A stretch of DNA of 64,000 nucleotides. Origin: a virus. The notes beneath the pieces were generated by a model that did no database searches, was not told the DNA's origin, and worked only from the letters and a program-made list of their open reading frames with translations. The stretch is from the IMG/VR virus record IMGVR_UViG_3300005573_000006, positions 27,308-91,307 of that record. One strand, written 5' to 3'. Numbering within the stretch: the first letter of the stretch is position 1; every line of letters begins with the position of its first letter. This document shows positions 1 to 64,000 of this stretch, piece after piece. A program made the translations under genes and the position numbers.

Positions 1-164
1 ATTATTTGTTGCGGTGTTTGTGGTTGGACTACTTGCTGTTTTAATATTTGGTCTATATCATTTATTGATGGCGCAAAACCATTACCAGACATTCTAATCT
101 GGTTAGGTGTTTGAGGAGTAGCTCCCCTATTTAAAATTGTATCTATATCATTAATTGAAGGCAT
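1..164 (-). CDS. Partial virion/ejection-type protein (runs off window start)
   Basis: ATG at 164 overlaps the upstream TAA (TAATG coupling); reads MPSINDIDTILNRG...APSINDIDQILKQQ with an internal PSINDIDxIL repeat; open to position 1. Confidence 0.7.
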   Translation of the reverse strand, partial: MPSINDIDTILNRGATPQTPNQIRMSGNGFAPSINDIDQILKQQVVQPQTPQQI

Positions 165-2830
165 TATTGCGGAATAACAGTATAATTATTATTTTTTAAT
201 ACCTGTACCTGGGATTCATTTAACATTCTGGTTGTAGATCCGTCTGAACCAATAATTTTATATAAACGAGTTCCGGCAACAGATCCGCTACCAGTTGTGC
301 CTATGCTTTGTAAATAAGAATTAAAATTTACTATTGGAGTAGTCATATCATTTGGATCGGCAGTGATTCTATTTCCAAATAGATTCCAATCATATTTATC
401 ACCTTTACTAATAGCTTTTTTAATATCCGCATCGTTAACATCTAGGTTATTTTTTATAGCTATTTCTCGATACTGAGATTCTGTATATCCACCACCATAC
501 TGATTTGCAAAATTTATGAACGCAGTTTTTATACTAGCAGGAGTAGGCAATTTGCTGCCTTCAACTGGATATGTACCAGGTCCGGTTGGTTTAGTTGCTG
601 AAATTAAACTTACTTCACCGGTTATGGGATTTGTATACCACGTATAAACAACATTACTATCACTACCACCAGGTTCAGCATAACCAGGAACTGTGCCTAT
701 TTCTATTTGTCTACCATCACTGGTCACTCCATAAGTATGCATTACACCATTAGCATCAATATCATGAAATATTGTTTGATATTTAGTACCAGATATTTTA
801 CTTATCTTACTGATCAAAGACGCAGGATAAGTACCGTTTTTATTAATATAATCAAATTCCGCCTGTGTAATATCTTTTAACATTTCTGGATTTGATGCCA
901 AAAACTGAAGTGCTTGACGCGCATTATCCGCTTCCTTATCTATTCTTTCCTGTAACTTATCATAAGCATTCTGTAAATCATTAAGCTGGTTTCTATAAAT
1001 ATTATATTGGGTTATTTGGTCGCTTAACCTTGTAGTAACCGTCGCTTCTGCTTTTGCAATTGCATTATTTATAGAATCTAATTGACGCGTCAAAGCGGCA
1101 ACCTGTGAAGTTTGTTTATTAGATAGTAACTGTAGTCTTTTATTTTTAATGGTCTGGGTTATATCCGGATTTTCATCATTTTCACCAATAAGTTTATCAT
1201 AAGCATTATAAATAGCATCTATTCTTTTTTGTATTGTATTTCTATCAGCATATAGTTTATCTAAACCAAGTTCAGAAGTAAGTTCAGCTCTTATCTGTTC
1301 AATGGTTTTACCAACAAAAGGATCTTTAGCGGTAAGTGCATCAATTTGTTCTTGCAATTTATTTGCTTTTTTCTGTAATTCAGAATCTTCCCCATTATAT
1401 ACTAATTGGGGCAATGGAGAAGGGGTTGTTTTTTCTGGAATCCAATCTGCATTCAATCCCAAAGATTTAAATGTAGCAAGATCTATTTTGTTACCATTAG
1501 AATCGTATATATCATAACCACCAGGGTTATCTGCCGTAACAGGAACTTTTACTTTATAAAAGTCTCTTGCCTGTGCTGCTTGATTGTCTTTATAATTTAT
1601 TTGTGGATTATAATAAACACTTCCGATAATATCATCAATACGCTGATTAAATCCGGCGGCTGTCCCAACGTTTTCTGGAACGGTAGTAATACCCCTTGAT
1701 ATTTCTCTAGTACTAGGGATTGTTGTATCAATAGTTGGTGTGGCGGTAGTTGTTAATGGATGTCCCCAAGTATCTATAGACACCTTGTTAGCAATGGCTT
1801 TTTGTTCTGGAGTTAATTGATTAACATCAATGGTCGGTATTGTTTCAAACCATCCGGGATTTTTATTAAGCCCGGTTGAGGCAAGATCTTTTTCTTCTAT
1901 ATGTTTAAACATTCCCCCAGTGGTTTCATATATATCTAAGCCTATTTTACCAAAAGTTCTGGTGGTAGGCGTTGTTGTATATCCTTCACCAGGACTAAAG
2001 ATACCAGGTTTATTATATGTTTGTTCAAATCCTGCACTTGGTGCTTGAACTCCGCCCATTGCACTACTGGTTAATGGTGTAGTTGTTTGCGTCCCCATTG
2101 CAGCAACGCTAAAGGGATTAAATGATTGTCCTGTTTGTGCTTGTGCAAGAGATACTGTTTGTCCTGGTTGTACAAAATTTGCATTTATTCCAAGCCGTTT
2201 AAATGCAGAACCAGGATCTGCACTATTAAGTTTTATATATTGTCCATCAGAAGTAGTAACATAAAAATTATTACCTTCTCTAGAAACAGATATAACATTT
2301 TGTGGCGTAATATTAGACTGTATTAAATCCACCGTCGGCGTTGGCTGTCCGGAAGTTGTTGGTTGTTGTATAAATTGTTGACTATAAGTAGGAATTGTTG
2401 AACCAGTTATATCTGCCATAGTTTGAGTTTTTGGGATCGATGAAACTGATATTGGTTGTGAACCTGCAATATTTAATTCTTTAGCCTTTTGGGGATCAGT
2501 ATAAGGATTAACCATACCAGGAGCTATTTGAGCAGGTTGAACACCCGCCTTCAAGGCAGCTGCTAATTGTTGATTATATGCTTGTTGAGCCAAGTCTTCT
2601 GGAGTCATACCAAATATAGAATCGTAAGCACTTTTAGTATATGTTTTTCCTCCTCTTATGACATAGATATTTCCCTCGCCACCTGTCCATTTATCGCCTT
2701 CATAATAAATAGGAGTGTCTGGATTAGTCCCCATCGCCTCTAATTCACGCACTCTTGCAAGACTGGCAGCTTGCTGCTCTCGTTCAGAAGCATTTGGATC
2801 GTATGCATCTTTTAGTTTAATTATTTCCAT
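164..2830 (-). CDS. Putative internal virion / DNA ejection protein
   Basis: 888 aa, Q/T/P-rich N-half and long coiled-coil C-half, downstream of tail genes as in podovirus ejection-protein blocks. Confidence 0.55.
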   Translation of the reverse strand: MEIIKLKDAYDPNASEREQQAASLARVRELEAMGTNPDTPIYYEGDKWTGGEGNIYVIRGGKTYTKSAYDSIFGMTPEDLAQQAYNQQLAAALKAGVQPAQIAPGMVNPYTDPQKAKELNIAGSQPISVSSIPKTQTMADITGSTIPTYSQQFIQQPTTSGQPTPTVDLIQSNITPQNVISVSREGNNFYVTTSDGQYIKLNSADPGSAFKRLGINANFVQPGQTVSLAQAQTGQSFNPFSVAAMGTQTTTPLTSSAMGGVQAPSAGFEQTYNKPGIFSPGEGYTTTPTTRTFGKIGLDIYETTGGMFKHIEEKDLASTGLNKNPGWFETIPTIDVNQLTPEQKAIANKVSIDTWGHPLTTTATPTIDTTIPSTREISRGITTVPENVGTAAGFNQRIDDIIGSVYYNPQINYKDNQAAQARDFYKVKVPVTADNPGGYDIYDSNGNKIDLATFKSLGLNADWIPEKTTPSPLPQLVYNGEDSELQKKANKLQEQIDALTAKDPFVGKTIEQIRAELTSELGLDKLYADRNTIQKRIDAIYNAYDKLIGENDENPDITQTIKNKRLQLLSNKQTSQVAALTRQLDSINNAIAKAEATVTTRLSDQITQYNIYRNQLNDLQNAYDKLQERIDKEADNARQALQFLASNPEMLKDITQAEFDYINKNGTYPASLISKISKISGTKYQTIFHDIDANGVMHTYGVTSDGRQIEIGTVPGYAEPGGSDSNVVYTWYTNPITGEVSLISATKPTGPGTYPVEGSKLPTPASIKTAFINFANQYGGGYTESQYREIAIKNNLDVNDADIKKAISKGDKYDWNLFGNRITADPNDMTTPIVNFNSYLQSIGTTGSGSVAGTRLYKIIGSDGSTTRMLNESQVQVLKNNNYTVIPQ

Positions 2831-2836
2831 TTTATT

Positions 2837-5800
2837 TTATGCTATTAAATTATTTTCTGCGACCAGGAATTCACCAGCAGCGCCTCCGCCTCCTCCACCA
2901 GCCTGATTATTTGCTCCAGCGGTACCACCAGATCCTCCAGTAAGACCACTACTACCATTTTGGGCTGCGCCTGAACCAACATATCCTCCATTACCACCCT
3001 TACCATTCAATCCACCGCCACCTCCGCCACCTGTTCCACCCCACGAGCTTCCAATAGTACCACCATCACCTCCGTTGCCACCCGTTACGATATAAGTTCC
3101 AGTATTAGCAGTAAGGGTTCTATATAAAATTAAAATATGTCCTCCCGCTCCTCCACCTCCACCACCGCTAGCTTCACCCCATGCACTTGTTCCATTTGCC
3201 CCATTCCCTCCAGAAGCATCTATTGTTCCTGTAATATTTAAACTATCATTACACTCTATTAATAAAGCCCCGCCGCCCCTTCCTCCTGCTCCGCTGGGTG
3301 CATTAGTGGATCCGCTTCCGCTACCGCCACCAGGGCCAGATGTAAATTCAACAAATTTTCTATAATTTCTTGATGCTTTAAAAGGATAAAGCCCTGAAAT
3401 ACTAAATTGGACACCACCGGCGCCAACGACTGCTCCGCCACTAGTTCCCCCAACCCCGCCTCTTCCCGCTACAAGGGCTGTGTCAAGCATATCTCTATGT
3501 GCTAAACCTTCATTACCATTACCTGTTGACGATGCTCCACCCTTGCCTCCTAAATTTCTTAAATCAATAGCTCTTGTGGCTGATGATGTAATCGTTACAT
3601 TACCCTTTGATTTAAGAACAATCTTCGTTCCGTTGTTGTGAGGATTACTAAAAGTAAGAGCACCAGTTCCACTTATCGTTATACTTGTATAATTCTTTTC
3701 AAAATATTCTGCTCCACCTAAATCAATATTTGTTGTTCCAGAAGTAATACTTAATGCCCCGTCAGAACCATTGCCGCCAAAAGTTGCTTTTCCTAATGTC
3801 GGAACATTATCGGCAAATACTTCAAGAATACCAGCAGAATTATCCCATTTAGCGTAGTTTCCAGTAGTCTCATTGCCCATAATTACATCTCCAACATCGG
3901 TTCCTCCGACCATTGCTTTAAACACATTATCCCCGGCATTATCAATTACTTGTATTCCAGTATTGGTATCTGGAAAGATACGAACTCTTGCTCCTGAAGA
4001 CGCCGAGTCATAAGTTCCACCGACTTTTGCTGTTTTGGTAGTTGGGTCGTATCCAGAATCAAAAGTTGTAGCTCCGCTTATTGTAATATTATCAGCATCA
4101 ATCTTAATTCCTTCTGTCGAAGCGTTAATTGAAGCAATTACATTTGTTGTTTGTACTGGGGTGAAGTTAAGTTGTGAAAGGGTTACTGTATTTGTTGATA
4201 TTTGTCCTCCATCTATTTTGGTTAAATCGCCTGTTTTTCTCCAATTAGAAAGATAAGTTGTGCCGTCTATTAAGACTTTTGAGCCAGCAATACTTAATAT
4301 ATTATCCGAAGTAATAGTATTTGTCGCTATTTCATTAGAAGTAATAGTTCCGGCGTGAATATTCCCAGCCACAATAGTATTAGCTGCAATTTCATTAGAT
4401 GTAATAGTAGCAGCGGCAATTTGCGCATTAGTGATAGAACGATTTTCAATATCTCCGCCAGTTATCGCAACTCCACCAGACCCTCCAAATACTTGAAAAG
4501 TGGCTTCTGTGGTTGATTTTTGCGCTACCGCTATTAAAACCTTTCCATCTCCAACCGCATTAGTGGCAGTGGTTGTTATTTGGTAAGCAGTAGTTGAAAC
4601 TGCAATATCTAAATAAATATAAGTTATTGCAGTCATATTGCCGGTATTGCCCGCTGAAATAGAATACGAAGTTCCTGCCGCGGTTGTAAAAGTTCCAGCT
4701 CCCCAACTAACAGTATCTGCATCGGTAGAACTAAATACGCAAGTTTGCGTCCATCCCTGAGAAGCAATGTTAGTATCGCTTGAAACTACATTTCTTGGAG
4801 TAGCCGATGCTACTGTTGAAAACGAAGCCGACACATTGCCCGAAGTATCTACTGCTTTAACCCAGTAATAATAAATCTGACCGCCAGTTCTTCCTCCGTC
4901 TATAAAATAATTGGTTCGGCAATTTCCTATCAAAGTGGCAGTCTCGCTATTGTTTGTTGTATTTCTGTAGATATTATACGAAGCTAAATCGCTTTCGGTG
5001 TTATGTGTCCACTGAACTATCACATATTGTATTCCAGCTGTTGCTGAAACTCCCGTAACGGTAGCCGGAGCAGTTGAATCAGAAGGGGTTGTTTGTATAA
5101 TATCAGATGAAAAAGCTGAAGATGTCCCGTATTTATTTACCGAACAAACACCGAAGTTATACGAAACATTAGGCGTTAATCCTTCAATAGTTATTGTGTT
5201 CGTAGTGGCTGGAATATAGGTGTAATAAGTAAGTGCCGCTTTCTTATATCTAACCAAATAGTGGTCAAAAGTGTTTGAAGAAATCGCATTCCAAGTAAGA
5301 ACGACATAGGCCGATTGCGAACCGTCCGAACCTGTTGAAATACCACCAGTGGAATATGTTAATCCGGTAGGAACGCTATCTGCGGTTGAAGTGGCAACAT
5401 AACTTATTTGAGTTCCGGTTATTCCGGCAATCGTAGATGTTCCGTCTATTACACCTCCAGTAATATTTATACTAGAAAACGTGGCATCACCATTACTAGA
5501 TATTTTTGCTGGTGCAGAATCAAATGTTGCTGCTCCAAGCCACATATTACCATTTATGTCAACATGGAAAGAAGTAGAATCAGAACCTCCTATATCTATT
5601 GTACTGGCAGATAATGCTCCAGAAAAAGTACCACTATTAAATTCAACATCTCCGTTTTCGTCTATTTTCCATCCGTCACTTCCGGATTTATAGTTTGGGG
5701 ACATTATAGAAGAACTAGTGGTTTGATATGGTGCCGCATTTTTAATATTTAAAATCTGGTCCTCTAATAAGGATACTCTTTTTTCAAGCAATACTGTTTT

Positions 5801-5845
5801 ATCTTCCTCGTAAATACTGCGTATTTTTATTTCGTCTTTATCCAT
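2837..5845 (-). CDS. Tail fibre / receptor-binding protein with two fibronectin type III-like domains and a Gly-rich C-terminal domain
   Basis: SPNYKSGSDGWKIDENGDVEFN tail-fibre motif; Fn3-like segments (LTWNA...YLVRYK...GLTPNVSYNFGV; VQWTHN...YNIYRN...YYYWVKAVD); ITxxxIAAxTIT repeats; GGxGGxG C-terminus. Confidence 0.8.
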   Translation of the reverse strand: MDKDEIKIRSIYEEDKTVLLEKRVSLLEDQILNIKNAAPYQTTSSSIMSPNYKSGSDGWKIDENGDVEFNSGTFSGALSASTIDIGGSDSTSFHVDINGNMWLGAATFDSAPAKISSNGDATFSSINITGGVIDGTSTIAGITGTQISYVATSTADSVPTGLTYSTGGISTGSDGSQSAYVVLTWNAISSNTFDHYLVRYKKAALTYYTYIPATTNTITIEGLTPNVSYNFGVCSVNKYGTSSAFSSDIIQTTPSDSTAPATVTGVSATAGIQYVIVQWTHNTESDLASYNIYRNTTNNSETATLIGNCRTNYFIDGGRTGGQIYYYWVKAVDTSGNVSASFSTVASATPRNVVSSDTNIASQGWTQTCVFSSTDADTVSWGAGTFTTAAGTSYSISAGNTGNMTAITYIYLDIAVSTTAYQITTTATNAVGDGKVLIAVAQKSTTEATFQVFGGSGGVAITGGDIENRSITNAQIAAATITSNEIAANTIVAGNIHAGTITSNEIATNTITSDNILSIAGSKVLIDGTTYLSNWRKTGDLTKIDGGQISTNTVTLSQLNFTPVQTTNVIASINASTEGIKIDADNITISGATTFDSGYDPTTKTAKVGGTYDSASSGARVRIFPDTNTGIQVIDNAGDNVFKAMVGGTDVGDVIMGNETTGNYAKWDNSAGILEVFADNVPTLGKATFGGNGSDGALSITSGTTNIDLGGAEYFEKNYTSITISGTGALTFSNPHNNGTKIVLKSKGNVTITSSATRAIDLRNLGGKGGASSTGNGNEGLAHRDMLDTALVAGRGGVGGTSGGAVVGAGGVQFSISGLYPFKASRNYRKFVEFTSGPGGGSGSGSTNAPSGAGGRGGGALLIECNDSLNITGTIDASGGNGANGTSAWGEASGGGGGGAGGHILILYRTLTANTGTYIVTGGNGGDGGTIGSSWGGTGGGGGGGLNGKGGNGGYVGSGAAQNGSSGLTGGSGGTAGANNQAGGGGGGAAGEFLVAENNLIA

Positions 5846-7796
5846 AAATTGATGTTGTTCTACTTAATAATCCTAATGATATTAATATGGGTCTTGCAAT
5901 TGAACCATTGCTTTCCATTGTAACCTTCGCTTGTAATGTTCTACCAACCAAAGATGTCCAGTCTCTTTTCCAATAAGTATCGCCAGTTCCTCCATCATGT
6001 AACTGATCATTACTGCTAGTTAATGAGTTTACAGAATTTGTATCATAAGATGTGGCATTGTCTACTTTGGCAGATATACCAATTGAACAATTCGCTGCTA
6101 ATGGTTTTGATACTATTAAAAAACCAGTCCATTCTTTCAAAAATTCTGGTTTACCACCATCTACAAACACTGTTTCTATAACAGCATTAGAACTATATCT
6201 TGGACTATTGTTGCCTTCAAGTTTTATACTCGTAGCAACTGTATCATCTACAAATGCACCATAAATATTTGGTCCTGCTCCAAAAACAGCATATGGAATA
6301 TGAACAGAATAATCACTAACATTAAATCTACGTCCCAATACTAATGCAAATGGACTGTTGGCATCAAATCTGCCAAATTCATATAATCCTGTTTTATCGG
6401 TTTTCCACAATCCAAAATATACCCTATCGTTTGCCACAAATTTACATGCATCTGGAATAACTGGTTGATCATCTGTTTCTGTCTCAACATTTGATAAATT
6501 ATTTACCAAAATAGTGCCACCATCCGTTAATCTATATATAAATAGTTTACCATTTTGCGCACAAAATACAAATGGTATTTCTTGATAATTAACAATTATT
6601 TGTGGGCCACCCATCGGTATGTTTTTAACATCTACTGGTTGCTCATAACTTGACAAATCCCAATATATCACTTTAGAATAATTTAGTTTAGAATTTATAC
6701 TTCTTGTTAATATTCCCAAAAAGTTACCAAATATATCTGCACTAATCGCATCCCAGCCGTTTGGCAACGTAAATCTCTTTTCAATAAATTGTCCATCTAT
6801 ATCTATTTCAGAAATATATTGACCATTTAATATGTAAAGCCCTCCGTATGCTTCTATCATAGCAATACGATCCGTTGCCTTGCCAAGTCCAGGAAGTGTC
6901 ATTGTTGTATTTGTCTGATCTACTTGCGATTCATTTGTAGCAGAAGACAATGTTCCTAGTTTTGTTAAAGTATTTGTATCATCAACATAATATAAATAAC
7001 TTACCCTTGCATACATTGTACTGGTAGTATCATCAGCGCCAGAATTGGGGACAGTATATGTAAAAGTTTTTGCCCCCGTAACAGTTATTGTAAAAGTTCC
7101 ATTAAATTCTTTTGTAGACGATCCAACTATAACAACAACATCGTTGTTTGTCAACAAATGATTATTAGTCGTTGTAGCAGTGGCAGTTGTTGTAACCCTT
7201 GTAATGCTATCAATTGCAATTTGATGTTGATGCCTTGCTATTGGTGACTGCCAGTTAAAATTATAAGATGAAGTTTTAAATACCGCCCATGCACCCGGAG
7301 TATCGGCGCTGGCATTTGTTTTTTTCCATATCTTTATCTTTGGTGTACCAGCCCCATCGTTACTTAAAGCAAATAAGTTATCATTTTCATCAAGAGTATA
7401 TCCTATTGTCTCATAAGGCATTACAGACATATACATAGTTCCGGTCGCTGGTGAAGTTGGAGATCCGCTAACTGTAAATGTAAAAACAGTATCATTTACA
7501 ACTGTAACAGTTTTAGTTCCATTATACTCTGACTGATCCGAACCAAATATAGTTACAACATCATTTGTTGTTAATCCATGGGCAGTAGATGTAGTAACCG
7601 TTGCCGTTGTTCCAGATCTTGTTATGCTACTAATCAGAAAATCGCCACGAAATATTGTATTCGGAGTAACAGAACTTTTATTAGAAAATATATCAACCTC
7701 TTCCATATTTAAATGGACGCCCTCAGTAGTATCTCTTTCGTTTGTAGTAATACCACCATAAAATTTATTTATACGATTTAGTATTTCATCTGCCAT
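5838..7796 (-). CDS. Tail stabilisation/nozzle-type structural protein with two inserted Thr-rich beta-repeat domains
   Basis: INKFYGGIT N-terminus; two copies of ITRxxTTATxTTxxxHxLTxNDVVxIxGSxxxExNGTxTxTV; predicted beta-rich; position in tail block. Confidence 0.6.
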   Translation of the reverse strand: MADEILNRINKFYGGITTNERDTTEGVHLNMEEVDIFSNKSSVTPNTIFRGDFLISSITRSGTTATVTTSTAHGLTTNDVVTIFGSDQSEYNGTKTVTVVNDTVFTFTVSGSPTSPATGTMYMSVMPYETIGYTLDENDNLFALSNDGAGTPKIKIWKKTNASADTPGAWAVFKTSSYNFNWQSPIARHQHQIAIDSITRVTTTATATTTNNHLLTNNDVVVIVGSSTKEFNGTFTITVTGAKTFTYTVPNSGADDTTSTMYARVSYLYYVDDTNTLTKLGTLSSATNESQVDQTNTTMTLPGLGKATDRIAMIEAYGGLYILNGQYISEIDIDGQFIEKRFTLPNGWDAISADIFGNFLGILTRSINSKLNYSKVIYWDLSSYEQPVDVKNIPMGGPQIIVNYQEIPFVFCAQNGKLFIYRLTDGGTILVNNLSNVETETDDQPVIPDACKFVANDRVYFGLWKTDKTGLYEFGRFDANSPFALVLGRRFNVSDYSVHIPYAVFGAGPNIYGAFVDDTVATSIKLEGNNSPRYSSNAVIETVFVDGGKPEFLKEWTGFLIVSKPLAANCSIGISAKVDNATSYDTNSVNSLTSSNDQLHDGGTGDTYWKRDWTSLVGRTLQAKVTMESNGSIARPILISLGLLSRTTSIYG

Positions 7797-7804
7797 TGCT
7801 TATT

Positions 7805-8110
7805 TTAAACTGAACTTTTAGTATATTGTTGTGTTTTAGAATAATCAAGTTTGGGTTTTGGAAGTCTTTTTATAAGATCGTGGTTTGGTAAAGTGGGCAA
7901 CATATTTGATGAAAAAGAATAAGGATTGGGAAGCCCCGTTGATTTCGTGGCCCAGTTATTATATCCACTTTCTACCTCCCACGCTCTTTGCTGTTCTGGG
8001 GACACGTTTTTATATCCTCCACCGCCATAATCATGAAAGGATATTCCCTGATATGAAGGATTTGGATTTGATAGTTGTTTATTTGGTTTTATATCTTCCA
8101 CTCGCAACAT
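7805..8110 (-). CDS. Hypothetical protein
   Basis: 101-aa ORF in operon orientation, preceded by a TGtTATAAT extended -10. Confidence 0.6.
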   Translation of the reverse strand: MLRVEDIKPNKQLSNPNPSYQGISFHDYGGGGYKNVSPEQQRAWEVESGYNNWATKSTGLPNPYSFSSNMLPTLPNHDLIKRLPKPKLDYSKTQQYTKSSV

Positions 8111-8141
8111 AATTGTATTTAATTATATTATAACACAAATA

Positions 8142-8894
8142 CTAACTATTTTCAAATAGTTCTATTATTTCTTTTGGCGCGGGTGAATAAACTGCTTTAC
8201 TTTGTTCTATTCCTTGTGGTCTAACTATCATATTAGACCCTGGTTCCCATTTACTCCATACATTTACATACCAAGAAGTTAAATCATTTATTGTATCCGC
8301 ATGTTCATAACTGGTCAATTTTTGCAATATTTGTTCATCTGTTCTGACATATGAAAAATGATGACTAGTTATGTCTATATAAGTAATACAATCTTTAGTA
8401 TTACCATCGCCATTTATATAGTTAGCGTTTCTAGCAAAAGTAAATAATACAGATTTTGGGTCAACAACCAAAATAAATCTGGCAACATCGGTTGGAAATA
8501 ATATATATTCTGGTGTTTTCCAATAAACAATAATATTTTTTGGATAAGCAACTGGAAACCAAGAATCTTTTTGGTTTAATCTTTTTAACAATATCTTCTG
8601 ATCATCTTTTGTAAAAAACTCGTCCGAATCTATGATTAAAACCCAGTCATAATCATATAATCTCGCTAATCCCCAGTTTCTTTGTTCTGATTCGCTTTGC
8701 CATCTTCCCAAAACAGCATCAGCCCCCATTTCTAATGCTATTTCATAAGATTTGTCTCTTTCATAAGTTGGTCCATGCCATGGTTTCTCACTTACTAAAA
8801 CAAGATGTTTGTCAACAACTCCTCGCCAGTTTTTTATACAGGCTTTTAGATTCTTCTCGTCATTGTAACATAATGTTTCAATAGCTATTCGCAT
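8142..8894 (-). CDS. Glycosyltransferase family 2-like (GT-A)
   Basis: TLCYNDE start, QRN motif, WVLIIDSDEF DxD motif, HHFSYVR; likely start MRIAIE at 8894. Confidence 0.8.
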   Translation of the reverse strand: MRIAIETLCYNDEKNLKACIKNWRGVVDKHLVLVSEKPWHGPTYERDKSYEIALEMGADAVLGRWQSESEQRNWGLARLYDYDWVLIIDSDEFFTKDDQKILLKRLNQKDSWFPVAYPKNIIVYWKTPEYILFPTDVARFILVVDPKSVLFTFARNANYINGDGNTKDCITYIDITSHHFSYVRTDEQILQKLTSYEHADTINDLTSWYVNVWSKWEPGSNMIVRPQGIEQSKAVYSPAPKEIIELFENS

Positions 8895-9580
8895 TTTATT
8901 TTCTCTTCCCAATAATCACCTATTAATCTATTTGCTTCTTCTTCTAACCACAACCTGTTTATACCATCATATTCTATATTTCGCTTCGGGTATGATCCAA
9001 ACCAAAAATGATGCACTACATTACCATAAAATGTCCCACATCCATATCCAGATTGTCTAACTGGTAAAAATAGTTTCTTATCTAAAGATTGCGATATCCC
9101 ATAACCAGATTCATGATTAGCAATATTTAATTCTTTTGTAAAATCTGTCCTCATTTTTTCTAGTCCAATTTTTTTCATTTTTTTCATATTGATAATAAAG
9201 AAATTCTGATTAGCAAATCCGGGTGCATTTCTATTTAATCCTTCAAATGGTATTACCTCTTCAACACCAATTAAATCATATTCATTATTTCTTATTTTAT
9301 CTAACATATCATCAATATTTTTTAATAAAAACACATCGTGTTCTATATAAACCGCTATTGGTGTTTTACATTCTTTTGCTAATCCAATGGCAGCATCTAC
9401 CCAAAGATTAGAATGCATATCATGTTTAATAATCTTATATTTAACATCTATCGGTTTATCGTCTTTTTGCTGGCTTATTATTATCTTAGCATTAGAATAA
9501 TATTTTTTGATACTGTCAAGACAGATTTTTAAAAAATCTGGTTGGGCAAAGTAAGTTATTAAAAAAGTTACGTCTTTCAT
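8885..9580 (-). CDS. Glycosyltransferase family 2-like
   Basis: VTFLITYF...LKICLDSI GT-A N-terminus; YIEHDVF (ExD variant); HHFWFGSY. Confidence 0.7.
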   Translation of the reverse strand: MKDVTFLITYFAQPDFLKICLDSIKKYYSNAKIIISQQKDDKPIDVKYKIIKHDMHSNLWVDAAIGLAKECKTPIAVYIEHDVFLLKNIDDMLDKIRNNEYDLIGVEEVIPFEGLNRNAPGFANQNFFIINMKKMKKIGLEKMRTDFTKELNIANHESGYGISQSLDKKLFLPVRQSGYGCGTFYGNVVHHFWFGSYPKRNIEYDGINRLWLEEEANRLIGDYWEEKIKCE

Positions 9581-10392
9581 TTATGTAAATAATTACATTT
9601 TAATGGCCATTTGCCAGCTAATACATTTTTAGTAGCTGCACCATTTCGTTTAAAATGATTTATTTCCCAATCTATAGGTCTTGGATCAAAATCTTGATGA
9701 TAAATACCATAACATTCGTTTTCTCTATCGATATAAATATCATATCCCAACATTTTTGCCCTCAACGCAAAGTTTTTATCTTGACCGCAATATACTATTC
9801 CACATTTTTCTTCCATACCACCAAGTTCTTCTAATATAGTTCTGGGAAAAGCACACCAGTTAAATTCAAAATTTAAATATTGATCCGTGTTTTCTATTTT
9901 TTCTTTAGAGCCACTTTTTCTTTCATCAATTTCTCTAATAATAATATTTTCAGGAAATGTTTCCATTGGTTTTTCAAATATGGTTATTTTACCACAGGGA
10001 TTAATAACCGGTGGAGAATCTATCTTATCTCCCACTCCAGTAAATAATGCATCACCATATGTCCTCCAGTCTTTATAAAATCTTTCTAATGCATTTGGTT
10101 TTATCCATATATAATCTTCTAATACAACTATTAACTCACCACTTGACAGATTAAAACAATCATTATATGCTTCTGGAAGATTCCATACATGATTTTCTTT
10201 TTTAGGACGCGGTTTAAAATGTTTATAGTTAATTTCTTTTACATATTCTTTAACTTCATCTTTCCTTTCTTCATATAGTTCATCGCCAAAGATCCACTCC
10301 ATGTCTTTAAATGTCTGATTTTTTAGAGTATTATAAAATATATCTATAGATCCCCAACGATTAGAAATTGATATTACAGAAATTTTTACCAT
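9577..10392 (-). CDS. Glycosyltransferase family 2
   Basis: KISVISIS, GELIVVLEDY, LGGMEE...QDKNFALRA GT-A motifs. Confidence 0.8.
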   Translation of the reverse strand: MVKISVISISNRWGSIDIFYNTLKNQTFKDMEWIFGDELYEERKDEVKEYVKEINYKHFKPRPKKENHVWNLPEAYNDCFNLSSGELIVVLEDYIWIKPNALERFYKDWRTYGDALFTGVGDKIDSPPVINPCGKITIFEKPMETFPENIIIREIDERKSGSKEKIENTDQYLNFEFNWCAFPRTILEELGGMEEKCGIVYCGQDKNFALRAKMLGYDIYIDRENECYGIYHQDFDPRPIDWEINHFKRNGAATKNVLAGKWPLKCNYLHK

Positions 10393-10410
10393 TTTTAAAA
10401 TATACTATAT

Positions 10411-10980
10411 TTACTTGTTTTTTATTGCCCATAATGCATCTCCCGGTTTAACCCCGTCAGCATTTTCCCATCGATGAAAATTATTAAGAATATCAACCTG
10501 ATAACCTCTTTTCTCAAAATAGTCTGGACTTAATCTAATATGATGTATTTGATATTGATTACTTAAATCTTCGGGAATTCTTAACTTATATTTATTTCGT
10601 TCAATTGGCCCAAAGATCAAAATTCTTTTCAAATTTGGGATTGTTGTTTCAATCTTTTCAAGCAATTTATCAAGATTGTTATAGGTCATATGTTCGGCAA
10701 CATCAAATAACATTACAACATCTGCATCCGGAAAGTCCATTGTTAAAATATTATCAACAATTTTAATATGTTCTTTTGCTTTAATTTTTGATTCATCAAT
10801 TTCATCTAAATATTTTGGCCAAATATCAACGCTAATTAATTTTTTAAACGGAAAATCAAAAATATGTGCTGCGAGAGCTGATGTATAATTTCCCGCACCC
10901 AGATTTAAAACTATAAGTTCTTCAATATTAAGACCTTTTAGTTTTGGAGCTAAAAATAATTGTGGATTAACCGGTAACAC
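10411..10980 (-). CDS. Class I SAM-dependent methyltransferase
   Basis: VLNLGAG motif I, ISVDIW, DVVMLFDVAEHM. Confidence 0.8.
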   Translation of the reverse strand: MLPVNPQLFLAPKLKGLNIEELIVLNLGAGNYTSALAAHIFDFPFKKLISVDIWPKYLDEIDESKIKAKEHIKIVDNILTMDFPDADVVMLFDVAEHMTYNNLDKLLEKIETTIPNLKRILIFGPIERNKYKLRIPEDLSNQYQIHHIRLSPDYFEKRGYQVDILNNFHRWENADGVKPGDALWAIKNK

Positions 10981-10989
10981 AATATTTTA

Positions 10990-11433
10990 TTACAATATTT
11001 TATTTTTTATAAACGTTTTTATTTTTTCTTTTGTTAATTTATGAAGTCTTGGGCCACCAAAATAACTTTCTGTTATTTCTTCTCCACATTTTATATCTCT
11101 TAATACTCTTACACCATCGCTATTCGGATTATCAGAATGATTCATTAAACATTGTAAAATAATTATACTATTTGGATGTCTAAAACACATATCTTCTCCT
11201 TCATAAAATATTGTTCTGTCAAGAATCATATCTTGTATTGGTTTTTCTATTAATTTAAAATCTTCTTCGCTAATACATATTCTACCGCGAAAATCTTGTC
11301 CATTGTTTATTACAGTCCCTTTTGGAATGTCTCTAATTGCAAAAACACCAACTCCATGAATTTTAGATGGTTTTATTGTTGCCCACACATCCTTATTTAA
11401 TTTTTCAACTAACAGATTCATATATTTATTCAA
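10990..11433 (-). CDS. SET-domain protein (putative lysine methyltransferase)
   Basis: SKIHGVGVFAIRDIPKGT, MNHSDNPN and RDIKCGEEITESY SET signatures. Confidence 0.9.
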   Translation of the reverse strand: MNKYMNLLVEKLNKDVWATIKPSKIHGVGVFAIRDIPKGTVINNGQDFRGRICISEEDFKLIEKPIQDMILDRTIFYEGEDMCFRHPNSIIILQCLMNHSDNPNSDGVRVLRDIKCGEEITESYFGGPRLHKLTKEKIKTFIKNKIL

Positions 11434-11437
11434 TACA

Positions 11438-12001
11438 TTAGTTATTATTTTTAAATAGTTGTATATTTGACGGCTTTCTTCCCCATTTGTCTATAAATTT
11501 TTTTAAATTATCACTAGATATTTTATCTCTATCAAATAACTTCATTGTTGAAGAAGTGTCACCAACAACCTTTAGTTTTGCATCTTGTAAAAATGGAATA
11601 TTTAATTGTTTTATTCTTTCAAAATAATCATTATCTTCATAATATCCTATCTCAAATCTTTCATCAAAATCACCAACCCCTTCATATACCCATCTGGGCA
11701 TACAAAAGAAACCACCATAAAATTCCTGAACAACACCGTTTACCGACGGACTACATACTCCTTCTGGTTTAGCAATATATTCTAATAATCCTTCTTGTAT
11801 ATATAAATCATTGTTAACAACACAGATATAATCACCGCTTGCAATTTTTAGTCCGCAGTTAACTGCTTTAGCAAATCCTATTTTATCATTTACAATAATT
11901 AAAATTTCATAAGCTCCAACCAGGCTATTAACACATCTTTTAAGTTTTGTGTTTATTTCTTCGTTATATGGATAATGCGGAATTACAACTGATATTTTCA
12001 T
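11438..12001 (-). CDS. Glycosyltransferase family 2
   Basis: MKISVVIP (start 12001), GFAKAVNCG, GDYICVVNND, GDFDERF..GYYEDND. Confidence 0.9.
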   Translation of the reverse strand: MKISVVIPHYPYNEEINTKLKRCVNSLVGAYEILIIVNDKIGFAKAVNCGLKIASGDYICVVNNDLYIQEGLLEYIAKPEGVCSPSVNGVVQEFYGGFFCMPRWVYEGVGDFDERFEIGYYEDNDYFERIKQLNIPFLQDAKLKVVGDTSSTMKLFDRDKISSDNLKKFIDKWGRKPSNIQLFKNNN

Positions 12002-12002
12002 T

Positions 12003-12494
12003 TTATGTGTTATTACTACCGTTTGTTGCATATACAACCAAATAATTTTCTTTTTTATCGCAATGTTGCCACAATTCGTCTTTTATAATCCATTTTCCAA
12101 TCAACATTCTTTTAAACTGATCTTCTGACACGTCGGTATCTATTGCTGCCGATATAATCAAATATTTAGTTTTTAATTTTGATAAAAAATCTTCTGGTTC
12201 TTTTAAGTGTAAAAGTGTATCTAAACAAACTATAGCATCAAACTCATAACTTACCACATTTTTATCGTCAAAATCCACTTCTAAATATTCTCCAGGATAA
12301 TCTATTCTTGCCTGTTTGACAACTTCTGGTTTATCTAAACCGATAACTTTTCTTCCGTTTTTAAGAACTTTTGTGCCATAACCTGTCCTACAGCCAATAT
12401 CACCAACAAGAATATCTTTTGGTAATACTCTATCGGCAAATTCATACTGTTCTAACAAAATCTTTGATTTTCTTTTTAAAACCGAACTATTCAT
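12003..12494 (-). CDS. Class I SAM-dependent methyltransferase
   Basis: DIGCRTGYG, IGLD, FDAIVCLDTLLHL. Confidence 0.8.
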   Translation of the reverse strand: MNSSVLKRKSKILLEQYEFADRVLPKDILVGDIGCRTGYGTKVLKNGRKVIGLDKPEVVKQARIDYPGEYLEVDFDDKNVVSYEFDAIVCLDTLLHLKEPEDFLSKLKTKYLIISAAIDTDVSEDQFKRMLIGKWIIKDELWQHCDKKENYLVVYATNGSNNT

Positions 12495-13255
12495 ATCGTA
12501 TATGTGAAAAAATAACTATCATCTCCGCGTTCATCTTTACATGGAAACATTTTAAACCCATTCTTTTTACCAAACTTATTTAGTATATATTTCAATGTAT
12601 ATTTTCTCAAATGCTCTGGTTTTCTTTCTAACATAATTTTTAAATAATCATCTGAACGTTTTTCTCTAACTATTTTTGGTAAATTTATAATAATTGTTCC
12701 GCCATCCTTAGCGACATTTTCCATTGCTTCTATTGTTGCATTATCATCTAAAACATGTTCTAATACATCGAACGCAGTTATTATATCAAATTTCTTGTTC
12801 CAAATATTAGAAATATCTTGTGCTCGCATATTAAAAAAATCACAGTTCAAATTATTAATCTTCGATTCATAGTTTGACATTGCCTGATTAATTATGTCAA
12901 CACCATATCCAAATATTGTTGGAAACTCTTTAACAATGCTCATTAAAAAAGAACCATTAAGACAACCGATATCTAACATAAATACTTCTTTTTTATCCTT
13001 TACAATATCTGCTATAATACTTCTTGCAATTTTAAACTTTTGAAAATCTTGTATATCTGATGGCCCCGTCCAATACCTTTCACCAGGATGTAATTCTTGA
13101 TATTCTATGTCTTTATATCTCTTTTCAATTATCTTTCTAACAAGATTGTCTTTTGGTAATTTAACACAAAGTTTTCTGGCATTGTCCATATCATTATCAA
13201 GATACATCCAGGCTATTTTTTTTTCTAAACTTTCTTTCATATTATATATCACCAC
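12491..13255 (-). CDS. Class I SAM-dependent methyltransferase
   Basis: MLDIGCLNG, YGVDI, FDIITAFDVLEHV, EHLRKY. Confidence 0.85.
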   Translation of the reverse strand: MVIYNMKESLEKKIAWMYLDNDMDNARKLCVKLPKDNLVRKIIEKRYKDIEYQELHPGERYWTGPSDIQDFQKFKIARSIIADIVKDKKEVFMLDIGCLNGSFLMSIVKEFPTIFGYGVDIINQAMSNYESKINNLNCDFFNMRAQDISNIWNKKFDIITAFDVLEHVLDDNATIEAMENVAKDGGTIIINLPKIVREKRSDDYLKIMLERKPEHLRKYTLKYILNKFGKKNGFKMFPCKDERGDDSYFFTYTI

Positions 13256-14135
13256 AAAGCAATAATTCTATACCCCTTTTAAGATTTTCCGCGTAATGCC
13301 TACTTGTCCATTTAGACATAATATATTCGTGTCCGCCCTTCGTTCCCTTCAATTTTTTTATAGCATCTCGAATTGCATTTTCTTCTGGTTTAACAACTAA
13401 ACCAACGCCAGATTCTTCTACATATTCAATATTTTTTGGAGAATCATTCATTACTATTGGCGGAACATTACATGCAAGTGATTCCAATGTCATTCTTTGT
13501 CCACCGCCCCAAAAAGATGCAGTGTTTACTGCTGTATGAGACATATTTATATATTTAACTAGTTCATTTACATCCATTTCATCATGAACTTCAACTCCTT
13601 TTTCTACACATATATTATAACAATGATCTTCTGTTGAATCTCCTTTTCTACCTATAGCAATGCCTTTATTCCCCAATGCTGCAGAAAACAAATCGTGTCT
13701 TTTCCAATTACAAAATGTTCCCCAAAAAGCACCATCATATTTTTTTTCTAAATCCATTGGTTTAAACGAATCTTCATTAATACCAAAAGCCCTAATCCAT
13801 GGTCTGCCGAAATATTCTAACTCTTCTTCATTTATTTTACTTTCTACAAAATATAAATCAAATCCAGTTACATTATCATAAGTTATTGGGCCGCCACCAA
13901 ATAATATTGCTTTTTTAAACGGCAGTTTGACTACTTCTGGTTTATATTTATGATCACATAATGGACCCCAAAACAATACAACATCTGGATTAAACTCATA
14001 TATTTTTTTATCATTAGGTTCTAGATAAATAATATCATAATCTTCTTCCAATCTCTTCATTGCTCGCCAAAGTCCATCTTTACACTGATTACCAAACCTA
14101 TGTATTCCATTCCAAAGAAATGCTATTTTATTCAT
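13242..14135 (-). CDS. Glycosyltransferase (GT-B, GT4-like)
   Basis: GTFCNWKRHDLF and GGGQRMTLESLACNVPPIV GT-B C-terminal signature. Confidence 0.85.
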   Translation of the reverse strand: MNKIAFLWNGIHRFGNQCKDGLWRAMKRLEEDYDIIYLEPNDKKIYEFNPDVVLFWGPLCDHKYKPEVVKLPFKKAILFGGGPITYDNVTGFDLYFVESKINEEELEYFGRPWIRAFGINEDSFKPMDLEKKYDGAFWGTFCNWKRHDLFSAALGNKGIAIGRKGDSTEDHCYNICVEKGVEVHDEMDVNELVKYINMSHTAVNTASFWGGGQRMTLESLACNVPPIVMNDSPKNIEYVEESGVGLVVKPEENAIRDAIKKLKGTKGGHEYIMSKWTSRHYAENLKRGIELLLCGDI

Positions 14136-14459
14136 TTATTTACCCAGTATTTTATTCCAAAAATCAGCACCAATACCGCTATCCGTATCATTTTGTCGTT
14201 TAGACTGGATAGCTTCGTCTTCTTCATATTTTTGCATCAAATCATTTACTCCGGTATTGCCAGGATTATCTTTGTCTTCCCAGTTAACGTCAACCTCAAC
14301 GGTAGCGCCACAAAGTAAACATTTCATTGATACAAGTGTGGTTGTTCCTCCAGATATTTGCATTTTTGTTTTACTATCATCAAAAACATGATGTCCAGCA
14401 GCACAACCAGTTTCTTTACTACCAATTTTTTCTACTTTTGTTAAATCTACTTCTTCCAT
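14136..14459 (-). CDS. Hypothetical protein, possible Zn ligands (C..GHH, CxxC)
   Basis: Likely start MEEVDL at 14459, abutting the upstream stop. Confidence 0.6.
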   Translation of the reverse strand: MEEVDLTKVEKIGSKETGCAAGHHVFDDSKTKMQISGGTTTLVSMKCLLCGATVEVDVNWEDKDNPGNTGVNDLMQKYEEDEAIQSKRQNDTDSGIGADFWNKILGK

Positions 14460-14460
14460 A

Positions 14461-16902
14461 TTATTTATTAAATACTTCAATCCATTTTTCACATGTTTTT
14501 TCCCATGTAAATGATTTTGCGTATTCAATTAATTCTTTTCTCATTAATTCATATTTATTTACATTAGTAATATATTCTACAATTTTATCAGCAACTTCTT
14601 CTACATTTTCAACACCATAATCAACGCCTTCTCTGATATTTCTGTCCCAGTTTGTATAATTCACATCAGAATGTATTTTAATACCCTTACAAAATTCACC
14701 CTGAGCAAACACATCTGTTGTCAATGGAATACAACCAGCCAACATTGCCTTCATACCACTTATAAATCCTATTTCGAAAAAGTTACTCGGATATAATAAT
14801 AGTCCTGCTTCTAAATATTTATCAGTAATTTTGTCTTGCGATAGTTTTATACCACTATCCTCGGTCATAATACCCATATCTTTTAGTTCTTGCATTTCGT
14901 TGATAGCATCAGATTTCCACTTCATCATATCATTATCATTAGAAAATTCTACATCCCAAACATTAAAACCATAATAATGGGCAAATTTAAGTTTTGATTT
15001 CAGTTCGTCCGATAATTTATTATAAGCAAGTTTAACCGCTTTTATTGATGTCCTGATACCCCTATCTGGAGAAGATGTATTAAGTATCAAATAAGGATTT
15101 TTAACAACAGTATTTCTTTTCTTATCAAACTCATCTATGTCTAATCCATGTGGTATAACAATAGCTTTATCATCTGGAATATTTGTATAATAATCCCTTT
15201 GAACCTTGCTTTTGAATAAAACACCAGTTACTTTCTTTAATCTAGATGGCGTAAACTCGGCCGGAGGCACTACATCATGTATATCTACAAATATTTTGTC
15301 TGAATTAATATCAAAATCAAGATATCTTGGTGCTCTCCAAATAATAGTTATATCTTGTTTATCCCCACAATTCCATCCCATAAATGGTTTCCAAAAAACA
15401 CCATCAACAACATACTCTTGTTGTCTTGGAGTATTACAATAAACCGTAACGTTATATCCATTGTTTTTAATTCTTTTTGCTAATTGAACTATTGCTTCTT
15501 CGGATCCACCAAACCCATCTGTTATTGCTGTCCCTGGATACCATTCATGAACGGTAAATCCACAATAAATAACAACATCTTTACCGGAAGATTCTGTTTT
15601 TACAATATATCTATTTCTTAAAGACACAAGTGGCGGATAAAACTTCATATCTTCCGGGACAGATTCAAGTAGTTTTATTATTTCTTCCTTAGACTTGAGG
15701 CTTTTTGCTTTTTTATAAATATTATCGGCAAAATCAAATTTCTTTACTTCACCACTAAGTGATTTGATTAAATCTTTTATTTTAGTATCTTTCGGTCTAA
15801 TTTTTAGACATTTTCTAAAGTTCTTGATGGCGTCTCTTGGTTTATTTATAGCTAAATATGCCTTACCGAGTAGAAGTCGAGAATTATAAGTATAATCTAG
15901 GGGATTCCATACTATCATTTCTGTCTCTAATGGATCTTTAGTAAAACCCATTTCAAACATTTCTATAGCATTTCTGTGTTTGCCTATATCAGAATACATT
16001 TGTCCCAACAAAAAATATGGGTCCGGATACCATGGCCTAAGAGAAAGTGCTTCTAATGCGCATCCTATCCCCCTAGCATAATCTTTTATATTTTTATATG
16101 CTATTGCAAGTCTCTGCCAAGATAAAAATCTTTCTTCGTCCGAGTTAGATAGGTCTAAAAACTGTAAATATATTTCTATCGCTTTATGATTTTGCCCGGA
16201 CATTAAATATGAATTTGCTAGGTTCCAATAACTATGAGGATCTTTTGGGTTTTCTATAACAGCTTTTTCTGCTATTTCAACATTTCTTAAGGCAGAATTG
16301 GCAGTTCTTTCTTTATCGGTAAGATGTAATACATTAATATCTTTGTTTAAAACAGAAGTTATTTCTCTGTTTTCCTGAAAATCTTCATGTATTTGATTAA
16401 CCCATTTAACACAACCATCATTTCTTACAATGCGTGTTTTTAGATGTTCAACTATTGGATTACCGTATTCGTCAAAGTCATATTTATATTTCAAGATAAT
16501 AGCATCAACATGATTTTGATATGCTGTTTCTACAACATTTCTAATAAGTTGAGGATTTTCCCATATATCATCCGTATCCGTCCACACGATCATGTCATAT
16601 TCAGGCGGAACTTGAGAAAAATTAAAATTTCGTGCCGCAGAAAAATCATTAATCCACTCAAATTTAGAAATATTTGCATTATATTTTTTAGCTACCTCTA
16701 CACATTTATCATTATCTCCAGTTATTGTAATAAATATTCCATCTACATATTTTGCCAATCCATCGGTTTTAGATATATCTATATTTTTATGATAATCACT
16801 TAATTGTGATTTTTTTATTCCGCCAAGACATCTGTCTAAAAGTTCAGATTCTCTATCTGATCCTTTAACAATCATACATAATGCTAATTTAAGTTTATTC
16901 AT
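14461..16902 (-). CDS. Multidomain glycosyltransferase: GT2 + TPR repeats + GT-B
   Basis: LALCMIVK, WINDFSAARN, WTDTDD, IHE (GT2); TPR-like helices; GFGGSEEA, SSPDRG, YPSNFFEIGFISGMKAMLAGCIP (GT-B); likely start 16902. Confidence 0.9.
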   Translation of the reverse strand: MNKLKLALCMIVKGSDRESELLDRCLGGIKKSQLSDYHKNIDISKTDGLAKYVDGIFITITGDNDKCVEVAKKYNANISKFEWINDFSAARNFNFSQVPPEYDMIVWTDTDDIWENPQLIRNVVETAYQNHVDAIILKYKYDFDEYGNPIVEHLKTRIVRNDGCVKWVNQIHEDFQENREITSVLNKDINVLHLTDKERTANSALRNVEIAEKAVIENPKDPHSYWNLANSYLMSGQNHKAIEIYLQFLDLSNSDEERFLSWQRLAIAYKNIKDYARGIGCALEALSLRPWYPDPYFLLGQMYSDIGKHRNAIEMFEMGFTKDPLETEMIVWNPLDYTYNSRLLLGKAYLAINKPRDAIKNFRKCLKIRPKDTKIKDLIKSLSGEVKKFDFADNIYKKAKSLKSKEEIIKLLESVPEDMKFYPPLVSLRNRYIVKTESSGKDVVIYCGFTVHEWYPGTAITDGFGGSEEAIVQLAKRIKNNGYNVTVYCNTPRQQEYVVDGVFWKPFMGWNCGDKQDITIIWRAPRYLDFDINSDKIFVDIHDVVPPAEFTPSRLKKVTGVLFKSKVQRDYYTNIPDDKAIVIPHGLDIDEFDKKRNTVVKNPYLILNTSSPDRGIRTSIKAVKLAYNKLSDELKSKLKFAHYYGFNVWDVEFSNDNDMMKWKSDAINEMQELKDMGIMTEDSGIKLSQDKITDKYLEAGLLLYPSNFFEIGFISGMKAMLAGCIPLTTDVFAQGEFCKGIKIHSDVNYTNWDRNIREGVDYGVENVEEVADKIVEYITNVNKYELMRKELIEYAKSFTWEKTCEKWIEVFNK

Positions 16903-16903
16903 A

Positions 16904-17308
16904 TTAGTATTTAGATGAAACCCTAAATTGTGGAAATTCATTATAAAACCACTCGGCCTCATTGAGTTTTTTATTTGCTTCTTCAGACAAAAACGGCGGA
17001 TCTTTTATTACCATATTTATTCTGGTATGTAAAGAGCTTGGTATACTAAACAATACCCTAATATCGCTTGCATCATCGGCAGAAAATTCATTTTTACTTA
17101 ACTCTCTCCTTCTTTTTAAATTATTCTGAAACTTATCCATTTCAGAGCCGTATTTTTGTTGCCATATTTCTACCATAATTCTAATAATTCTTCTTCTTTC
17201 ACTTTCTTCTGGATATTTATCTATAATAAATTTAGTAATACCAGCAAAAATAGGGTCGCTAAAAGTTTGCTCTTGAATAAATTTTTCAAGTTGTTTATTA
17301 TCTTCCAT
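16904..17308 (-). CDS. Hypothetical protein downstream of the capsid gene
   Basis: 134-aa ORF in operon orientation. Confidence 0.7.
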   Translation of the reverse strand: MEDNKQLEKFIQEQTFSDPIFAGITKFIIDKYPEESERRRIIRIMVEIWQQKYGSEMDKFQNNLKRRRELSKNEFSADDASDIRVLFSIPSSLHTRINMVIKDPPFLSEEANKKLNEAEWFYNEFPQFRVSSKY

Positions 17309-17340
17309 ATTATTTTAGAGTGCTAATTTATTTTTACTTA

Positions 17341-17401
17341 TTAGTTGCGTTCACTATGCCTCAGACAATCCATAGTGACAGAAAGTCCGAGACACAACCA
17401 A
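17341..17401 (-). ncRNA. Compact pseudoknotted RNA element in the major capsid 3' UTR
   Basis: Minus strand: P1 UUGGUUGUGU/ACGCAACUAA, P2 UCACUAUG/CAUAGUGA, bulge CUCGGAC pairs with loop GUCUGAG. Confidence 0.55.
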
Positions 17402-17418
17402 TTCTATTAGGTTATTCC

Positions 17419-18318
17419 TTAATCATAATCGAATCCGTCAGCGTAGAAGTTAATCGTCTTATTTCTGACTTCGAGAGTCAAATCACCTACAACTGCGCGG
17501 AAATCATAATCGCCCGCTCTTTGCAAACCAGTATCAAGATATGGATTACGCAAATAGGCAATTCTCAATGTATCAGGTTTGACACCCAATACTGCACCCG
17601 CTGTGACCACCCTGTGGTAATGAGCATTAAGCCTTCCAAAAGAAGTGCTAATGACATCAACCGCCTGGGCAACCTCGTTAGCAGGAACCTGAACCAGAGT
17701 GCTTGACTTTTGTGTAAATGTATCCATCACATATTTCAGGAAGGACCCCATAAACACGTCGGTAGCAGCATCGCCATTCGAGTTTTCCACATTTGCCCGC
17801 ATTAATCCGTTTAAGATTGAAGCAGCAAAAGCGGTACCAGAAGAATGAGAAGTATGATTTGTGGCCTGTGAAGTACCGTAAATTATACCGTTCATCTTTG
17901 GTGTCGTTCCAGAAGCGCCAGAAGTAAGTGCACTAAGTACTAAATCGTACTCAGCGGCATTACCCCATTCCTTAAGCGCTTTTGTAGTCTGGCGAGCAAG
18001 TTCATTCTCCCCAAAATAGTGTTGAACCAACTGTTGAGTTCGCGAAACCTTAAACGGAATCGCAATTTTTTCAACTATATTGGTAACTAAAGAAGGAAGA
18101 GTTCTAGCAGCGGCGGTAAAATCATCAGCCTCAGAAACGGCCGCGGATGCGGTTGTTCTGAGTGTATCCGTCATAGTGCTATGAACTGTGCTAATAGCGG
18201 TTGTTTTGCCTAAATTTTGTAAGAACCAGGTTTCTGATGCTGTTAAAATTTCAATCAATCCAACAACATCAGCTTTTATGTTTACGTCTTGATAACTTCG
18301 GACAATATTATCAGCCAA
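17419..18318 (-). CDS. Major capsid protein (DUF5309/SU10-like)
   Basis: 299 aa after the scaffold; VSRTQQ, ELARQTTKALKE, KMNGI, LQRAGDYD..VVGDLTLEVRN pattern. Confidence 0.85.
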   Translation of the reverse strand: MADNIVRSYQDVNIKADVVGLIEILTASETWFLQNLGKTTAISTVHSTMTDTLRTTASAAVSEADDFTAAARTLPSLVTNIVEKIAIPFKVSRTQQLVQHYFGENELARQTTKALKEWGNAAEYDLVLSALTSGASGTTPKMNGIIYGTSQATNHTSHSSGTAFAASILNGLMRANVENSNGDAATDVFMGSFLKYVMDTFTQKSSTLVQVPANEVAQAVDVISTSFGRLNAHYHRVVTAGAVLGVKPDTLRIAYLRNPYLDTGLQRAGDYDFRAVVGDLTLEVRNKTINFYADGFDYD

Positions 18319-18330
18319 GTTTTTTTGACA

Positions 18331-19158
18331 CTATAGTCCAAGAACTTCTGAAACTAATGCCTGTTGTTCTTCAAGAGAAGATTTCCCAGACACTACCCGT
18401 TTCCCCAGTTCTTCGACTTTTTTAGTGTCGAATTTAGTTTTGTTACTTGGGGTAACTATCGGGTTTTTTGTAGTCGCTTCTTTTGCCTTAAGTTCAATTA
18501 GATCCTTGAGAGGAGAAGTCTCATAAGCCTCAATATAAGATATGCCTTTTGCTTTTGCAATTAATGCAACTTCTTCGGCAACCTCATGGGCATTAGGATA
18601 CTTCCTTTCTAGAGATAATAACTGATTATCGTGCTCTAATTTCTCAAGACGCTTCTCCAACTCCGGGTCAGATGGTTCTTTTTTAGGAGCCACTTCCGGT
18701 TTGGTTTCTTGCGGTTTCTGCGGAGGATTTAAAACCAAATCTGTCAAATATGTTTCTAACTCTTTTATATCAGTCTTGCCAAATTTTTGAGTAAGATTTG
18801 TTAAAATCTTCTCTGCTTCTCTGGCTTTAGCAATATTTTGATCGCCAACCAAACTGTTCAAATTTGTTAGAAACTTTTGAGCATCTTCTAGTTTCTCGAA
18901 TTTTCTACCCGTAGAAGTCTCTATTAACTTAAGTGCAACGGTGTTCGCATCTACACCGTCAGAAGAGATTTCCTGAGTAGCAACATCCGCTGTGCCTCCT
19001 GATGGCTTAGCAACCTCGGGTTCTGTAATTGGATTCATTACACCACCCGTTTTTTGCTGTTGAATACCTTCCGAGATACGCTCGCGGATTGCCTCCGCTT
19101 CGCTTGTCCCTTCGGTTTCTACAGGGTCGGCTACGTCTTCGGGTTTGTTGTTATTCAT
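18331..19158 (-). CDS. Capsid scaffolding protein
   Basis: Acidic, Pro-rich, coiled-coil; immediately upstream of the capsid gene. Confidence 0.7.
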   Translation of the reverse strand: MNNNKPEDVADPVETEGTSEAEAIRERISEGIQQQKTGGVMNPITEPEVAKPSGGTADVATQEISSDGVDANTVALKLIETSTGRKFEKLEDAQKFLTNLNSLVGDQNIAKAREAEKILTNLTQKFGKTDIKELETYLTDLVLNPPQKPQETKPEVAPKKEPSDPELEKRLEKLEHDNQLLSLERKYPNAHEVAEEVALIAKAKGISYIEAYETSPLKDLIELKAKEATTKNPIVTPSNKTKFDTKKVEELGKRVVSGKSSLEEQQALVSEVLGL

Positions 19159-19332
19159 TTTTTACGATAGATACGCCTTGTATTCCCATAAGATAGAATG
19201 ACATAAGTCAAGCAATTTCTTTTGGGGATAACTCGGCATACCTATTATTAAACTCCCTCGAGTTATCGGATTCCATCGACCTAATGAATCCCAGGAAGCG
19301 CGGATATATTATCCGCAACTCTTGGCATTCAT

Positions 19333-19668
19333 CTATTCAACAACTTTGTAAAGTTCTTGTCCCTTTTCTTTTTTTTCTAATATAGACATTATCATATCTG
19401 CATCAGCCACATAACCTTCTATTAATGTTTGAATTTCAGAAAGATAATCAGCCGCCATAGCCCTTCCTTCAACTAAAATTTCTGCTTTTTTATTAGAAGA
19501 TAATAAAGATTTTTTAATATCTCTTATGTCAACTAATCCCTTAATCATACTATCTATTATTGGTTTTACAAGTTCAAGCCATTCACGAGACTGCAAAAAA
19601 TTTCGAGCCATATTGCCGAACTCTATTCTTCTTTTTTGCTCGGTTTCTATTTCTTTTGTTTTATCCAT
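19333..19668 (-). CDS. Small head-morphogenesis protein between portal and scaffold
   Basis: Helical 111-aa ORF (FLQSREW) in the conserved portal-scaffold position; own promoter. Confidence 0.6.
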   Translation of the reverse strand: MDKTKEIETEQKRRIEFGNMARNFLQSREWLELVKPIIDSMIKGLVDIRDIKKSLLSSNKKAEILVEGRAMAADYLSEIQTLIEGYVADADMIMSILEKKEKGQELYKVVE

Positions 19669-19676
19669 TTTATATT

Positions 19677-19705
19677 ATTCTAACACAAAACAACGATTTT
19701 ATCAA
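19677..19705 (-). promoter_or_regulatory. Sigma70-type promoter TTGATA-N17-TAGAAT with extended -10
   Basis: Minus strand ttgata aaatcgttgttttgtgt tagaat, 8 nt before ATG 19668. Confidence 0.65.
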
Positions 19706-19708
19706 GTG

Positions 19709-21664
19709 TTATCCACCGAACTGCGTCATAGGGGTACTAATATTTAGCCTTGATTCAAGAGGTGCTTGTGTTTGAATAGGTTGTTGAACAGCACCCCCTA
19801 TTTGTGGCATACCAGCCGCATTTTCAAAAGCAGTTCCTTCATTTGGTAATTCTTGTGGCATTTCTTTTAATAATCTACCAACCTGGCTTGCCCCAGGAGA
19901 AAGTATTGGTACCTGTGGCTTTTCCAAGAACAATTCTCCCTTTATACCCATAAGATTAAACATTTCTCTCAGCACGGCGTCGGTATTTAGTTTAGAAGCC
20001 ACTGGTAATCTGGAAAACGCTATAAGCGCATCTCTAAGTTGTTGAACCGCAACAACTCTATTAAACCTTTCATCGGTTATCATTATATCAACATCAACAT
20101 CGGTATCAAATAAATCAGTAGAATACTTCATAAATCTACTTTTACCCATACTCTTTAAATACTTAAGTTGTTTATCCTTAAATTTTTCTATCTCAATATC
20201 ATCTGGCAAAAATCCGGTTTTATTTAGTGCTTGTAATTTGAACTCATTTACTCTATGATTAATGATGGCCTCGTCAATAAACGCTAAAGAATCAGCATCT
20301 CCGGTTATTTTTATAATATCTTCCGCTTCTAATATCTTTTTTAGAAGTGGGAGATATTGTCTAGTTATTAATCTTTCAACAAAAAACCCTATTCCTTCTT
20401 GAACTAATACAAATGTGTCTCTTATGTTTCTATCTTGTGTTAACGTTGCCGTTGCCGAAGCCGATGGCCTTCCTGCCTCGCCACGGTTAATATCAAACGA
20501 ACTTGTAACCCTATCTGCCATTAAATAAGCCCTATCTTCATCCGTATACGAAGATTGTCTATAATCTTGAACATTTAACTGTTTTACATCCCTGTCTATA
20601 TCAGTAACCGGTATACCGCCACCGGCAGAAATAGAACTAATCATATCTGGTGTTAATCCAGAACCTTTTCTAATCAAAAATATGCCATTTCCTAATACCA
20701 TATTATTACTTTTTCTGGTATTAACAATTAAGTTGACATATTCTTGTAAATCAAATAACATTTCTGCAACACCACGACCATACCATCTACCATCTATTTT
20801 TCTATACCACGCCTCTTCGTATGGTTTTATTCCGTCTTCTCTCGGATTTTCCCGTATTAAATGTATTATCGATGGAGTTCCAGAACCAGAAGCAACAATG
20901 TGCCCTTCTATCCACGTATCTTCATCTTTATCATCTTCGGTAATCCAAGACTTTTTTATTTTCCCCCATCTTTCCCATACTTCAGTATAAGGCACTTTAG
21001 TTTTAGTAAGCAACTTATCAACTATTGTTTTTGGGACATTTGGTGAAAAATTAATATATTCTATATTTTTCCAAACACCTTTGTATTCATTTATTTCATC
21101 AGTTGATAATCTTTCTCTTTCTATCACCGGTCCTTCTTGCAATGTATCTGCAGTTGGATCTACCCAGAGATTATTTATATCAACAATTTTAGACCTAATT
21201 ACTCTTTTCTTTGTTGCCGGATCTATACAATCATATGTTTTCACTACAACCGTTCCATCTCTTGACAAAACACGTATAAGATTATTCAATAACTGTCCAA
21301 ATCCTATTTTTTTCAATAAATTTAAAATTAATGCCCTAATTATTGGAACTCTATTAACAGCCTCTGGTGTTCCTGGTTGTATTAAAATATCTTTTGTATC
21401 TAAATCTACGCTTTTTACAACAGATTCTACAGACCATTCCGTTAATGGTACCCATGTTTTTCTCTCCCCGGTAACCTCATCATTAGGATTTTCAAACTTT
21501 CCCATATAATACCGACGAGCCTGATCAATAACATTACGCATCAAATACTGAAGTTTTTCTGACACAAAAACTGCAGCATCATCCCATTGTGTTTTTTCAG
21601 AAATGATTGTTTCTAATGCTTCTCTTTCGTATTTATTTGGTACATATCCAGAAAGTTTATTCAT
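19709..21664 (-). CDS. Portal protein (P22-like)
   Basis: 651 aa; DGTVVVK, VWERWG, RWYGRGVAEML..LQ..VN...N, SATAT; position after terminase and adaptor. Confidence 0.85.
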   Translation of the reverse strand: MNKLSGYVPNKYEREALETIISEKTQWDDAAVFVSEKLQYLMRNVIDQARRYYMGKFENPNDEVTGERKTWVPLTEWSVESVVKSVDLDTKDILIQPGTPEAVNRVPIIRALILNLLKKIGFGQLLNNLIRVLSRDGTVVVKTYDCIDPATKKRVIRSKIVDINNLWVDPTADTLQEGPVIERERLSTDEINEYKGVWKNIEYINFSPNVPKTIVDKLLTKTKVPYTEVWERWGKIKKSWITEDDKDEDTWIEGHIVASGSGTPSIIHLIRENPREDGIKPYEEAWYRKIDGRWYGRGVAEMLFDLQEYVNLIVNTRKSNNMVLGNGIFLIRKGSGLTPDMISSISAGGGIPVTDIDRDVKQLNVQDYRQSSYTDEDRAYLMADRVTSSFDINRGEAGRPSASATATLTQDRNIRDTFVLVQEGIGFFVERLITRQYLPLLKKILEAEDIIKITGDADSLAFIDEAIINHRVNEFKLQALNKTGFLPDDIEIEKFKDKQLKYLKSMGKSRFMKYSTDLFDTDVDVDIMITDERFNRVVAVQQLRDALIAFSRLPVASKLNTDAVLREMFNLMGIKGELFLEKPQVPILSPGASQVGRLLKEMPQELPNEGTAFENAAGMPQIGGAVQQPIQTQAPLESRLNISTPMTQFGG

Positions 21665-21666
21665 AT

Positions 21667-22386
21667 TTATTTGTAATTTTTATATAAAGCCTTAAAATAA
21701 AATTTTTGTTCTACATCCGGATGTGCCTCTAATGTCCTCATTCTCGCTATTCCGTTCACCCATCTATTTTCTGCTATTCTCATATCGTTAAGTTTCCCAT
21801 ATTTTCTAAATACATCAATAAGCATGCCTTCTGTCAATACGCTTAAAAAATCTGCCGGAATATTGGGAATATCACTAGAAGATGTCATTTCGTTTGGTCT
21901 TTTTATCCAAAAAATATATAAGTTATTATTTCCGGTCTTAGTATAATCATCAGAACCCGGAATAGGAGCTATCCATATAGACCTGTCTTTAAACCAATAC
22001 TTTGGAGCATTTTTACTATAAAGACTGTTTAAATCAGTATCTAAAATGGTTGGACCGGGTATTTCTTGTAAAGACATTGGTGTAGCAACACGCCAGTTTG
22101 TATCATCATATGATATTTCTACTCTTTGTATTTTTATCAATCCACCACCATATGTGGTTGTAGAATCTACCGGTAATGGATATTCACGTTGACCAGAAAC
22201 TAAATCTGTATAAGATATTTCCGCATATAAATCTTCGTTTAGATCAATAAGTTCACGAACCATTAATCTAAAATATTTATTTGCAAGTCTTAAAAGATCA
22301 GAATCTATTAAAGTCGTACTGTCTTTACCAGCACTAAAACGCACATCTGAATACACATTAGAAAGAGTTTGATAAGTCGAAGTCAT
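21667..22386 (-). CDS. Head-tail adaptor / tail tubular protein
   Basis: LVSGQREYPLP, PKYW....IWIAPIP, PNIPADF motifs typical of podovirus adaptors. Confidence 0.7.
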   Translation of the reverse strand: MTSTYQTLSNVYSDVRFSAGKDSTTLIDSDLLRLANKYFRLMVRELIDLNEDLYAEISYTDLVSGQREYPLPVDSTTTYGGGLIKIQRVEISYDDTNWRVATPMSLQEIPGPTILDTDLNSLYSKNAPKYWFKDRSIWIAPIPGSDDYTKTGNNNLYIFWIKRPNEMTSSSDIPNIPADFLSVLTEGMLIDVFRKYGKLNDMRIAENRWVNGIARMRTLEAHPDVEQKFYFKALYKNYK

Positions 22387-22419
22387 TTCTTTATATTATA
22401 ACACAAACAAAAATGATTA

Positions 22420-23772
22420 TCAATAATATGTTCTTTTATTCGGACGAATAACAAAATTACTACTGTCCAAACCAATGCCTAATGGCTCCTCATTTAATTT
22501 CCAACATGCAAGAGCTAATGAGTTTAAACAATCATCTTTTCTTGAAGAACCATATATTATATTCCCGCTTGGAGAAAAACGATATGAAAAAGACCTTATT
22601 TCTTGTATTAATTGGGGAATACGTGGAAAAGATATTTTATTTCTATCCATTAATATCGCAAGTTTATCTATTAACAATCTTTTACTTTTATTAGTATAAA
22701 CAAAATCTACATCAACGTTTGCTCCCATGTTTTTTAAATCTTCAGAAAATATATCACCACCATTTCCTGTAGCATCTAAAATAATTTCTGCATTATTGTA
22801 CTTTTGAGATATATCTTTAATTTTCGCTCTCATAAATTGCCATGATAAATTGTTTGCCCTATAAAAACCAACAACCCTATGCGTCATTCTATCCACAACG
22901 GTAGCAACAGTAAAATCTTCTATCTTTGCAATATCACATCCTAAAAAATATAAATGACCCGGTATAGGAGTTTCAAACCATTCATTTGGATCATCTACAA
23001 TTATACTATCATCTATACACTGATCAAACTTTTTAAATCTTTGCCCAGCGCCTTCTTTAAATTCACCTAAATATTCTGAAACCCAAATATCCCTCGGAGT
23101 AGCCGCCTTAATATTTCTTAGTTCTTCTACACTCACAGCATATGGATTGTTAGTTCCGATAACTTCTCCATTCTCGTCTTCAATAGCTGTAGGAAAAGAA
23201 AAAGAAATATATTCAGGATGTTCTACTCTTCCTTCTGGTGTCCCCCATAAATATTTCTCATAAAACCAATTATATCCAAATGGATTAGATATTAAAAATG
23301 CCCTACCATTTTTATCTATAAGATTTGGACGAATATAACCATCCCATATACCATCATCTATTCTGGCCGCTTCATCCATAATAGCTAAATCTAGTCCTTT
23401 ACCGAGTAACGACTCGGTTGTTTCAGAAGTTTTCATCCATAATTTTGCTCCGGTTACATTGTTTTCAATAATACGATCATGTTTATTAACTCTAAAAGGG
23501 CCCTGTTCGCCAGCAAAATATCTATCAATCCATTCTTCTATATAATCCCAGACACGGGAAGCAAGTTCATAATTAGGGCCAATTATCCACACAGTATGTC
23601 TTGGCATCCACATTTCTCTTAATCCCAAATATGCGGCTAAAAAAGTTTTCCCGAGCCTTTTTGCCGAGGCAACTACAGTAAAACGCCCCATATTCTGAAG
23701 TATATATTTCTGAACAGCATGAGGATGAAAATTTATTTTTTGTTTTATTGCCGCAAAACTAATACTCTTCAT
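22420..23772 (-). CDS. terL: Terminase large subunit
   Basis: PHAVQ adenine-binding motif, KRLGKT Walker A, LAIMDEAA Walker B, ISNPFG, GCDIAK..DFT RNase H-like nuclease, DDCLNSLALA. Confidence 0.95.
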   Translation of the reverse strand: MKSISFAAIKQKINFHPHAVQKYILQNMGRFTVVASAKRLGKTFLAAYLGLREMWMPRHTVWIIGPNYELASRVWDYIEEWIDRYFAGEQGPFRVNKHDRIIENNVTGAKLWMKTSETTESLLGKGLDLAIMDEAARIDDGIWDGYIRPNLIDKNGRAFLISNPFGYNWFYEKYLWGTPEGRVEHPEYISFSFPTAIEDENGEVIGTNNPYAVSVEELRNIKAATPRDIWVSEYLGEFKEGAGQRFKKFDQCIDDSIIVDDPNEWFETPIPGHLYFLGCDIAKIEDFTVATVVDRMTHRVVGFYRANNLSWQFMRAKIKDISQKYNNAEIILDATGNGGDIFSEDLKNMGANVDVDFVYTNKSKRLLIDKLAILMDRNKISFPRIPQLIQEIRSFSYRFSPSGNIIYGSSRKDDCLNSLALACWKLNEEPLGIGLDSSNFVIRPNKRTYY

Positions 23773-24405
23773 TTATACAGTATCCATAATATCAAGTCGT
23801 GTTTTTCTTTCATCCATATGATCATCTGGAAAATCTTCTTCAGATTCTCTATATATTGGCTCAATAACTTCGCGAATTTTAGTATCAGAAATAACTTTAT
23901 CTGTAAACATAGCCTGTGTTTTACCCATAAGTTCTAACAACCTGGTTTTTTCTGCTATAGTTGCATGATCGTGATTATAAAGTTTAAGCATTTCTTTTTT
24001 AATAAAATCTGGATTAACATCATCAAAAGTAAAAGCCGCAACAAGTTCTGGAGCTTTTGCCTTAATTCTTGCCAATACCTGAGCAGCCATAGCACCACAT
24101 TTAGCATTTTCTATTCTTTTATCAGGATAACTTTTAACTTTATATGCCGCCCTATACGCTTCCTGCATATTTCCGGTTTGCGATAACACCATTAAAAATT
24201 TCTTTTCGTTTATGGTAACCTTCTTTTTATGTACGGCACTATATGGATTCCAGGGAGGATTTACTCCTTTTGTAGGCTTATATCCCTTCCATTTCTTTAA
24301 TTCCGGATCCCAATATGCCCCACTTGGATGCGGATTTTCCTTAGTAAACAAAGACCGAGCTTCTTCTATAGAAAGTTGAGATTTTTTTTCTATATTTTCA
24401 TTCAT
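23773..24405 (-). CDS. Terminase small subunit (putative)
   Basis: EKKFL....TGNMQEAYRAAY HTH, LELMGK...MFTDK; directly upstream of terL; likely start 24405. Confidence 0.75.
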   Translation of the reverse strand: MNENIEKKSQLSIEEARSLFTKENPHPSGAYWDPELKKWKGYKPTKGVNPPWNPYSAVHKKKVTINEKKFLMVLSQTGNMQEAYRAAYKVKSYPDKRIENAKCGAMAAQVLARIKAKAPELVAAFTFDDVNPDFIKKEMLKLYNHDHATIAEKTRLLELMGKTQAMFTDKVISDTKIREVIEPIYRESEEDFPDDHMDERKTRLDIMDTV

Positions 24406-24412
24406 ATATATT

Positions 24413-24488
24413 ATTATACCATATTGACAAGTTTTATTCAAGCTGTTGATAACTACCTATTGCTTTTAATTCAAAAATATGCTAAACT
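24413..24488. promoter_or_regulatory. Divergent promoters of the two genome arms flanking a DnaA-box-like element
   Basis: Minus TTGAAT-N17-TATAAT; plus CTGTTGATAACT-N5-TTGCTT-N17-TAAACT. Confidence 0.7.
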
Positions 24489-24494
24489 TAATAT

Positions 24495-24896
24495 ATGAAA
24501 AAGAAAAATAACAAATTTTTACCAAAAGGTAAAAAAACCCTGGCGGTCGATCTTGATGGGACAATAGCAAAAATAAATCCACTTGCAGGTATAACAATAG
24601 GTAGCCCAATCAAAGAGGCTATTCCAATATTGAAAAAATTTAAAAGGGCCGGTTGGCAAATAATTCTCTATACCGTTAGGCCAGATGAATGGGTATTGCG
24701 AAAATGGTGTGACAAAAACTTCCCCAAAATATTTGATGCTATAAATTGTAATCCTGAAGATGTAAGACAATGGGGGATAGTCAGTGCTAAACCAAAAGCA
24801 ACCATCTATTTAGACGATTGTGCATGGCCCAATAACGGTTTTTTTGATTGGAAAAAATTTAAAGAAGATGCAATAAAAAACAAATGGATAAAATAA
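24495..24896 (+). CDS. HAD-superfamily phosphatase
   Basis: AVDLDGT motif I, LYTVR motif II, KP..TIYLDD motif IV. Confidence 0.85.
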   Translation: MKKKNNKFLPKGKKTLAVDLDGTIAKINPLAGITIGSPIKEAIPILKKFKRAGWQIILYTVRPDEWVLRKWCDKNFPKIFDAINCNPEDVRQWGIVSAKPKATIYLDDCAWPNNGFFDWKKFKEDAIKNKWIK

Positions 24897-25330
24897 AAAC
24901 GAATACAATATATTCAGGACATGTAATTGATGTCCTGCGAACTTTTCCTGATGAAAGTATTGATATGGTAATTACTTCTCCGCCATATTGGGGATTACGC
25001 GTATATAAGGCCGGAGGCGTTATCTGGGATGGAGATAAAGAATGTAATCATGAATGGAGTAACAATGTTCTAGCAGGAGGAAGGGCCGGACGTCCGTGGG
25101 GAGATACGGGACTACATAAGATACAACAACAATCATGGGACCAAAAACAACTTTCTTTTCAGCATAAAGAAACCATGTCGGCTTTTTGTACTAAATGCAA
25201 TGCATGGATTGGAGAACTTGGACTTGAACCGAGTTTTGAAGATCAAATATTTGAAATAGAAATAATGGAACCAAAAAAAGATCTGACCAAAGAAGATTTA
25301 GACATGCTTAAAAAAGAGCTTGGTTTTTGA
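24884..25330 (+). CDS. N4/N6 DNA methyltransferase (beta class), N-terminal fragment
   Basis: PDESIDMVITSPPYWGLR catalytic motif IV, then GELGLEP and a stop after an extra ~30-aa tail. Confidence 0.85.
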   Translation: MDKIKTNTIYSGHVIDVLRTFPDESIDMVITSPPYWGLRVYKAGGVIWDGDKECNHEWSNNVLAGGRAGRPWGDTGLHKIQQQSWDQKQLSFQHKETMSAFCTKCNAWIGELGLEPSFEDQIFEIEIMEPKKDLTKEDLDMLKKELGF

Positions 25331-25355
25331 TAATCTTTGTGATCTGATAGATAGC

Positions 25356-26177
25356 ATGAGTATAAAAAACATAGTAGAAAACAAAAGAAGATGGAGTAAC
25401 CCAGAATATAAAAAAAGAGTTGGGAATAAGATTTCTAATACCTTGCGCGGAAGAAAAATGTCGGATGATACTAAACAAAAAATATCTAAAAAATTAAAGG
25501 GAAGAAAAACATGGAAAACAAGGATAAGAATCCTAAAAGGAAAGGACCATCCAAACTGGAAAGGAGGAACAACACCACAACGACAACAAGAATATGCCAC
25601 AGAATCTTATAAACTATTTGTTAATACCGTATTACAAAGGGATGATTATACTTGTCAAGAATGCGGGGCAAAAAACGGAAATGGTTATAATGTCAGACTT
25701 AATGTTCATCATATAAAATCATATGCCGAAAATCCAACATTAAGATTCGATATTAATAATGGAATAACGTTATGTTTCATTTGTCATAATAAAACTAAAT
25801 CAAAAACGCCAAAACCCAGTAGGATTGATAAAATATTGATTAAAAAAATATGCCAGAAATGCGGTGAGGAGTTTCAAAAAAGAAATCCCCAAAAATACTG
25901 TGATAAGTGTAAAGAAACAATATGTGAATATTGTGGCGAAACATTTATATCAAGAAATAGTAAAAGATATCAAAAGTTTTGTTCCCGAAAATGCTATGGT
26001 CAATGGTGGTCAAAAAACAAAGTAAAAGAAAATAACCCCCACTGGAAAGGGTATATTGAAAAAGATTGTATAAATTGTCTAAAAAAAATTAAAAGAAGGG
26101 ATAACGAAATTTTAACAAATTATAATAAAAGAAAGTTTTGTTGTCTAAAATGTGCATATGATTATAGAAAAAAGTAA
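25356..26177 (+). mobile_element. HNH homing endonuclease (NUMOD3 + HNH + Zn ribbons) inserted in the MTase gene
   Basis: MSDDTKQKISKKLKG (NUMOD3), HPNWKGG, RDDYTCQECG...VHHIK...NGITLCFICH, FCSRKC repeats. Confidence 0.9.
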
Positions 26178-27234
26178 AATACCTCAACATTTATTAAAAT
26201 ACTTTCAGTTAAAAGAAAAGAAAAAAATAGTTCGTCGTGGTTATATTTCACATCTTTGTGACATTTTTGATGAAATAAAAAGAGTGTTAACCAAAGATGG
26301 AACTTGTTGGGTAAACATAGGAGACACTTATCAGTCCGCACCAGTTAGCGGTAAACAAGGTGGTTTTTCTGGTAAAGCAGCTAAAAATAATCCAGAATAT
26401 GCCGAAGCAATATTAGTAAAAAAACCAAAAAGCAGACTTAAAAATAAAACACTTTTACAAATACCGGCCCGGTTTGCTATAGAAATGTGTAATCGTGGAT
26501 GGATACTAAGAAACGATTTGATCTGGAAAAAACCAAATATTCTTCCGAGTTCTGTCAAAGATAGATTCACGGTTGATTATGAACATATTTTCTTCTTCGT
26601 AAAAAATGAAAAGTATTATTTTGAACAACAATTTGAACCGTATGCTACATCTACAAAAAATGATAAAAGATTTGAAATAGCCAAAGAAGGAAAATATACC
26701 GGCGGGACAAATGTAAAAAAAGGATATGAAGAAAGCAAAGCACAAAATCCCATTGAGGTTAGAAACAATGTATTTAATGCCGGACTTGGACAAGGAAGAA
26801 ATATGCGAAGCGTATGGACTATAACAACTAAAGGGTTTCGGGGAGCCCATTTTGCCGTATATCCAGAGAAACTTATAGAAACACCAATAAAAGCAGGTTG
26901 TCCAGAACTTAGATGTTTAACATGCGGAAAACCACGAAAAAAGATAATAACAAACGAACATGTTGGTGGAACACCATATTATCCGCAACATAAATGGCAA
27001 AAAGAAAATAATGTTGGCCCACGTCCAAGAGATTATATTGCTAAAAAAGAATTTTGCGGATACACAGACTGCGGACATAATAACTGGCGTAAAGGAATAG
27101 TATTAGACCCGTTTTTTGGATCGGGAACCACTGGAGTTGTGGCAGAAAAACTAAATAGGGATTGGATAGGTATAGAACTAAATAAAGAATTTATTAATAT
27201 AGCAGAAAAAAGAATAAATGAAGAAAGAAGATAA
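26158..27234 (+). CDS. N4/N6 DNA methyltransferase, C-terminal fragment
   Basis: YISHLCDIFDEIKRVL..DGTCWVNIGD, IWKKPN, RSVWTI, HFAVYP, VLDPFFGSGTT motif I, IGIELN. Confidence 0.9.
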   Translation: MIIEKSKIPQHLLKYFQLKEKKKIVRRGYISHLCDIFDEIKRVLTKDGTCWVNIGDTYQSAPVSGKQGGFSGKAAKNNPEYAEAILVKKPKSRLKNKTLLQIPARFAIEMCNRGWILRNDLIWKKPNILPSSVKDRFTVDYEHIFFFVKNEKYYFEQQFEPYATSTKNDKRFEIAKEGKYTGGTNVKKGYEESKAQNPIEVRNNVFNAGLGQGRNMRSVWTITTKGFRGAHFAVYPEKLIETPIKAGCPELRCLTCGKPRKKIITNEHVGGTPYYPQHKWQKENNVGPRPRDYIAKKEFCGYTDCGHNNWRKGIVLDPFFGSGTTGVVAEKLNRDWIGIELNKEFINIAEKRINEERR

Positions 27235-27318
27235 GGCATTTTGGTTATCAATATGGTTGCTTATAGGACTTTATGGTTCTGTTCTTTTAACCATATTTAT
27301 AATGAAAATATTACAAAA

Positions 27319-27753
27319 ATGACAAAATTTAAAATATACCCAGAAAAAGGAAACAAACAATATTATTCAGTAATAATATTTGACAAAAAAGCTGATATGA
27401 TAAAATATTCATGTGCCATAACAAAAAGACCGTTACATCTATTTGAGGCAGTAGCACATTCATATTACGCTTATTATAAAAGAAACAAAAAATATATATT
27501 GTCAAAGCAAATAGGAAGTATACTGTTTTATAAAAACGGATTTGGAGTAGGAACCGTTGCCCATGAAATAGCTCACGCAACCAATTACTATTTTAATAGA
27601 AAAAAGATAAAATTTAGAATTGGTAATGTTATAAAACCAACAAAACAATGGTTTAAATATGATGAAGCATACGCCCATATTTTAGGATATATGATAAATC
27701 AGTTTTGGAATAAATATAATGGTAAAGTAAAAACTAAATCAGAAAAATATTAA
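27319..27753 (+). CDS. Putative Zn metallopeptidase-like protein
   Basis: VAHEIAHA HExxH with a downstream DEAYA Glu ligand. Confidence 0.55.
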   Translation: MTKFKIYPEKGNKQYYSVIIFDKKADMIKYSCAITKRPLHLFEAVAHSYYAYYKRNKKYILSKQIGSILFYKNGFGVGTVAHEIAHATNYYFNRKKIKFRIGNVIKPTKQWFKYDEAYAHILGYMINQFWNKYNGKVKTKSEKY

Positions 27754-30700
27754 TGAAATTTACACATTTACATGTTCACTCAATGTACTCATTGCTTGAC
27801 GGACTACCAAGTCCGATTTCTTTAGTTGAAGAAACAAAAAAACTTGGAATGGATTCAATTGCCTTGACAGATCATGGAAATATGTATGGAGCAATAGAAT
27901 TTTACAAAGCCGCGAAAGCCAATGGTATAAAACCAATATTGGGTTGTGAAGTTTACATTACCAAAGATATGTTCAAAAAAAGCATTAAAGATGATAACCA
28001 AATTTATCACTTAACATTATTGGCCATGGACAATAATGGATATCATAATCTAATTAAGTTAGTTAGCGAATCAAACATTCATGGATTTTATTATAAACCA
28101 AGAATAGATTTTAATTTATTATCTAAATATAATGAAGGATTAATTTGTCTATCTGGATGTCTTGGAGGAGAATTGTCACAATTATTACTTTTAAAACAAT
28201 ATAGCGAAGCCGCTCAACTTGCCATAAAATATAAAAATCTATTTGGAGATAGATATTATATAGAAATAATGCGACACCCAAATAATAAAGATCAGTGCAT
28301 TGTTTCACCAGAACTTATTAAACTATCATCAATGTTAGATATACCAATGGTAGCCACAACAGATTTACACTACCTTCACAAAAAAGATATCGATACTCAT
28401 GAAGTATTTTTAGCTATTAATACAGGAAAAAACCTAGATAATAAAGATAGGCTTTCTATGAAAGATAGTGACATATTTCTTGCTTCACCAGAAGAAATGA
28501 TAAAAAAATTTAAAGACATACCCGAGGCAATAAATAATACACAAATAATTGCAGATAGATGTAATGTTGATATTAAACTTGGAGAAATAAAACTACCAAA
28601 ATTTAATGTGCCAAAAGGAGAGACGTATGATTCATATCTTAGAAAACTTTGTTTAAATAGCCCTAAAAACAAAAATGAATATTCAGATAGATTAGAATAT
28701 GAACTAAAAATTATTGAAAAAACAAAGTTTGCATCATATTTACTAATTGTTTGGGATATTATAAAATGGGCAAAAGAACATGATATAATGGTTGGCCCAG
28801 GACGTGGTTCTGCCGCAGGTAGTATAATATGTTATCTTTTGGATATTACAAATATAGATCCGTTAAAATATGGATTATTATTTGAACGTTTTATGAACCC
28901 AGATAGAATATCTATGCCAGATATAGATATGGATTTTGACGACACAAAAAGAGATGCGGTTATTAAATATGTGTCAGATAAATACGGACAAGATAATGTC
29001 GCCCAAATTATCACATTTGGCACAATGTTTTCAAGATCTGCAATAAGGGATGCCGGTAGGGCAATGAAATATGATCTTAAAACGTGTGATAGAATAGCCA
29101 AAATGATACCGTTCAATAGTTCATTAGCCGATTCGTTAAACAATGTTAAAGAACTAAAAAAAGAATATGAAGATCCAAAATCTAAAAAACTAATAGACAT
29201 GGCAATGAAACTAGAAGGAGTTGTTAGGCATGTCGGGAAACATGCTTGCGGAGTGATCATATCTGATAAACCAATAACCGATTATATGCCGATTCAGTTA
29301 TCAAAAGAAAAATCAGTAATGTCTCAATATGATATGAAGATTATTGAAGACCTGGGATTATTAAAAATGGATTTTCTTGGACTAAGAAACCTTTCGGTAA
29401 TTTCTGAATGTCAGAAACTAATAAAAAAACAACTTGGTGAAGATGTAAATGTAAACAATATTCCCTTAAATGACAAATTAACATACAAACTATTACAAGA
29501 AGCAAAAACAACTTCTGTGTTTCAACTTGAATCTGATGGAATGAAAAAATATCTAAAGAAATTAAAACCAACAAATATTGATGATATTTCGGTTCTTATA
29601 GCATTATACAGACCCGGTCCAATGAATTTAATACCAGAATATATAGCAAGAAAACACGGAGAAAAAACAATAACATATTTACATCCAAAACTTGAACCAA
29701 TACTAAAAGACACTTACGGTATTATGATATACCAAGAACAACTTATTTCGGCCGTTCAAGCATTAGCAGGCATGACATTGGCACAAGCAGATGTTTTAAG
29801 AAAAGCTGTTGCCAAAAAAGACGCTAAACTTTTGAAACAACAAGAATCTAAATTCAAAGACGGATGTAAACAAAATAAAATAAGTAACAATGTATCCAAC
29901 ACATTTTGGAACCTAATAGAACCGTTTATAGGATACGGATTTAATCGATCACATTCTACATCTTATGCCATAATAGGTTATCAAACAGCATATTTAAAAG
30001 CAAATTATCCGGTTCAATATATGGTGGCAGAAATGAATTCCGATGACAAAATAGAAAGAATAACCGAATTAATGCCAGAACTTGAAAGTATTGGTATAAA
30101 AATAGCCCCTCCGGATATTAATATAAGCGAACAAAAATTTGTCGGAACCGGTAATAAGATATTATTTTCTTTATCGGCCATAAAAGGAATGGGCAAGAAG
30201 GCCATAGAAACAATAATAGAAGAAAGAAAAAATGGGCCATATAAATCTATAGATGATTTTATTTACAGACTAAACGGAACATCTATTACCAAAAAAACAA
30301 TAGAAATCTTAGCAAAATCAGGGGCATTTGATACATTTGGTGAGTGGACTAAAAGAAATCAAATATCAAAGTCGGCAGAACAAATAGCAGAAAGTATAAA
30401 ATTTAAATATAAAGATTTACTTCCACCAATAATCTATTCAAGTGTTAAAACTTCATGGAAACAAATGGTATCTTGGGAAAAAGAACTACTTGGACTATAT
30501 TTAACCACAAATCCGGCGCTTAATTATGCCGTAGAGATAAAAAAACATGGAACCATAGACATAAACAGAATATCTGAATATCAAAATAAAAACATCAAAA
30601 TTGGCGGAGTAATTACCGATCTTAAAAAGATCATTCTAAAAAGTGGCAGAACCTTTTATAACTTTAGATTACAAGATACTACAGGATCAATAAACTTATC

Positions 30701-30818
30701 AATATCAAGCGGTTTATATAATAAAAAACCGTTCAGCACAAACTCTGTAGTAATTTTATACGGTCAATATAAAGATAAATTTAAAATATTTAGTTGCGAT
30801 CTAATAGATTCTTTTTAA
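27753..30818 (+). CDS. dnaE: DNA polymerase III alpha subunit
   Basis: HLHVHSMYSLLDG and ALTDHGN PHP domain; GRGSAAGS; PDIDMDF catalytic motif; KMDFLGL; GYGFNRSH; C-terminal OB fold. Confidence 0.97.
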   Translation: MKFTHLHVHSMYSLLDGLPSPISLVEETKKLGMDSIALTDHGNMYGAIEFYKAAKANGIKPILGCEVYITKDMFKKSIKDDNQIYHLTLLAMDNNGYHNLIKLVSESNIHGFYYKPRIDFNLLSKYNEGLICLSGCLGGELSQLLLLKQYSEAAQLAIKYKNLFGDRYYIEIMRHPNNKDQCIVSPELIKLSSMLDIPMVATTDLHYLHKKDIDTHEVFLAINTGKNLDNKDRLSMKDSDIFLASPEEMIKKFKDIPEAINNTQIIADRCNVDIKLGEIKLPKFNVPKGETYDSYLRKLCLNSPKNKNEYSDRLEYELKIIEKTKFASYLLIVWDIIKWAKEHDIMVGPGRGSAAGSIICYLLDITNIDPLKYGLLFERFMNPDRISMPDIDMDFDDTKRDAVIKYVSDKYGQDNVAQIITFGTMFSRSAIRDAGRAMKYDLKTCDRIAKMIPFNSSLADSLNNVKELKKEYEDPKSKKLIDMAMKLEGVVRHVGKHACGVIISDKPITDYMPIQLSKEKSVMSQYDMKIIEDLGLLKMDFLGLRNLSVISECQKLIKKQLGEDVNVNNIPLNDKLTYKLLQEAKTTSVFQLESDGMKKYLKKLKPTNIDDISVLIALYRPGPMNLIPEYIARKHGEKTITYLHPKLEPILKDTYGIMIYQEQLISAVQALAGMTLAQADVLRKAVAKKDAKLLKQQESKFKDGCKQNKISNNVSNTFWNLIEPFIGYGFNRSHSTSYAIIGYQTAYLKANYPVQYMVAEMNSDDKIERITELMPELESIGIKIAPPDINISEQKFVGTGNKILFSLSAIKGMGKKAIETIIEERKNGPYKSIDDFIYRLNGTSITKKTIEILAKSGAFDTFGEWTKRNQISKSAEQIAESIKFKYKDLLPPIIYSSVKTSWKQMVSWEKELLGLYLTTNPALNYAVEIKKHGTIDINRISEYQNKNIKIGGVITDLKKIILKSGRTFYNFRLQDTTGSINLSISSGLYNKKPFSTNSVVILYGQYKDKFKIFSCDLIDSF

Positions 30819-30822
30819 AAAA

Positions 30823-30900
30823 GGGGGACATTCTATAGCGGACTCAAGTGTCCTAGAATAATCCCCAAGGTTTCTTCCTGTCTCACGCGGGCGGAAGAAT
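30823..30900. terminator. Two hairpins at the convergence of dnaE and a small antisense ORF
   Basis: GGGGA.ATTCTA...TAGAAT..TCCCC and TTCTTCC...GGAAGAA inverted repeats. Confidence 0.5.
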
Positions 30901-30924
30901 ACTTCTATTATATCATAAGCATCA

Positions 30925-30981
30925 TTAGTTTACAAGATCATTACCGTTTGGGCAAATAATCGGAAACTTATGAAATATCAT
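30925..30981 (-). CDS. 18-aa peptide MIFHKFPIICPNGNDLVN
   Basis: Minus-strand TTGATA-N17-TATACT promoter with extended TG, then AGGAGGAGG Shine-Dalgarno 5 nt before the ATG. Confidence 0.5.
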   Translation of the reverse strand: MIFHKFPIICPNGNDLVN

Positions 30982-31133
30982 ATTGTCCTCCTCCTATAGT
31001 ATAGCATACATATACACAAGTATCAACCCCTCATCTTCATAAATTACCTAAAACATAAATTTTGTTCGGAAACAAGTTGTTTTTAAATTCCTTCCTTTTC
31101 TCCCAAACGGGGACATAACATTTCAAGCCTTTT

Positions 31134-31355
31134 GTCAAGACTTGTTTTTATCAACAAGTTGTCCACTTCCCCCGCTTGCATTGACTTCTTTTTTATGCTA
31201 TGCTTTGGTTAGGCAATGTTTTGGTTTCTTTACAAAACTTTAAGATATGTTATAACAACAACACACTTTTTATATATGTCAATAAAAAGTTGTCCACTTG
31301 CTTTGGTTTTTACTTTTTGCTATAATTAGATTAGTAAAGTAAAGTTGTCCACATC
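31134..31355 (+). promoter_or_regulatory. Tandem early promoters with three AGTTGTCCAC (DnaA-box-like) repeats
   Basis: TTGCAT-N17-TATGCT (31176-31204), TTGCTT-N17-TATAAT (31298-31326); AGTTGTCCAC at ~31157, 31288 and 31343. Confidence 0.7.
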
Positions 31356-31391
31356 TTTACTTTTAACAAAGATGTGGCGATGTTCATTAAA

Positions 31392-31415
31392 AACTCCATA
31401 AGCGGCGATGGGGTT
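31392..31415 (+). promoter_or_regulatory. 5' leader hairpin (loop AAGCGGCG) containing the SD-like GGGGT
   Basis: AACTCCAT/ATGGGGTT stem ending 5 nt before ATG 31421. Confidence 0.55.
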
Positions 31416-31420
31416 ATAAT

Positions 31421-31780
31421 ATGAGAACCATTAAAACAGCATTAAGATCGGGTTTTGTCAAGACGCAAGCAACAAGAGTCAGAAGCGGTTTTGTTAGGGA
31501 TATCCAAGATCTAGGTTTAGAGGTTGGAGGTGATCCTTGTGTTTTGACTGAAGAAGAGTTTCGAAGTTATGGCTTTTCTGAACGGACTATTAAGAATGGC
31601 CCAAGATATCTATTGAACAATAAAGCAAGCGAGAAAAGAGGCGAGTTTTATGCGGTAGCTCGTGGAGTTGCTACCGGTGAATTAGCTGAAGAGTTGCAAG
31701 TTCCTGAAAATACGCCGGTTATACAAATCGCTAGAGTTGCAACAAAAAAAGAGATCGGGACGCATTTTTTAACCGAGTAG
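31421..31780 (+). CDS. Hypothetical early protein (first gene after the promoter cluster)
   Basis: 119 aa, internal RSGFV repeat. Confidence 0.8.
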   Translation: MRTIKTALRSGFVKTQATRVRSGFVRDIQDLGLEVGGDPCVLTEEEFRSYGFSERTIKNGPRYLLNNKASEKRGEFYAVARGVATGELAEELQVPENTPVIQIARVATKKEIGTHFLTE

Positions 31781-31836
31781 ATATTCCGTAGCTATGAATT
31801 AAACGCCGCTATTCGTAGCTACTAGAATGTTTATTC
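31775..31836 (+). other. Long 3' hairpin, loop TAAACGCCGCT
   Basis: ~24-bp stem including the stop codon; loop complementary to 31401-31407. Confidence 0.65.
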
Positions 31837-31887
31837 TATTAACTCATCGGAGGTCGGGATGAGTTTTTGAACCAGTAAATTAAAAAC

Positions 31888-32052
31888 ATGGTCAAAATTG
31901 CTATTGAAAAATACAGTAAAAACTTATACCGTGGAATTGGAATTGTAAATGGATTACCGATTATAATTTTTGGAAGCAGTTTCATGAATGTCATTACAAA
32001 AGCCTTGTATGAATATATGAAAAGACGAGCATTTTTTACTGAAGAATGCTAG
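31888..32052 (+). CDS. Small hypothetical protein (54 aa)
   Basis: MVKIAIEKYSKNLYRGIG..., below the ORF-track length cutoff. Confidence 0.5.
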   Translation: MVKIAIEKYSKNLYRGIGIVNGLPIIIFGSSFMNVITKALYEYMKRRAFFTEEC

Positions 32053-32060
32053 TATAAATT

Positions 32061-32089
32061 GAAGGATCTTATTAAAGGTCCTTCTTTTA
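32061..32089 (+). terminator. Rho-independent terminator
   Basis: GAAGGATCT/AGGTCCTTC stem followed by a T tract. Confidence 0.6.
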
Positions 32090-32093
32090 TTAT

Positions 32094-32282
32094 ATGATCA
32101 AAATAAATAAGAAAATCGCACTTTTTGATAAACCAAAAGACATTTTAGAAGTTATTATGATCAAAAGAAAATATAGATTAAAAGAAATAAAAAAAGAAGG
32201 AAATATAATTACAAAAACATATATGAAGGGCCGGAGATATTGGAAAATAAGCTATCCAGATAACTATATTGGTCAAATATGA
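32094..32282 (+). CDS. Hypothetical protein
   Basis: ORF in the early-gene array. Confidence 0.55.
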   Translation: MIKINKKIALFDKPKDILEVIMIKRKYRLKEIKKEGNIITKTYMKGRRYWKISYPDNYIGQI

Positions 32283-32385
32283 AGATGATTATAGAATTAA
32301 CCGCACTTTTGCGGAGATTTAACCATTATTTGTATATATTATTCCATCAAAAAGACATATAGAAGAAAATAAGAAGGGGGGTATT

Positions 32386-32538
32386 ATGAATAAAAAGAAG
32401 AAGAAAAATAGACAGTATATAGCATGTATTTGGTGCGGAAAAGACATAAATAAGAAATATGCCAAATACTATTCAGATAAATGTAGAAGTGAAGCGTTGG
32501 GACAAAAGTTAGAAGGGAGGTGTTATTATGAGCAATAG
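32386..32538 (+). CDS. Small Zn-finger-like protein
   Basis: G-rich SD; CIWCG...YYSDKC. Confidence 0.5.
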   Translation: MNKKKKKNRQYIACIWCGKDINKKYAKYYSDKCRSEALGQKLEGRCYYEQ

Positions 32539-32779
32539 AGATAAAAGACCAAAAAGATCAAAATATATTAAGTGCCCGCTTTGCGGGGAGAAGTTAGACA
32601 GTATAATGGAATGGGTAAATACCACGATCGGATATGAAAGAGATTTAAAGACCGGAGATATTCTTCATACAAGAGAAGGAGATTATAGCGATTTTGAGGC
32701 TTATAGTTGCCCGGAATGCGGAGAAGATTTAGATGAAAAAACATGTAAAAAGATAAATAAAATGTTATGGGGTATTTAG
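32528..32779 (+). CDS. Zn-ribbon protein
   Basis: CPLCG...CPECG; GGAGGT SD. Confidence 0.75.
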   Translation: MSNRDKRPKRSKYIKCPLCGEKLDSIMEWVNTTIGYERDLKTGDILHTREGDYSDFEAYSCPECGEDLDEKTCKKINKMLWGI

Positions 32780-32793
32780 AAAGGAGGTGAAAT

Positions 32794-32988
32794 ATGAAAA
32801 AGCCAAAAGCCGTATTTGTAAAACAAAATAATGGAGGTTCGTATAAGTTAGAAATATATCTTGTGGAGAATGCCACGGATGAACAAAATGCATGGGTCGA
32901 TGCACAAGGAAAAATAGTATATGATTATGAATTAAATGGCGTTAAAGCCGATCTAAAAAAAGACGGATTTAATGTTGTTGTAAAATGA
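32794..32988 (+). CDS. Hypothetical protein
   Basis: AGGAGGTG SD. Confidence 0.7.
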   Translation: MKKPKAVFVKQNNGGSYKLEIYLVENATDEQNAWVDAQGKIVYDYELNGVKADLKKDGFNVVVK

Positions 32989-33161
32989 GACAATTAACAT
33001 CCGCACAAAAGAAGTTATTAGACAAAACATTGAAAAATAATCCAGAAATAAGAGAATGTGATGATTTACCAGATGAAGTTTGGGATATGATAGTAGAGCT
33101 TAATGATACCGAGATATTATATGATGAGGTTAATAAATATATCAGACAAAAAGATTTATAA
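32985..33161 (+). CDS. Small hypothetical protein (58 aa)
   Basis: ATGA overlap with the upstream stop; MRQLTSAQKKLL... Confidence 0.6.
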   Translation: MRQLTSAQKKLLDKTLKNNPEIRECDDLPDEVWDMIVELNDTEILYDEVNKYIRQKDL

Positions 33162-33211
33162 ATGAACTTTGATAACTGAATACATTTTAAGGAATATAGG
33201 GGCAAAATAAA

Positions 33212-33406
33212 ATGAGCAAAATATATTGTATTGAGCTAAGCAAGGATGAAGAATTAATGGCAGAAGATATGGGGTTAGAAGATTTTATAGAAACAGATGA
33301 AGATGAAAGAATCTTCTGCCGTAAATGCGGGAAGGATATAACAGATGAAGGATTATCAGAAGATATTTGCCGCAAATGTGGGCTAGAAATGGGGGTTTAT
33401 GACTAA
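33212..33406 (+). CDS. Acidic Zn-finger protein
   Basis: Two CRKCG motifs. Confidence 0.7.
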   Translation: MSKIYCIELSKDEELMAEDMGLEDFIETDEDERIFCRKCGKDITDEGLSEDICRKCGLEMGVYD

Positions 33407-33623
33407 AAAAGACTTTATTAAAATTGCGGAGATTATTAAGAGTATAATTGGACAACTTGGAAGAGTAAATGTTAAGACCGAAGATGGAAATACTATTGAA
33501 GATATATCCGAGTTTATTATTGATGAGTTTGCTTATGGTTTAGAAGATACAAATGAAAGGTTTGATGAAAATAAGTTCAGAAAATATATCTATAAAGATA
33601 ATAAGTATTACGAAGGTCAATAA
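33399..33623 (+). CDS. Hypothetical phage protein (MTKKDF...RFDENKF family)
   Basis: MTKKDFIKIAEII and NERFDENKF pattern seen in small early phage proteins. Confidence 0.7.
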   Translation: MTKKDFIKIAEIIKSIIGQLGRVNVKTEDGNTIEDISEFIIDEFAYGLEDTNERFDENKFRKYIYKDNKYYEGQ

Positions 33624-33804
33624 TATGGTTTAATAGTTCCTATACTTTAAGATGTATTCAGTAATTAGTGTTTATTATGAAGATATTATTTATATTTTTA
33701 GTTATACTATCCGCCATTTTTGTGTGGACATTCTATAATATATTTTGGGTTTCTGATATTCGGAATATATGTTTGCCAAGAATGGAAGATTGTAGTAAAT
33801 AAAT

Positions 33805-33963
33805 ATGAAAAACCAAAAAAAGACAAATAAACATAAAAACCAGCGAAAAAAAATGACAGAAGAGTTTTATGAGGGCAAAGAAACTTTATGCGGAAATTGT
33901 GGACGAATAGCAACATGGAAGTATGGAGATATTCATAGATGTAATAAATGTATGGGACTATGA
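33805..33963 (+). CDS. Small Zn-finger protein
   Basis: CGNCG...CNKC. Confidence 0.5.
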   Translation: MKNQKKTNKHKNQRKKMTEEFYEGKETLCGNCGRIATWKYGDIHRCNKCMGL

Positions 33964-34151
33964 CACATAAAAAAGAATGGACAATAAATATAATACTAAT
34001 TATTTTATCATTTATAATAGTTTTTGGGTTTCTCAAATGGCAAATAGAAGAAAATAAGGGATTTTGTTTAAAGATTATGAGCGGATATTTTATGTCAACT
34101 AATAAAGATTTAGAAGAGTACCAAAAATATATGAAATATTATAATAAATAG
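33960..34151 (+). CDS. Small membrane protein
   Basis: Hydrophobic segment INIILIILSFIIVFGFL; ATGA overlap. Confidence 0.6.
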   Translation: MTHKKEWTINIILIILSFIIVFGFLKWQIEENKGFCLKIMSGYFMSTNKDLEEYQKYMKYYNK

Positions 34152-34165
34152 AAAGGAGGTGAAAT

Positions 34166-34339
34166 ATGAAAAAATATAGTGTTTCTTGGAGTGAAAAACA
34201 TACATTGCCGGGTATAGAAGCGAATTCTCCAGAAGAGGCAATAGAAAAAGTCCAAAACGGAGAAATAACGGAAGAGTCCGAGAATGGAGATGTTATTGAG
34301 CTAGTTGATGGGCCCGAGGCCGTAGAAGAAGGTATATAA
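34166..34339 (+). CDS. Small acidic protein (EAxSxEEA motif)
   Basis: AGGAGGTG SD; IEANSPEEAIEKV. Confidence 0.7.
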   Translation: MKKYSVSWSEKHTLPGIEANSPEEAIEKVQNGEITEESENGDVIELVDGPEAVEEGI

Positions 34340-34341
34340 TA

Positions 34342-34359
34342 ACACAAGCGGCCATGTGT
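34342..34359 (+). promoter_or_regulatory. 5' leader hairpin, loop AGCGGCCA
   Basis: ACACA/TGTGT stem ending 10 nt before ATG 34370. Confidence 0.5.
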
Positions 34360-34369
34360 ATTTTTACAA

Positions 34370-34624
34370 ATGAAAACAGTCCGTTTTAAGATAGCAGATG
34401 TATTTGAAGTAGAAGTAGAAAACGATGCAACACAAGACGAAATAGACGCAGCAGTTGATGCGGAACTAAAAAAATTAGCAGAAGCCCCATTTTTTCTGGA
34501 AAATGCAGAAGTTGAGTTTGTAGACGAAGAAGAAAATGAAGAAGAAAATTACGAAGATTTATCAGTCGAAGACCTAGATGAAAATTCCTCAGAAGAGAAT
34601 TTAGAAGAAGATACAGAGGAATAA
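34370..34624 (+). CDS. Highly acidic small protein
   Basis: 84 aa with a Glu/Asp-rich C-terminal tail. Confidence 0.8.
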   Translation: MKTVRFKIADVFEVEVENDATQDEIDAAVDAELKKLAEAPFFLENAEVEFVDEEENEEENYEDLSVEDLDENSSEENLEEDTEE

Positions 34625-34627
34625 ATT

Positions 34628-34676
34628 ACCGTGAGTTGCCATGATATTTGGCCGCATGTCGTGGCAACAATTCGGT
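34628..34676 (+). other. Long 3' hairpin, loop TTTGGCCGCA
   Basis: GTTGCCATGATA/TGTCGTGGCAAC stem; loop complementary to 34348-34354. Confidence 0.65.
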
Positions 34677-34689
34677 TATTTATTATAAT

Positions 34690-35262
34690 ATGAAAAAGGT
34701 TCATAATAAAATAGAAAAAAATATAATGGAAAAAGAATTTGTTTGTAACCGGATGCCTATTTGTGCAGTGGCCGGATATGTAATAGCAAAAAGAGCCAAA
34801 TATAATGATAATTTATCAAAATCATTGGGAATGGCATTGGCCACTAAATTAGCAATTTGGAAGAATGCCGGATGGGGATACGGAGTTTCAACGAATAAAC
34901 ATTATGGAGCCGGAAGAGTAAGTGAACAACAATTATCTAATGAAGATAAATTAAATGCCGGTTTAGTTGATGAAATAGATTTTTGTGGTGAAAACTTTTT
35001 GGTAAAAGACAATTTAGTAGTGGGAGAACTACATGTAAAAAAAGAATTTAATTGTTCACCAGATAAATTTGATTTTCAAGTCCATAAAATAGAAAGCGGT
35101 GGTGGTAATTTTAAGAAGTTAGTAGAAGCAATCAATGAAAAATTAGATAGTGAAGAGTGGAAAAATTATGATTTAAGCAAGGCGGTATTTGGTAAATCTT
35201 TTATGAGATTTTGGAAACAAATTAGAGATGACTTTCGTAAAACAGAATTTTATCATGAATAA
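34690..35262 (+). CDS. Hypothetical protein
   Basis: Likely start 34690 or 34726. Confidence 0.75.
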   Translation: MKKVHNKIEKNIMEKEFVCNRMPICAVAGYVIAKRAKYNDNLSKSLGMALATKLAIWKNAGWGYGVSTNKHYGAGRVSEQQLSNEDKLNAGLVDEIDFCGENFLVKDNLVVGELHVKKEFNCSPDKFDFQVHKIESGGGNFKKLVEAINEKLDSEEWKNYDLSKAVFGKSFMRFWKQIRDDFRKTEFYHE

Positions 35263-35497
35263 CTTATATGATAAAGACGATATTGAAGAAGTAATACTTA
35301 ATAACTATATAATGCTTTTAACCAGAGCGTTTACATTAAAACCGATCAAAGTAACAAAAACAGATCATAAAAAAAGAAAAAAGTATTACCACGAATATTA
35401 TTTAAGAAGAAAAAAAGATCCAGATTTTGTTATGAAAAGAAGAATGAGAACAAGAAGATGGTATAAAAATAATAAAAAACATAAACTAAACAATTAA
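35255..35497 (+). CDS. Basic hypothetical protein
   Basis: K/R/Y-rich C-terminus. Confidence 0.6.
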   Translation: MNNLYDKDDIEEVILNNYIMLLTRAFTLKPIKVTKTDHKKRKKYYHEYYLRRKKDPDFVMKRRMRTRRWYKNNKKHKLNN

Positions 35498-35526
35498 CCG
35501 CTACGGTGAATGTTTATATATTTATT

Positions 35527-35838
35527 ATGAGCAAAATAAAAAAAAGAGCCTTGCTAATAAAAGAATTAAAAGAAAGGCATATTGATCTTGAATTTTGGTG
35601 GAGATTTATAAATGAAATAAACGAAGCAATGAATTTTTGTGATTTAAGGCCAATGTTAATGAATACAGAAGGAGGACCACTGGTTTTATATGATATTGTA
35701 AAAATAGGAAAACCAATAATTCTTAAATATACAATGGAAAGAAATTTTGATAGTTTAGAAGACCTGGCAGATTATTTGCTATATCTTGATCAACAAGGAA
35801 GAATAATCAAAAATAAAATAATATTTAAACGAAACTAA
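35527..35838 (+). CDS. Hypothetical protein
   Basis: Coupled to the next gene (TAATG). Confidence 0.65.
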   Translation: MSKIKKRALLIKELKERHIDLEFWWRFINEINEAMNFCDLRPMLMNTEGGPLVLYDIVKIGKPIILKYTMERNFDSLEDLADYLLYLDQQGRIIKNKIIFKRN

Positions 35839-36134
35839 TGGACAACAAATATACATACACAATAAGAGGCAAATGTCTATTTTGCAAGTGTCCAAACACG
35901 ATGGTAAATATAGACGGATACTGCGAAACTTGTCAAAAAGAAATAGACGAAAAGATGTCCAACGGAGGACTAGATTTTAAGGTTACAGTTCCTGGTAGTA
36001 TATTGAAGGTTCATGCAAATAGCCGTAAAGAGGCTATAGATATGGCTATAAAAATATGGGAAGAAGAGATTAAAAAAGCTCAGGAAGACAAAACAATTTA
36101 TGCAATAAAAGATTTAGTAAAAATATTAAAATGA
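35838..36134 (+). CDS. Zn finger plus xAxSxxEA-motif protein
   Basis: CLFC...CETC; VHANSRKEAIDMA. Confidence 0.65.
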   Translation: MDNKYTYTIRGKCLFCKCPNTMVNIDGYCETCQKEIDEKMSNGGLDFKVTVPGSILKVHANSRKEAIDMAIKIWEEEIKKAQEDKTIYAIKDLVKILK

Positions 36135-36310
36135 AAAAATATCGCAAGATAACGGTTTATTTTAAGTCTAGACAAAATCCGAAAATAAAATATAAGGTTG
36201 AAAGGTTCCGTAACGGAGCCATTTTTTGTTCTTGTCCCGGATTTAAGTTCACACATTATAATGGACAAGTTTGTTTTCATGTAAAAAGAGCAAAACATTG
36301 GAAAAAATAG
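36131..36310 (+). CDS. SWIM zinc-finger protein (59 aa)
   Basis: YKV...CSCPGF...CFHV SWIM signature; ATGA overlap; below the ORF-track cutoff. Confidence 0.75.
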   Translation: MKKYRKITVYFKSRQNPKIKYKVERFRNGAIFCSCPGFKFTHYNGQVCFHVKRAKHWKK

Positions 36311-36327
36311 AAAGGACAAATAATAAT

Positions 36328-36519
36328 ATGGACAAATGGTATATAATTAAAGACGGATCCGAATATGTGGTAAAATATAAAGATAAAAATGACGGAAAAC
36401 TTTACCATATATCTCCGTTTTTTAAATCAAGACTCATGGCTATTATTCATGCATATATTAGTCGTCGGGTTCTTAGGTCGAAAGGACTTGATGTAAAAAT
36501 AATAAAATATTGCATATGA
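36328..36519 (+). CDS. Hypothetical protein
   Basis: Likely start MDKWY after AAGGA. Confidence 0.55.
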   Translation: MDKWYIIKDGSEYVVKYKDKNDGKLYHISPFFKSRLMAIIHAYISRRVLRSKGLDVKIIKYCI

Positions 36520-36722
36520 ACTATCCAAAAATAAAAAAGTATATAGAAATTACTTATCCTGAAAAAATAAGAGAACTAATAGATTATTTAGATTCTTTAG
36601 AATTTGAAAAAGATGTAAAAAAGATATTACAGGATCAGTATAAAGTTAATGAACCATTATCTGAAGAATTCGCCGCGACCTGCTGTATTGACAGAAGGGC
36701 AGACGAAATTTCAGATTTTTAG
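36516..36722 (+). CDS. Hypothetical protein
   Basis: ATGA overlap. Confidence 0.55.
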   Translation: MNYPKIKKYIEITYPEKIRELIDYLDSLEFEKDVKKILQDQYKVNEPLSEEFAATCCIDRRADEISDF

Positions 36723-36725
36723 AAT

Positions 36726-37796
36726 ATGCCATCAAATAAACTAATATACGAAAAAATAAATCTTGGAGCTGATCCCGAGCTTTTTATAGCAAATAAAAAG
36801 GGCGTTATTGGATCAGAAAAATTATTACCAAAAGAAGGTATATTAACAGAAGGAGGCAAAATAATAAGAGATGGTGTTCAACTAGAAATTAATCCACAAG
36901 CGGCCACATGCAGAGAGATTTTAGCAAGAAATATTAAAGACTGTTTTCTGACAATAAGAAGACAACTTGCAAAAAAAGAATTGTTATATATAAACTTTAA
37001 AGAAGTTGTAGAAGTTTCAGAAAAAGAAATGAAAACATTAAGTGAGGATTCAAAAGTATTTGGATGTGCTCCAAGCAATAATATTTATACCGGGAAAAGT
37101 ATAATCAAAGTTGATCCAAGAGTTTATAGATACAGAAGTGCAGGTGGACATATACATCTAGGAAAATGGACCGAAAAAATGATTGGGGTATACGAAGAAC
37201 TCAGTAAAATACAAACGGCCATAAACAAGGCATTAGAAGATCCAAAAAGAACAGTGCCAATGTTGGATTTAATAGTTGGAAACACTTGTGTATTAGTTGA
37301 CAGAGATCCATTGGCAAAAGAAAGAAGAAAAGTATATGGTAAAGCAGGAGAATTTAGAACTCCGCCACACGGAATAGAATATAGAACGCTGTCTAATTTT
37401 TGGTTAAAAAGTTACCCGTTAATGTCGTTTGTAATGGGGTTGGCAAGACTAGCAGTATTAATTGTGGCCAATGATAAAGATAAAAAATTAATGTCTGAAG
37501 TAAAAATAGAAAATGTGGCAAAAGCTATAAATGAAAATGATTTTGAACTGGCTTATAAAAACTTTAAGAAGATAGAAAAACCGCTTTTAGATATGATTCC
37601 CGAAGATTATGATAATAATATTCCGCTTGCAAGCACAACAATAAAAGAGTTCAAACATTTTCTGACAAAAGACTTATCAGACTGGTTTAAAACAGATCCA
37701 ATGGATCATTGGTGTAATTTAGATATTGGAGATGCTAATAGTTATGGATGGGAGAACTTTTTAAAGATAAAAGTTCATGATGATATGATGAAATAA
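36726..37796 (+). CDS. phiEco32-like COOH-NH2 ligase (type 2 amidoligase)
   Basis: LGADPELF, DGVQLEINP, FGCAPS, RSAGGHIHLG, RRKVYGKAGEFR, GIEYRTLSNFW. Confidence 0.9.
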   Translation: MPSNKLIYEKINLGADPELFIANKKGVIGSEKLLPKEGILTEGGKIIRDGVQLEINPQAATCREILARNIKDCFLTIRRQLAKKELLYINFKEVVEVSEKEMKTLSEDSKVFGCAPSNNIYTGKSIIKVDPRVYRYRSAGGHIHLGKWTEKMIGVYEELSKIQTAINKALEDPKRTVPMLDLIVGNTCVLVDRDPLAKERRKVYGKAGEFRTPPHGIEYRTLSNFWLKSYPLMSFVMGLARLAVLIVANDKDKKLMSEVKIENVAKAINENDFELAYKNFKKIEKPLLDMIPEDYDNNIPLASTTIKEFKHFLTKDLSDWFKTDPMDHWCNLDIGDANSYGWENFLKIKVHDDMMK

Positions 37797-37857
37797 ACCC
37801 ACTTTTCAATTTTAGAGACAAACATCAACTTGTGCAGATGCGAATGCACAAATAAAT

Positions 37858-38208
37858 ATGGATATAAACGGACTTGATTGTTGTGGAATTGTAGAAATAA
37901 ACGGATTAAGTAATACCAGCCCCAAAAATGCACTCATAGAAATATGTATAGATAGTAATATAGATGAAAATGCAGGAGTAAATTTTGCATTTGTTCTTTT
38001 TACGGGAGTTGTTAAACATGGATATGGACAAAGATTCAAAAAATATTTATTAGAACATAGACTCGGTAATGTTATTGAAACAAGGACAAAAATAAATCCG
38101 AACTCTGGAAACGAAATAAGGGCATGGATTTGGGAAATAGACCAGAAGGCATTAAGTCGCTGGTATGAAAAAAATAAACCAAAAAATTACGAAGAAAACA
38201 ATTGGTGA
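37858..38208 (+). CDS. Hypothetical protein (CCG motif; NPNSGN)
   Basis: 116 aa, preceded by a hairpin (TTGTGCA/TGCACAA). Confidence 0.7.
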   Translation: MDINGLDCCGIVEINGLSNTSPKNALIEICIDSNIDENAGVNFAFVLFTGVVKHGYGQRFKKYLLEHRLGNVIETRTKINPNSGNEIRAWIWEIDQKALSRWYEKNKPKNYEENNW

Positions 38209-38340
38209 AAAGATAACAAAACAAAGATTTTTGTGTTAAGGTATTGTGGTAGCACCCCACATTTTATAAGTGCGTTTTGACAGAAAAATTAGGGGGTCTC
38301 CAGTATGTATAAAGAGAATAGCAAAAGACACATTCAACGC

Positions 38341-38386
38341 CTGTGCACAACTTACTATTGCAAAAAAAACAAAAATCTGTTATACT
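38341..38386 (+). promoter_or_regulatory. Box-coupled promoter for the tRNA/ncRNA operon
   Basis: CTGTGCACAACT-N5-TTGCAA-N17-TATACT with extended TG. Confidence 0.7.
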
Positions 38387-38461
38387 TGAGCTGTAAATTA
38401 AAAAGTATATAAAATAACACAAATCGCCCTTTTGTCAAGAATAGAAGAAGAAATAAAAGAT

Positions 38462-38530
38462 CGCGGCTTGGTGTAATGGTAACACGTGAGGTTCATATCC
38501 TCAAGATCACGTTCAAATCGTGGGCCGCAA
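38462..38530 (+). tRNA. tRNA-Met (CAT), initiator-like C1:A72 mismatch, short T-stem, no encoded CCA
   Basis: Acceptor CGCGGCT/GGCCGCA, D-arm GTGT-AATGGTA-ACAC, anticodon arm TGAGG-TTCATAT-CCTCA, T-arm CACG-TTCAAAT-CGTG. Confidence 0.85.
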
Positions 38531-38539
38531 CATCAAATA

Positions 38540-38923
38540 AATATTGTAGTTAATGTTTGTTGTAAATATGTTGCTAGTTATAGTAACATAAATTAACAGA
38601 AAAACACTACAATATTAGATTGATAAATAGTTTTCATGTTCCATGTTAGGGCATCGCCCGTTATTGGCTGATTACTATTTAGTCCATGTTAAACTGATGT
38701 TCCGTTATATTTGTTGTAAAATAAATATATCTACATTAGTTTAACCGGTGAGAAGCACAAGAAGCAGGAAAACATAGAAGAACTGCGAATGTTACTTCTC
38801 CGGTATTGTCCGGATAAAAAACTGCTTGTGCTTCAATACTAGACATTAAACATATCTGTTCGTTGCGTGTTATTCAATTCATGATGGACCGAACGAAGTT
38901 TACAAATGATATATTTGATGTCT
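38540..38923 (+). ncRNA. Array of five consecutive long irregular hairpins
   Basis: Stems at 38540-38616, 38624-38681, 38688-38745, 38752-38834 and 38841-38923, separated by 6-7 nt; no plus-strand ORF in the track. Confidence 0.6.
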
Positions 38924-38951
38924 GATATTGGAATATAGAACATTTACAATA

Positions 38952-39308
38952 AAAGAATGTTTTAACCTCCGTCTGTGGCTGAAGAACCCTGATATGGAAC
39001 GGGGTAAGGCACGACGAAACTAACAAAGGGAGTTAACAAGGGTTAGAAGTAGTCGGTATACTGACAAAATAATTACTTATTCCTAAAACATGCCTCCAAA
39101 AACTGAATGAGGCAGTAGCGGTTAATACTGTAATACACGGAATGCATAACGGTATTATGGTATGCTACTTTGGATAAAAAAACGAGCACTTCGTAATCCC
39201 TTTTTAGATGGTGGGCCATCTAAACAAGAAAATATAAAAGCTGATAAAGTGCTTGAGTATTGGGATATAGACAGGAGTTGTCCCCAGACGGAGATTAAAG
39301 CATTCTTT
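38952..39308 (+). ncRNA. Large (~357 nt) structured RNA of unknown family
   Basis: ~23-bp closing helix AAAGAATGTTTTAA-C-CTCCGTCTG / CAGACGGAG-A-TTAAAGCATTCTTT enclosing at least 7 helices and 2 potential pseudoknots. Confidence 0.7.
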
Positions 39309-39331
39309 AGTAAAGAAATATAAAAGCAATT

Positions 39332-39517
39332 ATGAAAGAAGAAATTAAAAAAAAATATGACGAAGCAATGAAAGAAATGGAGTGTTGGGAAACCCAAAAG
39401 CATTTGAAGAATTGTAAGAAGTGTCAAGAAACAATAAGACAAATTTTAACTCCTAATCAACTTCAGAAGTTAAAAGATGCTATAAGTATTTTAAGTCAAA
39501 TTATTAAGACAAATTAA
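39332..39517 (+). CDS. Hypothetical protein (C..H..CxxC)
   Basis: 61-aa ORF after the ncRNA. Confidence 0.6.
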   Translation: MKEEIKKKYDEAMKEMECWETQKHLKNCKKCQETIRQILTPNQLQKLKDAISILSQIIKTN

Positions 39518-39662
39518 ATAATGAAAAGAGGTTAAAAAAAATAATAAAAGTTGCTATAATATAACCAGTTCTTAATCCCGTAGTTCGGGATAAGGATCAC
39601 CCATCCAAATGAGCTAGGTCTCGCCAACTCCATATCAAAGAGTTGGCAATTTTATAAAAGAT

Positions 39663-40496
39663 ATGAAAAAAATTATAGCCATTACATCTGGAGAAAAGAA
39701 TAAATTAAAACCATATATTGAAGCGTTTACTACTCCGGATACAATTCCTGTATTAATTCCAACATTTAACCTGTCTGAAGAAGAAATAGAGAATGAAGAA
39801 ACCTCTAATAAACTATTAAATATAGCAGAAAAAATAGCAGATAAGTTAGATGCATTAGTTTTATCTGGTGGTGAAGATATTAATCCAATAAACTATGGAC
39901 AAGATAATATTGCCGCAACAGGATGTAATAATTCAAGAGATAAAACAGAAGTGGCATTAGTAAATGCTTTTTCTAAAAGAAACAAACCTATCTTGGGTAT
40001 TTGTAGAGGACACCAAATATTAGGACTAATGTATGGATTAAACTATTTCGCCCAAGACCTAACAAAAGTAAGAGAACTACATAATGGAAATATTGCTGGT
40101 CTAAAAGATCGGAAAGAACCAGTCCACACTGTTTATGTATGGGGAAGTTATGCGGAATGGCTAAAAAAGAAAGGATATAAACAAAACGGAAATTTTATGA
40201 AAATGAATGTAAATTCATGGCATCATGAAGGTTTTGTGTTTCTGCCAAAAAGTATGGGAAGAATAAAAGAAAATAACCTTGCAGATTTTATTGAAAATTT
40301 TACAAAAGATACAGATTTAGAAATTATATTATCTACAAAAGCGGTAATAGAAGGATTTAGATCAATAACAAAACCGATATTAAGTTGCCAATACCATGCA
40401 GAAAGTTATCCAAAAAGCATATTTATAAAATACTTTCTTGAAGAATATGTATTAAAAAATGGGCCAAAAAATAGGTCGGTCGAAACAAAAAAATAG
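39663..40496 (+). CDS. Class I glutamine amidotransferase, peptidase C26 (PuuD-like gamma-glutamyl hydrolase)
   Basis: LVLSGGEDINP, PILGICRGHQ nucleophile elbow, VNSWHH, CQYHAE. Confidence 0.9.
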   Translation: MKKIIAITSGEKNKLKPYIEAFTTPDTIPVLIPTFNLSEEEIENEETSNKLLNIAEKIADKLDALVLSGGEDINPINYGQDNIAATGCNNSRDKTEVALVNAFSKRNKPILGICRGHQILGLMYGLNYFAQDLTKVRELHNGNIAGLKDRKEPVHTVYVWGSYAEWLKKKGYKQNGNFMKMNVNSWHHEGFVFLPKSMGRIKENNLADFIENFTKDTDLEIILSTKAVIEGFRSITKPILSCQYHAESYPKSIFIKYFLEEYVLKNGPKNRSVETKK

Positions 40497-40515
40497 TAAT
40501 ATTATAAAATAATAC

Positions 40516-40701
40516 ATGAAATATAAAGTAAAAGTATTAGTTGGGAAAGCATTTGAATGTGAAGTAGAAGCAGAAAACGAAGAAGAGGCCGAAGATAAAG
40601 CGGTATTATTGGCAAAACAAGATTATGAAGAAAAGGGAATAGAAAATGCAGATTTTTTTGTTGATAGTGTTGTTAATACAGAAGAGGAGAAATTTGAATA
40701 A
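40516..40701 (+). CDS. Small acidic protein (EVEAENEEEA, DpnD/PcfM-like)
   Basis: MKYKVKV...EVEAENEEEAEDKA. Confidence 0.75.
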   Translation: MKYKVKVLVGKAFECEVEAENEEEAEDKAVLLAKQDYEEKGIENADFFVDSVVNTEEEKFE

Positions 40702-40707
40702 AATAAC

Positions 40708-40731
40708 AGGGCCGAATAGAAATTCGGCCCT
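40708..40731 (+). terminator. GC-rich hairpin / terminator
   Basis: AGGGCCGAAT/ATTCGGCCCT. Confidence 0.6.
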
Positions 40732-40841
40732 TTAGCATATTTGTGAGGAGAGAGTTTAAAATGACAAAGAATCTTTTTTATGACCAAAAAGATTCAAAAT
40801 TTATAGGCCCGGATATCATCTCTCCTCATAAGTATATTAAA
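40731..40841 (+). ncRNA. Rod-shaped RNA with a large central internal loop
   Basis: TTTAGCATATTTGTGAGGAGAGA/TCTCTCCTCATAAGTATATTAAA closing stem, 15/23-nt bubble, GAATCTTTTT/AAAAAGATTC apical stem. Confidence 0.5.
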
Positions 40842-40878
40842 TAACCACATCTGTATTTATACAGATGTTTATAAACCA

Positions 40879-41910
40879 ATGTGCGGAATAGCATTTGTCA
40901 TGCGGAAAAACAAACATAATGCTAATAAAAGAATAAAACAACTATATTTTGCCCAGAAAAACAGAGGAACTGAAGGTTATGGATTCTTAAATATAAATAC
41001 ATTACAATGTTTTAGAGCAAAATATGAACATCAAATATTAAGTTTATTAGCAAAGAATAAAGCATCAGAAATTTTGTTTCATCATAGACGACCAACAAGT
41101 ACGGATAATACTCCAGAAACCGCACATCCAATATATTCAGGCAATAATTTTATAAATAAATATTATTTAGTTCATAATGGTACTATATCAAATGATCAAC
41201 AGTTATATGATAAACATACAAAACTTGGACTAAAATATTCTACATTTATCGGAAAAGACAAATACGGTATTCCAATATTTAACGATAGCGAATGTTTGTT
41301 ATTAGAACTCGGATTATATCTTGAAGGAAAACAAGAAAAATTAGAAACAATAGGTTCAGTAGCATTTGTTTTATTAGAAACAGACAAGAATAATACGCCA
41401 TTAAATTTATATTATGGAAGAAATTATGCAAGCGACTTAAAGTTTTTAGATACCGATACCGAAATGATTATTTCTTCAGAAGGAAATGGTAATTATATAG
41501 ATGTTAATGAACTAAATATTTATTGTTATAAAACAAAAGAATTTTCTAAAAAGAAACTGGAGTTTAAGAGAACGTCCTATCTTTATTATGAAAAAAATTA
41601 TTCATATAATAAAAACTACGATAATATAAATTTAACTAATGAAAAAGATGATTCTTCACCAATAGAACATAAAACAGACATTCAGACGGAATCGGATTTC
41701 TTGCAAGAACTAACAGATGAAGAGTTACAAGAGTATAAACAAGACGCAGAAGGACAAATAGAAGTGGCAACTATGTCATTACTTAAAACAAATGATAGAA
41801 ACGAGGGAGATAGACTTCAAGAAGAAAAAAGGGAAGCTCAAGAATTTTTAAATGAAATAAACAAAGAAATAAAAAGAAGGTCGGAGAACAAGAAAAAACT
41901 TTTGTGTTAA
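40879..41910 (+). CDS. Class II (Ntn) glutamine amidotransferase
   Basis: MCGI N-terminal Cys, RGTEGYG, HHRRPT, AHP, VHNGTI, NDSE. Confidence 0.9.
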   Translation: MCGIAFVMRKNKHNANKRIKQLYFAQKNRGTEGYGFLNINTLQCFRAKYEHQILSLLAKNKASEILFHHRRPTSTDNTPETAHPIYSGNNFINKYYLVHNGTISNDQQLYDKHTKLGLKYSTFIGKDKYGIPIFNDSECLLLELGLYLEGKQEKLETIGSVAFVLLETDKNNTPLNLYYGRNYASDLKFLDTDTEMIISSEGNGNYIDVNELNIYCYKTKEFSKKKLEFKRTSYLYYEKNYSYNKNYDNINLTNEKDDSSPIEHKTDIQTESDFLQELTDEELQEYKQDAEGQIEVATMSLLKTNDRNEGDRLQEEKREAQEFLNEINKEIKRRSENKKKLLC

Positions 41911-41914
41911 ATAT

Positions 41915-42325
41915 ATGTTTAGCAAAAAATTTATAAAACGACTCCTCCGTCATCCAGAAATGGCTAAATGTCCGGATTGTAGATACAAAATGGTTAGAAG
42001 GGGTAATTATTTTATATGTGAAAATATAAATTGTGGAACTGGTATAGATATATCGGATTTTTATTTAACCGCAGGAGGTAAATTCAGAAAAAGAAATCCT
42101 ACCGTAGATGAATATAAAAATACAGAAGATAAAAAAGAGACTATTTTTGTAATGAATAGATTTAAATTAGAAGATAAACCGTATAAAATAAACGAAACCT
42201 CTAGTTATAATCCGGTAACAAGACAATTATTTATAAACAATAATGAAATACCAGAAAATATTACAGATGAAACAAAACATTTAGAATTAATAGAAACTAT
42301 TCAAACAATATTAAATGCCAAATAA
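41915..42325 (+). CDS. Zn-ribbon protein
   Basis: CPDC...CENINC. Confidence 0.65.
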   Translation: MFSKKFIKRLLRHPEMAKCPDCRYKMVRRGNYFICENINCGTGIDISDFYLTAGGKFRKRNPTVDEYKNTEDKKETIFVMNRFKLEDKPYKINETSSYNPVTRQLFINNNEIPENITDETKHLELIETIQTILNAK

Positions 42326-43685
42326 CATAACCGAAAACAACATAACCGCATCGGAGATACTATCATGGTGGGAAACGGCAAGGCAGTTAGTAAATAGAAC
42401 GCAATCAATTAATAACAAAACACAAAAAAGATCAAATATTAAAAAAATGGTAACTTTTGATAAATGTTTTGATTGTTTAGAAAAACTCGGAGAAGAACAG
42501 TTTATTTATGAAAACCATGTTTACTGTAAAGAATGTTATAATAATAAAATACAAGAATGTGGTCGATGTCATCAGAAAGAAAAAAATAAAAATAACTTTA
42601 TAAATGCAGTAATAGAAGAAGGTGAAAAACAAACAAAAATAGTATTATGTCCAGATTGTATAAGATTATTACAATTACAAAAATGTAGTTTTAATAATTG
42701 TCCAATTTTCTTTAAAAAAGATCAAAAACTTTTATGTGAATTATGTAATAAATATTACTGTAAAGTTCATATAAACGGTCACAATTGTTCCATTGGAGAA
42801 CCAACATTTTTGTATCATCGTTATAGTAGTCAAAAACAAACAGGAAGTATTGAAAAAGCCAAATTTATAAAAAACAAACGACATGTCGGAATAGAATTAG
42901 AATGTGTAAATGGAAACCCTAATAAATTAAAAGACAATGAATTAGATAGAAGAATTGGTGTTGGACACGATGGATCCGTAAGAGGAATGTGGCCATTAGA
43001 AATACAAACACCACCAGCAAGTGCCAGTAAACTAGAAGATATTATATTTCATGTAACAAAAACATTGCGGTTAGCCGGTTACAAAGTAAATAAAAGCTGT
43101 GGAGTTCATATACATATTGACAGTGAAGATTTCCGTGACGATCCTGTAAAAATATTCAATATTATATCATTATATTATGCGGTTGAACCGCTTATTTATG
43201 CAATGTTACCGGAATCCAGAAAAAATAATAAATATGCTCTTCCATTAAGTAATTGGATAGATGCACCAAAGATGATGACGCTTGCCCGTAAAAGGATGAC
43301 ACTTGACGAATTAGAAAAAGAATGGTTTAAGGCAAGAAGTAACAGCGAAGTAAGTAGATATAAAGGAAACAAATATGATAGTAGTCGTTATCATGGTTGT
43401 AATTTACATTCATTGTTTGCTTATGGACACATAGAAATACGGTATCATCACGGAACACTAAATGCAACAAAACTTATAAACTGGATAAACTTACATTTAT
43501 TATTAATAGACTGGGCAGTAAATAAATATAACAAAAATGTTATTGATGCACTTCTTGCAACAGACAAACCATTAATAAAATTAAGACTTCTAGTAAGACA
43601 TTTAGGAATGGACAATGTATTAAGACGTTATATAATACGTAGATTAAAAAAGTTTTCAAATTCTAATATAGAAGATATTGAATAA
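42315..43685 (+). CDS. Putative amidoligase (Amidoligase_2) with Cys-rich N-terminus
   Basis: GIELEC, HDGSV, LEIQTPP, NKSCGVHIHI, RYHGCN, IEIRYHHGT. Confidence 0.9.
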   Translation: MPNNITENNITASEILSWWETARQLVNRTQSINNKTQKRSNIKKMVTFDKCFDCLEKLGEEQFIYENHVYCKECYNNKIQECGRCHQKEKNKNNFINAVIEEGEKQTKIVLCPDCIRLLQLQKCSFNNCPIFFKKDQKLLCELCNKYYCKVHINGHNCSIGEPTFLYHRYSSQKQTGSIEKAKFIKNKRHVGIELECVNGNPNKLKDNELDRRIGVGHDGSVRGMWPLEIQTPPASASKLEDIIFHVTKTLRLAGYKVNKSCGVHIHIDSEDFRDDPVKIFNIISLYYAVEPLIYAMLPESRKNNKYALPLSNWIDAPKMMTLARKRMTLDELEKEWFKARSNSEVSRYKGNKYDSSRYHGCNLHSLFAYGHIEIRYHHGTLNATKLINWINLHLLLIDWAVNKYNKNVIDALLATDKPLIKLRLLVRHLGMDNVLRRYIIRRLKKFSNSNIEDIE

Positions 43686-43703
43686 ACAGAAAGGAAATAT
43701 ACT

Positions 43704-44708
43704 TTGTGTGGAATACTTTACCTAAAATCAAATAATGGACAACCTGTTGGTAAATATGCAGAAATTGTCTATCAATACCAAAAAAATAGAGGCCAGAATG
43801 GGTGGGGAATGGTAGAGGTTAAAAAAGACAAGATAACTGTTAGTAGATTCACAAAAGAAAATGATGCCGTAAAAGCATTAAAAGAATCAAATGCTCCAGA
43901 AATATTGTTTCACAACAGATTTCCGACAAGCACAAACAATACAGTTAAGACAAATCACCCTATTGTATCAATAAATCCAGCATATAAACATAATTATTAT
44001 TTTATACATAACGGTATAATAGGAAACGATTTACAGTTAAAAATAGATCATGAAAAACTTGGAATAAAATATAATACAGTAGAAGATTATAGGTTTAATG
44101 ACAGCGAATCATTGATGCATGAATTAATATTGATTATAGAAGGAATAAAAAAGCCAGAAGAGTTTGCAGCAAAAGGATCTTTGGCGTTTATTATGCTACA
44201 AACAGACAAAACAGACCATGCAGAAGCGTTGTATTATGGCAGATGGGGAAATCCGTTAAAATTTACAAATATAAAAGGAATGATGGTATTAAGATCTGAG
44301 TGTCCCAAAACAGAAGATATAGAAGAAAACAAATTATTTAGATATGATTATAAGAAAAAAACTATAACATGTCAAGATATTATGTTTGGAGAAAGAGTTA
44401 AGTTATTACAACTTCCACAAAACAAAAAACAACCAAAGAAAATTGATACAGACATAACAAAATTTACAGAAGTAATTAAACTATTGTATGGACACCAATA
44501 TATAAACGAAACATTGCTCAAAAATATTGGACGTAATGAAATGGCTCTTCTGTTAGTAGCCGCAAGAAAAATTAAAAGAGAATTACAATTACAAATGGAA
44601 TCTGCAATAATCAATAATAAAGATATATCAGACGAAATTTGGCCAAAAATACATTATGATAGAGCAGTTTTTAATCTGTCAACAATTAATGATTTTATTA
44701 AAGAATAA
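43704..44708 (+). CDS. Class II (Ntn) glutamine amidotransferase, second paralog
   Basis: TTG start with AAGGA SD; MCGI, RGQNGWG, HNRFPT, NHP, IHNGII, NDSE. Confidence 0.9.
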   Translation: MCGILYLKSNNGQPVGKYAEIVYQYQKNRGQNGWGMVEVKKDKITVSRFTKENDAVKALKESNAPEILFHNRFPTSTNNTVKTNHPIVSINPAYKHNYYFIHNGIIGNDLQLKIDHEKLGIKYNTVEDYRFNDSESLMHELILIIEGIKKPEEFAAKGSLAFIMLQTDKTDHAEALYYGRWGNPLKFTNIKGMMVLRSECPKTEDIEENKLFRYDYKKKTITCQDIMFGERVKLLQLPQNKKQPKKIDTDITKFTEVIKLLYGHQYINETLLKNIGRNEMALLLVAARKIKRELQLQMESAIINNKDISDEIWPKIHYDRAVFNLSTINDFIKE

Positions 44709-44736
44709 CATAAAAATCATTTATTGTTAAAATAAT

Positions 44737-45384
44737 ATGAATGCGGAAACGGCAAAACAATTAATAACAAAAATCCCATTTTTACTCGAAAAATTTGATA
44801 AAAGACAAATAGATATTTTAAGGTTTAAGTGGGGAGCAGAAGACGGATTATTTCATTCTCCAAAGGCAGTGATTAAAAGACTAAAGATTAATATGTCCGA
44901 AAATGATATAAAAAATCTTGAGGATGATGCGATTAGAACAATAGAAGATGAAATGGATACTATATTTAGATGCCCAAGATGCGGAACCGATGTAAGAAAA
45001 TGCGGAATACATAAAACAATAACTGGTTATCAACAATCAGAAATATTTATATCTGCCATCGGTATACCAACAAGAGTAAATAATCCCGTGTTTCAACCAT
45101 ATGAATATAGAAATACCAAACATGTAAGTTTTAAATGTATAAACTGCGATGGAGAATTTAGGCCAGATGACGCTATTACAATGTTTTTAGAAAATAATTT
45201 AAGACCAGAAACAATAATCGCATATATGATGAGATTCAAAAAAGTTGAAGAAAAAAAGGTTTTAGAAGCAGAAATGCCAAAAATTAAAAAACTATCAGAT
45301 TATTACACAATACCATATCAGTCACCACAAGAGATTGGTATTGATAATTCAGTTTTTACATCCAATGAACCAAGATTACAATAA
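44737..45384 (+). CDS. Sigma70 region-4-like HTH fused to a Zn ribbon
   Basis: LEKFDKRQIDILRFKWGAEDG...IKNLEDDAIRTI parallels sigma r4 (L..RE..IL.LRFGL.DG...VRQIE.KALRKL); CPRC and CINC. Confidence 0.6.
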   Translation: MNAETAKQLITKIPFLLEKFDKRQIDILRFKWGAEDGLFHSPKAVIKRLKINMSENDIKNLEDDAIRTIEDEMDTIFRCPRCGTDVRKCGIHKTITGYQQSEIFISAIGIPTRVNNPVFQPYEYRNTKHVSFKCINCDGEFRPDDAITMFLENNLRPETIIAYMMRFKKVEEKKVLEAEMPKIKKLSDYYTIPYQSPQEIGIDNSVFTSNEPRLQ

Positions 45385-45404
45385 ACAGTTAAAATAATAC
45401 TATA

Positions 45405-45680
45405 ATGTTAGAATCATACACAAATATTAAAGGAAATAAAGTTATAATTAAAAAATTGACAGATAAAGAGTTAGTTCTTTCTTATAAGTTCTTTCAAAAT
45501 TTAGTCCGTAAGATTTGTGGAAATACGAATCCCAAAGATTCTATCGTTTCTGCAAACAGCCCGGAAATAGATCAGGCTGGCAACCTGATAAAGGTAAGGG
45601 ACTCTTTAAAAGAAGAAATAAAAAACAGAAAAATAAAGATGTCCCTATTCCAAAATAATCACTTACCTGATAAAGAGTGA
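45405..45680 (+). CDS. Hypothetical protein
   Basis: 91 aa in operon orientation. Confidence 0.65.
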   Translation: MLESYTNIKGNKVIIKKLTDKELVLSYKFFQNLVRKICGNTNPKDSIVSANSPEIDQAGNLIKVRDSLKEEIKNRKIKMSLFQNNHLPDKE

Positions 45681-45714
45681 TATTTTGGCGGTATATAACA
45701 TATATCGTAAAGCA

Positions 45715-45954
45715 GTAATAATACAAAGAAATACATCTCTGCAACGAAACAAAGGTCTAAGACTGGACATTGGTTATTCGTCTTGTATTATGGAAGTTGT
45801 GTCGGTAACGACTCCCCAATCTGGCTATAACCAGTGCGGTAACAGAATAACAGTCTTGTTGCCAAATGGCAACTACTATAATAAGAATAATTTGTAGTGT
45901 GTAGTCAGGACAGTTGTTGAATTAAAGAGGACATTTTTCTCATTGTATTATTAT
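45715..45954 (+). ncRNA. ~240-nt structured RNA of unknown family
   Basis: Closing stem GTAATAATACAA/TTGTATTATTAT; inner AAGACTG/CAGTCTT, CATTGGTTAT/ATAACCAGTG, TTGCCA/TGGCAA. Confidence 0.5.
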
Positions 45955-45961
45955 GATAGTA

Positions 45962-46011
45962 ATCACCGTGGGGAAAAGCCTAATTGCAAGATGCAACTTC
46001 TTGCCGGTGAT
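45962..46011 (+). ncRNA. tRNA-like minihelix element 1
   Basis: ATCACCG/CGGTGAT (7 bp) stacked on GCAAGA-TGCAACT-TCTTGC (6 bp, 7-nt loop); one short connector hairpin. Confidence 0.55.
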
Positions 46012-46134
46012 CATAAGTAAGAACCGATAGTGGTCGGTATATCGGAATATTATAAATATTAGCTAATATTTATATTGATATAAAACATTGAGGCCGCCGG
46101 CAACAATGTATAAATATCAATATCTAACAATAGG

Positions 46135-46368
46135 ATGGGAGTAGTAGATACAATCGTCCAGAAGTTTAAATTACTAGCAGGTGGCAAAACCAGAAGACTT
46201 CTGTTTAAAGAGGGAATAGTTGATGAAAACGGAGTGCCCACAAAAATCGGCCGCACATTGGCTCGTAGATTGATGGGAGAAGAGTATATTGCCGAACATG
46301 CAGAAGAAATTGCGGCAAAACTTGGAGAATATGCAAAATTGTCAAAGGCCGAAGACGAAGAAGACTAA
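46135..46368 (+). CDS. Hypothetical protein with acidic C-terminus
   Basis: 77 aa flanked by structured elements. Confidence 0.75.
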   Translation: MGVVDTIVQKFKLLAGGKTRRLLFKEGIVDENGVPTKIGRTLARRLMGEEYIAEHAEEIAAKLGEYAKLSKAEDEED

Positions 46369-46378
46369 ACCAGTCTTC

Positions 46379-46423
46379 AAGGACGCTGGTGCTTCAGAAA
46401 CGGTTCGATTCCGTTTCGTCCTT
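46379..46423 (+). ncRNA. tRNA-like minihelix element 2
   Basis: AAGGACG/CGTCCTT (7 bp) stacked on AAACGG-TTCGATT-CCGTTT with a canonical T-loop; 12-nt connector. Confidence 0.65.
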
Positions 46424-46462
46424 TAATAAGATAACATTAATTTTTATATTTTAATATGATAT

Positions 46463-47143
46463 ATGAATACAGAAGAAACATTAAAACAATTTATTTACAT
46501 ATTAGTAAAATCTAATGATATAAACTTTTTAACAATAAAAGGACAACCTGGTTTGGGTAAAAGTTTTAATACAGCAAGAATATTAAAAGAAATGGGACTT
46601 GAAGAAAATGTCCATTTTAAAGTAATAAGTGGTTATATAACACCCAAAAAGTTATTTGAAACATTGGGGAAAACAAGAATATTAGAACCACCACGACTTA
46701 TAATAATAGATGATTTAGATGCTCTTCTAAATAGCAAAATATCTGTTTCAATATTAAAAAGTGCATTAGTTAATTTTAATAACCAAAGAATAGTAAGATA
46801 TGAATCAACAAGAAATAATGAAGAACAATCATTTGAATTTAATGGAAAAATAATAATGATTGTAAATCAAATACCTTCTTCTTCTGGAATAGAGCCACTT
46901 TTGGATAGGGGAATAGTTTTTTATTATAAATTTAACCCGATAGAACTAATGTCTTATATTGAAGAATTTGTATTACCAACATATGGATTAGAAAAGCAAG
47001 CAACTTATAAAGTATGGAATAAAGTAAAAAGATTTGTTGATAGTCCATCGTTTTCAATTAGAGATTTAAATAGGGCAATAAATTTTTATAAACATGATCA
47101 AAATAAATGGTTTGAACTTTTTATAAAATCTATTAAAAAATAA
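46463..47143 (+). CDS. AAA+ / P-loop ATPase
   Basis: GQPGLGKS Walker A, LIIIDD Walker B, LLDR arginine finger, SIR sensor. Confidence 0.85.
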   Translation: MNTEETLKQFIYILVKSNDINFLTIKGQPGLGKSFNTARILKEMGLEENVHFKVISGYITPKKLFETLGKTRILEPPRLIIIDDLDALLNSKISVSILKSALVNFNNQRIVRYESTRNNEEQSFEFNGKIIMIVNQIPSSSGIEPLLDRGIVFYYKFNPIELMSYIEEFVLPTYGLEKQATYKVWNKVKRFVDSPSFSIRDLNRAINFYKHDQNKWFELFIKSIKK

Positions 47144-47201
47144 CTATGAGCGGAAAAAACACGGAAATTACTTAAAATAAAAATGGTTTTTTAATCAAAA
47201 T

Positions 47202-47666
47202 ATGGATTTCAAATTTACAAAAGACAATATTATAGATTCGCAAGATTTTTTTCCATATATTTCTTATAGATTTTGGGATATAAAAGATGCAAAAATGTAT
47301 GAAGTTAAAGAAATTACGTATAATTACGCACAAAGACCAGTTTTTGTATCGGTTTTTGAAAATAGAAAAAAAGATACAAATACATTGAAAAGTATTAATG
47401 ATGGCTATTTACTACCATCTACTAATATTTATTCTAAAAACAAAGAAGAAATATATTTAGGAGATTTGGTTGTTTGTAATTTTTTACCATCTACTTACAA
47501 AATTAGAGTCGTATATTGGGATAATGGTGCAAGAGTTTTTGGTGCATCCACAGACGAGTTTGAAGATAATGCAGGTGATTTAGTATATAGAATATGTAGT
47601 CGGTTTGAAAATCCAAAACTTTATAATAATTATTTAAAAGCAATTACATCTAAATTAGAAAAATGA
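47202..47666 (+). CDS. YopX-like phage protein
   Basis: YRFWD...MYEV, KNKEEIYLGDLV, FENP. Confidence 0.65.
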   Translation: MDFKFTKDNIIDSQDFFPYISYRFWDIKDAKMYEVKEITYNYAQRPVFVSVFENRKKDTNTLKSINDGYLLPSTNIYSKNKEEIYLGDLVVCNFLPSTYKIRVVYWDNGARVFGASTDEFEDNAGDLVYRICSRFENPKLYNNYLKAITSKLEK

Positions 47667-48193
47667 ATACAAAAGAACTATACAGAAAAACAAAATATGT
47701 AATAAACGACATAATTGATGGAAATATCTCTATTGAATCTGGAATAGACAATATTGTAAATTTTATACTACAAGAATGTTCACAACCGCAAGATATAATA
47801 AACAATAATAAAAATCTCAATAAAATAATAGAACAAGAAAAAAATAATATTAAGAAGCAAGTTCAACATGAACTTGATGAATTATTGATAAAAGTATTCC
47901 GCTATTTAGACAATACAAAAACAAAACTTAGAAGAACAGAAGAAGGAGAACATATACAGTTTACTATTGGATTTAATGAAGGAGTTTATACTACCACACA
48001 AAAACTTAAAAACTTATTATCAGAACTATGGCAAGAAATTAGTATTAATAAATTAGATAAAAATAATGAAACAAGAAACACAGAAGAAAGAATCACGGCC
48101 ACTGAATTAAGTTGGGTTAGCACTCCTTTTGGATGGCAAAGTGGTATAGAACCACAAATCAGACAAGAAGAACCAGATCCAAATAATATTTAG
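47663..48193 (+). CDS. Hypothetical protein
   Basis: ATGA overlap. Confidence 0.65.
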   Translation: MNTKELYRKTKYVINDIIDGNISIESGIDNIVNFILQECSQPQDIINNNKNLNKIIEQEKNNIKKQVQHELDELLIKVFRYLDNTKTKLRRTEEGEHIQFTIGFNEGVYTTTQKLKNLLSELWQEISINKLDKNNETRNTEERITATELSWVSTPFGWQSGIEPQIRQEEPDPNNI

Positions 48194-48204
48194 AAACAAA
48201 AAAT

Positions 48205-48396
48205 ATGAAAACAAAAACTATAACAGGAGATAAATATTATTGGGCTCTTTTATGTAAATGTGGAGTTGGTAAAAATAAGTTTCTTATTTGCGGAGTTTAT
48301 CCTTCAAAGAAAGAGGCCAAAGAAGTAGATAAACTTATTAAAGATTGCCCAGCGAGACATTTTATAAAAAAGTGTAAGGTTAAAATAATATTATGA
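48205..48396 (+). CDS. Hypothetical protein
   Basis: 63 aa. Confidence 0.6.
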   Translation: MKTKTITGDKYYWALLCKCGVGKNKFLICGVYPSKKEAKEVDKLIKDCPARHFIKKCKVKIIL

Positions 48397-48590
48397 AAAA
48401 TAAAAAAACAGTAGAAATAAAATGTCCTGATGAATGGAGAATAGGTCAAACCGTGTTTAATTTTTTAGAATGGTTGCAAAAAAGAGGTATTATTTCAGGG
48501 AACCAGAACGCACGAATGGGTGATCCATTTTATCTTTCGGACGAAGACTGGAAAAAGTATTATAAAGAATTTATGGAAGAATATAAATAA
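48393..48590 (+). CDS. Hypothetical phage protein (PDxWRxGQ...DPFY family)
   Basis: PDEWRIGQTVFN, DPFYLSDE. Confidence 0.7.
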   Translation: MKNKKTVEIKCPDEWRIGQTVFNFLEWLQKRGIISGNQNARMGDPFYLSDEDWKKYYKEFMEEYK

Positions 48591-48592
48591 AC

Positions 48593-48820
48593 GGCGGTGG
48601 GAGGGGAATATTCGCCCCCGAAGAAAAACGACCAGCGATAGGATCGCATACCGCCATCACAAATAAAAAACAAAATAGCCGAATGCTTTACGCAGGTCAT
48701 TCGCTCCTATACGGTAATGGCAGGGCAACGGAGAAGTACTGTTGCATGAGAAGAGGGGCTTGTCAGCACGATTGATTCGGTTATTAGTTTAACATGTGCA
48801 TGTGTAATGCGAACACATGC
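48593..48820 (+). ncRNA. GC-rich structured non-coding region (2-3 domains)
   Basis: GGCGGT/ACCGCC junction; AATAGCCGAAT/ATTCGGTTATT enclosing GCAACGG/CTGTTGC; GCATGTGT/ACACATGC. Confidence 0.5.
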
Positions 48821-48833
48821 ATCTCAGAAATAT

Positions 48834-48858
48834 AAACACTCATTAAAAATGAGTGTTT
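48834..48858. terminator. Likely bidirectional terminator at convergent transcripts
   Basis: AAACACTCAT/ATGAGTGTTT. Confidence 0.6.
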
Positions 48859-48911
48859 TGTTGTGCTCCGAAGTAATTTTTTGAAGTATTTTGCCAATTT
48901 ATGTGCGTGTA

Positions 48912-49490
48912 TTAAGACACAACAGGATCGTTTACTATTTTATTTATAAGTTCTTCATCTTTTCCATAACTAGACTGTGAACTTGCGTCTCTATTTACTC
49001 TTTTATTATACATTCTAACCGCCCGTCCGATTATCTTCATTTCTTCTTCATTAAAAATATTACCCTTAATTTTATTACAAAGATAACAAGCGGGAACCAT
49101 ATTCTCTTTAATATATCCAACATTATTATCTTTACGATCTAATGTAATAACATCTGTTGGACACCCACAATAATAACAAGTGTCAGCATTTTTCAACTCT
49201 TTATAATCAGCCACCGTTAAATTAAATTCTAAACCTCTTTGTTTTACATGATTTCGCATCTTCTCAACTCGCCTATAAAACCAAGCATATGATTCCGGGA
49301 CCTTTCTATATGATCTAACAGCTAATCTATGACAGATTTTACAAACATAAGCCTTTTGATTCACACGTTTCGCTTTATAAAACAATTCTGGAGGCCTTAA
49401 TTTGCCACAACTATTACAGTGTTTCCACCCTCTTGCCTTCAATTCTTCTTCGGGCAAGTCTTCTAATTTTTGTTCATAATATTCTGACAT
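48912..49490 (-). CDS. HNH-type (His-Me finger) endonuclease-like protein
   Basis: CNSC...CKIC, CYYCG, TLDRKDNNVGY..ENMVPACYLCN; likely start 49490 after TTGAAG-N17-TATAAT. Confidence 0.8.
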   Translation of the reverse strand: MSEYYEQKLEDLPEEELKARGWKHCNSCGKLRPPELFYKAKRVNQKAYVCKICHRLAVRSYRKVPESYAWFYRRVEKMRNHVKQRGLEFNLTVADYKELKNADTCYYCGCPTDVITLDRKDNNVGYIKENMVPACYLCNKIKGNIFNEEEMKIIGRAVRMYNKRVNRDASSQSSYGKDEELINKIVNDPVVS

Positions 49491-49738
49491 TATCTTTATT
49501 ATAACATTTTTGTCTTTTATCTTCAACCCCCTTTTTGATTCAGCTTGAAATAAGCAAAATGGTCATACCCATATTTTTAAAAAATCAAACCCCCGATTTT
49601 TATCGGGAGAATGATTTTCTAAAAATAATCTATCTTCTCTTTTTATTCTTAGATTTTTTCTTATTCTTCTTGTTTTTTTACTTATATTTTATGACACAAA
49701 TTCTGTCATTTTTCAGACGGAGATTGTGTTATTAGTTA

Positions 49739-51961
49739 TTAGTTAAATTCTATCGGATCGATTGGTAAACCATTAATCGTGCCTGGTTCAGACTTAAACG
49801 AATTAACAAAATATTCACCATTATCATCTTTACCAAACCAACTTATAGCACCATAAATATCATCAATGGCAACGCTTAAGTATTTGTCATCTCCAGAAAA
49901 TCCCGTCGTATTTACGTATAAAGTAAATTCAGCAGAATCTCCCTCACTTAATTCAACCACACTTTCATCATTTGTGTCAAGAGTAATTATAGTTGATCCA
50001 TTTAAATTAAGACTTCCAGAAGCCACCGTAGTCGCTCCCTGCTTCAAAATAAATGACGGAGTAAATAGACCACCATTACTATTAACTTCCAACACAACAA
50101 ATGGCGAACCAGAAGCAATCTTTACATCGCCACCAACAGCAGTAACCTTAAACGCAAAAACTTTTTTATTTGCATTTAAAGAAAACGATCCGCTATTTAA
50201 TGTAGAATTAACACTAACAACTGACGGATAAACAAATACACTTTTACCCGTTAAGTTTACAGTAATTTCGTCAGAATCTTTATCGGAGTTTATAGCAGTA
50301 TCTCTGTAACTTATCAACACTGGTTCAAAACTTCCACTGGCAACATTAGCATCTTCTTGTGATTTAAAATTAGCCTTCAAAACAAACTCTTTAGTTCCAT
50401 CAACCTTGACAGAAATATCACTAAATGATACGTTATCTATATCTACATCAGCAGAATCAACCAAAACACCATCAGCATAAAGTGAAACCTTATCTACTAA
50501 AGAAGATTCCACCCCAAACTTTAAATCGGTGATAAGAAATGGTTCGTTCTTACTGGTAAATTTGAATCCCAATATATTTCTATTTGTTTCACCAAATATA
50601 ACCGCCTGTTTTTCAGTAGTAATTTTTTTTACGGTAAGTTCTCCAGATATGGCAACCGTGGTTCCTGTACTTCCCGACACCTTTGTTTCTACACCAAAAC
50701 CATATATATTTCCGATTGCATAAACATCATATGGTTCTTTAATGGTAAATTTAACATTATCACCAGCATCACCAGATATCGTTCCATAAATCTTAAATGT
50801 TTTACTTTTTTCCCTTTTCACAACTACATTCGTATTAAACACAACCTTATCTCCAACAATTGTGCCGGTAATATAAGAATCGTCCACAAATAGTTTTAGA
50901 TTTGTAACCTTAGCAGAACCACTAATACCCAATTCAATTTGTTTAATGGTTACATCTTCTTGGACAGAAGCTGATGCAGAAAACTTACCCAAAAGAGCGT
51001 TATTTCCAGTCACTACTGCGTCCACATCTGGCCCAAGTGTAAACTCTACCTTACCAGATTGTACTCCGGCAAAAGTAAAATTATTACTTTGTAACGGTAA
51101 ACCATTATAATCACCACTTAGTTCTACTTTAGCAATATTTTGTGGTGTACCACTAAAATCTGCAACTACAGAAAGAACAAATGGTGCTTGAAGATTTAGA
51201 TTATTAAACACTATAACATTATTGCTATTAAATGTTTTTAAATCAGTTAATCTAACATCATCCTTGTAAAGATATATGCCTTCATAATCATCTTTACTTC
51301 CAAAACCAAGTTTTTTTACCGTTAAACTATTAACAATACCGTTGCCGTTAAACCTAACGTCCAACATTGTAAATCTCTTGGCATTGTTAATAATTGTTTC
51401 AGATGGAATAACCCTGTTTATAACAGCATTATTTACAGAAACAACTTCACCGCCTCTTGAATAGGCTGGTACCTGGCTTACAGAAGTATAATCTGCACCA
51501 ATAGTATATAATGCTTGCTCAGCATTATTTATACAGAATACTTTCTTGAAGAAGTTTGGATCATCCGCCACGGCTTGTGCACCGGATGTATTTACCCAGT
51601 GTAAAACTGCACCGTCTTCACCAACTACTTCTAACCCATATACTTTTGGAGAATTAGATTCGCAGTTTCTGAATAAACCAGAAGTTACGAATGAATCTCT
51701 AGTAGCAGGAGTCACTACTTTTACTTTGTCAAATCCCAAATGTCCATAAACATTAAAGATTTGCGGATTAGTAAATAACCGTTTATACATAAAGTCGTTG
51801 ACAATAAAAACATCTATATCATTAGATGCTCGTATTACGTCTCCTTCTTTAAGTCCATAATCACTGGGTGCGGCAAACACTTTGAAACCCAAAGTAATAG
51901 CAGCTGCAACCGCTAAACCGACCACCCAATACCATATTTTTTTCTTTGTATTTTTGTTCAT
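49739..51961 (-). CDS. Secreted S-layer-like / cell-surface protein
   Basis: Sec signal peptide ending VFA-A; N-domain PSDYGLKEGD...KRLFTNPQIF..YGHL...TSGLFRNCE...LHWVNTSGAQAVADDPNFFKKVFCIN; repeated beta-sandwich domains. Confidence 0.7.
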   Translation of the reverse strand: MNKNTKKKIWYWVVGLAVAAAITLGFKVFAAPSDYGLKEGDVIRASNDIDVFIVNDFMYKRLFTNPQIFNVYGHLGFDKVKVVTPATRDSFVTSGLFRNCESNSPKVYGLEVVGEDGAVLHWVNTSGAQAVADDPNFFKKVFCINNAEQALYTIGADYTSVSQVPAYSRGGEVVSVNNAVINRVIPSETIINNAKRFTMLDVRFNGNGIVNSLTVKKLGFGSKDDYEGIYLYKDDVRLTDLKTFNSNNVIVFNNLNLQAPFVLSVVADFSGTPQNIAKVELSGDYNGLPLQSNNFTFAGVQSGKVEFTLGPDVDAVVTGNNALLGKFSASASVQEDVTIKQIELGISGSAKVTNLKLFVDDSYITGTIVGDKVVFNTNVVVKREKSKTFKIYGTISGDAGDNVKFTIKEPYDVYAIGNIYGFGVETKVSGSTGTTVAISGELTVKKITTEKQAVIFGETNRNILGFKFTSKNEPFLITDLKFGVESSLVDKVSLYADGVLVDSADVDIDNVSFSDISVKVDGTKEFVLKANFKSQEDANVASGSFEPVLISYRDTAINSDKDSDEITVNLTGKSVFVYPSVVSVNSTLNSGSFSLNANKKVFAFKVTAVGGDVKIASGSPFVVLEVNSNGGLFTPSFILKQGATTVASGSLNLNGSTIITLDTNDESVVELSEGDSAEFTLYVNTTGFSGDDKYLSVAIDDIYGAISWFGKDDNGEYFVNSFKSEPGTINGLPIDPIEFN

Positions 51962-52087
51962 ATATTTACTTTCTATTAAACCTAAACACTAATAAAATAA
52001 GCATATTATTAGCTTTTTATTTATCGACCATGTTTAGATATTATATTTAATAATAGCATATTTTAGAATGTTTTTCAATATATAATC

Positions 52088-52199
52088 ATTTTAGCATATT
52101 TTAAGACAAAAAGCAATAGCTAGTTGTCCACAGATGAATTCGCTAAAATAAAGCTGTGGGCAAGTGGCTATTGAAATAGATCTGTTTTTATGCTATACT
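52088..52199. promoter_or_regulatory. Back-to-back promoters, each with its own DnaA-box-like element
   Basis: Minus CTGTGGACAACT-N5-TTGCTT-N17-TAAAAT; plus CTGTGGGCAAGT-N5-TTGAAA-N17-TATACT. Confidence 0.75.
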
Positions 52200-52283
52200 T
52201 ACATTGAAACTTGAAAAAACATATTATTTATGTTAATATAAGATATAGGTCGATATTAGTATAATTTACAAAATATCAGAACC

Positions 52284-52407
52284 TGACGGTATAATTGTAA
52301 GTGAGTAAATATTATAAAGCCAGGTTATATGAAGGGTTGCCGTAAGTGGCACCGTCAAAAGTCTCACTTACAACCACTTGCGGTAAACCTTCACAAAATC
52401 TGGTTTT
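52284..52407 (+). promoter_or_regulatory. Pseudoknotted leader upstream of the Rep-like gene
   Basis: ~30-bp hairpin 52316-52407; loop segments ACCGTCA and CTCACTTACAA complement upstream TGACGGT and TTGTAAGTGAG. Confidence 0.6.
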
Positions 52408-52419
52408 TTGTTTATAAAT

Positions 52420-52941
52420 ATGAAAACATGTGAACTACCAGCAATAGAAGGAAGAAAATTTGTAATACATAATGGCACGAAATGGTGTGATGAACCCGCC
52501 GTTGGTATAGACAAAAGCGGAAGAAATATATGCGAATATCACAAGTTTAGAGTCGGAGCAGTTAAGTTATTTACCAATAAACAAAAAGATATAGATAACC
52601 CACAAGATGAATCCGTAATAGCCCAAGATAAAAGAAAACCACCTTTTGCCTTTCAAATAAAAGAAGCACTTCGTAGTATAGAAAAAAACTTATCTGGTAC
52701 TGCCAGAGCACACGCCCTAAGTATTTATCTTGTAATAACGTGGATAATAAGCGATTTTTATGGGCATGAAGAAGAAATAAAGAACTTTAGGGGACTTGTT
52801 GTTAAAAAAACTGGGTTATCCAGGCCTACTGTTTCAAAATACATAAAAATTCTTGATAATATGAAACTGATAAAAATAGAAAAGGTTGCTAATAAATATG
52901 GAAGGGGGTTTAAAAAGTGGAAGATAACCCTGAAAAGGTAA
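52420..52941 (+). CDS. Winged-HTH protein, putative replication initiator
   Basis: ALSIYLVI...LVVKKTGLSRPTVSKYIKILDNMKLIKIEK wHTH; followed by direct repeats. Confidence 0.6.
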   Translation: MKTCELPAIEGRKFVIHNGTKWCDEPAVGIDKSGRNICEYHKFRVGAVKLFTNKQKDIDNPQDESVIAQDKRKPPFAFQIKEALRSIEKNLSGTARAHALSIYLVITWIISDFYGHEEEIKNFRGLVVKKTGLSRPTVSKYIKILDNMKLIKIEKVANKYGRGFKKWKITLKR

Positions 52942-52944
52942 GAA

Positions 52945-53053
52945 CCAGTTGGACAACCTGTTAACGTCCAGTTGGACAAGATCAGTGCATCACTGGATTT
53001 GTCCATAGGTAGAATAAACATGTTAGGTAGAATAAACATCTTCTGGTAGAATT
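52945..53053 (+). repeat. Iteron-like direct repeats (putative origin)
   Basis: CCAGTTGGACAA at 52945 and 52968; TAGGTAGAATAAACAT at 53006 and 53024; partial third copy at ~53044. Confidence 0.6.
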
Positions 53054-53231
53054 ACGTTTCTAGATAAATCTTCTGCCTATGATAAGTGCATTTGTCCGGG
53101 GTTGATATATTCTTTTGTCTAAAGCATCTATTTATATCAGAGGCGAAACTTGACAAATAAACATTTTTATGTTTAAATTAGACTATTTATTTATAGTTGA
53201 AAATATTTAAAAACATTGTTATAATAATGAT

Positions 53232-53462
53232 ATGTCAATAATTATTTATTCTACACCATTTTGTGGATATTGTCAGAAAGCCAAAGAATATTTTAAGTCC
53301 AGGAATCTTTCTTTTCAAGAAATAGACATATCTAAAGACAAAACGAAAGCCGAAGAAATGATTAGATTGTCCGGAGGGTATTCTGTACCGGTTATTCTGA
53401 TAAATGGACAAATTTGTGTCGGGTGGAACCAATCTCGGATTAAACAACTTTTAGGAGAATAA
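53232..53462 (+). CDS. Glutaredoxin-like (NrdH/YruB type)
   Basis: YSTPFCGYC, SVPVI, VGWN; TTGAAA-N17-TATAAT promoter 6 nt upstream. Confidence 0.9.
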   Translation: MSIIIYSTPFCGYCQKAKEYFKSRNLSFQEIDISKDKTKAEEMIRLSGGYSVPVILINGQICVGWNQSRIKQLLGE

Positions 53463-53470
53463 ACCCCTGT

Positions 53471-53516
53471 CTGTTGATAACTACCACTTGTTTTTTGTCT
53501 AAAAATATGCTATAAT
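53471..53516 (+). promoter_or_regulatory. Box-coupled promoter of the Hsp20 gene
   Basis: CTGTTGATAACT-N5-TTGTTT-N17-TATAAT. Confidence 0.7.
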
Positions 53517-53538
53517 TAAAGTGAAAGGAGGTGAGAAT

Positions 53539-53958
53539 ATGTTAAAAGATTTAGTAAGTTTTGATCCTTTTAAAGAAACCGAAAGATTGTTTGAAGATTT
53601 CTTTACGGGATTCAACTTCTATCCCGCATCACGTCGAGTTCCAGTAAATGCTTATCAGACAGATAATGACTGCATAGTCGAAGTGTATGCACCCAATCTG
53701 AAGGTTGAAGATATTAATGTTTCGGTTACAGATGGGGTTCTAAAAATAGAAGGAAGTTCTGTCAAGGAGAAATCTGAAGAAGGAAAACAATACTATCGTC
53801 GGGAGATGAACTGCGGTAGTTTTGTTAGAACCATTGTACTTCCCGCGGAAGTTAAAGAAAATGAAGCTGAAGCGAAGTATAAAAATGGAGTTTTAACAAT
53901 AAGGTTTCCGAAGAAGGAACAAGTTAAGGCAAAACAAATAAAGGTTTTAGCCGAATAA
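53539..53958 (+). CDS. Small heat-shock protein (Hsp20)
   Basis: DPF...F N-terminus, YRRE...GSFVRTIVLP, AKYKNGVLTI..PK, IKV C-terminal motif; AGGAGGTG SD. Confidence 0.95.
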   Translation: MLKDLVSFDPFKETERLFEDFFTGFNFYPASRRVPVNAYQTDNDCIVEVYAPNLKVEDINVSVTDGVLKIEGSSVKEKSEEGKQYYRREMNCGSFVRTIVLPAEVKENEAEAKYKNGVLTIRFPKKEQVKAKQIKVLAE

Positions 53959-53963
53959 GAATT

Positions 53964-53992
53964 GGGGGCGGATAAAAAACACGCCCCCTTTT
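53964..53992 (+). terminator. Rho-independent terminator
   Basis: GGGGGCG/CGCCCCC followed by TTTT. Confidence 0.75.
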
Positions 53993-53997
53993 CTAAA

Positions 53998-54043
53998 CTG
54001 TGGACAACTCCCTATTGTATTGTTTTTATTTTTGTGCTATACT
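53998..54043 (+). promoter_or_regulatory. Box-coupled promoter
   Basis: CTGTGGACAACT-N5-TTGTAT-N17-TATACT. Confidence 0.75.
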
Positions 54044-54049
54044 TAGTAT

Positions 54050-54157
54050 ATGAAAAAACACAAACTTTCTCCCCGCAAAAAGTGGCTTCTGAAGAAACAG
54101 AGGTCTAAAAGTCGCATCAAAAAATTAAGAGATGCGAGGTCGAAAAAAAAGAAGTAA
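54050..54157 (+). CDS. 35-aa very basic peptide
   Basis: MKKHKLSPRKKWLLKKQRSKSRIKKLRDARSKKKK; ATG 6 nt after the -10 (leaderless). Confidence 0.5.
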   Translation: MKKHKLSPRKKWLLKKQRSKSRIKKLRDARSKKKK

Positions 54158-54175
54158 AAGAAAGGGAAAATAAAT

Positions 54176-54568
54176 ATGCCGGAATTTAAAACAGGAATCT
54201 ATATTAATCCACGCAACGGTTATTGTTATTACAACACGGCTAAAAATCGTAAAAGATTAGTTCATCGGGTTATTTGGGAAGAAACTTATGGAAAGATTCC
54301 TATTGGTTATGAGATTCATCATAAAGATGGAAATAAACAAAATAATGAAATAGAAAATTTACAACTAGTCTCTCATAAAGAACATTTTAGATATCATCAA
54401 TGGCCAACACCGGCAATGATTCAAAAATCTATTGAAGTTAAGAGACGGGGAAGGTTGAACAGACAAAATAAAGTTAAACAACTCTTTATAGAAGGTATGT
54501 CCGTAAAAAACATAATTCATCTTTTGGGTTATGGGCAAACAACGGTTTACCGATATTTAAGAGCTTAG
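54176..54568 (+). CDS. HNH homing endonuclease (HNH_3 + C-terminal HTH)
   Basis: VHRVIWE..YGKIP.GYEIHHKDGNKQNN..ENL...H; LGYGQTTVYRYL. Confidence 0.9.
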   Translation: MPEFKTGIYINPRNGYCYYNTAKNRKRLVHRVIWEETYGKIPIGYEIHHKDGNKQNNEIENLQLVSHKEHFRYHQWPTPAMIQKSIEVKRRGRLNRQNKVKQLFIEGMSVKNIIHLLGYGQTTVYRYLRA

Positions 54569-54572
54569 AACT

Positions 54573-54737
54573 ATTCCTTACAAATTAATAGGTAATACTA
54601 TATATACAAAATCTTCTGGGACTTGGAAGAAAAAACAAACTTGTTCTAGTCATGCAAATGCGGTAAAAGCGCTAGGTCTACTTGAGGGCCTAGAAAAAGG
54701 AACTATCAAGAAAAATAAAGTTAATAAAAAGAAATAA
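54573..54737 (+). CDS. Small phage protein lacking an ATG (ATT start or decapitated)
   Basis: (I)PYKLIGNTIYTKSSGTWKKKQTCSSHANAVKALGLLEGLE; in-frame stop at 54558 and no ATG. Confidence 0.45.
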   Translation: MPYKLIGNTIYTKSSGTWKKKQTCSSHANAVKALGLLEGLEKGTIKKNKVNKKK

Positions 54738-54738
54738 A

Positions 54739-55026
54739 ATGAAAATACCAAAAAAGATAAAAATAGCCGGATATAAGTATGATGTAAGGTTTGCTAAAAA
54801 CAGAGCTGAAGAAACTGGTTCAGACAATCCTGCATCATGTGTTTTTAGGTATCAGAAAATATTTATAGATAATGAACAACATAAAGAAGAACAAGAAAGT
54901 AGTTTTATCCACGAAATACTAGAAGCAATAAATTATCATTATCAACTCGGCCTTTCACACGAAAAAATATCTACTTTAGAAACGGCACTTTTTCAGGTAT
55001 TAAATGATAATAAACTTTTAAAATAA
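54739..55026 (+). CDS. Phage metallopeptidase-like protein
   Basis: MKIPKKIKI.G..Y.V, FIHEILEAI (HExxE). Confidence 0.65.
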   Translation: MKIPKKIKIAGYKYDVRFAKNRAEETGSDNPASCVFRYQKIFIDNEQHKEEQESSFIHEILEAINYHYQLGLSHEKISTLETALFQVLNDNKLLK

Positions 55027-55028
55027 AC

Positions 55029-55223
55029 ATGAATATACAAGAAATGTCAATAGAACAACTTAAATCATTGGGATTTGACTGTCAAAATGCAATTATGGTC
55101 AATCAAAAAAATCTTGAAATTATCAATCAAGAAATACAAAGAAGAAGTCAAATGTCTGAAGTTAAACAGGTCGAAGAGACAAAACCCAATAAAAAAAATA
55201 AACAGCAATCATTAGATTTGTAA
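55029..55223 (+). CDS. Hypothetical coiled-coil protein
   Basis: 64 aa. Confidence 0.65.
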   Translation: MNIQEMSIEQLKSLGFDCQNAIMVNQKNLEIINQEIQRRSQMSEVKQVEETKPNKKNKQQSLDL

Positions 55224-55224
55224 T

Positions 55225-55470
55225 ATGGTACAAACACAAGTATCACAAAGTCCGCTGCCATTAGAACCAACGGTAAAAAAAATGAATTTTTATGAAGCAT
55301 TAAAAGAAGTTGCGGCGGGTAAGAAAATAACCAAATTAGAATGGAAAGATAAAGAATATTACGGAATTTTAAATGATTCTCGTTTACAATTACACAAACC
55401 AGATGGCAAACTATACGATTGGCTAATATCTGATGCTGATCTAACAGGCACTGATTGGGTTGTATTATAA
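55225..55470 (+). CDS. DUF2829 / Tad2-like protein
   Basis: MNFYEALKEVAAGKKITKLEW...W..SDADL..TDW matches the DUF2829 pattern. Confidence 0.7.
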   Translation: MVQTQVSQSPLPLEPTVKKMNFYEALKEVAAGKKITKLEWKDKEYYGILNDSRLQLHKPDGKLYDWLISDADLTGTDWVVL

Positions 55471-55548
55471 ATATGGACACAAATACTGTACAAACTTACG
55501 GCGACAAAACCATAAAGCCAGATATAAAAAGTAAAAAGAAATAAATAT

Positions 55549-57156
55549 ATGAGTTACGAAAACTTTATACAAACATTAGATCAAAAAACAAGTAGAAATA
55601 AAATAAAAGAAGGTATAAATTTGGCCGCAGAAATGGTGAAACCAACACTCGGTTGTTCTTCACGCAGAATAATAGTCCAGGAAGAATATCGCGGCATTTC
55701 TGCCATAGATGATGGAAAGGTTATTTTAGAAGCATTAAAAGTAAAAGATCCACAAATACAGGCGGGTATTGATGTTGTAAAAGAATGTGCCACAAAACAA
55801 GACGAAGAAGGAGATGGTACAACTTCAACTTCTTTGATTCTTTGTTCATTGGTAAATTCTCTTCTTCAAGAAGATTCGCAAGAAGAACTTTTATTCAAAA
55901 AGACTTCTGGAAATAATTTGAGATTGCGTAAAGAATTAAAAACTGGATTAAAAAAGGTTTTAGATTATATTGATAAAAACAAAATAGAAATTACCACAAA
56001 AGAACAGTTGGCACAAGTTGGCGCTGTATCTTCAAACGATAAAGAAATTGGTGATATACTAGCTGATATGTTTGACAAACTTGGAAAAGATGGTGCAGTA
56101 AGTATATCGGAAGGAACATCTATTAAAACAGAAAGCGAAGTTGTTAGTGGATATTCGTTTGATCAAGGGTGGTTAGCACCTCATTTTGCCACTAACGAGA
56201 AAGAAGAAGCTGTATTAGTTGGTGATCCATATACTTCGGTACTGGTTACTCAAAACAAACTGCAAGACTATAAACATATGCAAAAACTGGCTGAACTTTT
56301 TGAAAAAGAAGGTGTCAATGATTTGCTTATAATTGCAGATGATGTTTCTGGAATACCGCTTAATTCACTTGTTGTCAATAAAATGCGACAAGTTATTAGA
56401 GTTTGCGCGGTAAAAGCGCCCCAACTTGGAACACAAGCAGAAACATTACAAGATATTTGTGCTGTAACCGGTGCTACATTGATTGGTGGAAGTGGAGGTC
56501 CAAAGTTTGAAGAAATAAAACCAGAACATTTGGGCAAAGCACAAAAAGTTGTTGTGTCCAAAGATAAAACAATCATCATCGGATTACAAGAAGATAATAA
56601 AAAATTAGAAGAAAGAATAAAAGTATTAGAAGGAAGAGTAGAAAGAGAGTCAAGTGAATATGAAAAGAAGAAATTATTGGAAAGAATATCTAAACTTCGT
56701 TGTGGAGTTGGCAATATAAAAGTTGGCGGGACTACGCCATTAGAAATAAAGGATAAAAAAGCGAAGATCACAGATGCTGTTGCGGCTGTAAAGTCTGCAA
56801 TGAAAGGTGGAATTGTTGCTGGTGGCGGAGTGGCGCTATTACTTGCTTCATTAGAACTTGATGAGAAAATAGAAGGAGAAAAGATTTTAAAGAAGGCAAT
56901 ACAAACTCCATTTGAACAGATAATGGAAAATGCGGATGTAAATATATCTAAAGAAAAAGTATTTGAAACTGGACTTGGATATAATGTAGAAACCGAAGAA
57001 TTTTGTGACTTGGTAAAAGCCGGTATTGTTGACCCGGCCAATGTTGTAAAAGCTGAAGTAGAGAATAGTGTTAGCACCGCAATAATGGTATCGAATATTG
57101 GGGGTGCATTAACTTTAATTAGAAAGAAAAAAGAAGAAAACGATGAAACAAATTAA
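55549..57156 (+). CDS. groEL: Group I chaperonin
   Basis: VKPTLG, DDG, GDGTTS, FDQGW, VCAVKAP, IKVGG, GIVAGGGVAL, GIVDPA. Confidence 0.95.
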   Translation: MSYENFIQTLDQKTSRNKIKEGINLAAEMVKPTLGCSSRRIIVQEEYRGISAIDDGKVILEALKVKDPQIQAGIDVVKECATKQDEEGDGTTSTSLILCSLVNSLLQEDSQEELLFKKTSGNNLRLRKELKTGLKKVLDYIDKNKIEITTKEQLAQVGAVSSNDKEIGDILADMFDKLGKDGAVSISEGTSIKTESEVVSGYSFDQGWLAPHFATNEKEEAVLVGDPYTSVLVTQNKLQDYKHMQKLAELFEKEGVNDLLIIADDVSGIPLNSLVVNKMRQVIRVCAVKAPQLGTQAETLQDICAVTGATLIGGSGGPKFEEIKPEHLGKAQKVVVSKDKTIIIGLQEDNKKLEERIKVLEGRVERESSEYEKKKLLERISKLRCGVGNIKVGGTTPLEIKDKKAKITDAVAAVKSAMKGGIVAGGGVALLLASLELDEKIEGEKILKKAIQTPFEQIMENADVNISKEKVFETGLGYNVETEEFCDLVKAGIVDPANVVKAEVENSVSTAIMVSNIGGALTLIRKKKEENDETN

Positions 57157-57463
57157 ACATTTAGAAAAATATTATTTTAAAAAGGGAGATAATAAAAAAC
57201 CAAAAAAATTATTTTGGGATAAAGACTGGTTAGAAAAAGAAATGAAAACTAAATCAGTTTCTCAAATTGCTAAAGAACAAGGAGCAGGCCGACATGCAAT
57301 ATATAAATGGATAAGAAAATATTTTGGACCTAAAGAAAAGGGATTTTGTATAAAATATTGGTGGGATACTAATAAAAAACAATTTTCGGTAACCCTACAT
57401 CAAGACGGTATAATTGTAAATAGTGGTCACTTTAAACAAGAGACATCCCCTATGCCAAGTTAA
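57143..57463 (+). CDS. HTH DNA-binding protein
   Basis: KSVSQIAKEQGAGRHAIYKWIRKY. Confidence 0.7.
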   Translation: MKQIKHLEKYYFKKGDNKKPKKLFWDKDWLEKEMKTKSVSQIAKEQGAGRHAIYKWIRKYFGPKEKGFCIKYWWDTNKKQFSVTLHQDGIIVNSGHFKQETSPMPS

Positions 57464-57616
57464 CAGTTTAAAAAGCAAGGAAATACGCCATTTTTTGAAG
57501 CATAAATTTGGTTATAAGTATCATTTATCGTCTTTTTAACCAAAAAATTAAAAAAACCAATAAAATCAAGGATTTTTGAAGTATTAAAAAATTGTTGACT
57601 TGGCGTAAAAAAAAAT

Positions 57617-58156
57617 ATGCAAAAAAATGACAAAAAGTACTCTATAAGTGAAGTTTCAAAAATAGACAGAGAAATAAGAAATTTGTCAAGTATTTATTCT
57701 GCTACTCGTATTAAAGTGGGAATGACCTTGGCGCAAAGGATAAAAGAAATAGAAGAGAATAAACTTTATTTGAAGTTAGACGAAAAGGCCTATCCAAATT
57801 TTTCTAGATACATTGAATCCATCGGAATGAATTATAAATCTGTTATGCAACTTTTGGGACTATATAATACTTTTGTTTTGGTTGCAGGATTTTCTGTTGA
57901 TGAACTTTCAAAAATAAGTTATCCGAAACTTTCTGTCTTAAAACCATATCTGTTTTCTAAAAAAGAAGGTAAATATATTTTATTAAAACCATTATCCGAA
58001 GTTAAGAAGTGGGTTAAAGATGCGGCCAGTGATTTATCTATAGAAGATCTAAAACAGTTACGGCGCGAAAAAGAAATTGGCCCACATGAACATGATTTTA
58101 AAATAGTTAAATATAAAGTATGCCGTGTCTGCGGATTGCGCGAAGGAGATTATTAA
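57617..58156 (+). CDS. Hypothetical replication-region protein
   Basis: LY...YPNFSRY motif; C-terminal HEH..CRVCG. Confidence 0.7.
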   Translation: MQKNDKKYSISEVSKIDREIRNLSSIYSATRIKVGMTLAQRIKEIEENKLYLKLDEKAYPNFSRYIESIGMNYKSVMQLLGLYNTFVLVAGFSVDELSKISYPKLSVLKPYLFSKKEGKYILLKPLSEVKKWVKDAASDLSIEDLKQLRREKEIGPHEHDFKIVKYKVCRVCGLREGDY

Positions 58157-59647
58157 ATGGAAGATATAAAAAGTATACAATCAATATTTTCACTTTATTC
58201 ACGTCCGTCTATCCCTTACCAGAAATATGAGGATTATTTATATGGAGATAATAAAGACGGACTTCGTTATCTTGTCAAAACAAGAGGATTAGAGCCGAGT
58301 ACTTTACAATATTTTCATATCGGGTTTACAGAAACAAACGAAATAGCTATTCCAATATTTAAAGATGGCGAGGTTATAGACTATAAATATCGTTCAATAG
58401 TAGATAAAGTATTTAGGCGACATCCAGGATCAGAGACATGGGTATTTCATGAGACAGGGTTCCAACACGCGGTTGAAGACGGATATCTAATAGTGACAGA
58501 GGGTGAGATAGATTGTTGTTCACTTTTTCAATTAGGTTTTAAATCTGTTGTCAGTATTTCTTCTGGAGCACAAGGGCCAACCCCGTGGATAAGTAAGATT
58601 CCCGATGGTATAAAAATATTCATAAACTTTGACAATGACGATGCTGGTCAAGAAGCGGCGCAAAAACTGGCAGAAAGAATAGGAATAGACAGATGTTATA
58701 ATGTGTGTTTTAAAGATGTTAAGGATGCTAATGAATTTTTAGTAAAGGGTGGCACAAAAGAAGATTATCAGAAACTTTTAGATGAAGCACAAAGATTTAG
58801 AATAAAAGATATATTTAGAATAGATGAAGTTCTTGACAAATTAAAAAATAATAAGTTAAACAGAACCCCGGTATTTTCTGAAAAACTAACTGCGCATTTA
58901 AATGGCGGTATTCCGTCAAAATCATTAGTTTGTATTTCGGGGAAAACAGGTGTCGGAAAAAGTAATTGCCTTTTAAATCTTTTAGTTAATCATTCGGATA
59001 ATGGTAGACCGGTATTATTGGTAAGTTTAGAAAATGATTTAGTGTTTACAATACAAAGAATATTGGAGATTAAATATAAAAAACCATTTGAAGAATTTAG
59101 TCAAGAAGATTGGGAAAAGATAAAATCTGAACTAATAGATTATCCATTTTATATTGATGTATCAATGGATACATATACGGTTCCAAAAGTAGAAAAGATT
59201 ATTGAGCAAGCAAAAAAATTATATGGAATAGAGTTTTTTGGATTTGACCATATCGGATTTTTACCGACAAGAGATGACCCAAGAGAAATATCAGAAATGG
59301 TACGCGCCTTTAAAATGATTGCTAGAACATATGACATTATTATATATATGGTTTCACATGTAAGAAAAGCACAAAATACAGATGATTATATAACGGGAGA
59401 AGATTTAAAAGGAAGTCAATCAATAGCCGGAGATTCTGATATTATACTTTTGTTGGTTGATACAAAAGCGGGATTAGAAATAAGTATAGATAAAGCCCGC
59501 ATGAGTAAGAGTAAATTACGAATACCAGTATTGTTTGATGGACCAAGTGGGGTTTTTAGAGACGATAATATGCGAGAGGTTAGACATTATGGAGAAACGG
59601 TTAGTGATCCTGTGGCAAAAGAAACAGTAAGTGAAGTAGATTTTTAA
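58157..59647 (+). CDS. Primase-helicase (TOPRIM + SF4/DnaB-like helicase)
   Basis: TEGEID, FDNDDAG, KDANE TOPRIM motifs; GKTGVGKS Walker A, SLEND, FDH, VSHVRK, DLKGS...DSD, KAR. Confidence 0.92.
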   Translation: MEDIKSIQSIFSLYSRPSIPYQKYEDYLYGDNKDGLRYLVKTRGLEPSTLQYFHIGFTETNEIAIPIFKDGEVIDYKYRSIVDKVFRRHPGSETWVFHETGFQHAVEDGYLIVTEGEIDCCSLFQLGFKSVVSISSGAQGPTPWISKIPDGIKIFINFDNDDAGQEAAQKLAERIGIDRCYNVCFKDVKDANEFLVKGGTKEDYQKLLDEAQRFRIKDIFRIDEVLDKLKNNKLNRTPVFSEKLTAHLNGGIPSKSLVCISGKTGVGKSNCLLNLLVNHSDNGRPVLLVSLENDLVFTIQRILEIKYKKPFEEFSQEDWEKIKSELIDYPFYIDVSMDTYTVPKVEKIIEQAKKLYGIEFFGFDHIGFLPTRDDPREISEMVRAFKMIARTYDIIIYMVSHVRKAQNTDDYITGEDLKGSQSIAGDSDIILLLVDTKAGLEISIDKARMSKSKLRIPVLFDGPSGVFRDDNMREVRHYGETVSDPVAKETVSEVDF

Positions 59648-59648
59648 A

Positions 59649-59966
59649 ATGAAAAATATCTTTGAAAAAATTAAAGAAATAGTAGAGAAATATGGAATAA
59701 TGCAATTACTGGGAAGTGATGGTAGTTGTGCTTGCGGTTCTTGTGAAATATTTGGAATTAAAATAAATACTCATTGTCATAAATCAAATGGTTTTTATAA
59801 TGGTAAAAACTATTGTGATTGTAAGTATTCTGGTGTTCATATTAGTAAATGGCAAGATATAGATTTGACAGAACAAGAATTAAAAGCAATAGCAAATATT
59901 TTTGCGGATTATATTCGCAATTCTTATATGACAGACGTAAAAGTGATAGTAGAAAAAGAAATATGA
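59649..59966 (+). CDS. Cys-rich hypothetical protein
   Basis: CACGSC...HCH...CDC. Confidence 0.6.
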   Translation: MKNIFEKIKEIVEKYGIMQLLGSDGSCACGSCEIFGIKINTHCHKSNGFYNGKNYCDCKYSGVHISKWQDIDLTEQELKAIANIFADYIRNSYMTDVKVIVEKEI

Positions 59967-60235
59967 CAAATCTACAAATACAAAAAGCTAAAGAAGTGGA
60001 TTTGCGAGATATTATTTATAAACTTGAGATTCCATATGAACAAGCAAGTGATCACGTAAAAATTAGATGTATTTGGCATGAAGAACTAAACCCTTCTCTT
60101 GCTATATATAGTGACCATTTTCATTGTTTTGGATGTAATATTCATGGTGATCAAATAGATTTTATTCAGAAAATATATAACTGTGGTTTTAAAAATGCGG
60201 TTAGGTTTTTAAATAGTTATGAAAAAAATAATTAA
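59963..60235 (+). CDS. Stand-alone CHC2 zinc-finger (primase zinc-binding domain)
   Basis: CIWHEELNPS...FHCFGC...GDQIDF; ATGA-coupled start at 59963. Confidence 0.85.
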   Translation: MTNLQIQKAKEVDLRDIIYKLEIPYEQASDHVKIRCIWHEELNPSLAIYSDHFHCFGCNIHGDQIDFIQKIYNCGFKNAVRFLNSYEKNN

Positions 60236-61175
60236 TAAAAATGTATTAGATTTTGATGATGTATTAATAGTTCCAAAATTGGGAAGAATAAATTCTAGAT
60301 CAGAAGTGTCTTTAACAATAAAAAATACAGACAAGATACCAATAATTGCTTCTAATATGGATACGGTTGGTACCATATCTATGGCTAAAAAAATGGCCGA
60401 GCATGGAATGTTTACTGCTATACATAAATTTATAGACAATAAAGATATATATAATGAAATTCATAATATACAAGACTATTTTTTCTACACTATAGGAATT
60501 AGAGACGAAGATATAAAAAGATTATATGAATACACAAAAAATTATGGCACTCTTAAAAATATATGTATAGATGTTGCAAACGGATATATACCTAATTTTT
60601 TAAAAGTAGTACGGTTAATTAGAAAAGATTTTCCGCATTCGTTAATTATGGCCGGCAATGTTGTAACTCCAGAAGGAGTGAGGGCGGTGTCAAAAGCCGG
60701 CGCTGATATAGTTAAAATTGGTATTGGTTCTGGCAATGTTTGTAGTACCAGATTAATAACTGGTGTTGGTTATCCACAATTAAGCGCAATATTAGAATGT
60801 AAAAAAGTTGGTGTGCCAATTTGTTCTGATGGCGGATGTAGACATCCTGGTGATATTGCAAAAGCATTTGCGGCAGGCGCTGATTTTGTTATGTTGGGTA
60901 GTATGTTGGCTGGTCATGATGAATGTGAACAAGATGTTATTTGTAATAGAATGCCATTATACGGTATGGGATCTGCTAGAGCAATGAGAAGATATTATGG
61001 TGGAGTAGCACATTATAGAGCAACAGAAGGAATAGAAACTACTGTTGAATATAAGGGTTCTGTTGAAAATACGATATCTCAAATATTAGGTGGGTTAAGA
61101 TCTTCGTTTTCTTATGTTGGTGCTAAAAATTTAAAAGAATTTTATAAAAAATCACAATTAATAATTAAATATTAA
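60219..61175 (+). CDS. guaC: GMP reductase
   Basis: LDFDDVLIVPK, ASNMDTVGT, CIDVANGY, GIGSGNVCSTR..TGVGYPQLSA, SDGGC, YGMGS, YRATEG; no CBS domains. Confidence 0.85.
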   Translation: MKKIINKNVLDFDDVLIVPKLGRINSRSEVSLTIKNTDKIPIIASNMDTVGTISMAKKMAEHGMFTAIHKFIDNKDIYNEIHNIQDYFFYTIGIRDEDIKRLYEYTKNYGTLKNICIDVANGYIPNFLKVVRLIRKDFPHSLIMAGNVVTPEGVRAVSKAGADIVKIGIGSGNVCSTRLITGVGYPQLSAILECKKVGVPICSDGGCRHPGDIAKAFAAGADFVMLGSMLAGHDECEQDVICNRMPLYGMGSARAMRRYYGGVAHYRATEGIETTVEYKGSVENTISQILGGLRSSFSYVGAKNLKEFYKKSQLIIKY

Positions 61176-61177
61176 CA

Positions 61178-61814
61178 ATGAATAAAGACTGGACTGGTAA
61201 TAAATCAACAGTATTTTCTCAAATAGGTGCGGCAAACTATGCCAAAACAGATCGAGAAGAACATGATTTTTATGCTTCACCGCCACAAGCATTAGAAGAT
61301 TTATTACAGGTTGAAAAATTTAGTAATGTTTGGGAAGTGGCCTGCGGTAGTGGCCATTTAGCAAAAGTATTAGAAAAGTACAATATATTGGGACGTGCTT
61401 CTGATTTATATGATCATGGTTATGGAGAAATTGGGATAGATTTTCTTAAACAAAAAGATTTATGGAATGGAGATATTATAACTAATCCGCCATATCGGTT
61501 TGCCGAACAATTTGCTCGTAAAAGTATAGAAATTATACCAAACGGGAGAAAGTTGGCAATGTTACTTAAAAATACAGTTTCTTGAGGGCAAAAAACGACA
61601 AACTTTTTATAAAGATAATCCACCAAAAACAATATATATATGGCCATGGAGAATATTTTGTGCAATGAATGGTAATTTCAATAATATAAGACATGGAAGT
61701 CCAATGATGTTTTGTTGGATTGTTTGGGAAAAGGGATTTAGGGAAGACCCTGTAATTAAATGGTTTCAGGACGAAGAACCATGGAAAAAAATAAAAGCAG
61801 CCGCAAGATTGTGA
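61178..61814 (+). pseudogene. Amino-methyltransferase (NPPY) with a +1 frameshift in an A5 run at 61568-61572
   Basis: DFYASP, WEVACGSGHL, ITNPPY; skipping one A gives LLKIQFLEGKKR...NPPK...CAMNG...WIVWEKG to a stop at 61814. Confidence 0.75.
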
Positions 61815-61830
61815 ATAAAAACAAATAAAT

Positions 61831-62295
61831 ATGAAAAGCCAAATTGCTCATAAAATAAAGCATAGAGAAACACCAAATAACGAGTTTTTTATACCAAGAA
61901 GATTGGCCGAAAAATTATTTGAATTAGTACCTGTTAAAAAGGGCGAAGTGATTATGGATAATGCTTATGGAACTGGAAACTTTTATTTTGGGGGACTAAA
62001 ATCAAACGATTTTCTAAATGATAATAGAAAAGTAGATTGGTATATTACAAATCCGCCTTATTCTTTTTTAGATAAATGGCTAATAAAATCTTGTGAAGCA
62101 AAAAAGGGGTTTGCTTATTTACTTGGAATCCATAATTTAACTCCAAGACGGATAGAAATGTGTGAACAAATGGGGTTTGGAATAACTAAAATTTATTTAT
62201 GTAAAGTTTTTAAGTGGTTTGGTATTTCTGCTTTTATAGTTTGGGAAAAGAATAAAAGGGGAATTATAGAATATAGTAGAAAGGTTTGGTATTAA
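61831..62295 (+). CDS. Small amino-methyltransferase (NPPY)
   Basis: DNAYGTGNF, WYITNPPYS, FIVWEK. Confidence 0.75.
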   Translation: MKSQIAHKIKHRETPNNEFFIPRRLAEKLFELVPVKKGEVIMDNAYGTGNFYFGGLKSNDFLNDNRKVDWYITNPPYSFLDKWLIKSCEAKKGFAYLLGIHNLTPRRIEMCEQMGFGITKIYLCKVFKWFGISAFIVWEKNKRGIIEYSRKVWY

Positions 62296-62300
62296 TATAT

Positions 62301-62545
62301 ATGAGTAATAAACTTGAACAATTTATAGAAAAAATAACAAAAGAAACAGATTTTACTGAGACAATGGTGACATTAGATTATATTAAACCGCCAGAAACAA
62401 TACCGTTTGGTATATTATCTATTGATAAGGCAGTAGGAATAGGGGATATCCTAAGAGGTATGTTTTCTGAATTATACGGAAATGAAGCACAACAAAGTCA
62501 AGTTTGTGTTTGGGATTAATTGGGCAGGCACAAAATTATAAATAA
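62301..62545 (+). pseudogene. recA: recA/uvsX N-terminal remnant
   Basis: IPFGILSIDKAVGIGDILRGMFSELYGNE; a -1 shift gives STTKSSLCLGLIGQAQ (degenerate Walker A), then a stop. Confidence 0.75.
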
Positions 62546-62666
62546 ATAGTATATAATTAATAATGTATAACAGTTATCTAACAAGTAGGTCAAAGACTGA
62601 ATATAAATAATTATCTTCAGTCTCCGACCTATTGGTCGGATAGTTCCTTAAAAAGGAGGTAGCAGG

Positions 62667-63587
62667 ATGAGAAAGGAAGATATTATTACGGCACTGGCCG
62701 AACGAATTATTGCTGGTATTCCTGATATTAAAAAAGATATAATTCCTATTCCAAAAATCCCCAAAACCGGAAAATTTGATGAAGAGGAGTTTGTTCTTTT
62801 AATATCAGATATTCAGATTGGACACAAAACCAACACCTTTGATATTGGAGTTGCTAAAAACCGTTGTGAAATATTAGTTCGTGGGCTTGCCAAGATTACG
62901 GCAATCCATCGGGCGTCGCATCCAGTGAGGAATATAAATTTATTTTTACTGGGCGACAATATACACAATGAAACTATTGGACGCTTTCTTGATTTGGATG
63001 AGTTTGATGTCGTAGTTAAAAAACAGGTCTTTGAGGGAGCAATTCCTATTTTGTCTCGGATTATTGCTTTCTGTGCCGCCAACTTTAATCAGGTTAGGAT
63101 TTGGGCGGTTAGGGGTAATCACGGCAATATGGGTAAGTTTGCCGCTACGACGACTAACTTTGATGATGTTATTTACGAATTTTTGAGGAGTGAGCTCCGC
63201 AACCAGAAGAATGCCGAGTTCCATTTAACCGATAACTTCTATCAGGTGGCCAAGGTTATGAACACTCGCTTCCTGTTGGTTCACGGCGACAACATCCGTA
63301 TGTGGATGAACATTCCTTCTTACGGTATCACCCAACGACTTATGAGATGGCAAGGAAGTATTCAAAGTTTTGACGTAATGGTTCTTGGGCACTTCCATAA
63401 TTTCGTCCATCAGGACTGGAATGACAAGGAGTTTATTGTTAATGGTACTTGGGTTACCGATGATGATTATGTTCGCAAGAATTTAGGACTTAAGGGCTCT
63501 TGCGTGCAGGTTCTGTTGTCAGTGCATCCTCGGCAGGGAATTACTTTTACGAGAAGAATTCGTTTAACCAATGGAGGTGAGAAATGA
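62667..63587 (+). CDS. Calcineurin-like metallophosphoesterase
   Basis: SDIQIG, LGD, GNHG, HGD, GHFH; AGGAGG SD. Confidence 0.88.
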   Translation: MRKEDIITALAERIIAGIPDIKKDIIPIPKIPKTGKFDEEEFVLLISDIQIGHKTNTFDIGVAKNRCEILVRGLAKITAIHRASHPVRNINLFLLGDNIHNETIGRFLDLDEFDVVVKKQVFEGAIPILSRIIAFCAANFNQVRIWAVRGNHGNMGKFAATTTNFDDVIYEFLRSELRNQKNAEFHLTDNFYQVAKVMNTRFLLVHGDNIRMWMNIPSYGITQRLMRWQGSIQSFDVMVLGHFHNFVHQDWNDKEFIVNGTWVTDDDYVRKNLGLKGSCVQVLLSVHPRQGITFTRRIRLTNGGEK

Positions 63588-63883
63588 AACTCTTTGACAA
63601 GGTTATGAGCGTTAAAGCCGTAGTAGTTTTTCAAAAGCCAAGAGGGGCTAAAGGAATGGTTTTGGTAGGATGTAAAAATGAGATGTTTATTTCTCTTAAA
63701 TCCAGAGTAAGTCCGGCCAGTATTTATCTTCACGAATGTCTTCACGTGCTCTATCCCCGTTGGTCAGAGAGAAAAATTCTGGCAACGGAAAGAAGAATGT
63801 GGAAGAGCTTAACGGTTCACCAACGTTACCTCCTTTATAGAAAGCTCTTTAATAGACCATTTAGGAGGGGTTATGAAGAGTAA
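63584..63883 (+). CDS. Small HExxH metallopeptidase-like protein
   Basis: YLHECLHVLYP..SE; GGAGGT SD. Confidence 0.65.
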   Translation: MKLFDKVMSVKAVVVFQKPRGAKGMVLVGCKNEMFISLKSRVSPASIYLHECLHVLYPRWSERKILATERRMWKSLTVHQRYLLYRKLFNRPFRRGYEE

Positions 63884-64000
63884 ACGGCTCCTTTTTCAAT
63901 GCGGAGATGACAAATGCCAGGGAATACTCGTTCCAATGTTTATTAGCCTGGAAGAGGGATATTCTTTAAGAATTGAGGGGTATTGCTCCAAATGCGGTAA
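63873..64000 (+). CDS. Partial Zn-ribbon protein (runs off window end)
   Basis: AGGAGG SD; CGDDKC...CSKCG. Confidence 0.6.
   Translation, partial: MKSKRLLFQCGDDKCQGILVPMFISLEEGYSLRIEGYCSKCG

Follow-up and report, generated by a model that had tools for sequence, protein, structure and literature searches.

Split genes in known systems

On the usual view, homing endonucleases persist within genes chiefly under the cover of an intron or intein. The principle of a split that involves no splicing is nevertheless already published, for MobE in the NrdA gene of phage Aeh1 and for MobA in the topoisomerase genes of T4-type phages. In Aeh1, where the gene order is nrdA-a / mobE / nrdA-b, the tails derived from the mobE insertion are described as essential in the split NrdA: their deletion lowers activity about 2000-fold, and they are reported to be dispensable for binding of one half to the other, although higher assembly and activity both depend on them (Crona et al. 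2010, PMC3045599). For MobA in topoisomerase gene 39/60, Manning and Atkins (bioRxiv 10.1101/2022.08.31.505936) describe a conserved CTE and NTE that are kept after loss of the endonuclease, as well as secondary fusion; these elements reportedly have a single insertion site, always in the same gene, and carry a 50-nt ribosomal bypass. A different arrangement is found in “fractured genes”, in which a free-standing endonuclease lies between the two parts of a split intein (Dassa et al. 2009, PMC2677866).

The locus described here lies in a 64,000-nt stretch of DNA from an uncultured hot-spring phage (hereafter the window). What is new is the host gene, a methyltransferase, together with a pair of added peptides (tags) that is recognisable by sequence and occurs at several sites. 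As in the Aeh1 locus as published, an enzyme gene is interrupted by a free-standing gene for an HNH-family endonuclease with no RNA or protein splicing, and both halves carry terminal tails that are absent in unsplit homologues and oppositely charged. Unlike in the window, the host gene of Aeh1 encodes ribonucleotide reductase, and its tail (at the C-terminus of the first half) is basic and its head (at the N-terminus of the second half) acidic, the reverse of the order seen here. By contrast with Aeh1, the tags of the window belong to a recognisable family found at many loci and several sites, and their role here is a predicted one.

The tagged methylase loci resemble the MobA elements, so far as these are described, in their conserved C- and N-terminal extensions, in repeated independent insertions, in retention of the split and tails where the endonuclease has been pseudogenised or lost, in secondary fusion, and in replacement of the endonuclease by other families. 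They differ in that related tag pairs occupy three and perhaps four sites within the methylase family and not a single one, and in the C-half of the window, which has no coding gap. Fractured genes share with the window the order of parts on one strand, occurrence in phage or metagenome DNA, and one locus without an endonuclease, but their full split-intein flanks ligate the exteins, whereas the tags of the window are far too short for this and lack splice-site residues.

Anatomy of the split methyltransferase gene

A gene for a PF01555 N4/N6 DNA methyltransferase is interrupted in the window between GLEPSFED and YISHL (junction 1) by a 998-bp insert (Table 1). The initial annotation, made from the sequence, had placed the catalytic SPPY and the DPFFGSGTT motif in separate ORFs on either side of an HNH gene; the ORFs were found as described, and the three are in different frames. 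Unsplit homologues also show the motif that had been expected after GLEP in intact relatives. Three of them (P0003, P0004 and P0005) run uninterrupted through GLEPTFDLYIKHL, which places the insert at 25244-26241 (998 nt). The closest relatives are unsplit (P0002, 79-80% identical; P0003, 69%). A cassette-free allele was looked for in the source samples and was not found.

Table 1. Features of the split methyltransferase locus (positions in the window)
Feature	Coordinates	Strand	Description
N-half ORF	24884..25330	+	148 aa; SPPY at 24977-24988; ends with GLEPSFED, then QIFEIEIMEPKKDLTKEDLDMLKKELGF and TGA
Methyltransferase N-half proper	24884..25243	+	120 codons, up to GELGLEPSFED; PHROG 67 match; collinear with unsplit P0003/P0004/P0005 to GLEPxFxx
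Tail	25244..25330	+	28-codon C-terminal extension QIFEIEIMEPKKDLTKEDLDMLKKELGF plus TGA stop; no counterpart in unsplit homologues
Putative HNH homing-endonuclease gene, free-standing	25320..26177	+	Start ATG 25356 or in-frame TTG 25320
C-half ORF	26158..27234	+	ATG start, MIIEKSKIPQHLLKYFQLKEKKKIVRRG, then YISHL; DPFFGSGTT at 27106-27132
Head	26158..26241	+	New ATG plus 28-codon N-terminal extension MIIEKSKIPQHLLKYFQLKEKKKIVRRG
Methyltransferase C-half proper and stop	26242..27234	+	Begins YISHLCDIFDEIKRVL; AdoMet motif DPFFGSGTT at 27106-27132
Whole insert (tail, stop, HNH gene, start, head)	25244..26241	+	998 bp, measured by alignment to unsplit alleles

The C-half matches PF01555 (E 5.6e-38) and shares 80% identity with unsplit P0002 and 69% with P0003; no Pfam match was obtained for the N-half. 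Both halves match PHROG 67 (“DNA methyltransferase”), the N-half with E 6.3e-13 over residues 3-58 (profile positions 120-167) and the C-half over residues 29-356 (positions 170-346); thus the halves adjoin in the profile and both tags fall outside it. SPPY as motif IV in the N-half, an AdoMet motif of the form FxGxG near the C-terminus and the Pfam match identify a beta-class PF01555 enzyme, whose relatives of solved structure are M.MboIIA, CcrM and M.PvuII.

The intervening ORF matches PF01844 (E 4.4e-8; 33.6 bits, Pfam cut-off 21.4), and NUMOD3 scores 19.5 bits, just below its cut-off of 20.4, in this putative homing endonuclease. There are ten PHROG matches, seven of them annotated as HNH endonuclease, with a best E of 4e-16. 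The gene is free-standing between the two ORFs of a conserved enzyme gene, and is present once in the 91-kb genome. If TTG 25320 were its start, it would overlap the end of the tail. Non-coding sequence had been put at about 25 nt, in agreement with the 25 nt (25331-25355) that separate the stop codon of the tail from ATG 25356 of the HNH gene; at its 3' end the HNH gene shares 20 nt with the start of the head. GC content of the insert is 28.9%, compared with 39.7% and 34.2% in the two methylase bodies, a value that is no outlier in the window, where 16% of 998-nt windows are equally low or lower.

Occurrence of the tag pair at other loci

The tail/head pair is also found at junction 1 in 14 other loci. 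A homologous HNH gene occupies the gap in three of these, on the same strand in L054 and L064 (64% and 54% identical to that of the window) and on the opposite strand in L055 (58%), while L067 has an unrelated 112-aa Cys-rich ORF. The gap is empty, with TAA abutting ATG, on ten marine contigs, which are near-copies of two or three sequence types and not ten independent cases. The marine genes are split again after GRxxR, with a related tag pair, and in L022 and L035 the gene is split at RFALEMTN / AWIKRR, where a related pair flanks another HNH-like ORF, reduced by decay to 71 aa in L035.

When profiles built from junction 1 only were used, the tags of the other junctions were the top non-junction-1 matches, each at the correct terminus. 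Their E-values (tails 8e-4 to 5e-3, heads 8e-4 to 5e-2) are modest when taken singly, with noise starting at E 2-4. At a junction before ELGLEP there were heads only (E 0.04-0.09), and no partner half was seen there. Related tag pairs are present at two further positions of the methylase family, and perhaps at a third. In addition, L069 is a re-fused gene that retains just ...LKDRVIE and GKVRKG and is 78% identical to the head-tagged P0125. The stages on record comprise an intact, an inverted, a decayed and a lost endonuclease, and a re-fused gene.

The initial annotation had raised the questions whether the tags accompany endonuclease genes and whether they turn up in unrelated host genes, and had considered them possibly a portable cassette. 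The pair does recur around HNH genes but is not bound to this endonuclease, as the gap also holds an inverted HNH gene, another ORF, or nothing. Portability is supported by pairs in non-sister methylases and at two or three other positions, but within PF01555 hosts only. In the profile search no host gene outside PF01555 was found, every credible match being a PF01555 methylase.

Evidence against splicing

One explanation for the insert would be a group I or other self-splicing intron with an HNH ORF, in which case the tags would be intron read-through and splicing of the mRNA would yield a message for one methylase. HNH genes are frequent in the group I introns of phages, the insertion point coincides with a codon boundary within a conserved motif, and the Rfam model has little sensitivity for introns that contain large ORFs. 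However, Rfam (24600-27500, E up to 10) gave no intron family, just two chance snoRNA-like matches, and only 112 nt and 64 nt of the insert lie outside the HNH ORF. The flanks are coding sequence under purifying selection at the protein level, with indels in frame. The endonuclease of L055 is on the opposite strand, and ten loci would have a 180-nt “intron” of conserved coding sequence with TAA-ATG mid-way. An intron, which had been dismissed at the outset, is in our judgement extremely improbable.

The splicing domain of an intein comprises roughly 130 residues or more; the two tags sum to 56. The head ends in [RK]G and not in His-Asn, and the first residue of the tail, which in an intein would be a nucleophile, varies (Q/K/E/T). 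An intein would have Cys, Ser or Thr as the first C-extein residue; the head is followed by Y here, and by A or S, or E, at other junctions. A Pfam search with each half and with the read-through module revealed no Hint/intein family. These observations bear out the earlier argument that intein termini are missing, and count against the tags being the pieces of a (degenerate) split intein that would join the methylase halves through protein trans-splicing. The gene order does match that of fractured genes (N-extein with intein-N, free-standing endonuclease, intein-C with C-extein; PMC2677866), and a degenerate intein was raised by Crona et al. as a possible origin of such tails (PMC3045599), but trans-splicing at this locus seems to us scarcely credible.

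Conservation of the terminal extensions

The extra peptides on both halves, as had been proposed, are conserved protein-level features without counterpart in unsplit homologues. The junction-1 tail profile matches the C-termini of the other junction-1 N-halves with domain E-values of 1e-10 to 5e-16 (L054, L055, L064 as P0136, L067 and the marine forms; the 14 loci were also matched individually), and the junction-1 head profile matches the N-termini of the C-halves at 5e-10 to 9e-16. The hhalign probability was 0.1% for the tail against 14 unsplit methylases, and likewise 0.1% for the head against unsplit methylases. Values of dN/dS were 0.05-0.48 in 10 of 11 tag comparisons, synonymous sites being saturated in the 11th; tails gave 0.28-0.48 (4 comparisons) and heads 0.05-0.36 (4 comparisons, with saturated synonymous sites in a fifth). 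Indels in the tags are in frame, and the motifs xDLTxxE and K..IP..LLKYF are shared across junctions.

At junction 1 the tail strand has a charge of -4 to -7 and the last strand of the head +3 to +5, in 8 of 8 rows each. At the second junction the corresponding values are 0 to +3 and -2, and complementarity fails. The tail “strand” there may have arisen by duplication of a strand native to the methylase (compare P0123), and thus is not countable as a clean compensatory swap.

An alternative view is that the tags are selected only as expression signals and genetic baggage (stop, start, translational coupling and the HNH 3' end), with the halves joining via the methylase's own interface and the tags having no docking role. 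The Aeh1 halves still heterodimerised without tails, as reported (PMC3045599), and the second junction is without charge complementarity. In the marine loci, an AAGGA-like stretch lies upstream of the abutting TAA and ATG. Furthermore, the first six codons of the head (20 nt) overlap the HNH 3' end in all three junction-1 loci with a same-strand HNH gene (the window, L054 and L064), which adds a constraint there that is unrelated to docking. Yet both peptides are under purifying selection over their full length, endonuclease-free loci included, and loci that have lost the endonuclease still retain about 28 residues on each side, though a bare stop and start would suffice; L022 and L035 have a bare TTG-TAG-TTG site elsewhere in the gene. 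With two motifs conserved across junctions as well, we regard baggage as an unlikely explanation.

Phylogeny and mobility

The methylase body of the window groups with the unsplit P0002 and P0003 (SH-aLRT 98-99), and at least seven state changes are needed across 11 tagged and 105 unsplit rows. A single clade of tagged genes is rejected by the AU test (9 tagged and 22 unsplit rows; delta lnL 295, p 7e-17). There have been several gains or losses of the tagged state. Since the nearest relatives are unsplit and one tagged clade is rejected, the split is recent in the lineage of the window, where the endonuclease is intact. Between the window and L054, identity is 79% for the head and 64% for the HNH protein, but only 30% and 44% for the methylase bodies. 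The tag pair occurs at junction 1 in methylases that are not most closely related to one another, which supports its portability.

Alternatively, the split and tags could be an older, endonuclease-independent trait of a two-subunit methylase lineage, with the HNH gene a later squatter in the gap and not the cause of the split. The content of the gap is indeed variable (the HNH gene on one strand or the other, another HNH-like ORF, an unrelated ORF, or no gene at all), and the endonuclease-free marine form is the commonest, with piece-2 cluster P0127 on 42 contigs. This is difficult to reconcile with the unsplit nearest relatives and the rejection of a single tagged clade, or with the identical 20-nt HNH/head overlap in 3 of 3 same-strand loci, which looks like one integrated unit. 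In the MobA and MobE precedents, as described, the endonuclease is lost after insertion (bioRxiv 10.1101/2022.08.31.505936). We consider an older two-subunit trait rather improbable.

Proposed role of the tags

The extensions have no counterpart in unsplit homologues, are conserved among independent insertions and are kept after decay or loss of the endonuclease, as in the class of mobile-element tails. The locus is probably a splicing-free split gene with conserved, cassette-borne tags. We suggest that a composite mobile cassette, consisting of a short C-terminal tail and stop, a free-standing HNH gene, and a new start and short N-terminal head, sits in a conserved loop (GLEPxFxD / YI.HL) of the beta-class methyltransferase of the phage. 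Without splicing, the methylase halves would be translated separately, probably with translational coupling via overlapping stops and starts, and would have to associate non-covalently to unite SPPY and the AdoMet pocket. Tail and head would be the tolerance module, selected and conserved peptides that most likely aid docking of the halves. In an unsplit allele, tail, endonuclease and head might be copied in as a unit by double-strand-break repair, like an intron or intein. At a later stage the endonuclease may decay or vanish, and we propose that the tags persist because the split enzyme now depends on them.

As for the parts of this model, the chance that the tags dock the two methylase halves seems to us about even. 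Purifying selection, the opposite charges at junction 1 and the retention in L069 of only the first residues of the tail and the last of the head are indirect support for the small fold of tail and head, proposed in the initial annotation, that would clamp the halves, the first strand of the tail adjoining the last strand of the head and the two helices packing alongside; the Aeh1 halves, however, bind without tails, so that a clamp may be the wrong picture. It is possible, but doubtful, that tail and head are an autonomous two-piece mini-domain (approximately strand-helix plus strand-helix-strand), a portable tolerance module that re-zips the host protein without splicing chemistry wherever it is inserted in a surface loop.

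In modular polyketide and non-ribosomal peptide synthetases, docking domains are short C- and N-terminal peptides on consecutive polypeptides that pair and so order the subunits. Docking domains belong to another biological setting and are not known to be borne by mobile elements or to rebuild one fold from two pieces; the tags of the window are like them in principle only.

The splicing-free route has experimental support for Aeh1 nrdA and comparative support for T4-type topoisomerase, and the methylase is a third host gene. It is the first case found in which the added peptides form a searchable sequence family at several positions of one enzyme family, and in which stages from an intact endonuclease to a re-fused gene can be lined up. 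It can now be tested whether the tails are generic docking modules or host-specific patches, and whether the endonuclease carries them in. If the mini-domain reading is true, the tags would represent a third general route, beside introns and inteins, for homing endonucleases within genes, and nature would have supplied a heterodimerisation tag that could be moved to unrelated split proteins as it stands. Should the pair prove to function in proteins other than methylases, the engineering of split proteins would gain a small tool of natural origin.

Integrity of the methyltransferase

The re-fused L069 carries a frameshift in a T-run, as might be expected if the methylase had been inactivated by the insertion and were a decaying pseudogene. 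In the window, however, both halves are intact ORFs and, in keeping with their undecayed appearance in the initial annotation, retain 84 of the 87 columns invariant among 14 unsplit homologues. Inactivation is very unlikely in our view: genes split in this way have been maintained in divergent lineages, where the tags are conserved and dN/dS is low, and the dN/dS of the marine methylase body is 0.08.

Organization of the split methylase gene

The 91,307 bp virus record to which the window belongs has direct terminal repeats and comes from hot-spring metagenomes. Three ORFs, each in a different frame, occupy 24884-27234, and a stop codon closes the first of them. By Pfam the middle ORF is an HNH endonuclease (E 4.4e-8) and the last a methylase of PF01555 (N6_N4_Mtase, E 5.6e-38). 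On the PHROG 67 profile (DNA methyltransferase), residues 3-58 of the first ORF align with positions 120-167, and residues 29-356 of the last with positions 170-346. As these positions adjoin, the first and last ORFs are consecutive, separately encoded parts of one enzyme, and the limits of the matches leave the last 28 residues of the N-half (the tail) and the first 28 of the C-half (the head) outside the family. The unsplit protein relatives P0003, P0004 and P0005 read through the junction as ...GLEPTFDLYIKHLCDIFDEVKRVL... (P0002 is N-terminally incomplete), and this sequence defines the limits of the insert. The initial annotation, which had a methyltransferase divided into an SPPY ORF and a DPFFGSGTT ORF by a NUMOD3-HNH gene, is therefore borne out by the ORFs, Pfam, PHROG 67 and the unsplit relatives, except that the NUMOD3 match lies slightly under threshold.

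Features of the split locus in the window and of related loci
Sequence	Feature	Start	End	Strand	Remarks
Window	ORF upstream of the methylase	24495	24896		133 aa; ends 13 nt inside the N-half
Window	Methylase N-half	24884 (ATG)		+	148 aa; contains SPPY
Window	Insert	25244	26241		998 nt; GLEPSFED / YISHL
Window	Residues encoded 5' of the HNH ATG	25320	25355
Window	HNH ORF	25356 (ATG); 25320 (in-frame TTG)		+	273 aa counted from ATG
Window	Methylase C-half		27234	+	358 aa; DPFFGSGTT toward the end
L054	Residues encoded 5' of the HNH ATG	253	309
L067	Cys-rich ORF in place of the HNH gene	136	471		112 aa
L069	Two overlapping ORFs of the re-fused gene	3854	5073
L022	Segment compared with L035	2104	2657
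L035	Segment compared with L022	4270	4554
L022	Stop with matched TTG codons	1640	1655		Same in L035

Fourteen unsplit homologues share 87 invariant columns, of which the window methylase retains 84. The insert is more AT-rich than the methylase bodies, yet is no outlier in composition, and the window's own genome has one endonuclease copy and this tag pair only. In each of two DNA runs, both possible sources, the stretch is present in one identical contig, and no cassette-free allele was seen in either; two listed joints in the read data were disregarded, since their sides were of 21-24 letters and came from unlike contigs.

Upstream of the HNH ATG, the encoded residues of the window and of the metagenome locus L054 are conserved (about 6 of 10, ...NLCD[LI][LI]...). 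Thus, the HNH ORF may start at a non-ATG codon overlapping the tail stop, in which case each of the three cistrons would overlap the next. Since stops and starts overlap or abut, the three cistrons are probably coupled in translation; no Shine-Dalgarno-like sequence precedes the window's starts. The methylase is probably linked translationally to its upstream neighbour too, as the 133-aa ORF overlaps the start of the N-half.

Recurrence of the tags at junction 1

At junction 1, the split point of the window, the head M[IL][IL]EK.KIP.[HN]LLKYF...[KR]G stands directly before YISHL in 5 of the 120 best C-half relatives (window included), and a related shorter head directly before ELGLEP in 3 more. 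A metagenome scan with the head gave 16 loci, translation of which shows that the tail is conserved too. In L054 the tail is TFDDKIIEVELMELREDLTEKELKEIKKYIDVE-stop and is followed by an HNH gene 64% identical to that of the window. Tails of the same kind are found in L064 (HNH gene 54% identical to the window's), in L055, where a homologous HNH gene (58% identity over 130 aa) runs on the opposite strand, and in L067, where the gap holds a Cys-rich ORF without similarity to the window's HNH protein. The tags, whose co-occurrence around endonuclease genes the initial annotation proposed to test, are found together around such genes in L054, L064 and L055, and are independent of any one endonuclease. 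The sole family hint for the Cys-rich ORF is a weak DUF4428 match (E 0.008).

Ten marine contigs of two or three sequence types have a tail ...RDDLTTNELKKVLKYLKGK and an empty gap, TAA being followed immediately and in the same frame by the ATG of MIEKGNVPKSVLKYF.... TAA is the usual stop in these contigs, closing 7-10 of 10-13 long ORFs per contig, so that it has not been recoded here. L068 is truncated at its contig end. In L069 the gene has re-fused into one ORF (...GQEPHLKDRVIEGKVRKGYISHL), which is 78% identical to the head-tagged P0125 from KVRKG onward and retains just the first tail residues and the last head residues as a hairpin-length scar. The loci represent a series of stages that begins with an intact endonuclease and ends in re-fusion of the gene. 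Downstream of the scar in L069, a frameshift in a T-run yields two overlapping ORFs, reflecting either a pseudogene or an assembly error.

Tags at other positions of the methylase

The tags occur at several sites. A second split interrupts the marine genes some 200 residues further downstream. Here, the upstream piece ends ...GRHHRTTWLFKPEFMKMKEDLTKKEKETVIKKLLELNLI-stop; a spacer of 4 to 34 nt separates it from MGKIIVNKSDIPEEILKYFEEIEISRG, which is in a different frame and is followed by AVWSLS.... Comparison of tag-alignment profiles with six-frame ORFs of 148 source sequences gave a further junction in the IMG/VR contigs L022 and L035, at which the upstream piece ends ...RFALEMTNPNYILRDDLTKEEKEYVLKTLINNGII-stop and the head MLELPLDKIPKELLKYFKPKRKYG precedes AWIKRRTKIW. 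The gap in L022 holds a 172-aa HNH-like ORF unlike the window's HNH (BLASTP E 0.12), decayed to 71 aa in L035. The two contigs are near-identical, and a deletion in L035 removes the first ~100 HNH-like codons and alters the tail end; to judge from the two sequences, the difference is a snapshot of endonuclease decay.

As a guard against circularity, profiles were rebuilt from junction-1 rows only and run against a database of 26,468 sequences. Tails of the second and L022-type junctions were matched at E 8e-4 to 5e-3, their heads at E 8e-4 to 5e-2 and ELGLEP-type heads at E 0.04 to 0.09, with noise starting from E 2 to 4; each match falls on the expected end of a methylase piece. On these profile matches, the tags of the second and L022 junctions are regarded as real paralogous pairs. 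The ELGLEP junction is probable only, since no N-half partners of the ELGLEP-junction proteins P0007, P0103 and P0117 were seen. At the second and L022 junctions the native strand beside the cut (VW.I...; GWILRN) is present on both pieces, recalling the duplicated homology region of MobA.

Selection on the tags and mobility of the cassette

In 10 of 11 pairwise codon comparisons of the tags, which have 14-17 synonymous sites each and are not independent pairs, dN/dS is 0.05-0.48; in the eleventh the synonymous sites are saturated (pS 0.94, pN 0.16). For the heads of the window and L054, pS is 0.72 and pN 0.12, and tag length differences are all in frame. All codon comparisons point one way, and thus the conserved tags are read as protein and are under purifying selection.

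A tree was calculated from 126 methylase bodies, using only the 330 columns after the head (IQ-TREE, LG+G4, short search). The window methylase groups with unsplit P0002, P0003 and P0009 (SH-aLRT 98), P0010 has eight unsplit proteins as its sister group (SH-aLRT 96), and P0006 pairs with unsplit P0116 (SH-aLRT 95). With 11 tagged and 105 unsplit rows, at least 7 state changes are needed. In a 31-row subset, well-supported branches force at least 4 changes, and a single clade of tagged genes is rejected by the AU test (delta lnL 294.8, p 7e-17). For this subset the tagged group was named beforehand and the 22 unsplit rows, near neighbours plus a few distant rows, were chosen after the first tree; P0125 (long branch), the L067 piece (gappy), 83 unsplit rows, unclassified rows and ELGLEP-junction rows were dropped. 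The window and L054 share 79% identity in the head and 64% in the HNH protein, but only 30% (N) and 44% (C) in the methylase bodies. Together with the tree, these identities indicate that diverged alleles have acquired the cassette, or lost it cleanly, on several occasions.

Intron and intein readings

Introns and inteins are likewise gained or lost repeatedly among diverged alleles. The same gene order is described with true split inteins by Dassa et al. (2009, PMC2677866). An intron is rejected, as no intron family was found by Rfam at E up to 10 in 24600-27500 (two chance snoRNA-like matches only), the three frames differ and the first half ends in a stop. The first residue after the window head is Tyr, the head ends Arg-Gly and the tags total 56 residues; neither the halves nor the read-through module match a Hint/intein family in Pfam. 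An intein is thus rejected because the junction residues are wrong and the tags too small. Recurrence, selection, sites and mobility of the tags make both readings untenable, in agreement with the initial annotation, which had seen neither an intron nor an intein. A coding gap, as in ribosomal bypass, is absent from the window C-half.

Specificity of the tags

The tags were also considered as ordinary methylase sequence. By eye, the head looks like the native motif-IV stretch (SPPYW.LRDYG), and tblastn alignments of ELGLEP-junction heads ran on into that stretch. Homology of the head to motif IV is unsupported, with no backing from profile comparison. Against 14 unsplit homologues, hhalign gave heads, tails and the read-through module probabilities of 0.1-0.15%, and the tags are therefore rejected as ordinary methylase sequence. 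Nor were they identified as a known domain, with no significant match in Pfam (best E 0.024 for the read-through 60-mer), PDB (best E 0.11 by sequence profile) or the ESM Atlas (best 0.83, chance level).

When 1.84 billion representatives were searched by profile, five matched at E up to 0.001: three head-tagged PF01555 proteins, one tail fragment and one spurious HMG-box protein. Apart from the last, no chain carries both tag halves at this threshold. In a word-indexed search of 5.8 billion proteins, 8000 candidates were scored; the 16 that matched at E up to 10 were all methylase pieces, one an apparent chimera. The profile halves have only ~30 residues and low sensitivity, so that absence from other host genes is weak evidence; within this limit, the occurrence in unrelated genes envisaged at the outset was not found. 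P0132 (115 aa) joins a marine third-piece head to a glycine-dehydrogenase C-terminal domain, but it lies on a single 992-nt contig and is read as an assembly chimera rather than a second host gene. None of 38 pattern matches in species genomes was confirmed, cultured phages gave no tblastn match, the junction-1 head is carried by 0 of 52 IMG/VR loci, and 0 of 134 IMG/VR pattern matches of the tail alignment were confirmed against the window's own tail.

Possible function and precedents

We suggest that the methylase halves associate after translation, with the tags assisting. By sequence pattern the tail would form a strand and then a helix (an alternating IxIxLxE pattern, followed by xDLTxxE and an amphipathic stretch), and the head a strand, helix and strand (MIIEK; IP..LLKYF; KKTIxxxG). 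All 8 junction-1 rows combine an acidic tail strand (-4 to -7) with a basic last head strand (+3 to +5). Charge covariation between junctions is suggestive, not clean, and the "tail strand" of the second junction may be duplicated native sequence. A hairpin-like contact of tail and head fits the L069 scar, which joins exactly the tail strand and the last head strand. The initial proposal, that the tags are parts of a small split domain that would clamp the halves together without splicing, is partly supported. The splicing-free arrangement, the conserved tags at several sites and the repeated gain or loss stand; the hosts found are PF01555 methylases only.

The principle of tag-bearing, endonuclease-split genes is already published. 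Crona et al. (2010, PMC3045599) describe tails, created by mobE insertion, that are essential for split Aeh1 NrdA and dispensable for heterodimer formation, and predict that tails of this kind would be difficult to detect elsewhere through similarity. For the MobA-split topoisomerase, the preprint of Manning and Atkins (bioRxiv 10.1101/2022.08.31.505936) describes a conserved CTE and NTE, endonuclease loss with tails retained, secondary fusion and endonuclease replacement, and reports a single insertion site. A literature search, mostly of openly accessible papers, yielded no description of a split PF01555 methylase with such tags. A searchable tag family, several sites and a visible life cycle are new here and provide a good handle for experiments.

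Minor observations

In L022 and L035 the methylase reads ...SPPYWGL, TAG, TTG-RDFG, i.e. 6 nt (TAG-TTG or TTG-TAG) within an otherwise native WGLRDFG, with matched TTG codons flanking the stop. A micro-split without tags, a short ribosomal hop and a defect are all possible readings of this sequence; RNA folding at the site is no better than for shuffled sequence (z 0.45). P0123 (524 aa) is a head-tagged C-half with an in-frame insert of ~200 aa (residues about 215-430), in which intein-like ends are not visible and LAGLIDADG matches are weak (E 0.003). The position of the insert corresponds to the second junction of the marine genes, and a copy of the native strand stands on either side of it (CVWDIKPEGF ... 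ALWDIPTKPF).

Follow-up and report, generated by a model that had tools for sequence, protein, structure and literature searches.

Hairpins with complementary apical loops frame small genes of an uncultured phage

Contacts between RNA loops are familiar from the antisense systems ColE1 RNA I/II, CopA/CopT and RNAIII–mRNA. In plant RNA viruses, kissing between a 3' CITE and a 5' hairpin (of the BYDV and tombusvirus types) delivers eukaryotic initiation factors to uncapped genomes. The hok mRNA of plasmid R1 encodes a type I toxin, has an antisense RNA, undergoes 3' trimming and is closed by its tac/fbi fold-back. RNase III processing hairpins of the T7 type have stems of ∼20 bp or more that an internal loop or bulge interrupts.

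Closer to the present case are bacterial mRNAs whose translation start region or 5' UTR is paired with a distant segment or with another RNA. In icaR of Staphylococcus aureus, the anti-SD sequence UCCCCUG of the 3' UTR pairs linearly with the SD and recruits RNase III (PMC3868564), and in the hbs mRNA of Bacillus subtilis, an RNase Y site of the 5' UTR is masked by 5'/3' pairing (PMC5737220). In the OxyS–fhlA kissing complex, according to the work as it is cited in PMC11979758, a terminal hairpin loop makes contact with the translation start region, and long-range pairing to the RBS controls translation or decay in B. subtilis (PMC12697547). By analogy, these bacterial precedents would point to repression or to control of stability. 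Among phages, the PeSL promoter/stem-loop cassettes of the T4 type are repeated, conserved DNA motifs that promote recombination (PMC2839356, PMC4122927).

Here we describe a phage locus in which a single short gene lies between two hairpins with exactly complementary loops, an arrangement which, judged against these precedents, would work most like a kissing-loop antisense system acting in cis, combined with a 5'/3'-UTR interaction. The initial annotation of this DNA knew of no equivalent around single phage cistrons. Given icaR, hbs and OxyS–fhlA, that was overstated. None of the papers searched described a dsDNA phage in which matched loops frame a single cistron.

The window, that is, the whole 64,000-nt stretch of DNA that was analysed, comprises bases 27308–91307 of the 91,307-bp IMG/VR record IMGVR_UViG_3300005573_000006, a phage record with direct terminal repeats and a GC content of ∼31%. 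Hot springs are probably the habitat of this uncultured phage, whose locus occurs in two hot-spring metagenomes that are likely to be the source samples. The sequencing runs found to contain the locus include no RNA run. The virion genes lie on the minus strand. A DnaE-type polymerase gene at 27753–30818 is followed by a block of small plus-strand ORFs, at the head of which lies the locus described here, with the framed genes of this phage (units 1 and 2). Small ORFs neighbouring the units gave weak zinc-ribbon matches only.

Relatives of this phage are distant. Polymerase identity in the nearest of them, among GenBank phages and IMG/VR, is only ∼40–47%, the best DNA polymerase match among the GenBank phages being ∼41–43% at the amino acid level. 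The unit 1 region had no DNA or protein match among GenBank phages, no relative of the unit 1 and unit 2 proteins was found in IMG/VR, and framed genes were not above expectation in 57 distant polymerase relatives from that collection. No relative was found among GTDB genomes; an 18-mer taken from conserved sequence that follows the polymerase gene occurred in 12 unrelated GTDB genomes, which is about the chance number, and 19-mer and 18-mer patterns had no match in viral contigs. An Rfam search over 30700–35000 returned nothing meaningful. A metagenome scan did yield two orthologous loci of unit 1: L059, which has the whole gene (68% amino acid identity) together with 111 nt of 3' flank, and L060, which covers just the 5' part.

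Upstream of the unit 1 hairpins lies a DnaA-box-like motif, AGTTGTCCAC, adjoining the promoter-like sequence TTGCTT-17 nt-TATAAT (31288..31327, plus strand). Reading from sequence, this is the probable promoter of unit 1, with transcription starting near 31335. The DnaA-box-like motif is present in numbers above chance, and the L060 orthologue is preceded by a like arrangement, AGTTGTCCAC-TTGCAA-17-TATACT. The leader then forms a first 5'-UTR hairpin with a 10-bp stem, CCACATCTTT/AAAGATGTGG (31349..31377, plus strand; leader fold z = −3.6), which is present in L060 and absent from L059, where the upstream context is different.

The start-proximal hairpin occupies 31392..31415 on the plus strand, and is preceded by the A-rich single strand UUAAAAA. 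Its 8-bp stem, including one G-U pair, is made by the arms AACTCCAT and ATGGGGTT, and its 8-nt loop AAGCGGCG holds the 7-mer AGCGGCG at 31401–31407. The hairpin ends 5 nt before ATG 31421, the start of a plus-strand ORF of 119 aa (31421..31780). The stop-proximal hairpin, of ∼24 bp, spans 31775..31836 on the same strand and is found in both MFE and centroid folds. Its upper stem is 12 bp long (31788–31799 with 31811–31822) and is separated by a one-base bulge, 12 bp below the loop, from a lower stem of 8–12 bp which includes the stop codon TAG 31778–80. The loop, TAAACGCCGCT at 31800–31810, ends in the 7-mer CGCCGCT (31804–31810), which occurs once in the whole window and is the exact complement of AGCGGCG.

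The coordinates and sequences of the two hairpins thus hold as first annotated, and so does the perfect complementarity of the two 7-mers, both of which are exposed in apical loops. MFE and centroid folding of a 511-nt region each yield the two hairpins. The partition function calculated for the putative transcript gives the stem pairs probabilities of 0.74–0.88 (5') and 0.9–1.0 (3') and leaves both 7-mers 0.86–1.0 unpaired. The burial of the only SD-like sequence, GGGGT, in the 5' hairpin, which was also noted there, proved not to be conserved. Both orthologues have AUAAUGUU in the arm where unit 1 has GGGGT and lack any SD-like sequence, and in this phage such sequences are in any case rare upstream of predicted starts.

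Beyond the stop-proximal hairpin lies a terminator-like hairpin (31841..31870, plus strand), recognised from sequence and fold, with arms AACTCATC and GATGAGTT around a 9-nt loop, followed by TTTTT. It would be expected to end transcription; our terminator scan made no call here because the loop exceeds 8 nt. The scan also made no call at the 3' hairpins of unit 1 and of its L059 orthologue, whose tails are U-rich and interrupted. With its own promoter-like site, 10-bp leader hairpin and terminator-like hairpin, unit 1 therefore looks like a small, self-standing transcription unit. Its protein has two homologues among 5.8 billion proteins, with 79% and 68% amino acid identity. No significant Pfam or PHROG match was obtained (a match to UTRA was below threshold), and an AF2 model of medium confidence (pLDDT 67) gave no fold match. 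A helix-turn-helix considered for this protein was dropped, the AF2 model having a strand at that place.

Unit 2 repeats this layout, as had been claimed, though less cleanly. Its start-proximal element (34342..34359, plus strand) is a 5-bp hairpin, ACACA and UGUGU around the loop AGCGGCCA, with a folding energy of −3.9 kcal/mol in isolation. It ends 10 nt upstream of ATG 34370 and carries the 7-mer GCGGCCA at 34348–34354, 15 nt upstream of that ATG. An ORF of 84 aa predicted on the plus strand (34370..34624) encodes a very acidic protein, for which homologue searches found none. The stop-proximal hairpin, of ∼22 bp (34622..34682, plus strand; −25 kcal/mol as sense versus −18 as antisense), has a 13-bp upper stem and a lower stem that includes the stop codon TAA 34622–24, and its 8-nt loop UUGGCCGC holds TGGCCGC (34649–34655), an exact 7-nt complement of GCGGCCA. 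The weak 5' hairpin is not formed in the context fold. MFE and partition function instead predict a local competitor, GGCCGU (34318..34323, plus strand) in the end of the upstream ORF, which pairs with GCGGCC of the 5' 7-mer. The recurrence is real, but the 5' hairpin has only 5 bp and is out-competed in context, and the sequence is not altogether different from that of unit 1, since the two share the core GCGGC:GCCGC. We regard the 5' side of unit 2 as only partly confirmed, the placing of this partner in an apical loop being predicted less surely.

How often such matches occur was assessed within the genome, and here the comparison with controls gave a divided answer. Complementarity of 6–10 nt between loops, or between flanks, is common and, when no composition filter is applied, is not enriched genome-wide over controls using the same, reversed or complemented words. 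A different picture emerged when we counted complementary 7-mers with at least six G/C between the −45..+3 and stop..+65 flanks of a gene. Such a match joins the flanks of 2 of 122 genes, exactly units 1 and 2, whereas only 3 of 14,762 non-cognate flank pairs have one (2e-4); the expected number of cognate matches is 0.025 and the Poisson P is 3e-4. Matched loops are accordingly a feature of two genes in this phage and not a genome-wide system. Three further candidates, at window coordinates −22160..−21396, 46463–47143 and 53521–53958, had a loop-to-flank match with the 5' word outside a start-proximal loop, and were rejected on this ground and for the low complexity of their AT-rich words.

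The 5-bp core common to units 1 and 2 calls for some caution in reading these matches. Because the core, GCSGC, is quasi-palindromic, so that GCGGC and GCCGC differ only at the centre base, its complementarity alone is less surprising. The information lies in the unit-specific extensions, A..G with C..T in unit 1 and CA with TG in unit 2. The cognate loop pairs are the most stable duplex combinations; cross-pairing between the units through the core is possible, at about −10 kcal/mol. A link between this core and the acceptor stem of the phage tRNA-Met was also considered, and dropped because the L059 loops do not contain the core.

Further evidence comes from the orthologues. In L059 and L060 the 5' hairpin has the arms AACATTAT and ATAATGTT around the loop AAACAGCG, and ends 5–7 nt before the homologous ATG, while the L059 3' hairpin has, as in unit 1, a 12-bp upper stem and an 11-nt loop, TAAACGCTGTT. 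The pair AGCGGCG/CGCCGCU of unit 1 has become AACAGCG/CGCUGUU in L059: two G:C pairs are replaced by A:U and all seven pairs are kept. For the kissing helix this amounts, in a comparison of two sequences, to 100% pairing with two double changes and none broken, and it rests on L059 as the one full orthologue, since L060 lacks the 3' end. The stems behave likewise. All 8 pairs of the 5' stem are kept with three double changes (L059/L060), as are all 12 of the 3' upper stem with six double changes and one G-U change (L059), so that the two stems together contribute nine double changes besides the two in the loop pairing.

When the 3' partners were slid by 1–3 columns as a control, only 32–53% of cells paired, and the observed covariation score was reached by none of 500 shuffles. 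Between unit 1 and L059, 37 of 83 codons for conserved residues differ synonymously, a divergence so high that drift would be expected at bases free of constraint. By simple counting, an 11-nt loop whose sole two changes are both the complementary ones would arise by chance about once in 500. Loop complementarity is thus kept in a relative, and the proposal that the loops pair with one another as RNA is supported by this covariation at seven of seven pairs. It gains further support from unit 2 and from a third gene, found in L059, each with matched 7-mers of its own.

This third gene is an insertion. Between the promoter region and the unit 1 orthologue, L059 has an extra ORF of 70 aa (2091–2303), which is unrelated to the genes of units 1 and 2. 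It is preceded by a hairpin with the arms AGUUGU and ACAAUU around a 14-nt loop beginning GUGAUUG, ending 5 nt before the AUG, and followed by a 25-bp hairpin which starts from the stop codon and has an 8-nt apical loop, UCAAUCAC, with CAAUCAC. GUGAUUG and CAAUCAC are exact complements, and a match of this kind has a chance probability of ∼0.005 given the base composition. Three non-homologous genes therefore carry the frame, among which four different 7-mer pairs are represented, and in unit 1 and both L059 units the two complementary tracts both lie in apical loops. UUAAAAA precedes three of the four 5' hairpins. The L059 insert resembles unit 2 in its polycistronic context, neither having a promoter of its own.

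Several features indicate the level at which these structures act. The stems contain 15 G-U pairs, and every long hairpin folds better as sense than as antisense (−20.0 versus −13.9, −25.1 versus −18.0 and −21.7 versus −13.3 kcal/mol), which argues for action at the RNA level. The hairpins take their positions from the start and stop codons. No sequence is common to the four loop pairs, and it is therefore unlikely that they have a protein, an rRNA or a recombinase as a common partner. From these sequence patterns we conclude that the hairpins and the loop–loop helix are under selection for pairing on the sense RNA; most likely, the two mRNA ends of each framed gene pair with each other.

The resemblance to the described systems can now be set out. 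As in icaR, complementary 5' and 3' segments of one mRNA, on either side of a whole ORF, meet at the translation start region, and such segments flank the ORF in units 1 and 2, the L059 orthologue and the L059 insert. The phage contact differs in being loop–loop and in varying in sequence from unit to unit, with no conserved SD; the paired 7-mers lie in the loop, off the SD, and the orthologues have no SD-like sequence. Lacking SD pairing, the frames do not belong to the icaR type. The small, highly structured hbs mRNA also has paired ends and a stability coupled to translation, but it has no apical-loop kissing complex and its pairing is not repeated around several genes. With the loop–loop antisense systems the phage frames have in common Watson–Crick helices of 6–7 bp between apical loops and the meeting of a start region with a stable terminal hairpin, although in those systems the partners are separate RNAs in trans, whereas the phage loops are on one cistron.

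Other likenesses are looser. The 3' CITE systems have 5' and 3' loops with 5–7 covarying complementary bases, which bring the 3' end to the start, but the phage mRNAs are prokaryotic, from a dsDNA phage and without a conserved factor-binding motif, and the four 3' hairpins have neither a motif in common nor a match to an Rfam family. The 5'–3' closure of hok keeps a full-length mRNA stable and translationally inert; the framed phage ORFs, however, do not encode small hydrophobic toxins, and there is no sign of an antisense RNA. The PeSL cassettes likewise frame small accessory early genes with regulatory stem-loops, to be gained or lost as modules, but the phage frames have no repeat in common, and what defines them is an RNA complementarity specific to each pair: stems and loops vary from one unit to another, and only the 5-nt core is common to units 1 and 2. 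We class the frames neither as 3' CITEs nor as hok-type fold-backs or PeSL cassettes. In shape, and in shape only, the 3' hairpins correspond to T7-type RNase III hairpins, with stems of 20–25 bp and a bulge 12–13 bp below the loop.

What the contact might do is a matter of geometry and analogy, and from these alone we infer the sign of its effect, repression or activation. The roles suggested in the initial annotation, among them ribosome recycling, full-length-only translation and excision or circularisation, are conjectural. Our preferred reading, which we hold tentatively and at somewhat less than even confidence, is that of a lock on translation and stability, set for each cistron, acting in cis and carried by movable early-gene cassettes. 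In such a module an A-rich single strand would be followed by a hairpin ending 5–10 nt before the AUG, a short ORF of 70–126 aa, and a 3' hairpin of ∼24 bp beginning in the stop codon. The two loops would pair with each other, each through its 3'-most 7 nt, giving a kissing complex of about −8 to −13 kcal/mol (calculated as a plain duplex at 37°C) and closing the cistron into an RNA loop. Since, taken alone, the 5' hairpins have weak to moderate stability (−4 to −9 kcal/mol, beside −13 to −26 for the strong 3' hairpins) and would lie within the expected 30S footprint, the 3' hairpin, once transcribed, could clamp the start-proximal hairpin and so reduce re-initiation. Translation would then be mainly co-transcriptional, or would proceed while ribosomes hold the structure open; ribosomes that are initiating, or terminating in the lower stem, would oppose closure, and the A-rich strand could provide a standby site for a waiting 30S subunit. 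Closure may also shield the small mRNA from nucleases. A hairpin that ends 5–10 nt ahead of an AUG need not block initiation. The predicted context fold of unit 2, which lacks the 5' hairpin and offers its 7-mer a local competitor, also speaks against a lock.

It is possible, if unlikely, that the main role of the contact lies in RNA processing and decay, the 3' hairpins being RNase III-type signals which, in the manner of T7 early mRNA, would cut the cistrons from longer transcripts. The kissing complex might then make a stacked RNase III substrate, or guard both ends from exonucleases. The uniformity of the four predicted 3' hairpins, with their 20–25 bp stems interrupted ∼12–13 bp from the loop, would suit this function, as would the polycistronic settings of unit 2 and the L059 insert, which have no promoter of their own. 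There is precedent both for RNase III acting on a 5'/3'-UTR duplex, in icaR (PMC3868564), and for 5'/3' pairing that protects against RNase Y, in hbs (PMC5737220). RNase III, however, needs no matching 5' loop, and processing alone would leave the covariation unexplained.

The effect might also be of the opposite sign to that of a lock, with the closed loop holding the stop beside the start so that ribosomes, or 30S subunits, re-initiate on the same short cistron. We consider this distinctly doubtful, even though a hand-over of ribosomes from stop to start would fit the geometry equally well. The 3' hairpin always begins in the stop codon and the 5' hairpin is fixed 5–10 nt before the AUG, so that, on geometric grounds, a terminating ribosome would melt the lower stem only and leave the upper stem and loop intact. 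All of the framed ORFs are short, and SD-like sequences are rare before predicted starts and absent from the orthologues. Engineered circular mRNAs, moreover, raise expression in bacteria (PMC13563091). Against this, the literature searched gave no bacterial precedent for a kissing-loop hand-over, and hairpins that fall within the 30S footprint more often have an inhibitory effect. Such re-initiation would be a prokaryotic counterpart of closed-loop/3'-CITE logic, useful where there is little Shine–Dalgarno pairing.

Sequence by itself cannot tell cis from trans, and a 3' hairpin, with or without the terminator, might accumulate as a 3'-UTR-derived small RNA that kisses other copies of the mRNA, giving dose-dependent negative feedback. 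OxyS kisses start regions through the loops of stable terminal hairpins, and the 3' end of unit 1 does combine a hairpin with terminator-like features. We think this improbable, as the partner in cis is at a far higher local concentration, and no separate promoter or processing site was identified for such a small RNA.

A role in DNA is more improbable still. On this account the 7-mers would be 7-bp inverted repeats, on extruded or single-stranded hairpins, that mark cassette borders or serve replication or recombination; the extra framed gene in L059 is indeed inserted, as if modules behaved as cassettes, and the region lies beside DnaA-box-like repeats. But the G-U pairs make the structures specific to the sense strand, their positions are tied to start and stop codons, inverted repeats invert a segment rather than excise it, and 7-mers that differ between units offer no single recombinase site. 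DNA contigs of the source samples, among which only the source contig covers the units, showed no rearrangement joints at the loops and no variants over the units, which is weak evidence because contigs drop rare forms. Chance complementarity between the loops of unrelated hairpins is scarcely credible: matches of 6–10 nt are common in this AT-rich genome and not above controls, and GCGGC and GCCGC differ at the centre base only, but the two GC-rich cognate matches (P = 3e-4), the two compensatory double changes seen in the orthologue, and the unrelated third gene framed in L059, all speak against it.

Pairing between the 5' and 3' ends of an mRNA is known in bacteria from only a few chromosomal genes, and most of the known bacterial kissing loops join separate RNAs. 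In the phage lineage described here, matched loop pairs frame no fewer than three small early genes that are unrelated to one another; each pair has its own 7-base sequence, and the pairing is kept by compensatory mutation. It would be a bold extrapolation, to which we give a low probability, that cistron-bracketing kissing loops are a general, undescribed module of uncultured phages, a portable cassette that ties the stop to the start of short early genes and allows re-initiation or gating without a Shine–Dalgarno sequence. If the contact gates or boosts translation, it would constitute a compact, portable and sequence-programmable control element. Such an element would be suited to hosts that make little use of Shine–Dalgarno sequences, and would bear on how the accessory genes of phages stay independent of genomic context in their expression.

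We compared the DNA between the DnaE-type DNA polymerase gene and unit 1, an ORF at 31421–31780 (+) bracketed by start-proximal and stop-proximal hairpins with complementary loops, with the related metagenome contigs L059 and L060. The ∼80 nt directly 3′ of the polymerase stop codon (30819–30900) are almost identical to L059 1415–1495, unlike the coding DNA, which has diverged strongly between the window and L059. When folded, this segment gives two hairpins, GGGACATT..AGTGTCCT and TTCTTCC..GGAAGAA, and a search of Rfam returned no match for it. It may represent a conserved pair of terminators or a small RNA.

The 600-nt gap that separates the polymerase gene from unit 1 also contains, inside 200 bp, three copies of AGTTGTCCAC, a motif resembling the DnaA box (TTGTCCACA type). 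Exact copies in the window number five (31157–31166, 31288–31297, 31343–31352 and 52122–52131 on the plus strand, and 54000–54009 on the minus strand), and when up to one mismatch is allowed there are nine matches, above the 1.8 expected by chance. The motif recurs at L059 1777 and 2039 and at L060 1697 and 1829, and both contigs keep the same arrangement as the window, with −35-like hexamers just downstream of it. The cluster could be a set of early promoters under DnaA control, or an origin.

TATAAT lies immediately 5′ of the ATG of unit 1 (31416–31423) and of the gene at 34690 (34684–34692), which follows unit 2, a similarly bracketed ORF; this may be a coincidence of AT-rich DNA. At 32148–32278, the summed depth in two hot-spring runs rises from about 20–42 to 137–174, and a ∼40-nt stretch there (about 32175–32224) has 80–88% identity with many other contigs in these runs. 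It appears to be a short motif that several of the sampled organisms or phages share. The phage tRNA-Met (CAT) at 38461–38531 can be read with a C1–A72 mismatch and an A73 discriminator, like a bacterial initiator tRNA; only two G:C pairs adjoin the anticodon loop, and it could be either an initiator or an elongator.

L059 carries an entire additional framed gene at 2091–2366, comprising a 5′ hairpin, a 70-aa ORF and a 3′ hairpin, whereas only a leader hairpin is found at the corresponding site in the window (31330–31390) and in L060 (1880–1935). This difference indicates that framed genes are gained or lost as complete cassettes.

What the first reader, a model, noticed from the sequence alone, without database searches (positions are those of the whole stretch)
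34342..34676. Second kissing-loop unit around the hyper-acidic protein gene, with a compensated loop sequence
Seen: 5' hairpin ACACA-AGCGGCCA-TGTGT (8-nt loop, as in unit 1) ending 10 nt before ATG 34370; 3' hairpin just after the stop with loop TTTGGCCGCA. GCGGCCA (34348-54) pairs 7/7 with TGGCCGC (34649-55). Stems and ORF are unrelated to unit 1. The GCGGC:GCCGC core is shared and the next pair switches from G:C to C:G, a natural compensatory change. The phage tRNA acceptor stem is also GCGGC:GCCGC (GGCCGCA identical), which may be chance or mimicry.
Basis: seen in the sequence. Interest (0 to 1): 0.75.

Follow-up and report, generated by a model that had tools for sequence, protein, structure and literature searches.

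The report
Second kissing-hairpin bracket around phage gene
A small acidic-protein gene of an uncultured hot-spring phage sits between a weak hairpin just before its start codon and a strong hairpin at its stop codon whose loop tips are exact 7-base complements, so the two ends of this gene's RNA probably pair; direct comparative proof exists only for the sister unit 3 kb upstream.

Summary
The 5' hairpin is 34342-34359 with 8-nt loop AGCGGCCA and ends 10 nt before ATG 34370. The ORF is 84 aa. The 3' hairpin is 34622-34682, starts at the stop codon, and has a 13-bp inner stem and 8-nt loop UUGGCCGC. GCGGCCA pairs 7/7 with UGGCCGC.

Units 2 and 1 are the two strongest loop-loop complementarities in the 91-kb genome. 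They are also the two strongest 5'-flank/3'-flank complementarities among 123 ORFs (0.12 expected, 2 seen).

Unit 2 copies unit 1's geometry exactly: an 8-nt 5' loop paired at positions 2-8, and the 7-mer flush with the 3' side of both loops.

For unit 1, a syntenic relative (L060) changes two loop-loop pairs G:C to A:U on both sides and rewrites both stems.

For unit 2 no orthologous DNA could be reached. The protein has two homologues (P0006, P0007), but their contigs were inaccessible.

Best reading: a cis 5'-3' kissing interaction on the sense RNA that controls translation or stability of an SD-less cistron. Its function is inferred.

The tRNA resemblance looks like chance, and the 'compensatory change' between the two units is not an evolutionary one.

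The parts
34166..34339 (+). Upstream 57-aa ORF with a strong SD. Its stop codon lies 3 nt before the 5' hairpin, so a terminating ribosome would cover the 5' arm of the hairpin.
34342..34359 (+). 5' hairpin: 5-bp stem ACACA/UGUGU and 8-nt loop AGCGGCCA. It is weak (-3.9 kcal/mol).
34348..34354 (+). 5' kissing 7-mer GCGGCCA, at loop positions 2-8 and 16-22 nt upstream of the AUG.
34370..34624 (+). 84-aa gene: a conserved ~50-aa N-terminal domain plus an acidic tail. It has no Shine-Dalgarno sequence. Two metagenomic homologues show it is a real gene.
34622..34682 (+). 3' hairpin starting at the stop codon: outer stems UAAAU/AUUUA and ACCG/CGGU, and a 13-bp inner stem (34635-47 with 34656-68) that has two G-U pairs. 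Energy -25.7 kcal/mol, z -4.75. It is followed by an A/U-rich tail and the next ATG at 34690.
34649..34655 (+). 3' kissing 7-mer UGGCCGC, at positions 2-8 of the 8-nt loop UUGGCCGC (34648-55).
31392..31415 (+). Unit 1 5' hairpin: 8-bp stem and 8-nt loop AAGCGGCG. The 7-mer AGCGGCG is at 31401-07. The ATG is at 31421.
31778..31833 (+). Unit 1 3' hairpin starting at the stop codon: 12-bp inner stem and 11-nt loop UAAACGCCGCU. The 7-mer CGCCGCU is at 31804-10. A separate terminator follows at about 31841-31870.

Best explanation
The acidic-protein cistron is closed by an intramolecular loop-loop (kissing) interaction on the sense RNA. The 8-nt loop of a weak hairpin lies 10 nt before the AUG. It pairs through 7 G/C-rich bases with the 8-nt loop of a very stable hairpin that begins at the stop codon. 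The two stems and the 7-bp loop helix could stack into a helix of about 25 bp. That would sit over the zone (-16 to -28) where a 30S subunit must land on this SD-less start.

I take the most likely effect to be a cis throttle or gate on translation initiation. Independent ribosome loading is hindered while the clamp is closed. Ribosomes that terminate on the SD-bearing upstream ORF, 3 nt before the hairpin, can open it and re-initiate.

Shown: the sequence complementarity, the folds, the rarity, the shared geometry with unit 1, and covariation in unit 1's orthologue.

Inferred: that unit 2's loops pair in vivo, and every functional consequence.
For: - Exact 7/7 complement in two hairpin loops that flank one ORF.
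- Ranks first in the genome for loop-loop strength, with unit 1 second. Two such pairs arose in 5 of 300 shuffles, and in 0 of 300 when one partner stem was 10 bp or more.
- Ranks first among 123 ORFs in a hairpin-blind flank test, with 0.07 expected at its strength and 0.12 expected for both units.
- The same test is calibrated on 1,289 ORFs of distant phages: 43 seen, 39.6 expected.
- The geometry matches unit 1 and L060. The 5' loop is 8 nt and pairs at positions 2-8. The 3' 7-mer is flush with the 3' side of its loop. The 3' hairpin base includes the stop codon.
- For unit 1, the syntenic relative L060 keeps 100% of 27 pairs with 11 double changes. Two of these are in the kissing helix: GCGGCG/CGCCGC becomes ACAGCG/CGCUGU. 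Slid controls pair at 24-60%.
- The sense strand folds better than the antisense strand: -25.1 vs -18.0, -8.7 vs -3.8 and -21.1 vs -13.9 kcal/mol, because of G-U pairs.
- Both 7-mers are accessible in the whole-mRNA ensemble, with an opening cost of 1.3 kcal/mol, and the duplex energy is -13.7 kcal/mol.
- No other GGCCGC lies on the + strand between 23365 and 38523.
- The ORF is a real, conserved gene.
Against: - There is no orthologous DNA for unit 2, so it has no covariation of its own.
- The 5' hairpin is not significant alone (z -0.11), and the MFE of the full mRNA does not keep it.
- The hairpin-blind chance level for unit 2 alone is only about 0.07 per genome.
- There are no RNA data, so transcript ends and co-transcription are unknown.
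- Kissing complexes cannot be scored by the folding tools used.
- Cross-pairing between the units is only about 3 kcal/mol weaker than cognate pairing.
- The direction of the effect (repression, activation or stability) is untested.
Confidence: 0.6

Rival explanations
1. The same 5'-3' kissing is real, but its role is closed-loop ribosome recycling. Kissing brings the stop codon next to the start codon, so that terminating ribosomes re-initiate on an SD-less cistron and raise its output.
For: - In all three cases (unit 2, unit 1, L060) the 3' hairpin base contains the stop codon and the 5' hairpin ends 5-10 nt before the AUG.
- Most genes of this phage, these two included, lack an SD.
Against: - Nothing supports this direction of effect.
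- A structured element directly upstream of an SD-less start would more usually hinder loading.
- I know of no bacterial precedent (my own knowledge; literature searches found none).
Confidence: 0.15
2. The kissing is real but serves RNA processing or stability. The stacked helix of about 25 bp would be a substrate for, or a shield against, a double-strand-specific or 5'-end-dependent RNase. This would resemble the hbs or icaR 5'/3'-UTR pairings.
For: - 5'/3'-UTR pairing modulates RNase Y access in B. subtilis hbs (PMC5737220).
- It creates an RNase III substrate in S. aureus icaR (PMC3868564).
- The long 3' hairpin is a plausible block to 3' exonucleases.
Against: - No cleavage data exist.
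- The host and its RNases are unknown.
- Unit 1 already has a separate 5'-terminal hairpin and a separate terminator that would serve plain end protection.
Confidence: 0.15
3. Unit 2 is a coincidence. A G/C-rich 7-mer and its complement happen to flank the gene, the 3' hairpin is just a terminator or stabiliser, and the 5' 'hairpin' is noise.
For: - The 5' hairpin has z -0.11.
- AT-rich 7-nt loop complements between weak hairpins are common: 85 pairs.
- GCGGC is 2.8-fold over-represented.
- The hairpin-blind expectation for a match this strong is 0.07 per genome.
- No orthologue test was possible.
Against: - Both 7-mers fall exactly in loops, in the same register as unit 1.
- The two top-ranked pairs of the genome both bracket small early genes 3 kb apart.
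- 0 of 300 shuffles gave such a pair with a long partner stem.
- The architecture is validated by covariation in unit 1.
Confidence: 0.08
4. It is a DNA-level element. The 7-bp inverted repeats would be crossover cores of site-specific inversion sites (arm-spacer-arm, lox/fim-like) or ends of a small cassette. Identical cores would then co-vary without any RNA pairing.
For: - Each site is an inverted repeat around an 8-bp asymmetric spacer.
- The spacers are inverted copies of each other over 7 bp.
- Recombination cores must match, so covariation would also be expected.
Against: - The arms of the two sites of a unit are unrelated to each other.
- The arms are rewritten between relatives, keeping only pairing potential.
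- G-U pairs favour the sense strand.
- The complete phage genome has no tyrosine or serine recombinase.
- Unit 1 sits at the same syntenic place in L060 and L061.
- No inverted or excised joint appears in the two holder runs, although these are contigs only.
Confidence: 0.02

Closest known systems
icaR mRNA 5'/3'-UTR pairing, Staphylococcus aureus (PMC3868564)
   Same: It is a cis interaction between the 3' and 5' untranslated parts of one bacterial-type mRNA through a short G/C-rich motif of about 7 nt. It acts at the translation initiation region.
   Different: In icaR the 3' motif UCCCCUG pairs directly with the Shine-Dalgarno sequence, and the duplex is cut by RNase III. Here there is no SD. 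The pairing is loop to loop, 16-22 nt upstream of the AUG. The 3' partner sits at the stop codon rather than in a long 3' UTR.
hbs mRNA 5'/3'-UTR 14-bp interaction, Bacillus subtilis (PMC5737220)
   Same: It is a long-range 5'-3' pairing within one small mRNA, and it links RNase access to translation initiation.
   Different: The hbs pairing is a 14-bp linear duplex that overlaps an RNase Y site. It is not a 7-bp kissing of two hairpin loops.
3' CITE / 5' UTR kissing loops of plant plus-strand RNA viruses such as barley yellow dwarf virus (review PMC5893793)
   Same: A hairpin loop near the 5' end kisses a hairpin loop in the 3' UTR of the same RNA through 5-7 bases, and the loop sequences differ between viruses while staying complementary. 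This is the closest match in layout.
   Different: That is a eukaryotic system which delivers initiation factors to uncapped RNA. The partners are kilobases apart and the RNA is a viral genome. It is not a bacterial-type cistron of a DNA phage.
Antisense kissing complexes (ColE1 RNA I/RNA II, R1 CopA/CopT) and hok mRNA 5'-3' fold-back (own knowledge)
   Same: Fully paired 6-7-nt loops serve as the recognition step. In hok, 5'-3' pairing locks an mRNA in an inert form.
   Different: Those kissing pairs act in trans between two transcripts. The hok fold-back is a linear duplex in a toxin mRNA that is activated by 3' processing.

Membership tests
RNA loop-loop (kissing) interaction | Both complementary segments lie in hairpin loops of the same strand | tested here: met
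   RNAfold puts the 5' 7-mer in the 8-nt loop 34347-54 and the 3' 7-mer in the 8-nt loop 34648-55. The 5' hairpin is weak (z -0.11) and is not kept in the full-length MFE.
RNA loop-loop (kissing) interaction | Contiguous Watson-Crick complementarity of about 5-7 nt between the loops, beyond chance | tested here: met
   The match is 7/7, with a duplex energy of -13.7 kcal/mol. It ranks first in the genome.
RNA loop-loop (kissing) interaction | Compensatory change of the two loops in orthologues | tested here: inconclusive
   For unit 1 it is met: two G:C to A:U double changes in L060. For unit 2 it could not be tested. The homologues P0006 and P0007 exist, but their DNA could not be fetched.
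RNA loop-loop (kissing) interaction | Physical complex of the two hairpins | not testable with these tools
   This needs gel shift or probing with loop mutants and compensatory mutants.
icaR-type 5'/3'-UTR translational repression | The 3' element pairs with the Shine-Dalgarno sequence or start codon | tested here: not met
   There is no SD before ATG 34370. The pairing lies at -22 to -16.
Intrinsic terminator (for the 3' hairpin) | A G/C-rich stem directly followed by a U tract | tested here: inconclusive
   The stem is strong, but the tail UUAUUUAUUAU is only U-rich, and the consensus scan did not call it. In unit 1 a separate canonical terminator follows the kissing hairpin.
Site-specific inversion sites (inverton) | Conserved recombinase-binding arms shared by both sites, and a recombinase gene | tested here: not met
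   The arms are unrelated within a unit and are rewritten between relatives. PF00589 and PF00239 are absent from the complete genome.
Any Rfam family | A covariance-model match | tested here: not met
   Only three sub-threshold chance hits at E 0.13-0.34 in 30800-35500.

The most novel reading that the evidence does not exclude
Early cistrons of this phage would carry private 7-bp 'addresses' that close each mRNA (or each cistron of a polycistronic RNA) into a loop and place the stop codon beside the start codon. Translation of SD-less genes would then be gated or recycled cistron by cistron. This would be a bacterial-virus counterpart of the 5'-3' closed loop of eukaryotic and plant-virus mRNAs, evolving by co-variation of the address.
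Probability: 0.15. Interest if true: 0.8.

Novelty: new variant of a known kind. Interest (0 to 1): 0.55.

Why it matters
Pairing between the 5' and 3' ends of bacterial-type mRNAs is known from only a handful of cases (icaR, hbs, hok). None of these uses two hairpin loops that bracket the reading frame.

A layout that recurs on unrelated genes, with a different 'address' each time, would be a compact and portable post-transcriptional control module. One copy is already supported by covariation. It would also offer a way to study how SD-less genes are gated in phages of poorly known hosts.

Unit 2 matters mainly as the evidence that unit 1 is not a one-off.

Tried and rejected
Searches for relatives:
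- Searches of the annotated phage collection and of IMG/VR found no relative. The IMG/VR queries were the acidic protein, its downstream neighbour, the unit-1 protein, the COOH-NH2 ligase, P0006 and the A3 alignment.
- The A3 alignment found nothing in genome contigs.
- 57 dnaE-encoding loci are only 26-47% identical and share no ORF with 30.8-39 kb. They show no excess of flank complementarity.
- The search for homologous proteins returned only the query itself for the acidic protein and for its neighbour.
- The exhaustive HMMER search found P0006.
The contigs of P0006 (1600 bp) and P0007 (911 bp) could therefore not be read.

Expression and variants:
- No RNA holder is listed. The only holders are two DNA runs that may be the source.
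- Their contigs are identical over 31300-34750.

Protein function:
- Pfam and PHROGs gave nothing.
- The AlphaFold model is of low confidence (pLDDT 57), so no fold search was run.
- The Atlas hits are unnamed.

Other candidates in the genome:
- A third flank match, TGGGCAA at gene 9577-10392 on the minus strand, is not in hairpin loops.
- An AT-rich 7-nt loop match around ORF 31888-32052 is within chance range.

Ideas considered and rejected:
- tRNA mimicry was rejected as chance.
- Promoter-like hits in the region are at shuffle level.
- The GCSGC restriction-site idea was rejected because the motif is over-represented, not under-represented, and L060 has changed it.

Full report
**Context**

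The window is bases 27308-91307 of a complete 91,307-bp virus record with direct terminal repeats. The record is 33% G+C. It is held only by two hot-spring metagenome runs that may be its source.

The flagged gene lies in a run of small plus-strand genes downstream of a dnaE-type polymerase gene at 27753-30818.

**Observation**

- The upstream 57-aa ORF ends at 34339.
- The 5' hairpin is ACACA / AGCGGCCA / TGTGT at 34342-34359.
- Ten nucleotides follow, then ATG 34370.
- The 84-aa ORF ends with TAA at 34622-24.

RNAfold makes the 3' element a single 61-nt hairpin, 34622-34682. Its energy is -25.7 kcal/mol, z -4.75, and 0 of 200 shuffles fold as well. Its outer stem begins with the stop codon. 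Its 13-bp inner stem closes the 8-nt loop UUGGCCGC (34648-55).

GCGGCCA (34348-54) and UGGCCGC (34649-55) are exact complements.

The 5' hairpin alone is weak: -3.9 kcal/mol, z -0.11. The full-length MFE does not keep it. However, keeping both 7-mers unpaired costs only 1.3 kcal/mol in the ensemble, and their duplex is worth -13.7 kcal/mol.

**Unit 1**

Unit 1 has the same plan.

- The 5' hairpin is 31392-31415, with an 8-bp stem and the 8-nt loop AAGCGGCG.
- The ORF is 31421-31780.
- The stop-codon hairpin is 31778-31833, with loop UAAACGCCGCU.
- The 7-bp pairing is AGCGGCG/CGCCGCU.
- A separate terminator follows.

In both units, and in the relative L060, the 5' loop is 8 nt and pairs through its positions 2-8. 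The 3' 7-mer is flush with the 3' side of its loop. The two ORFs are unrelated.

**Is it chance?**

Weak AT-rich hairpins with 7-nt complementary loops are common. There are 85 such pairs within 1 kb of each other, so length alone proves nothing.

- Ranked by stacking energy of the loop complement, unit 2 (-17.8) and unit 1 (-16.9) are first and second in the whole genome.
- In 300 dinucleotide shuffles, at least one pair as strong as -16.9 arose 38 times and two such pairs arose 5 times. A pair with a partner stem of 10 bp or more never arose.
- A test that ignores hairpins compared the best complement between the 40 nt before the start and the 70 nt after the stop of 123 ORFs. It again ranks the two units first and second. 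Non-cognate flank pairs predict 0.07 hits at unit 2's strength and 0.12 at unit 1's, and 2 are seen.
- The same test on 1,289 ORFs of 57 distant dnaE-bearing phage loci gives 43 hits against 39.6 expected. The test is therefore not biased, and the feature is not general.
- No other GGCCGC lies on the plus strand between 23365 and 38523.

**Comparative evidence**

The acidic protein has no relative in IMG/VR, the phage collection or the word-indexed protein database.

An exhaustive HMMER search found one cluster, P0006/P0007. It is 58% identical over the N-terminal 43 residues and also has an acidic tail. The ORF is therefore a real gene.

For unit 1, I retrieved two syntenic relatives. They have the dnaE C-terminus at 70-73% amino-acid identity, then the same long spacer, then the gene.

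L060 carries both hairpins.

- Its 5' loop is AAACAGCG and its 3' loop is UAAACGCUGUU.
- GCGGCG/CGCCGC has therefore become ACAGCG/CGCUGU. These are two G:C to A:U changes made on both sides.
- Counted formally, all 27 pairs of the three helices are kept in every sequence.
- 11 pairs are changed on both sides: 3 in the 5' stem, 2 in the kissing helix and 6 in the 3' stem.
- Partners slid by 1-3 columns pair in only 24-60% of cells, with at most 2 double changes.

L061 has the same 5' loop but ends before the 3' hairpin.

**RNA or DNA?**

Three of the four hairpins fold markedly better on the sense strand than on the antisense strand, because of G-U pairs. The energies are -25.1 vs -18.0, -8.7 vs -3.8 and -21.1 vs -13.9 kcal/mol.

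An inversion-site reading would treat each site as arm, 8-bp spacer, arm, with the spacers inverted. Four points speak against it.

- The arms of the two sites are unrelated, and they are rewritten between relatives.
- The complete genome has no tyrosine or serine recombinase.
- Unit 1 is at the same syntenic place in both relatives.
- The holder contigs show no inverted joint (contigs only).

No Rfam family matches.

**Mechanism (inferred)**

Most genes of this phage lack a Shine-Dalgarno sequence, including both unit genes. A few small neighbours carry a perfect one.

The 5' 7-mer lies 16-22 nt before the AUG, inside the zone a 30S subunit must occupy. Clamped to a 13-bp hairpin, the weak 5' stem would become part of a stacked helix of about 25 bp.

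I therefore favour a cis gate on initiation. In unit 2 it could be opened by ribosomes terminating on the SD-bearing upstream ORF, whose stop is 3 nt before the hairpin.

Two alternatives keep the pairing but change its purpose.

- Ribosome recycling: in all three cases the stop codon sits in the base of the 3' hairpin and the start just past the 5' hairpin.
- RNase control: as in hbs (PMC5737220) and icaR (PMC3868564).

- The G:C versus C:G difference between units 1 and 2 is a difference between two non-homologous elements. It is not a compensatory substitution.
- Cross-unit duplexes are only about 3 kcal/mol weaker than cognate ones, so orthogonality rests mostly on cis proximity.
- The tRNA-Met similarity is a 5-bp G/C core plus two bases. 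GGCCGCA occurs four times on the plus strand, GCGGC is 2.8-fold enriched, and the tRNA strand is paired in its own acceptor stem. I treat it as chance.

**Comparison and novelty**

The nearest layouts are the 5' UTR / 3' CITE kissing loops of plant RNA viruses (PMC5893793), and the bacterial 5'/3'-UTR pairings of icaR and hbs.

Unit 2 fails the defining icaR feature of pairing with the SD. Two full-text searches found no description of a DNA-phage gene bracketed by kissing hairpins.

Earlier notes of this scan report similar brackets in other phages (e1-5402664, e1-3467267). I did not test those.

**Verdict**

This is a new variant of a known kind. For unit 2 itself the evidence is statistical and by analogy.

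Noticed in passing
window 30819-31420: The 600-bp non-coding spacer after dnaE holds three exact TTGTCCAC (DnaA-box-like) copies, at 31159, 31290 and 31345. One abuts a good promoter (TTGCTT-N17-TATAAT, about 31298-31326). A 10-bp 5'-terminal hairpin follows at 31349-31377. The box, promoter and hairpin are conserved in relative L061. This could be an origin or a regulated early promoter.
   Followed up: partly
window 31861-32052: The next gene (54 aa, 31888-32052) also has a hairpin ending 2 nt before its ATG (loop ACCAGUAAA) and a hairpin ending at its stop (loop UUUUACUGAAG). They share a 7-nt complement, CAGUAAA/UUUACUG. It is AT-rich and within the chance range. The 5' stem reuses the U-tail of unit 1's terminator.
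   Followed up: no
window 34648-35262: Database gene calls (P0002, 204 aa) start this ORF at a TTG inside the loop of the 3' hairpin. The likely start is ATG 34690 (190 aa), 8 nt after the hairpin base, again without an SD.
   Followed up: partly
window 24400-48600: Of 46 plus-strand ORFs, only about 8 show an SD-like motif. Four small early genes (starts at 32528, 32794, 34166, 36328) carry a near-identical strong SD (GAAAGGAGGTGAAAT at two of them). The rest, dnaE included, have A/U-rich leaders. This suggests two classes of initiation signals.
   Followed up: no
window 38461-38531: By ARAGORN's register the tRNA-Met (CAU) has a C2xA71 mismatch in its acceptor stem and only two G:C pairs next to the anticodon loop. 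It is neither a textbook initiator nor a clean elongator. The downstream sequence is ACAUC, so the CCA end is not encoded.
   Followed up: no
L060 2091-2303: Relative L060 has a 70-aa ORF between the dnaE spacer and unit 1. The window and L061 lack it, and there it replaces the box-promoter and the 5'-terminal hairpin. The unit-1 hairpin and gene are nevertheless kept intact.
   Followed up: no

Follow-up and report, generated by a model that had tools for sequence, protein, structure and literature searches.

A folded non-coding RNA of about 357 nt with an end-to-end closing helix in a phage genome, from a family absent from Rfam 15

Few natural RNAs longer than 300 nt have a conserved, many-branched fold, and most of those that are understood are ribozymes, ribonucleoprotein cores or self-assembling RNA cages. 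ROOL and GOLLD are about 580-800 nt in size. The species 1 and 2 RNAs of T4 and the RNAs of T5 are stable RNAs of unknown function, 100-140 nt long and far simpler. ROOL, GOLLD and OLE are reported to form homo-oligomers in a cryo-EM study (PMC12286853). Y RNAs of the YrlA type are defined by the motif GNCGAAN0-1G in the 5' strand of the terminal stem, by tRNA-like T/D arms and by a Ro60 gene (PMC4201824). The locus described here, at positions 38952-39308 (+) of a 64,000-nt stretch of viral DNA (the window), is a real gene for a folded non-coding RNA of about 357 nt, and this RNA belongs to a family absent from Rfam 15. The family is rare, with three members in the collections searched, all of them in phage genomes.

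The locus and its predicted structure

The virus record is 91,307 bp long and has direct terminal repeats; the window covers its bases 27308-91307. A run search showed that two hot-spring metagenome DNA runs matched the window DNA and may be its source; among the runs matching this DNA, no RNA run was listed. Reads of the two runs yielded only short, spurious pieces at the locus, with no coverage of the RNA. The RNA was located inside an 800-nt gene-free gap and was present as a single copy in the phage genome. A tRNA-Met gene (38461-38531), found with both Rfam and ARAGORN, was located 420 nt upstream, and the space between the tRNA and the RNA was filled by a series of long hairpins (38540-38923). 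On the other side, a 61-aa ORF (39332-39517), whose start codon was 23 nt from the end of the RNA, and a gene for a C26-type glutamine amidotransferase (GATase, 39663-40496) lay within a phiEco32-like COOH-NH2-ligase/amidoligase cluster. The closest homologues of the GATase were P0002 (66% identity) and P0003-P0007. Elsewhere in the window, a 19-pair long-range helix with a span of 157 nt (57451-57607) was found in a 460-nt gene-free gap (57157-57616) and is possibly a further end-clamped element; folded in full, the gap was no more stable than shuffled sequences (z -1.47).

The region 38952-39308 had been proposed from its letters as a multi-helix RNA with a terminal helix of about 23 bp, and all the strings quoted in that earlier note were present at the positions given for them. 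The terminal helix was confirmed as 23 pairs, consisting of 14 pairs, a C.A mismatch and 9 pairs, and it was the top-scoring long-range helix of the 91-kb genome on either strand. The minimum free energy (MFE) of the + strand was -111.3 to -111.9 kcal/mol (z -6.46, range -6.1 to -6.5), and none of 100 shuffled sequences folded as well; the - strand of the region reached -97.8 kcal/mol (z -4.97). The region was non-coding, with no ORF common to the family members or related elements.

No Rfam 15 family matched the RNA at the gathering score or at E ≤ 10 except the neighbouring tRNA, and the best other matches in the region 38400-39700 were eukaryotic miRNA/snoRNA models (E 0.037-6), far below the thresholds. 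The earlier failure to recognise RNase P, tmRNA or group I/II intron signatures agreed with this search, in which none of these gave a match at E ≤ 10. The models of ROOL, GOLLD, OLE, HEARO, raiA, Y RNA and the self-cleaving ribozymes did not reach their gathering thresholds, and the two homologues described below had no Rfam match either. ARAGORN detected no tmRNA and no tRNA-like part in the RNA, only the separate tRNA-Met. Nothing in the INPHARED phage collection matched the region by blastn. The hammerhead, other self-cleaving motifs and a bulge-helix-bulge site were rejected by the Rfam search (E ≤ 10) and by inspection of the sequence.

Homologues and the conserved fold

The first homologue, G002:22456-22790(-), was found by a genome-wide scan for long-range helices in the phage G002 (IMGVR_UViG_3300014204_000170). 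A pattern taken from its closing helix led to the second, L312:3611-3946, on a 7-kb contig from a sister phage, with neighbouring proteins 61-85% identical. These two RNAs were about 85% identical. RNAalifold of the pair gave 103 base pairs, 16 of them with changes at both positions and 6 with a change at one; no pair was broken, and slid controls had 0-2 double changes. The covariance model R2 was trained on these two sequences only, with the window sequence left out. R2 matched the window at 38949-39311 from model position 1 to 348 with 62 bits, on the + strand only, and the ends of the match were at most 3 bases from those in the earlier note. The E-value was 1.9e-19 in a 6-kb search with no filters and 7.9e-18 in 242 kb; both are rough values from a shortened calibration. 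Beyond this match, R2 found nothing at E ≤ 1 when 1.5 Mb of further phage and metagenome loci were searched, among them L059, L060 and the remaining G002 elements (see below), and a search of another 45 whole phage records had no match at E ≤ 0.01; the window match was therefore specific.

Other searches gave no further members. No related loci were found with single neighbouring proteins as queries, and none of the 57 distant loci found with a DnaE-type polymerase query had similarity to the RNA. A metagenome scan with the GATase alignment gave, among the matches listed, only generic C26 amidotransferases. A loose motif scan returned 120 chance matches, in which the best closing helix was 13 bp.

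The three members were aligned to the R2 model (alignment A10). Standard pairs accounted for 98% of 299 cells, compared with about 40% when the partners were slid, in an alignment fitted to the model structure, which inflates pairing. Both sides were changed in 56 of the 103 pairs, compared with 5-9 in slid controls and 0 in 500 shuffles; most of this covariation came from one deep comparison, since two of the three members are about 85% identical. As expected for a functional RNA fold, the window and G002 sequences agreed less often in paired columns (37% identity) than in unpaired ones (57%). With no Rfam match, a model from two phages that matched the window RNA from end to end and strong covariation, the proposal that this is a new class of large, structured non-coding RNA is supported.

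The conserved fold of the family, which is about 335-357 nt in size, has about 14-16 helices and nine branch points. A 20-23-bp helix joins the two ends; inside it come a domain of hairpins at the 5' side, a core of several hairpins closed by an inner long-range helix, and a hairpin at the 3' side. The features of the window copy are as follows, all on the + strand.

38922..38950 (+), weak promoter-like site CTGATA-17-TACAAT with 9/12 matches, which is the chance level for the region; it ends 1 nt before the RNA
38952..38975 (+), 5' strand of H1 (P1), 23 pairs with 39285-39308 and one C.A mismatch; pair probability 0.9-1.0, with 13 of 20 consensus pairs changed on both sides and 0 broken
38978..39010 (+), H2 (38978-80/39008-10, 2 compensated pairs) enclosing H3 (38986-91/39000-05, ACCCUG/CGGGGU, 3 compensated pairs), in the free MFE and the consensus
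39012..39055 (+), H4 (CGAC/GUCG) closing the window-only insertion 39016-39051, from the model alignment; 100% paired, 2 compensated pairs
39058..39065 (+), 5' strand of H6, the inner long-range helix closing the central domain, partner 39253-39260; 5 of 8 pairs compensated, absent from the free MFE of the window
39068..39081 (+), H7, small hairpin AAUA/UAUU of the consensus; 100% paired, 2 compensated pairs
39091..39114 (+), H9, hairpin UGCCUC/GAGGCA with the conserved loop GAAU, in the MFE (probability about 1.0) and the consensus
39115..39168 (+), long hairpin of H10 and H11, in the MFE and the consensus; 3 + 8 compensated pairs
39172..39199 (+), H12 (GGAU/AUCC) of the consensus around a small hairpin (H13 region); 100% paired, 2 compensated pairs
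39202..39227 (+), H14, hairpin UUAGAUGG/CCAUCUAA with the conserved loop GGU(R)GG, in the MFE (probability 0.9) and the consensus; 5 compensated pairs
39228..39252 (+), A-rich single-stranded junction with the conserved block AAAAUAUAAAAGC, from conserved unpaired columns
39253..39260 (+), 3' strand of H6, consensus helix
39262..39284 (+), H16, 3' hairpin GGGAU/GUCCC, in the MFE and the consensus; 5 of 5 pairs changed on both sides
39285..39308 (+), 3' strand of H1 (P1), partner of 38952..38975

Eight consensus helices (H1, H2, H3, H9, H10, H11, H14 and H16) were also present at homologous places in the window's own MFE structure, and five (H4, H6, H7, H12 and H13) were missing from it and were taken from the family model only. 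When constrained to the consensus, the window sequence had a free energy of -90.1 kcal/mol, 21 kcal/mol less stable than the free MFE. The unpaired conserved blocks were GUG..UGAA after H1, GAAU in the H9 loop, UGCA at the tip of H11, GGU(R)GG in the H14 loop and the A-rich AAAAUAAAAGC junction; near-identical counterparts of the blocks of the AAAAUAUAAAAGC junction were found in G002 and L059. The window copy differed by a longer H9 loop and by the 36-nt insertion, which replaced hairpin H5 and had no homologous columns in the other members. A scan of the unpaired columns detected no tertiary pairing kept in all three members.

The helices listed in the earlier note were compared with this consensus. 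Six stood as parts of the conserved fold, namely the terminal helix, ACCCTG/CGGGGT, TGCCTC/GAGGCA, GTAGC..GCTAC with its long hairpin, TTAGATGG/CCATCTAA and the 3' hairpin described as GACA/TGTC, whose conserved stem is GGGAT/GTCCC enclosing GACA/TGTC. Two clashed with the consensus: AAGTAGT/ATTACTT competes with the covarying H4, H6 and H7, and GAGCACTT/AAGTGCTT competes with the covarying H6. CTAAC/GTTAG is located in the window-only insertion, where a fold through CUAAC/GUUAG is possible. Two pseudoknots, on which the idea of a ribozyme had been based, were not conserved. The pairing AAAGGGA/TCCCTTT uses the window-only insertion, TCCAAA/TTTGGA uses the window-only part of the H9 loop, and both overlap H12; about 3.8 complementary pairs of 7-mers and about 16 of 6-mers are expected by chance at this composition.

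Other helix-closed RNAs of related phages

In IMG/VR, the phages G001 and G002 carried the sole full-length relatives of the GATase. The window phage, G001 and G002 had only about ten genes in common, yet the ligase/GATase/Ntn-amidotransferase module (window 36726-44708) was kept in all three at 34-44% identity, a sign that its genes may travel or be retained together. L309 (JAQUSH010000070.1, 4 kb), a contig binned as Candidatus Aenigmatarchaeota that ends before the region equivalent to the RNA locus, also contained this COOH-NH2 ligase and Ntn-amidotransferase module; it is probably a viral contig misplaced in an archaeal MAG.

Directly upstream of the GATase homologues, both G001 and G002 contained an element of 254-270 nt with a closing helix of 19-24 bp: L059:4450-4719 (+) in G001 and L060:4111-4364 (+) in G002. 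The spacing to the preceding ORF was 6-9 nt and that to the following ORF 8-18 nt; the G002 element started 6 nt after an RtcB gene. Their 5' 110 nt aligned with each other (z 4.35), and the closing helices kept every pair through six double and two single changes. They shared the 11-mer GAAACGUAAUC and had no Rfam match. These elements form a second helix-closed RNA family, different from that of the window RNA. A kinship with the window RNA was not supported: the alignment scores were no higher than those of shuffles, MAFFT gave no alignment, the model R1 built from L059 and L060 did not find the window RNA, and a common 'GAAAC..UAA' motif considered as a sign of homology was not significant. 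The window RNA and these elements share only the genomic position and the design of the closing helix; since the three phages have so few genes in common, the presence of helix-closed RNAs at this spot is not a matter of chance.

The closing helix of the homologue G002:22456-22790(-) resembled that of the L060 element, and the L059 helix was also related. In G002, the elements 22456-22790(-) and 43915-44168(+) had unrelated interiors, and 15 of 19 closing-helix bases were the same (..GUGURUAARGUUCUGGG). The closing clamp may be a sequence-specific recognition or processing cassette. An RNA island at 29.8-38.2 kb of G002 (L185:9853-18173) contained at least 21 tRNA genes followed by four helix-closed elements (36445-36627, 36638-36893, 37369-37513 and 37924-38173) with closing helices of 21-27 bp and no Rfam match. 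Starting 8 nt after the GATase-adjacent RNA of G002, a 32-codon hydrophobic ORF (L060:4373-4468, +) likely encodes a small membrane peptide. In G001, a 486-aa protein with DUF2828, DUF7788 and vWA domains (L059:1093-2553, +) was encoded 2 kb from the RNA and may be a Ro60-like RNA-binding protein; a sequence search against solved structures gave no support for Ro60 likeness.

Gene contexts, role of the RNA and known systems

The window RNA precedes the amidoligase/GATase module, while the G002 and L312 copies belong to a late lysis/structural operon, where a lysozyme-like gene lies on one side and a gene for an acidic protein on the other, with flanking ORFs 150-390 nt away. No neighbouring protein was common to the window copy and the G002/L312 copies. 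An identical and stronger promoter-like site, TTGACA-17-TG-n-TACACT, was found 18-28 nt upstream of P1 in both G002 and L312, and the window copy had no convincing promoter; no simple intrinsic terminator was found at any of the three members. About 140 nt past the RNA in L312, a 40-codon ORF (L312:4082-4204, +) follows a strong AAGGAGG ribosome-binding site; its product is a basic peptide rich in cysteine, and a GC-rich 10-bp long-range stem (about 3955-4050) is located ahead of it. No match to RtcB, TROVE or DUF2828 was found anywhere in the 91-kb genome of the window phage, and an RNase III gene was not encoded by these phages. No reverse transcriptase gene (RVT_1) was matched in G000, G001 or G002, for which reason a retron msr-msd RNA was rejected.

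The differing gene contexts with no shared protein neighbour argue for an autonomous RNA. From the lack of a constant neighbour, the promoter-like sites and the absence of RtcB, TROVE, DUF2828, reverse transcriptase and RNase III genes, we infer an RNA that acts in trans. On balance, the locus is rather likely to be a stand-alone, trans-acting structured RNA gene with clamped ends and a core that serves as a binding platform, and not the leader of one gene. The closing helix would clamp both ends to give a discrete, nuclease-resistant unit, and it might double as an RNase III-type processing site upon read-through from neighbouring genes. The folded core with its conserved loops and junctions would bind a protein encoded elsewhere and act as a scaffold, or alternatively it could bind a second copy of the RNA through the palindromic apical loop of H11.

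On this last option, the family would be a new class of ornate RNAs that associate with themselves, with the H11 palindrome as a kissing-loop dimerisation site and an RNA-only dimer or higher assembly as the product. The 10-nt apical loop of H11, the one concrete pointer to a binding partner, contains the 6-nt palindrome AUGCAU in the window and CUGCAG in the other two members, so that self-complementarity is kept through the switch; the same covariation fits an intramolecular closing pair equally well. Such an assembly, suggested by the loop sequence, is possible but rather unlikely.

A cis-acting element, either a structured leader or an intercistronic processing or stability element for the 61-aa ORF and the GATase/amidoligase genes, would explain why the window RNA ends 23 nt before a start codon without a terminator of its own, and why G001 and G002 carry different helix-closed RNAs at the same place upstream of the GATase. 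However, the true homologues are in another operon with unrelated neighbours, distant ORFs and a promoter-like site of their own. In addition, a closing helix of 20-23 bp is too stable for a switch, and the conservation covers the entire 16-helix core, beyond a mere 3' expression platform. A role in cis has little likelihood for the window RNA.

The stand-alone RNA gene favoured above was also compared with a Y-RNA-like partner of an RNA-repair or quality-control particle of the Ro60/RtcB type, encoded in a phage RNA island beside a tRNA. Y RNAs also have a long stem formed from the two ends (PMC4201824), the tRNA-Met is close by, the positionally equivalent RNA of G002 follows RtcB by 6 nt, and G001 encodes RtcB in addition to the DUF2828/vWA protein 2 kb from its RNA. 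Against this, the RtcB-adjacent RNA is of a different family that R2 did not detect, and the window phage lacks genes for RtcB, TROVE and DUF2828. The window RNA is three times as long as the characterised Y RNAs (80-130 nt, PMC4201824), and it fails each defining feature of YrlA-type Y RNAs in that study: a regular-expression search found no GNCGAAN0-1G in the RNA or its relatives, the RNA contained no GTTCRA-type T loop, T-loop-like arm or tRNA-like part, and for the Ro60 gene, taken as a TROVE gene within about 4 kb on the same strand, none was present in the whole genome. This makes a Y-RNA-like partner very unlikely.

A new self-processing or otherwise catalytic RNA appeared highly improbable. 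The size, the nine branch points and the conserved unpaired nucleotides are within the range of known large ribozymes, and RtcB, which seals ribozyme-type ends, adjoins a helix-closed RNA in one related phage. However, no known ribozyme family matched, no conserved pseudoknot or tertiary pairing and no evident substrate or splice junction was found, and RtcB is missing from the window phage.

When eight closing helices from these phages were read along the local genes, the transcribed strand showed 16 G.U pairs and 3 A.C mismatches, an excess that is unlikely if the repeats mattered only as DNA (binomial p about 0.002 by our own arithmetic); as G.U pairs were permitted in the scan, the count carries some ascertainment bias. 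A miniature inverted-repeat mobile element or another site with terminal inverted repeats acting as DNA, to which the 23-bp terminal inverted repeats and the G002 pair of elements on opposite strands in different contexts might point, is scarcely credible given this G.U excess, the covarying internal helices, the strand-specific model match, the single copy in the window phage and the absence of a visible target-site duplication.

Among known systems, the T4 species 1 and 2 RNAs and the T5 RNAs are likewise phage-encoded beside tRNA genes, and the window RNA is longer and more complex. RNase P RNA and tmRNA resemble it in their size of about 350-400 nt, a terminal helix joining the ends, a multi-branched core and a tRNA nearby, but it matched neither model (E ≤ 10), was not called as a tmRNA by ARAGORN and has no conserved pseudoknot. 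The Y RNAs (YrlA/YrlB, Yrn1) share the end-to-end long stem around a structured module and the location in a phage RNA island near a tRNA (PMC4201824), as well as the RtcB or vWA protein near the helix-closed RNAs of related phages. The different end-clamped RNAs at one spot before the amidoligase/GATase module point to a wider class of helix-closed phage RNAs, and for the family of the window RNA, a 16-helix model and a search model able to recover more members are now available. ROOL, GOLLD and OLE (Rfam RF03087, RF01998; PMC5737381, PMC12286853), ornate RNAs of bacteria and phages, are also large multi-branched non-coding RNAs with mainly structural conservation and an association with phages and tRNAs. 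They are the closest kind to the window RNA, which is a member of none of them: it matches no Rfam model, and its family is smaller (335-357 nt) and closed by the end-to-end helix. Its self-complementary H11 loop could, by its sequence, support self-association as well, and if this loop does pair copies, the RNA would be a compact and possibly heat-stable subject for structural work.
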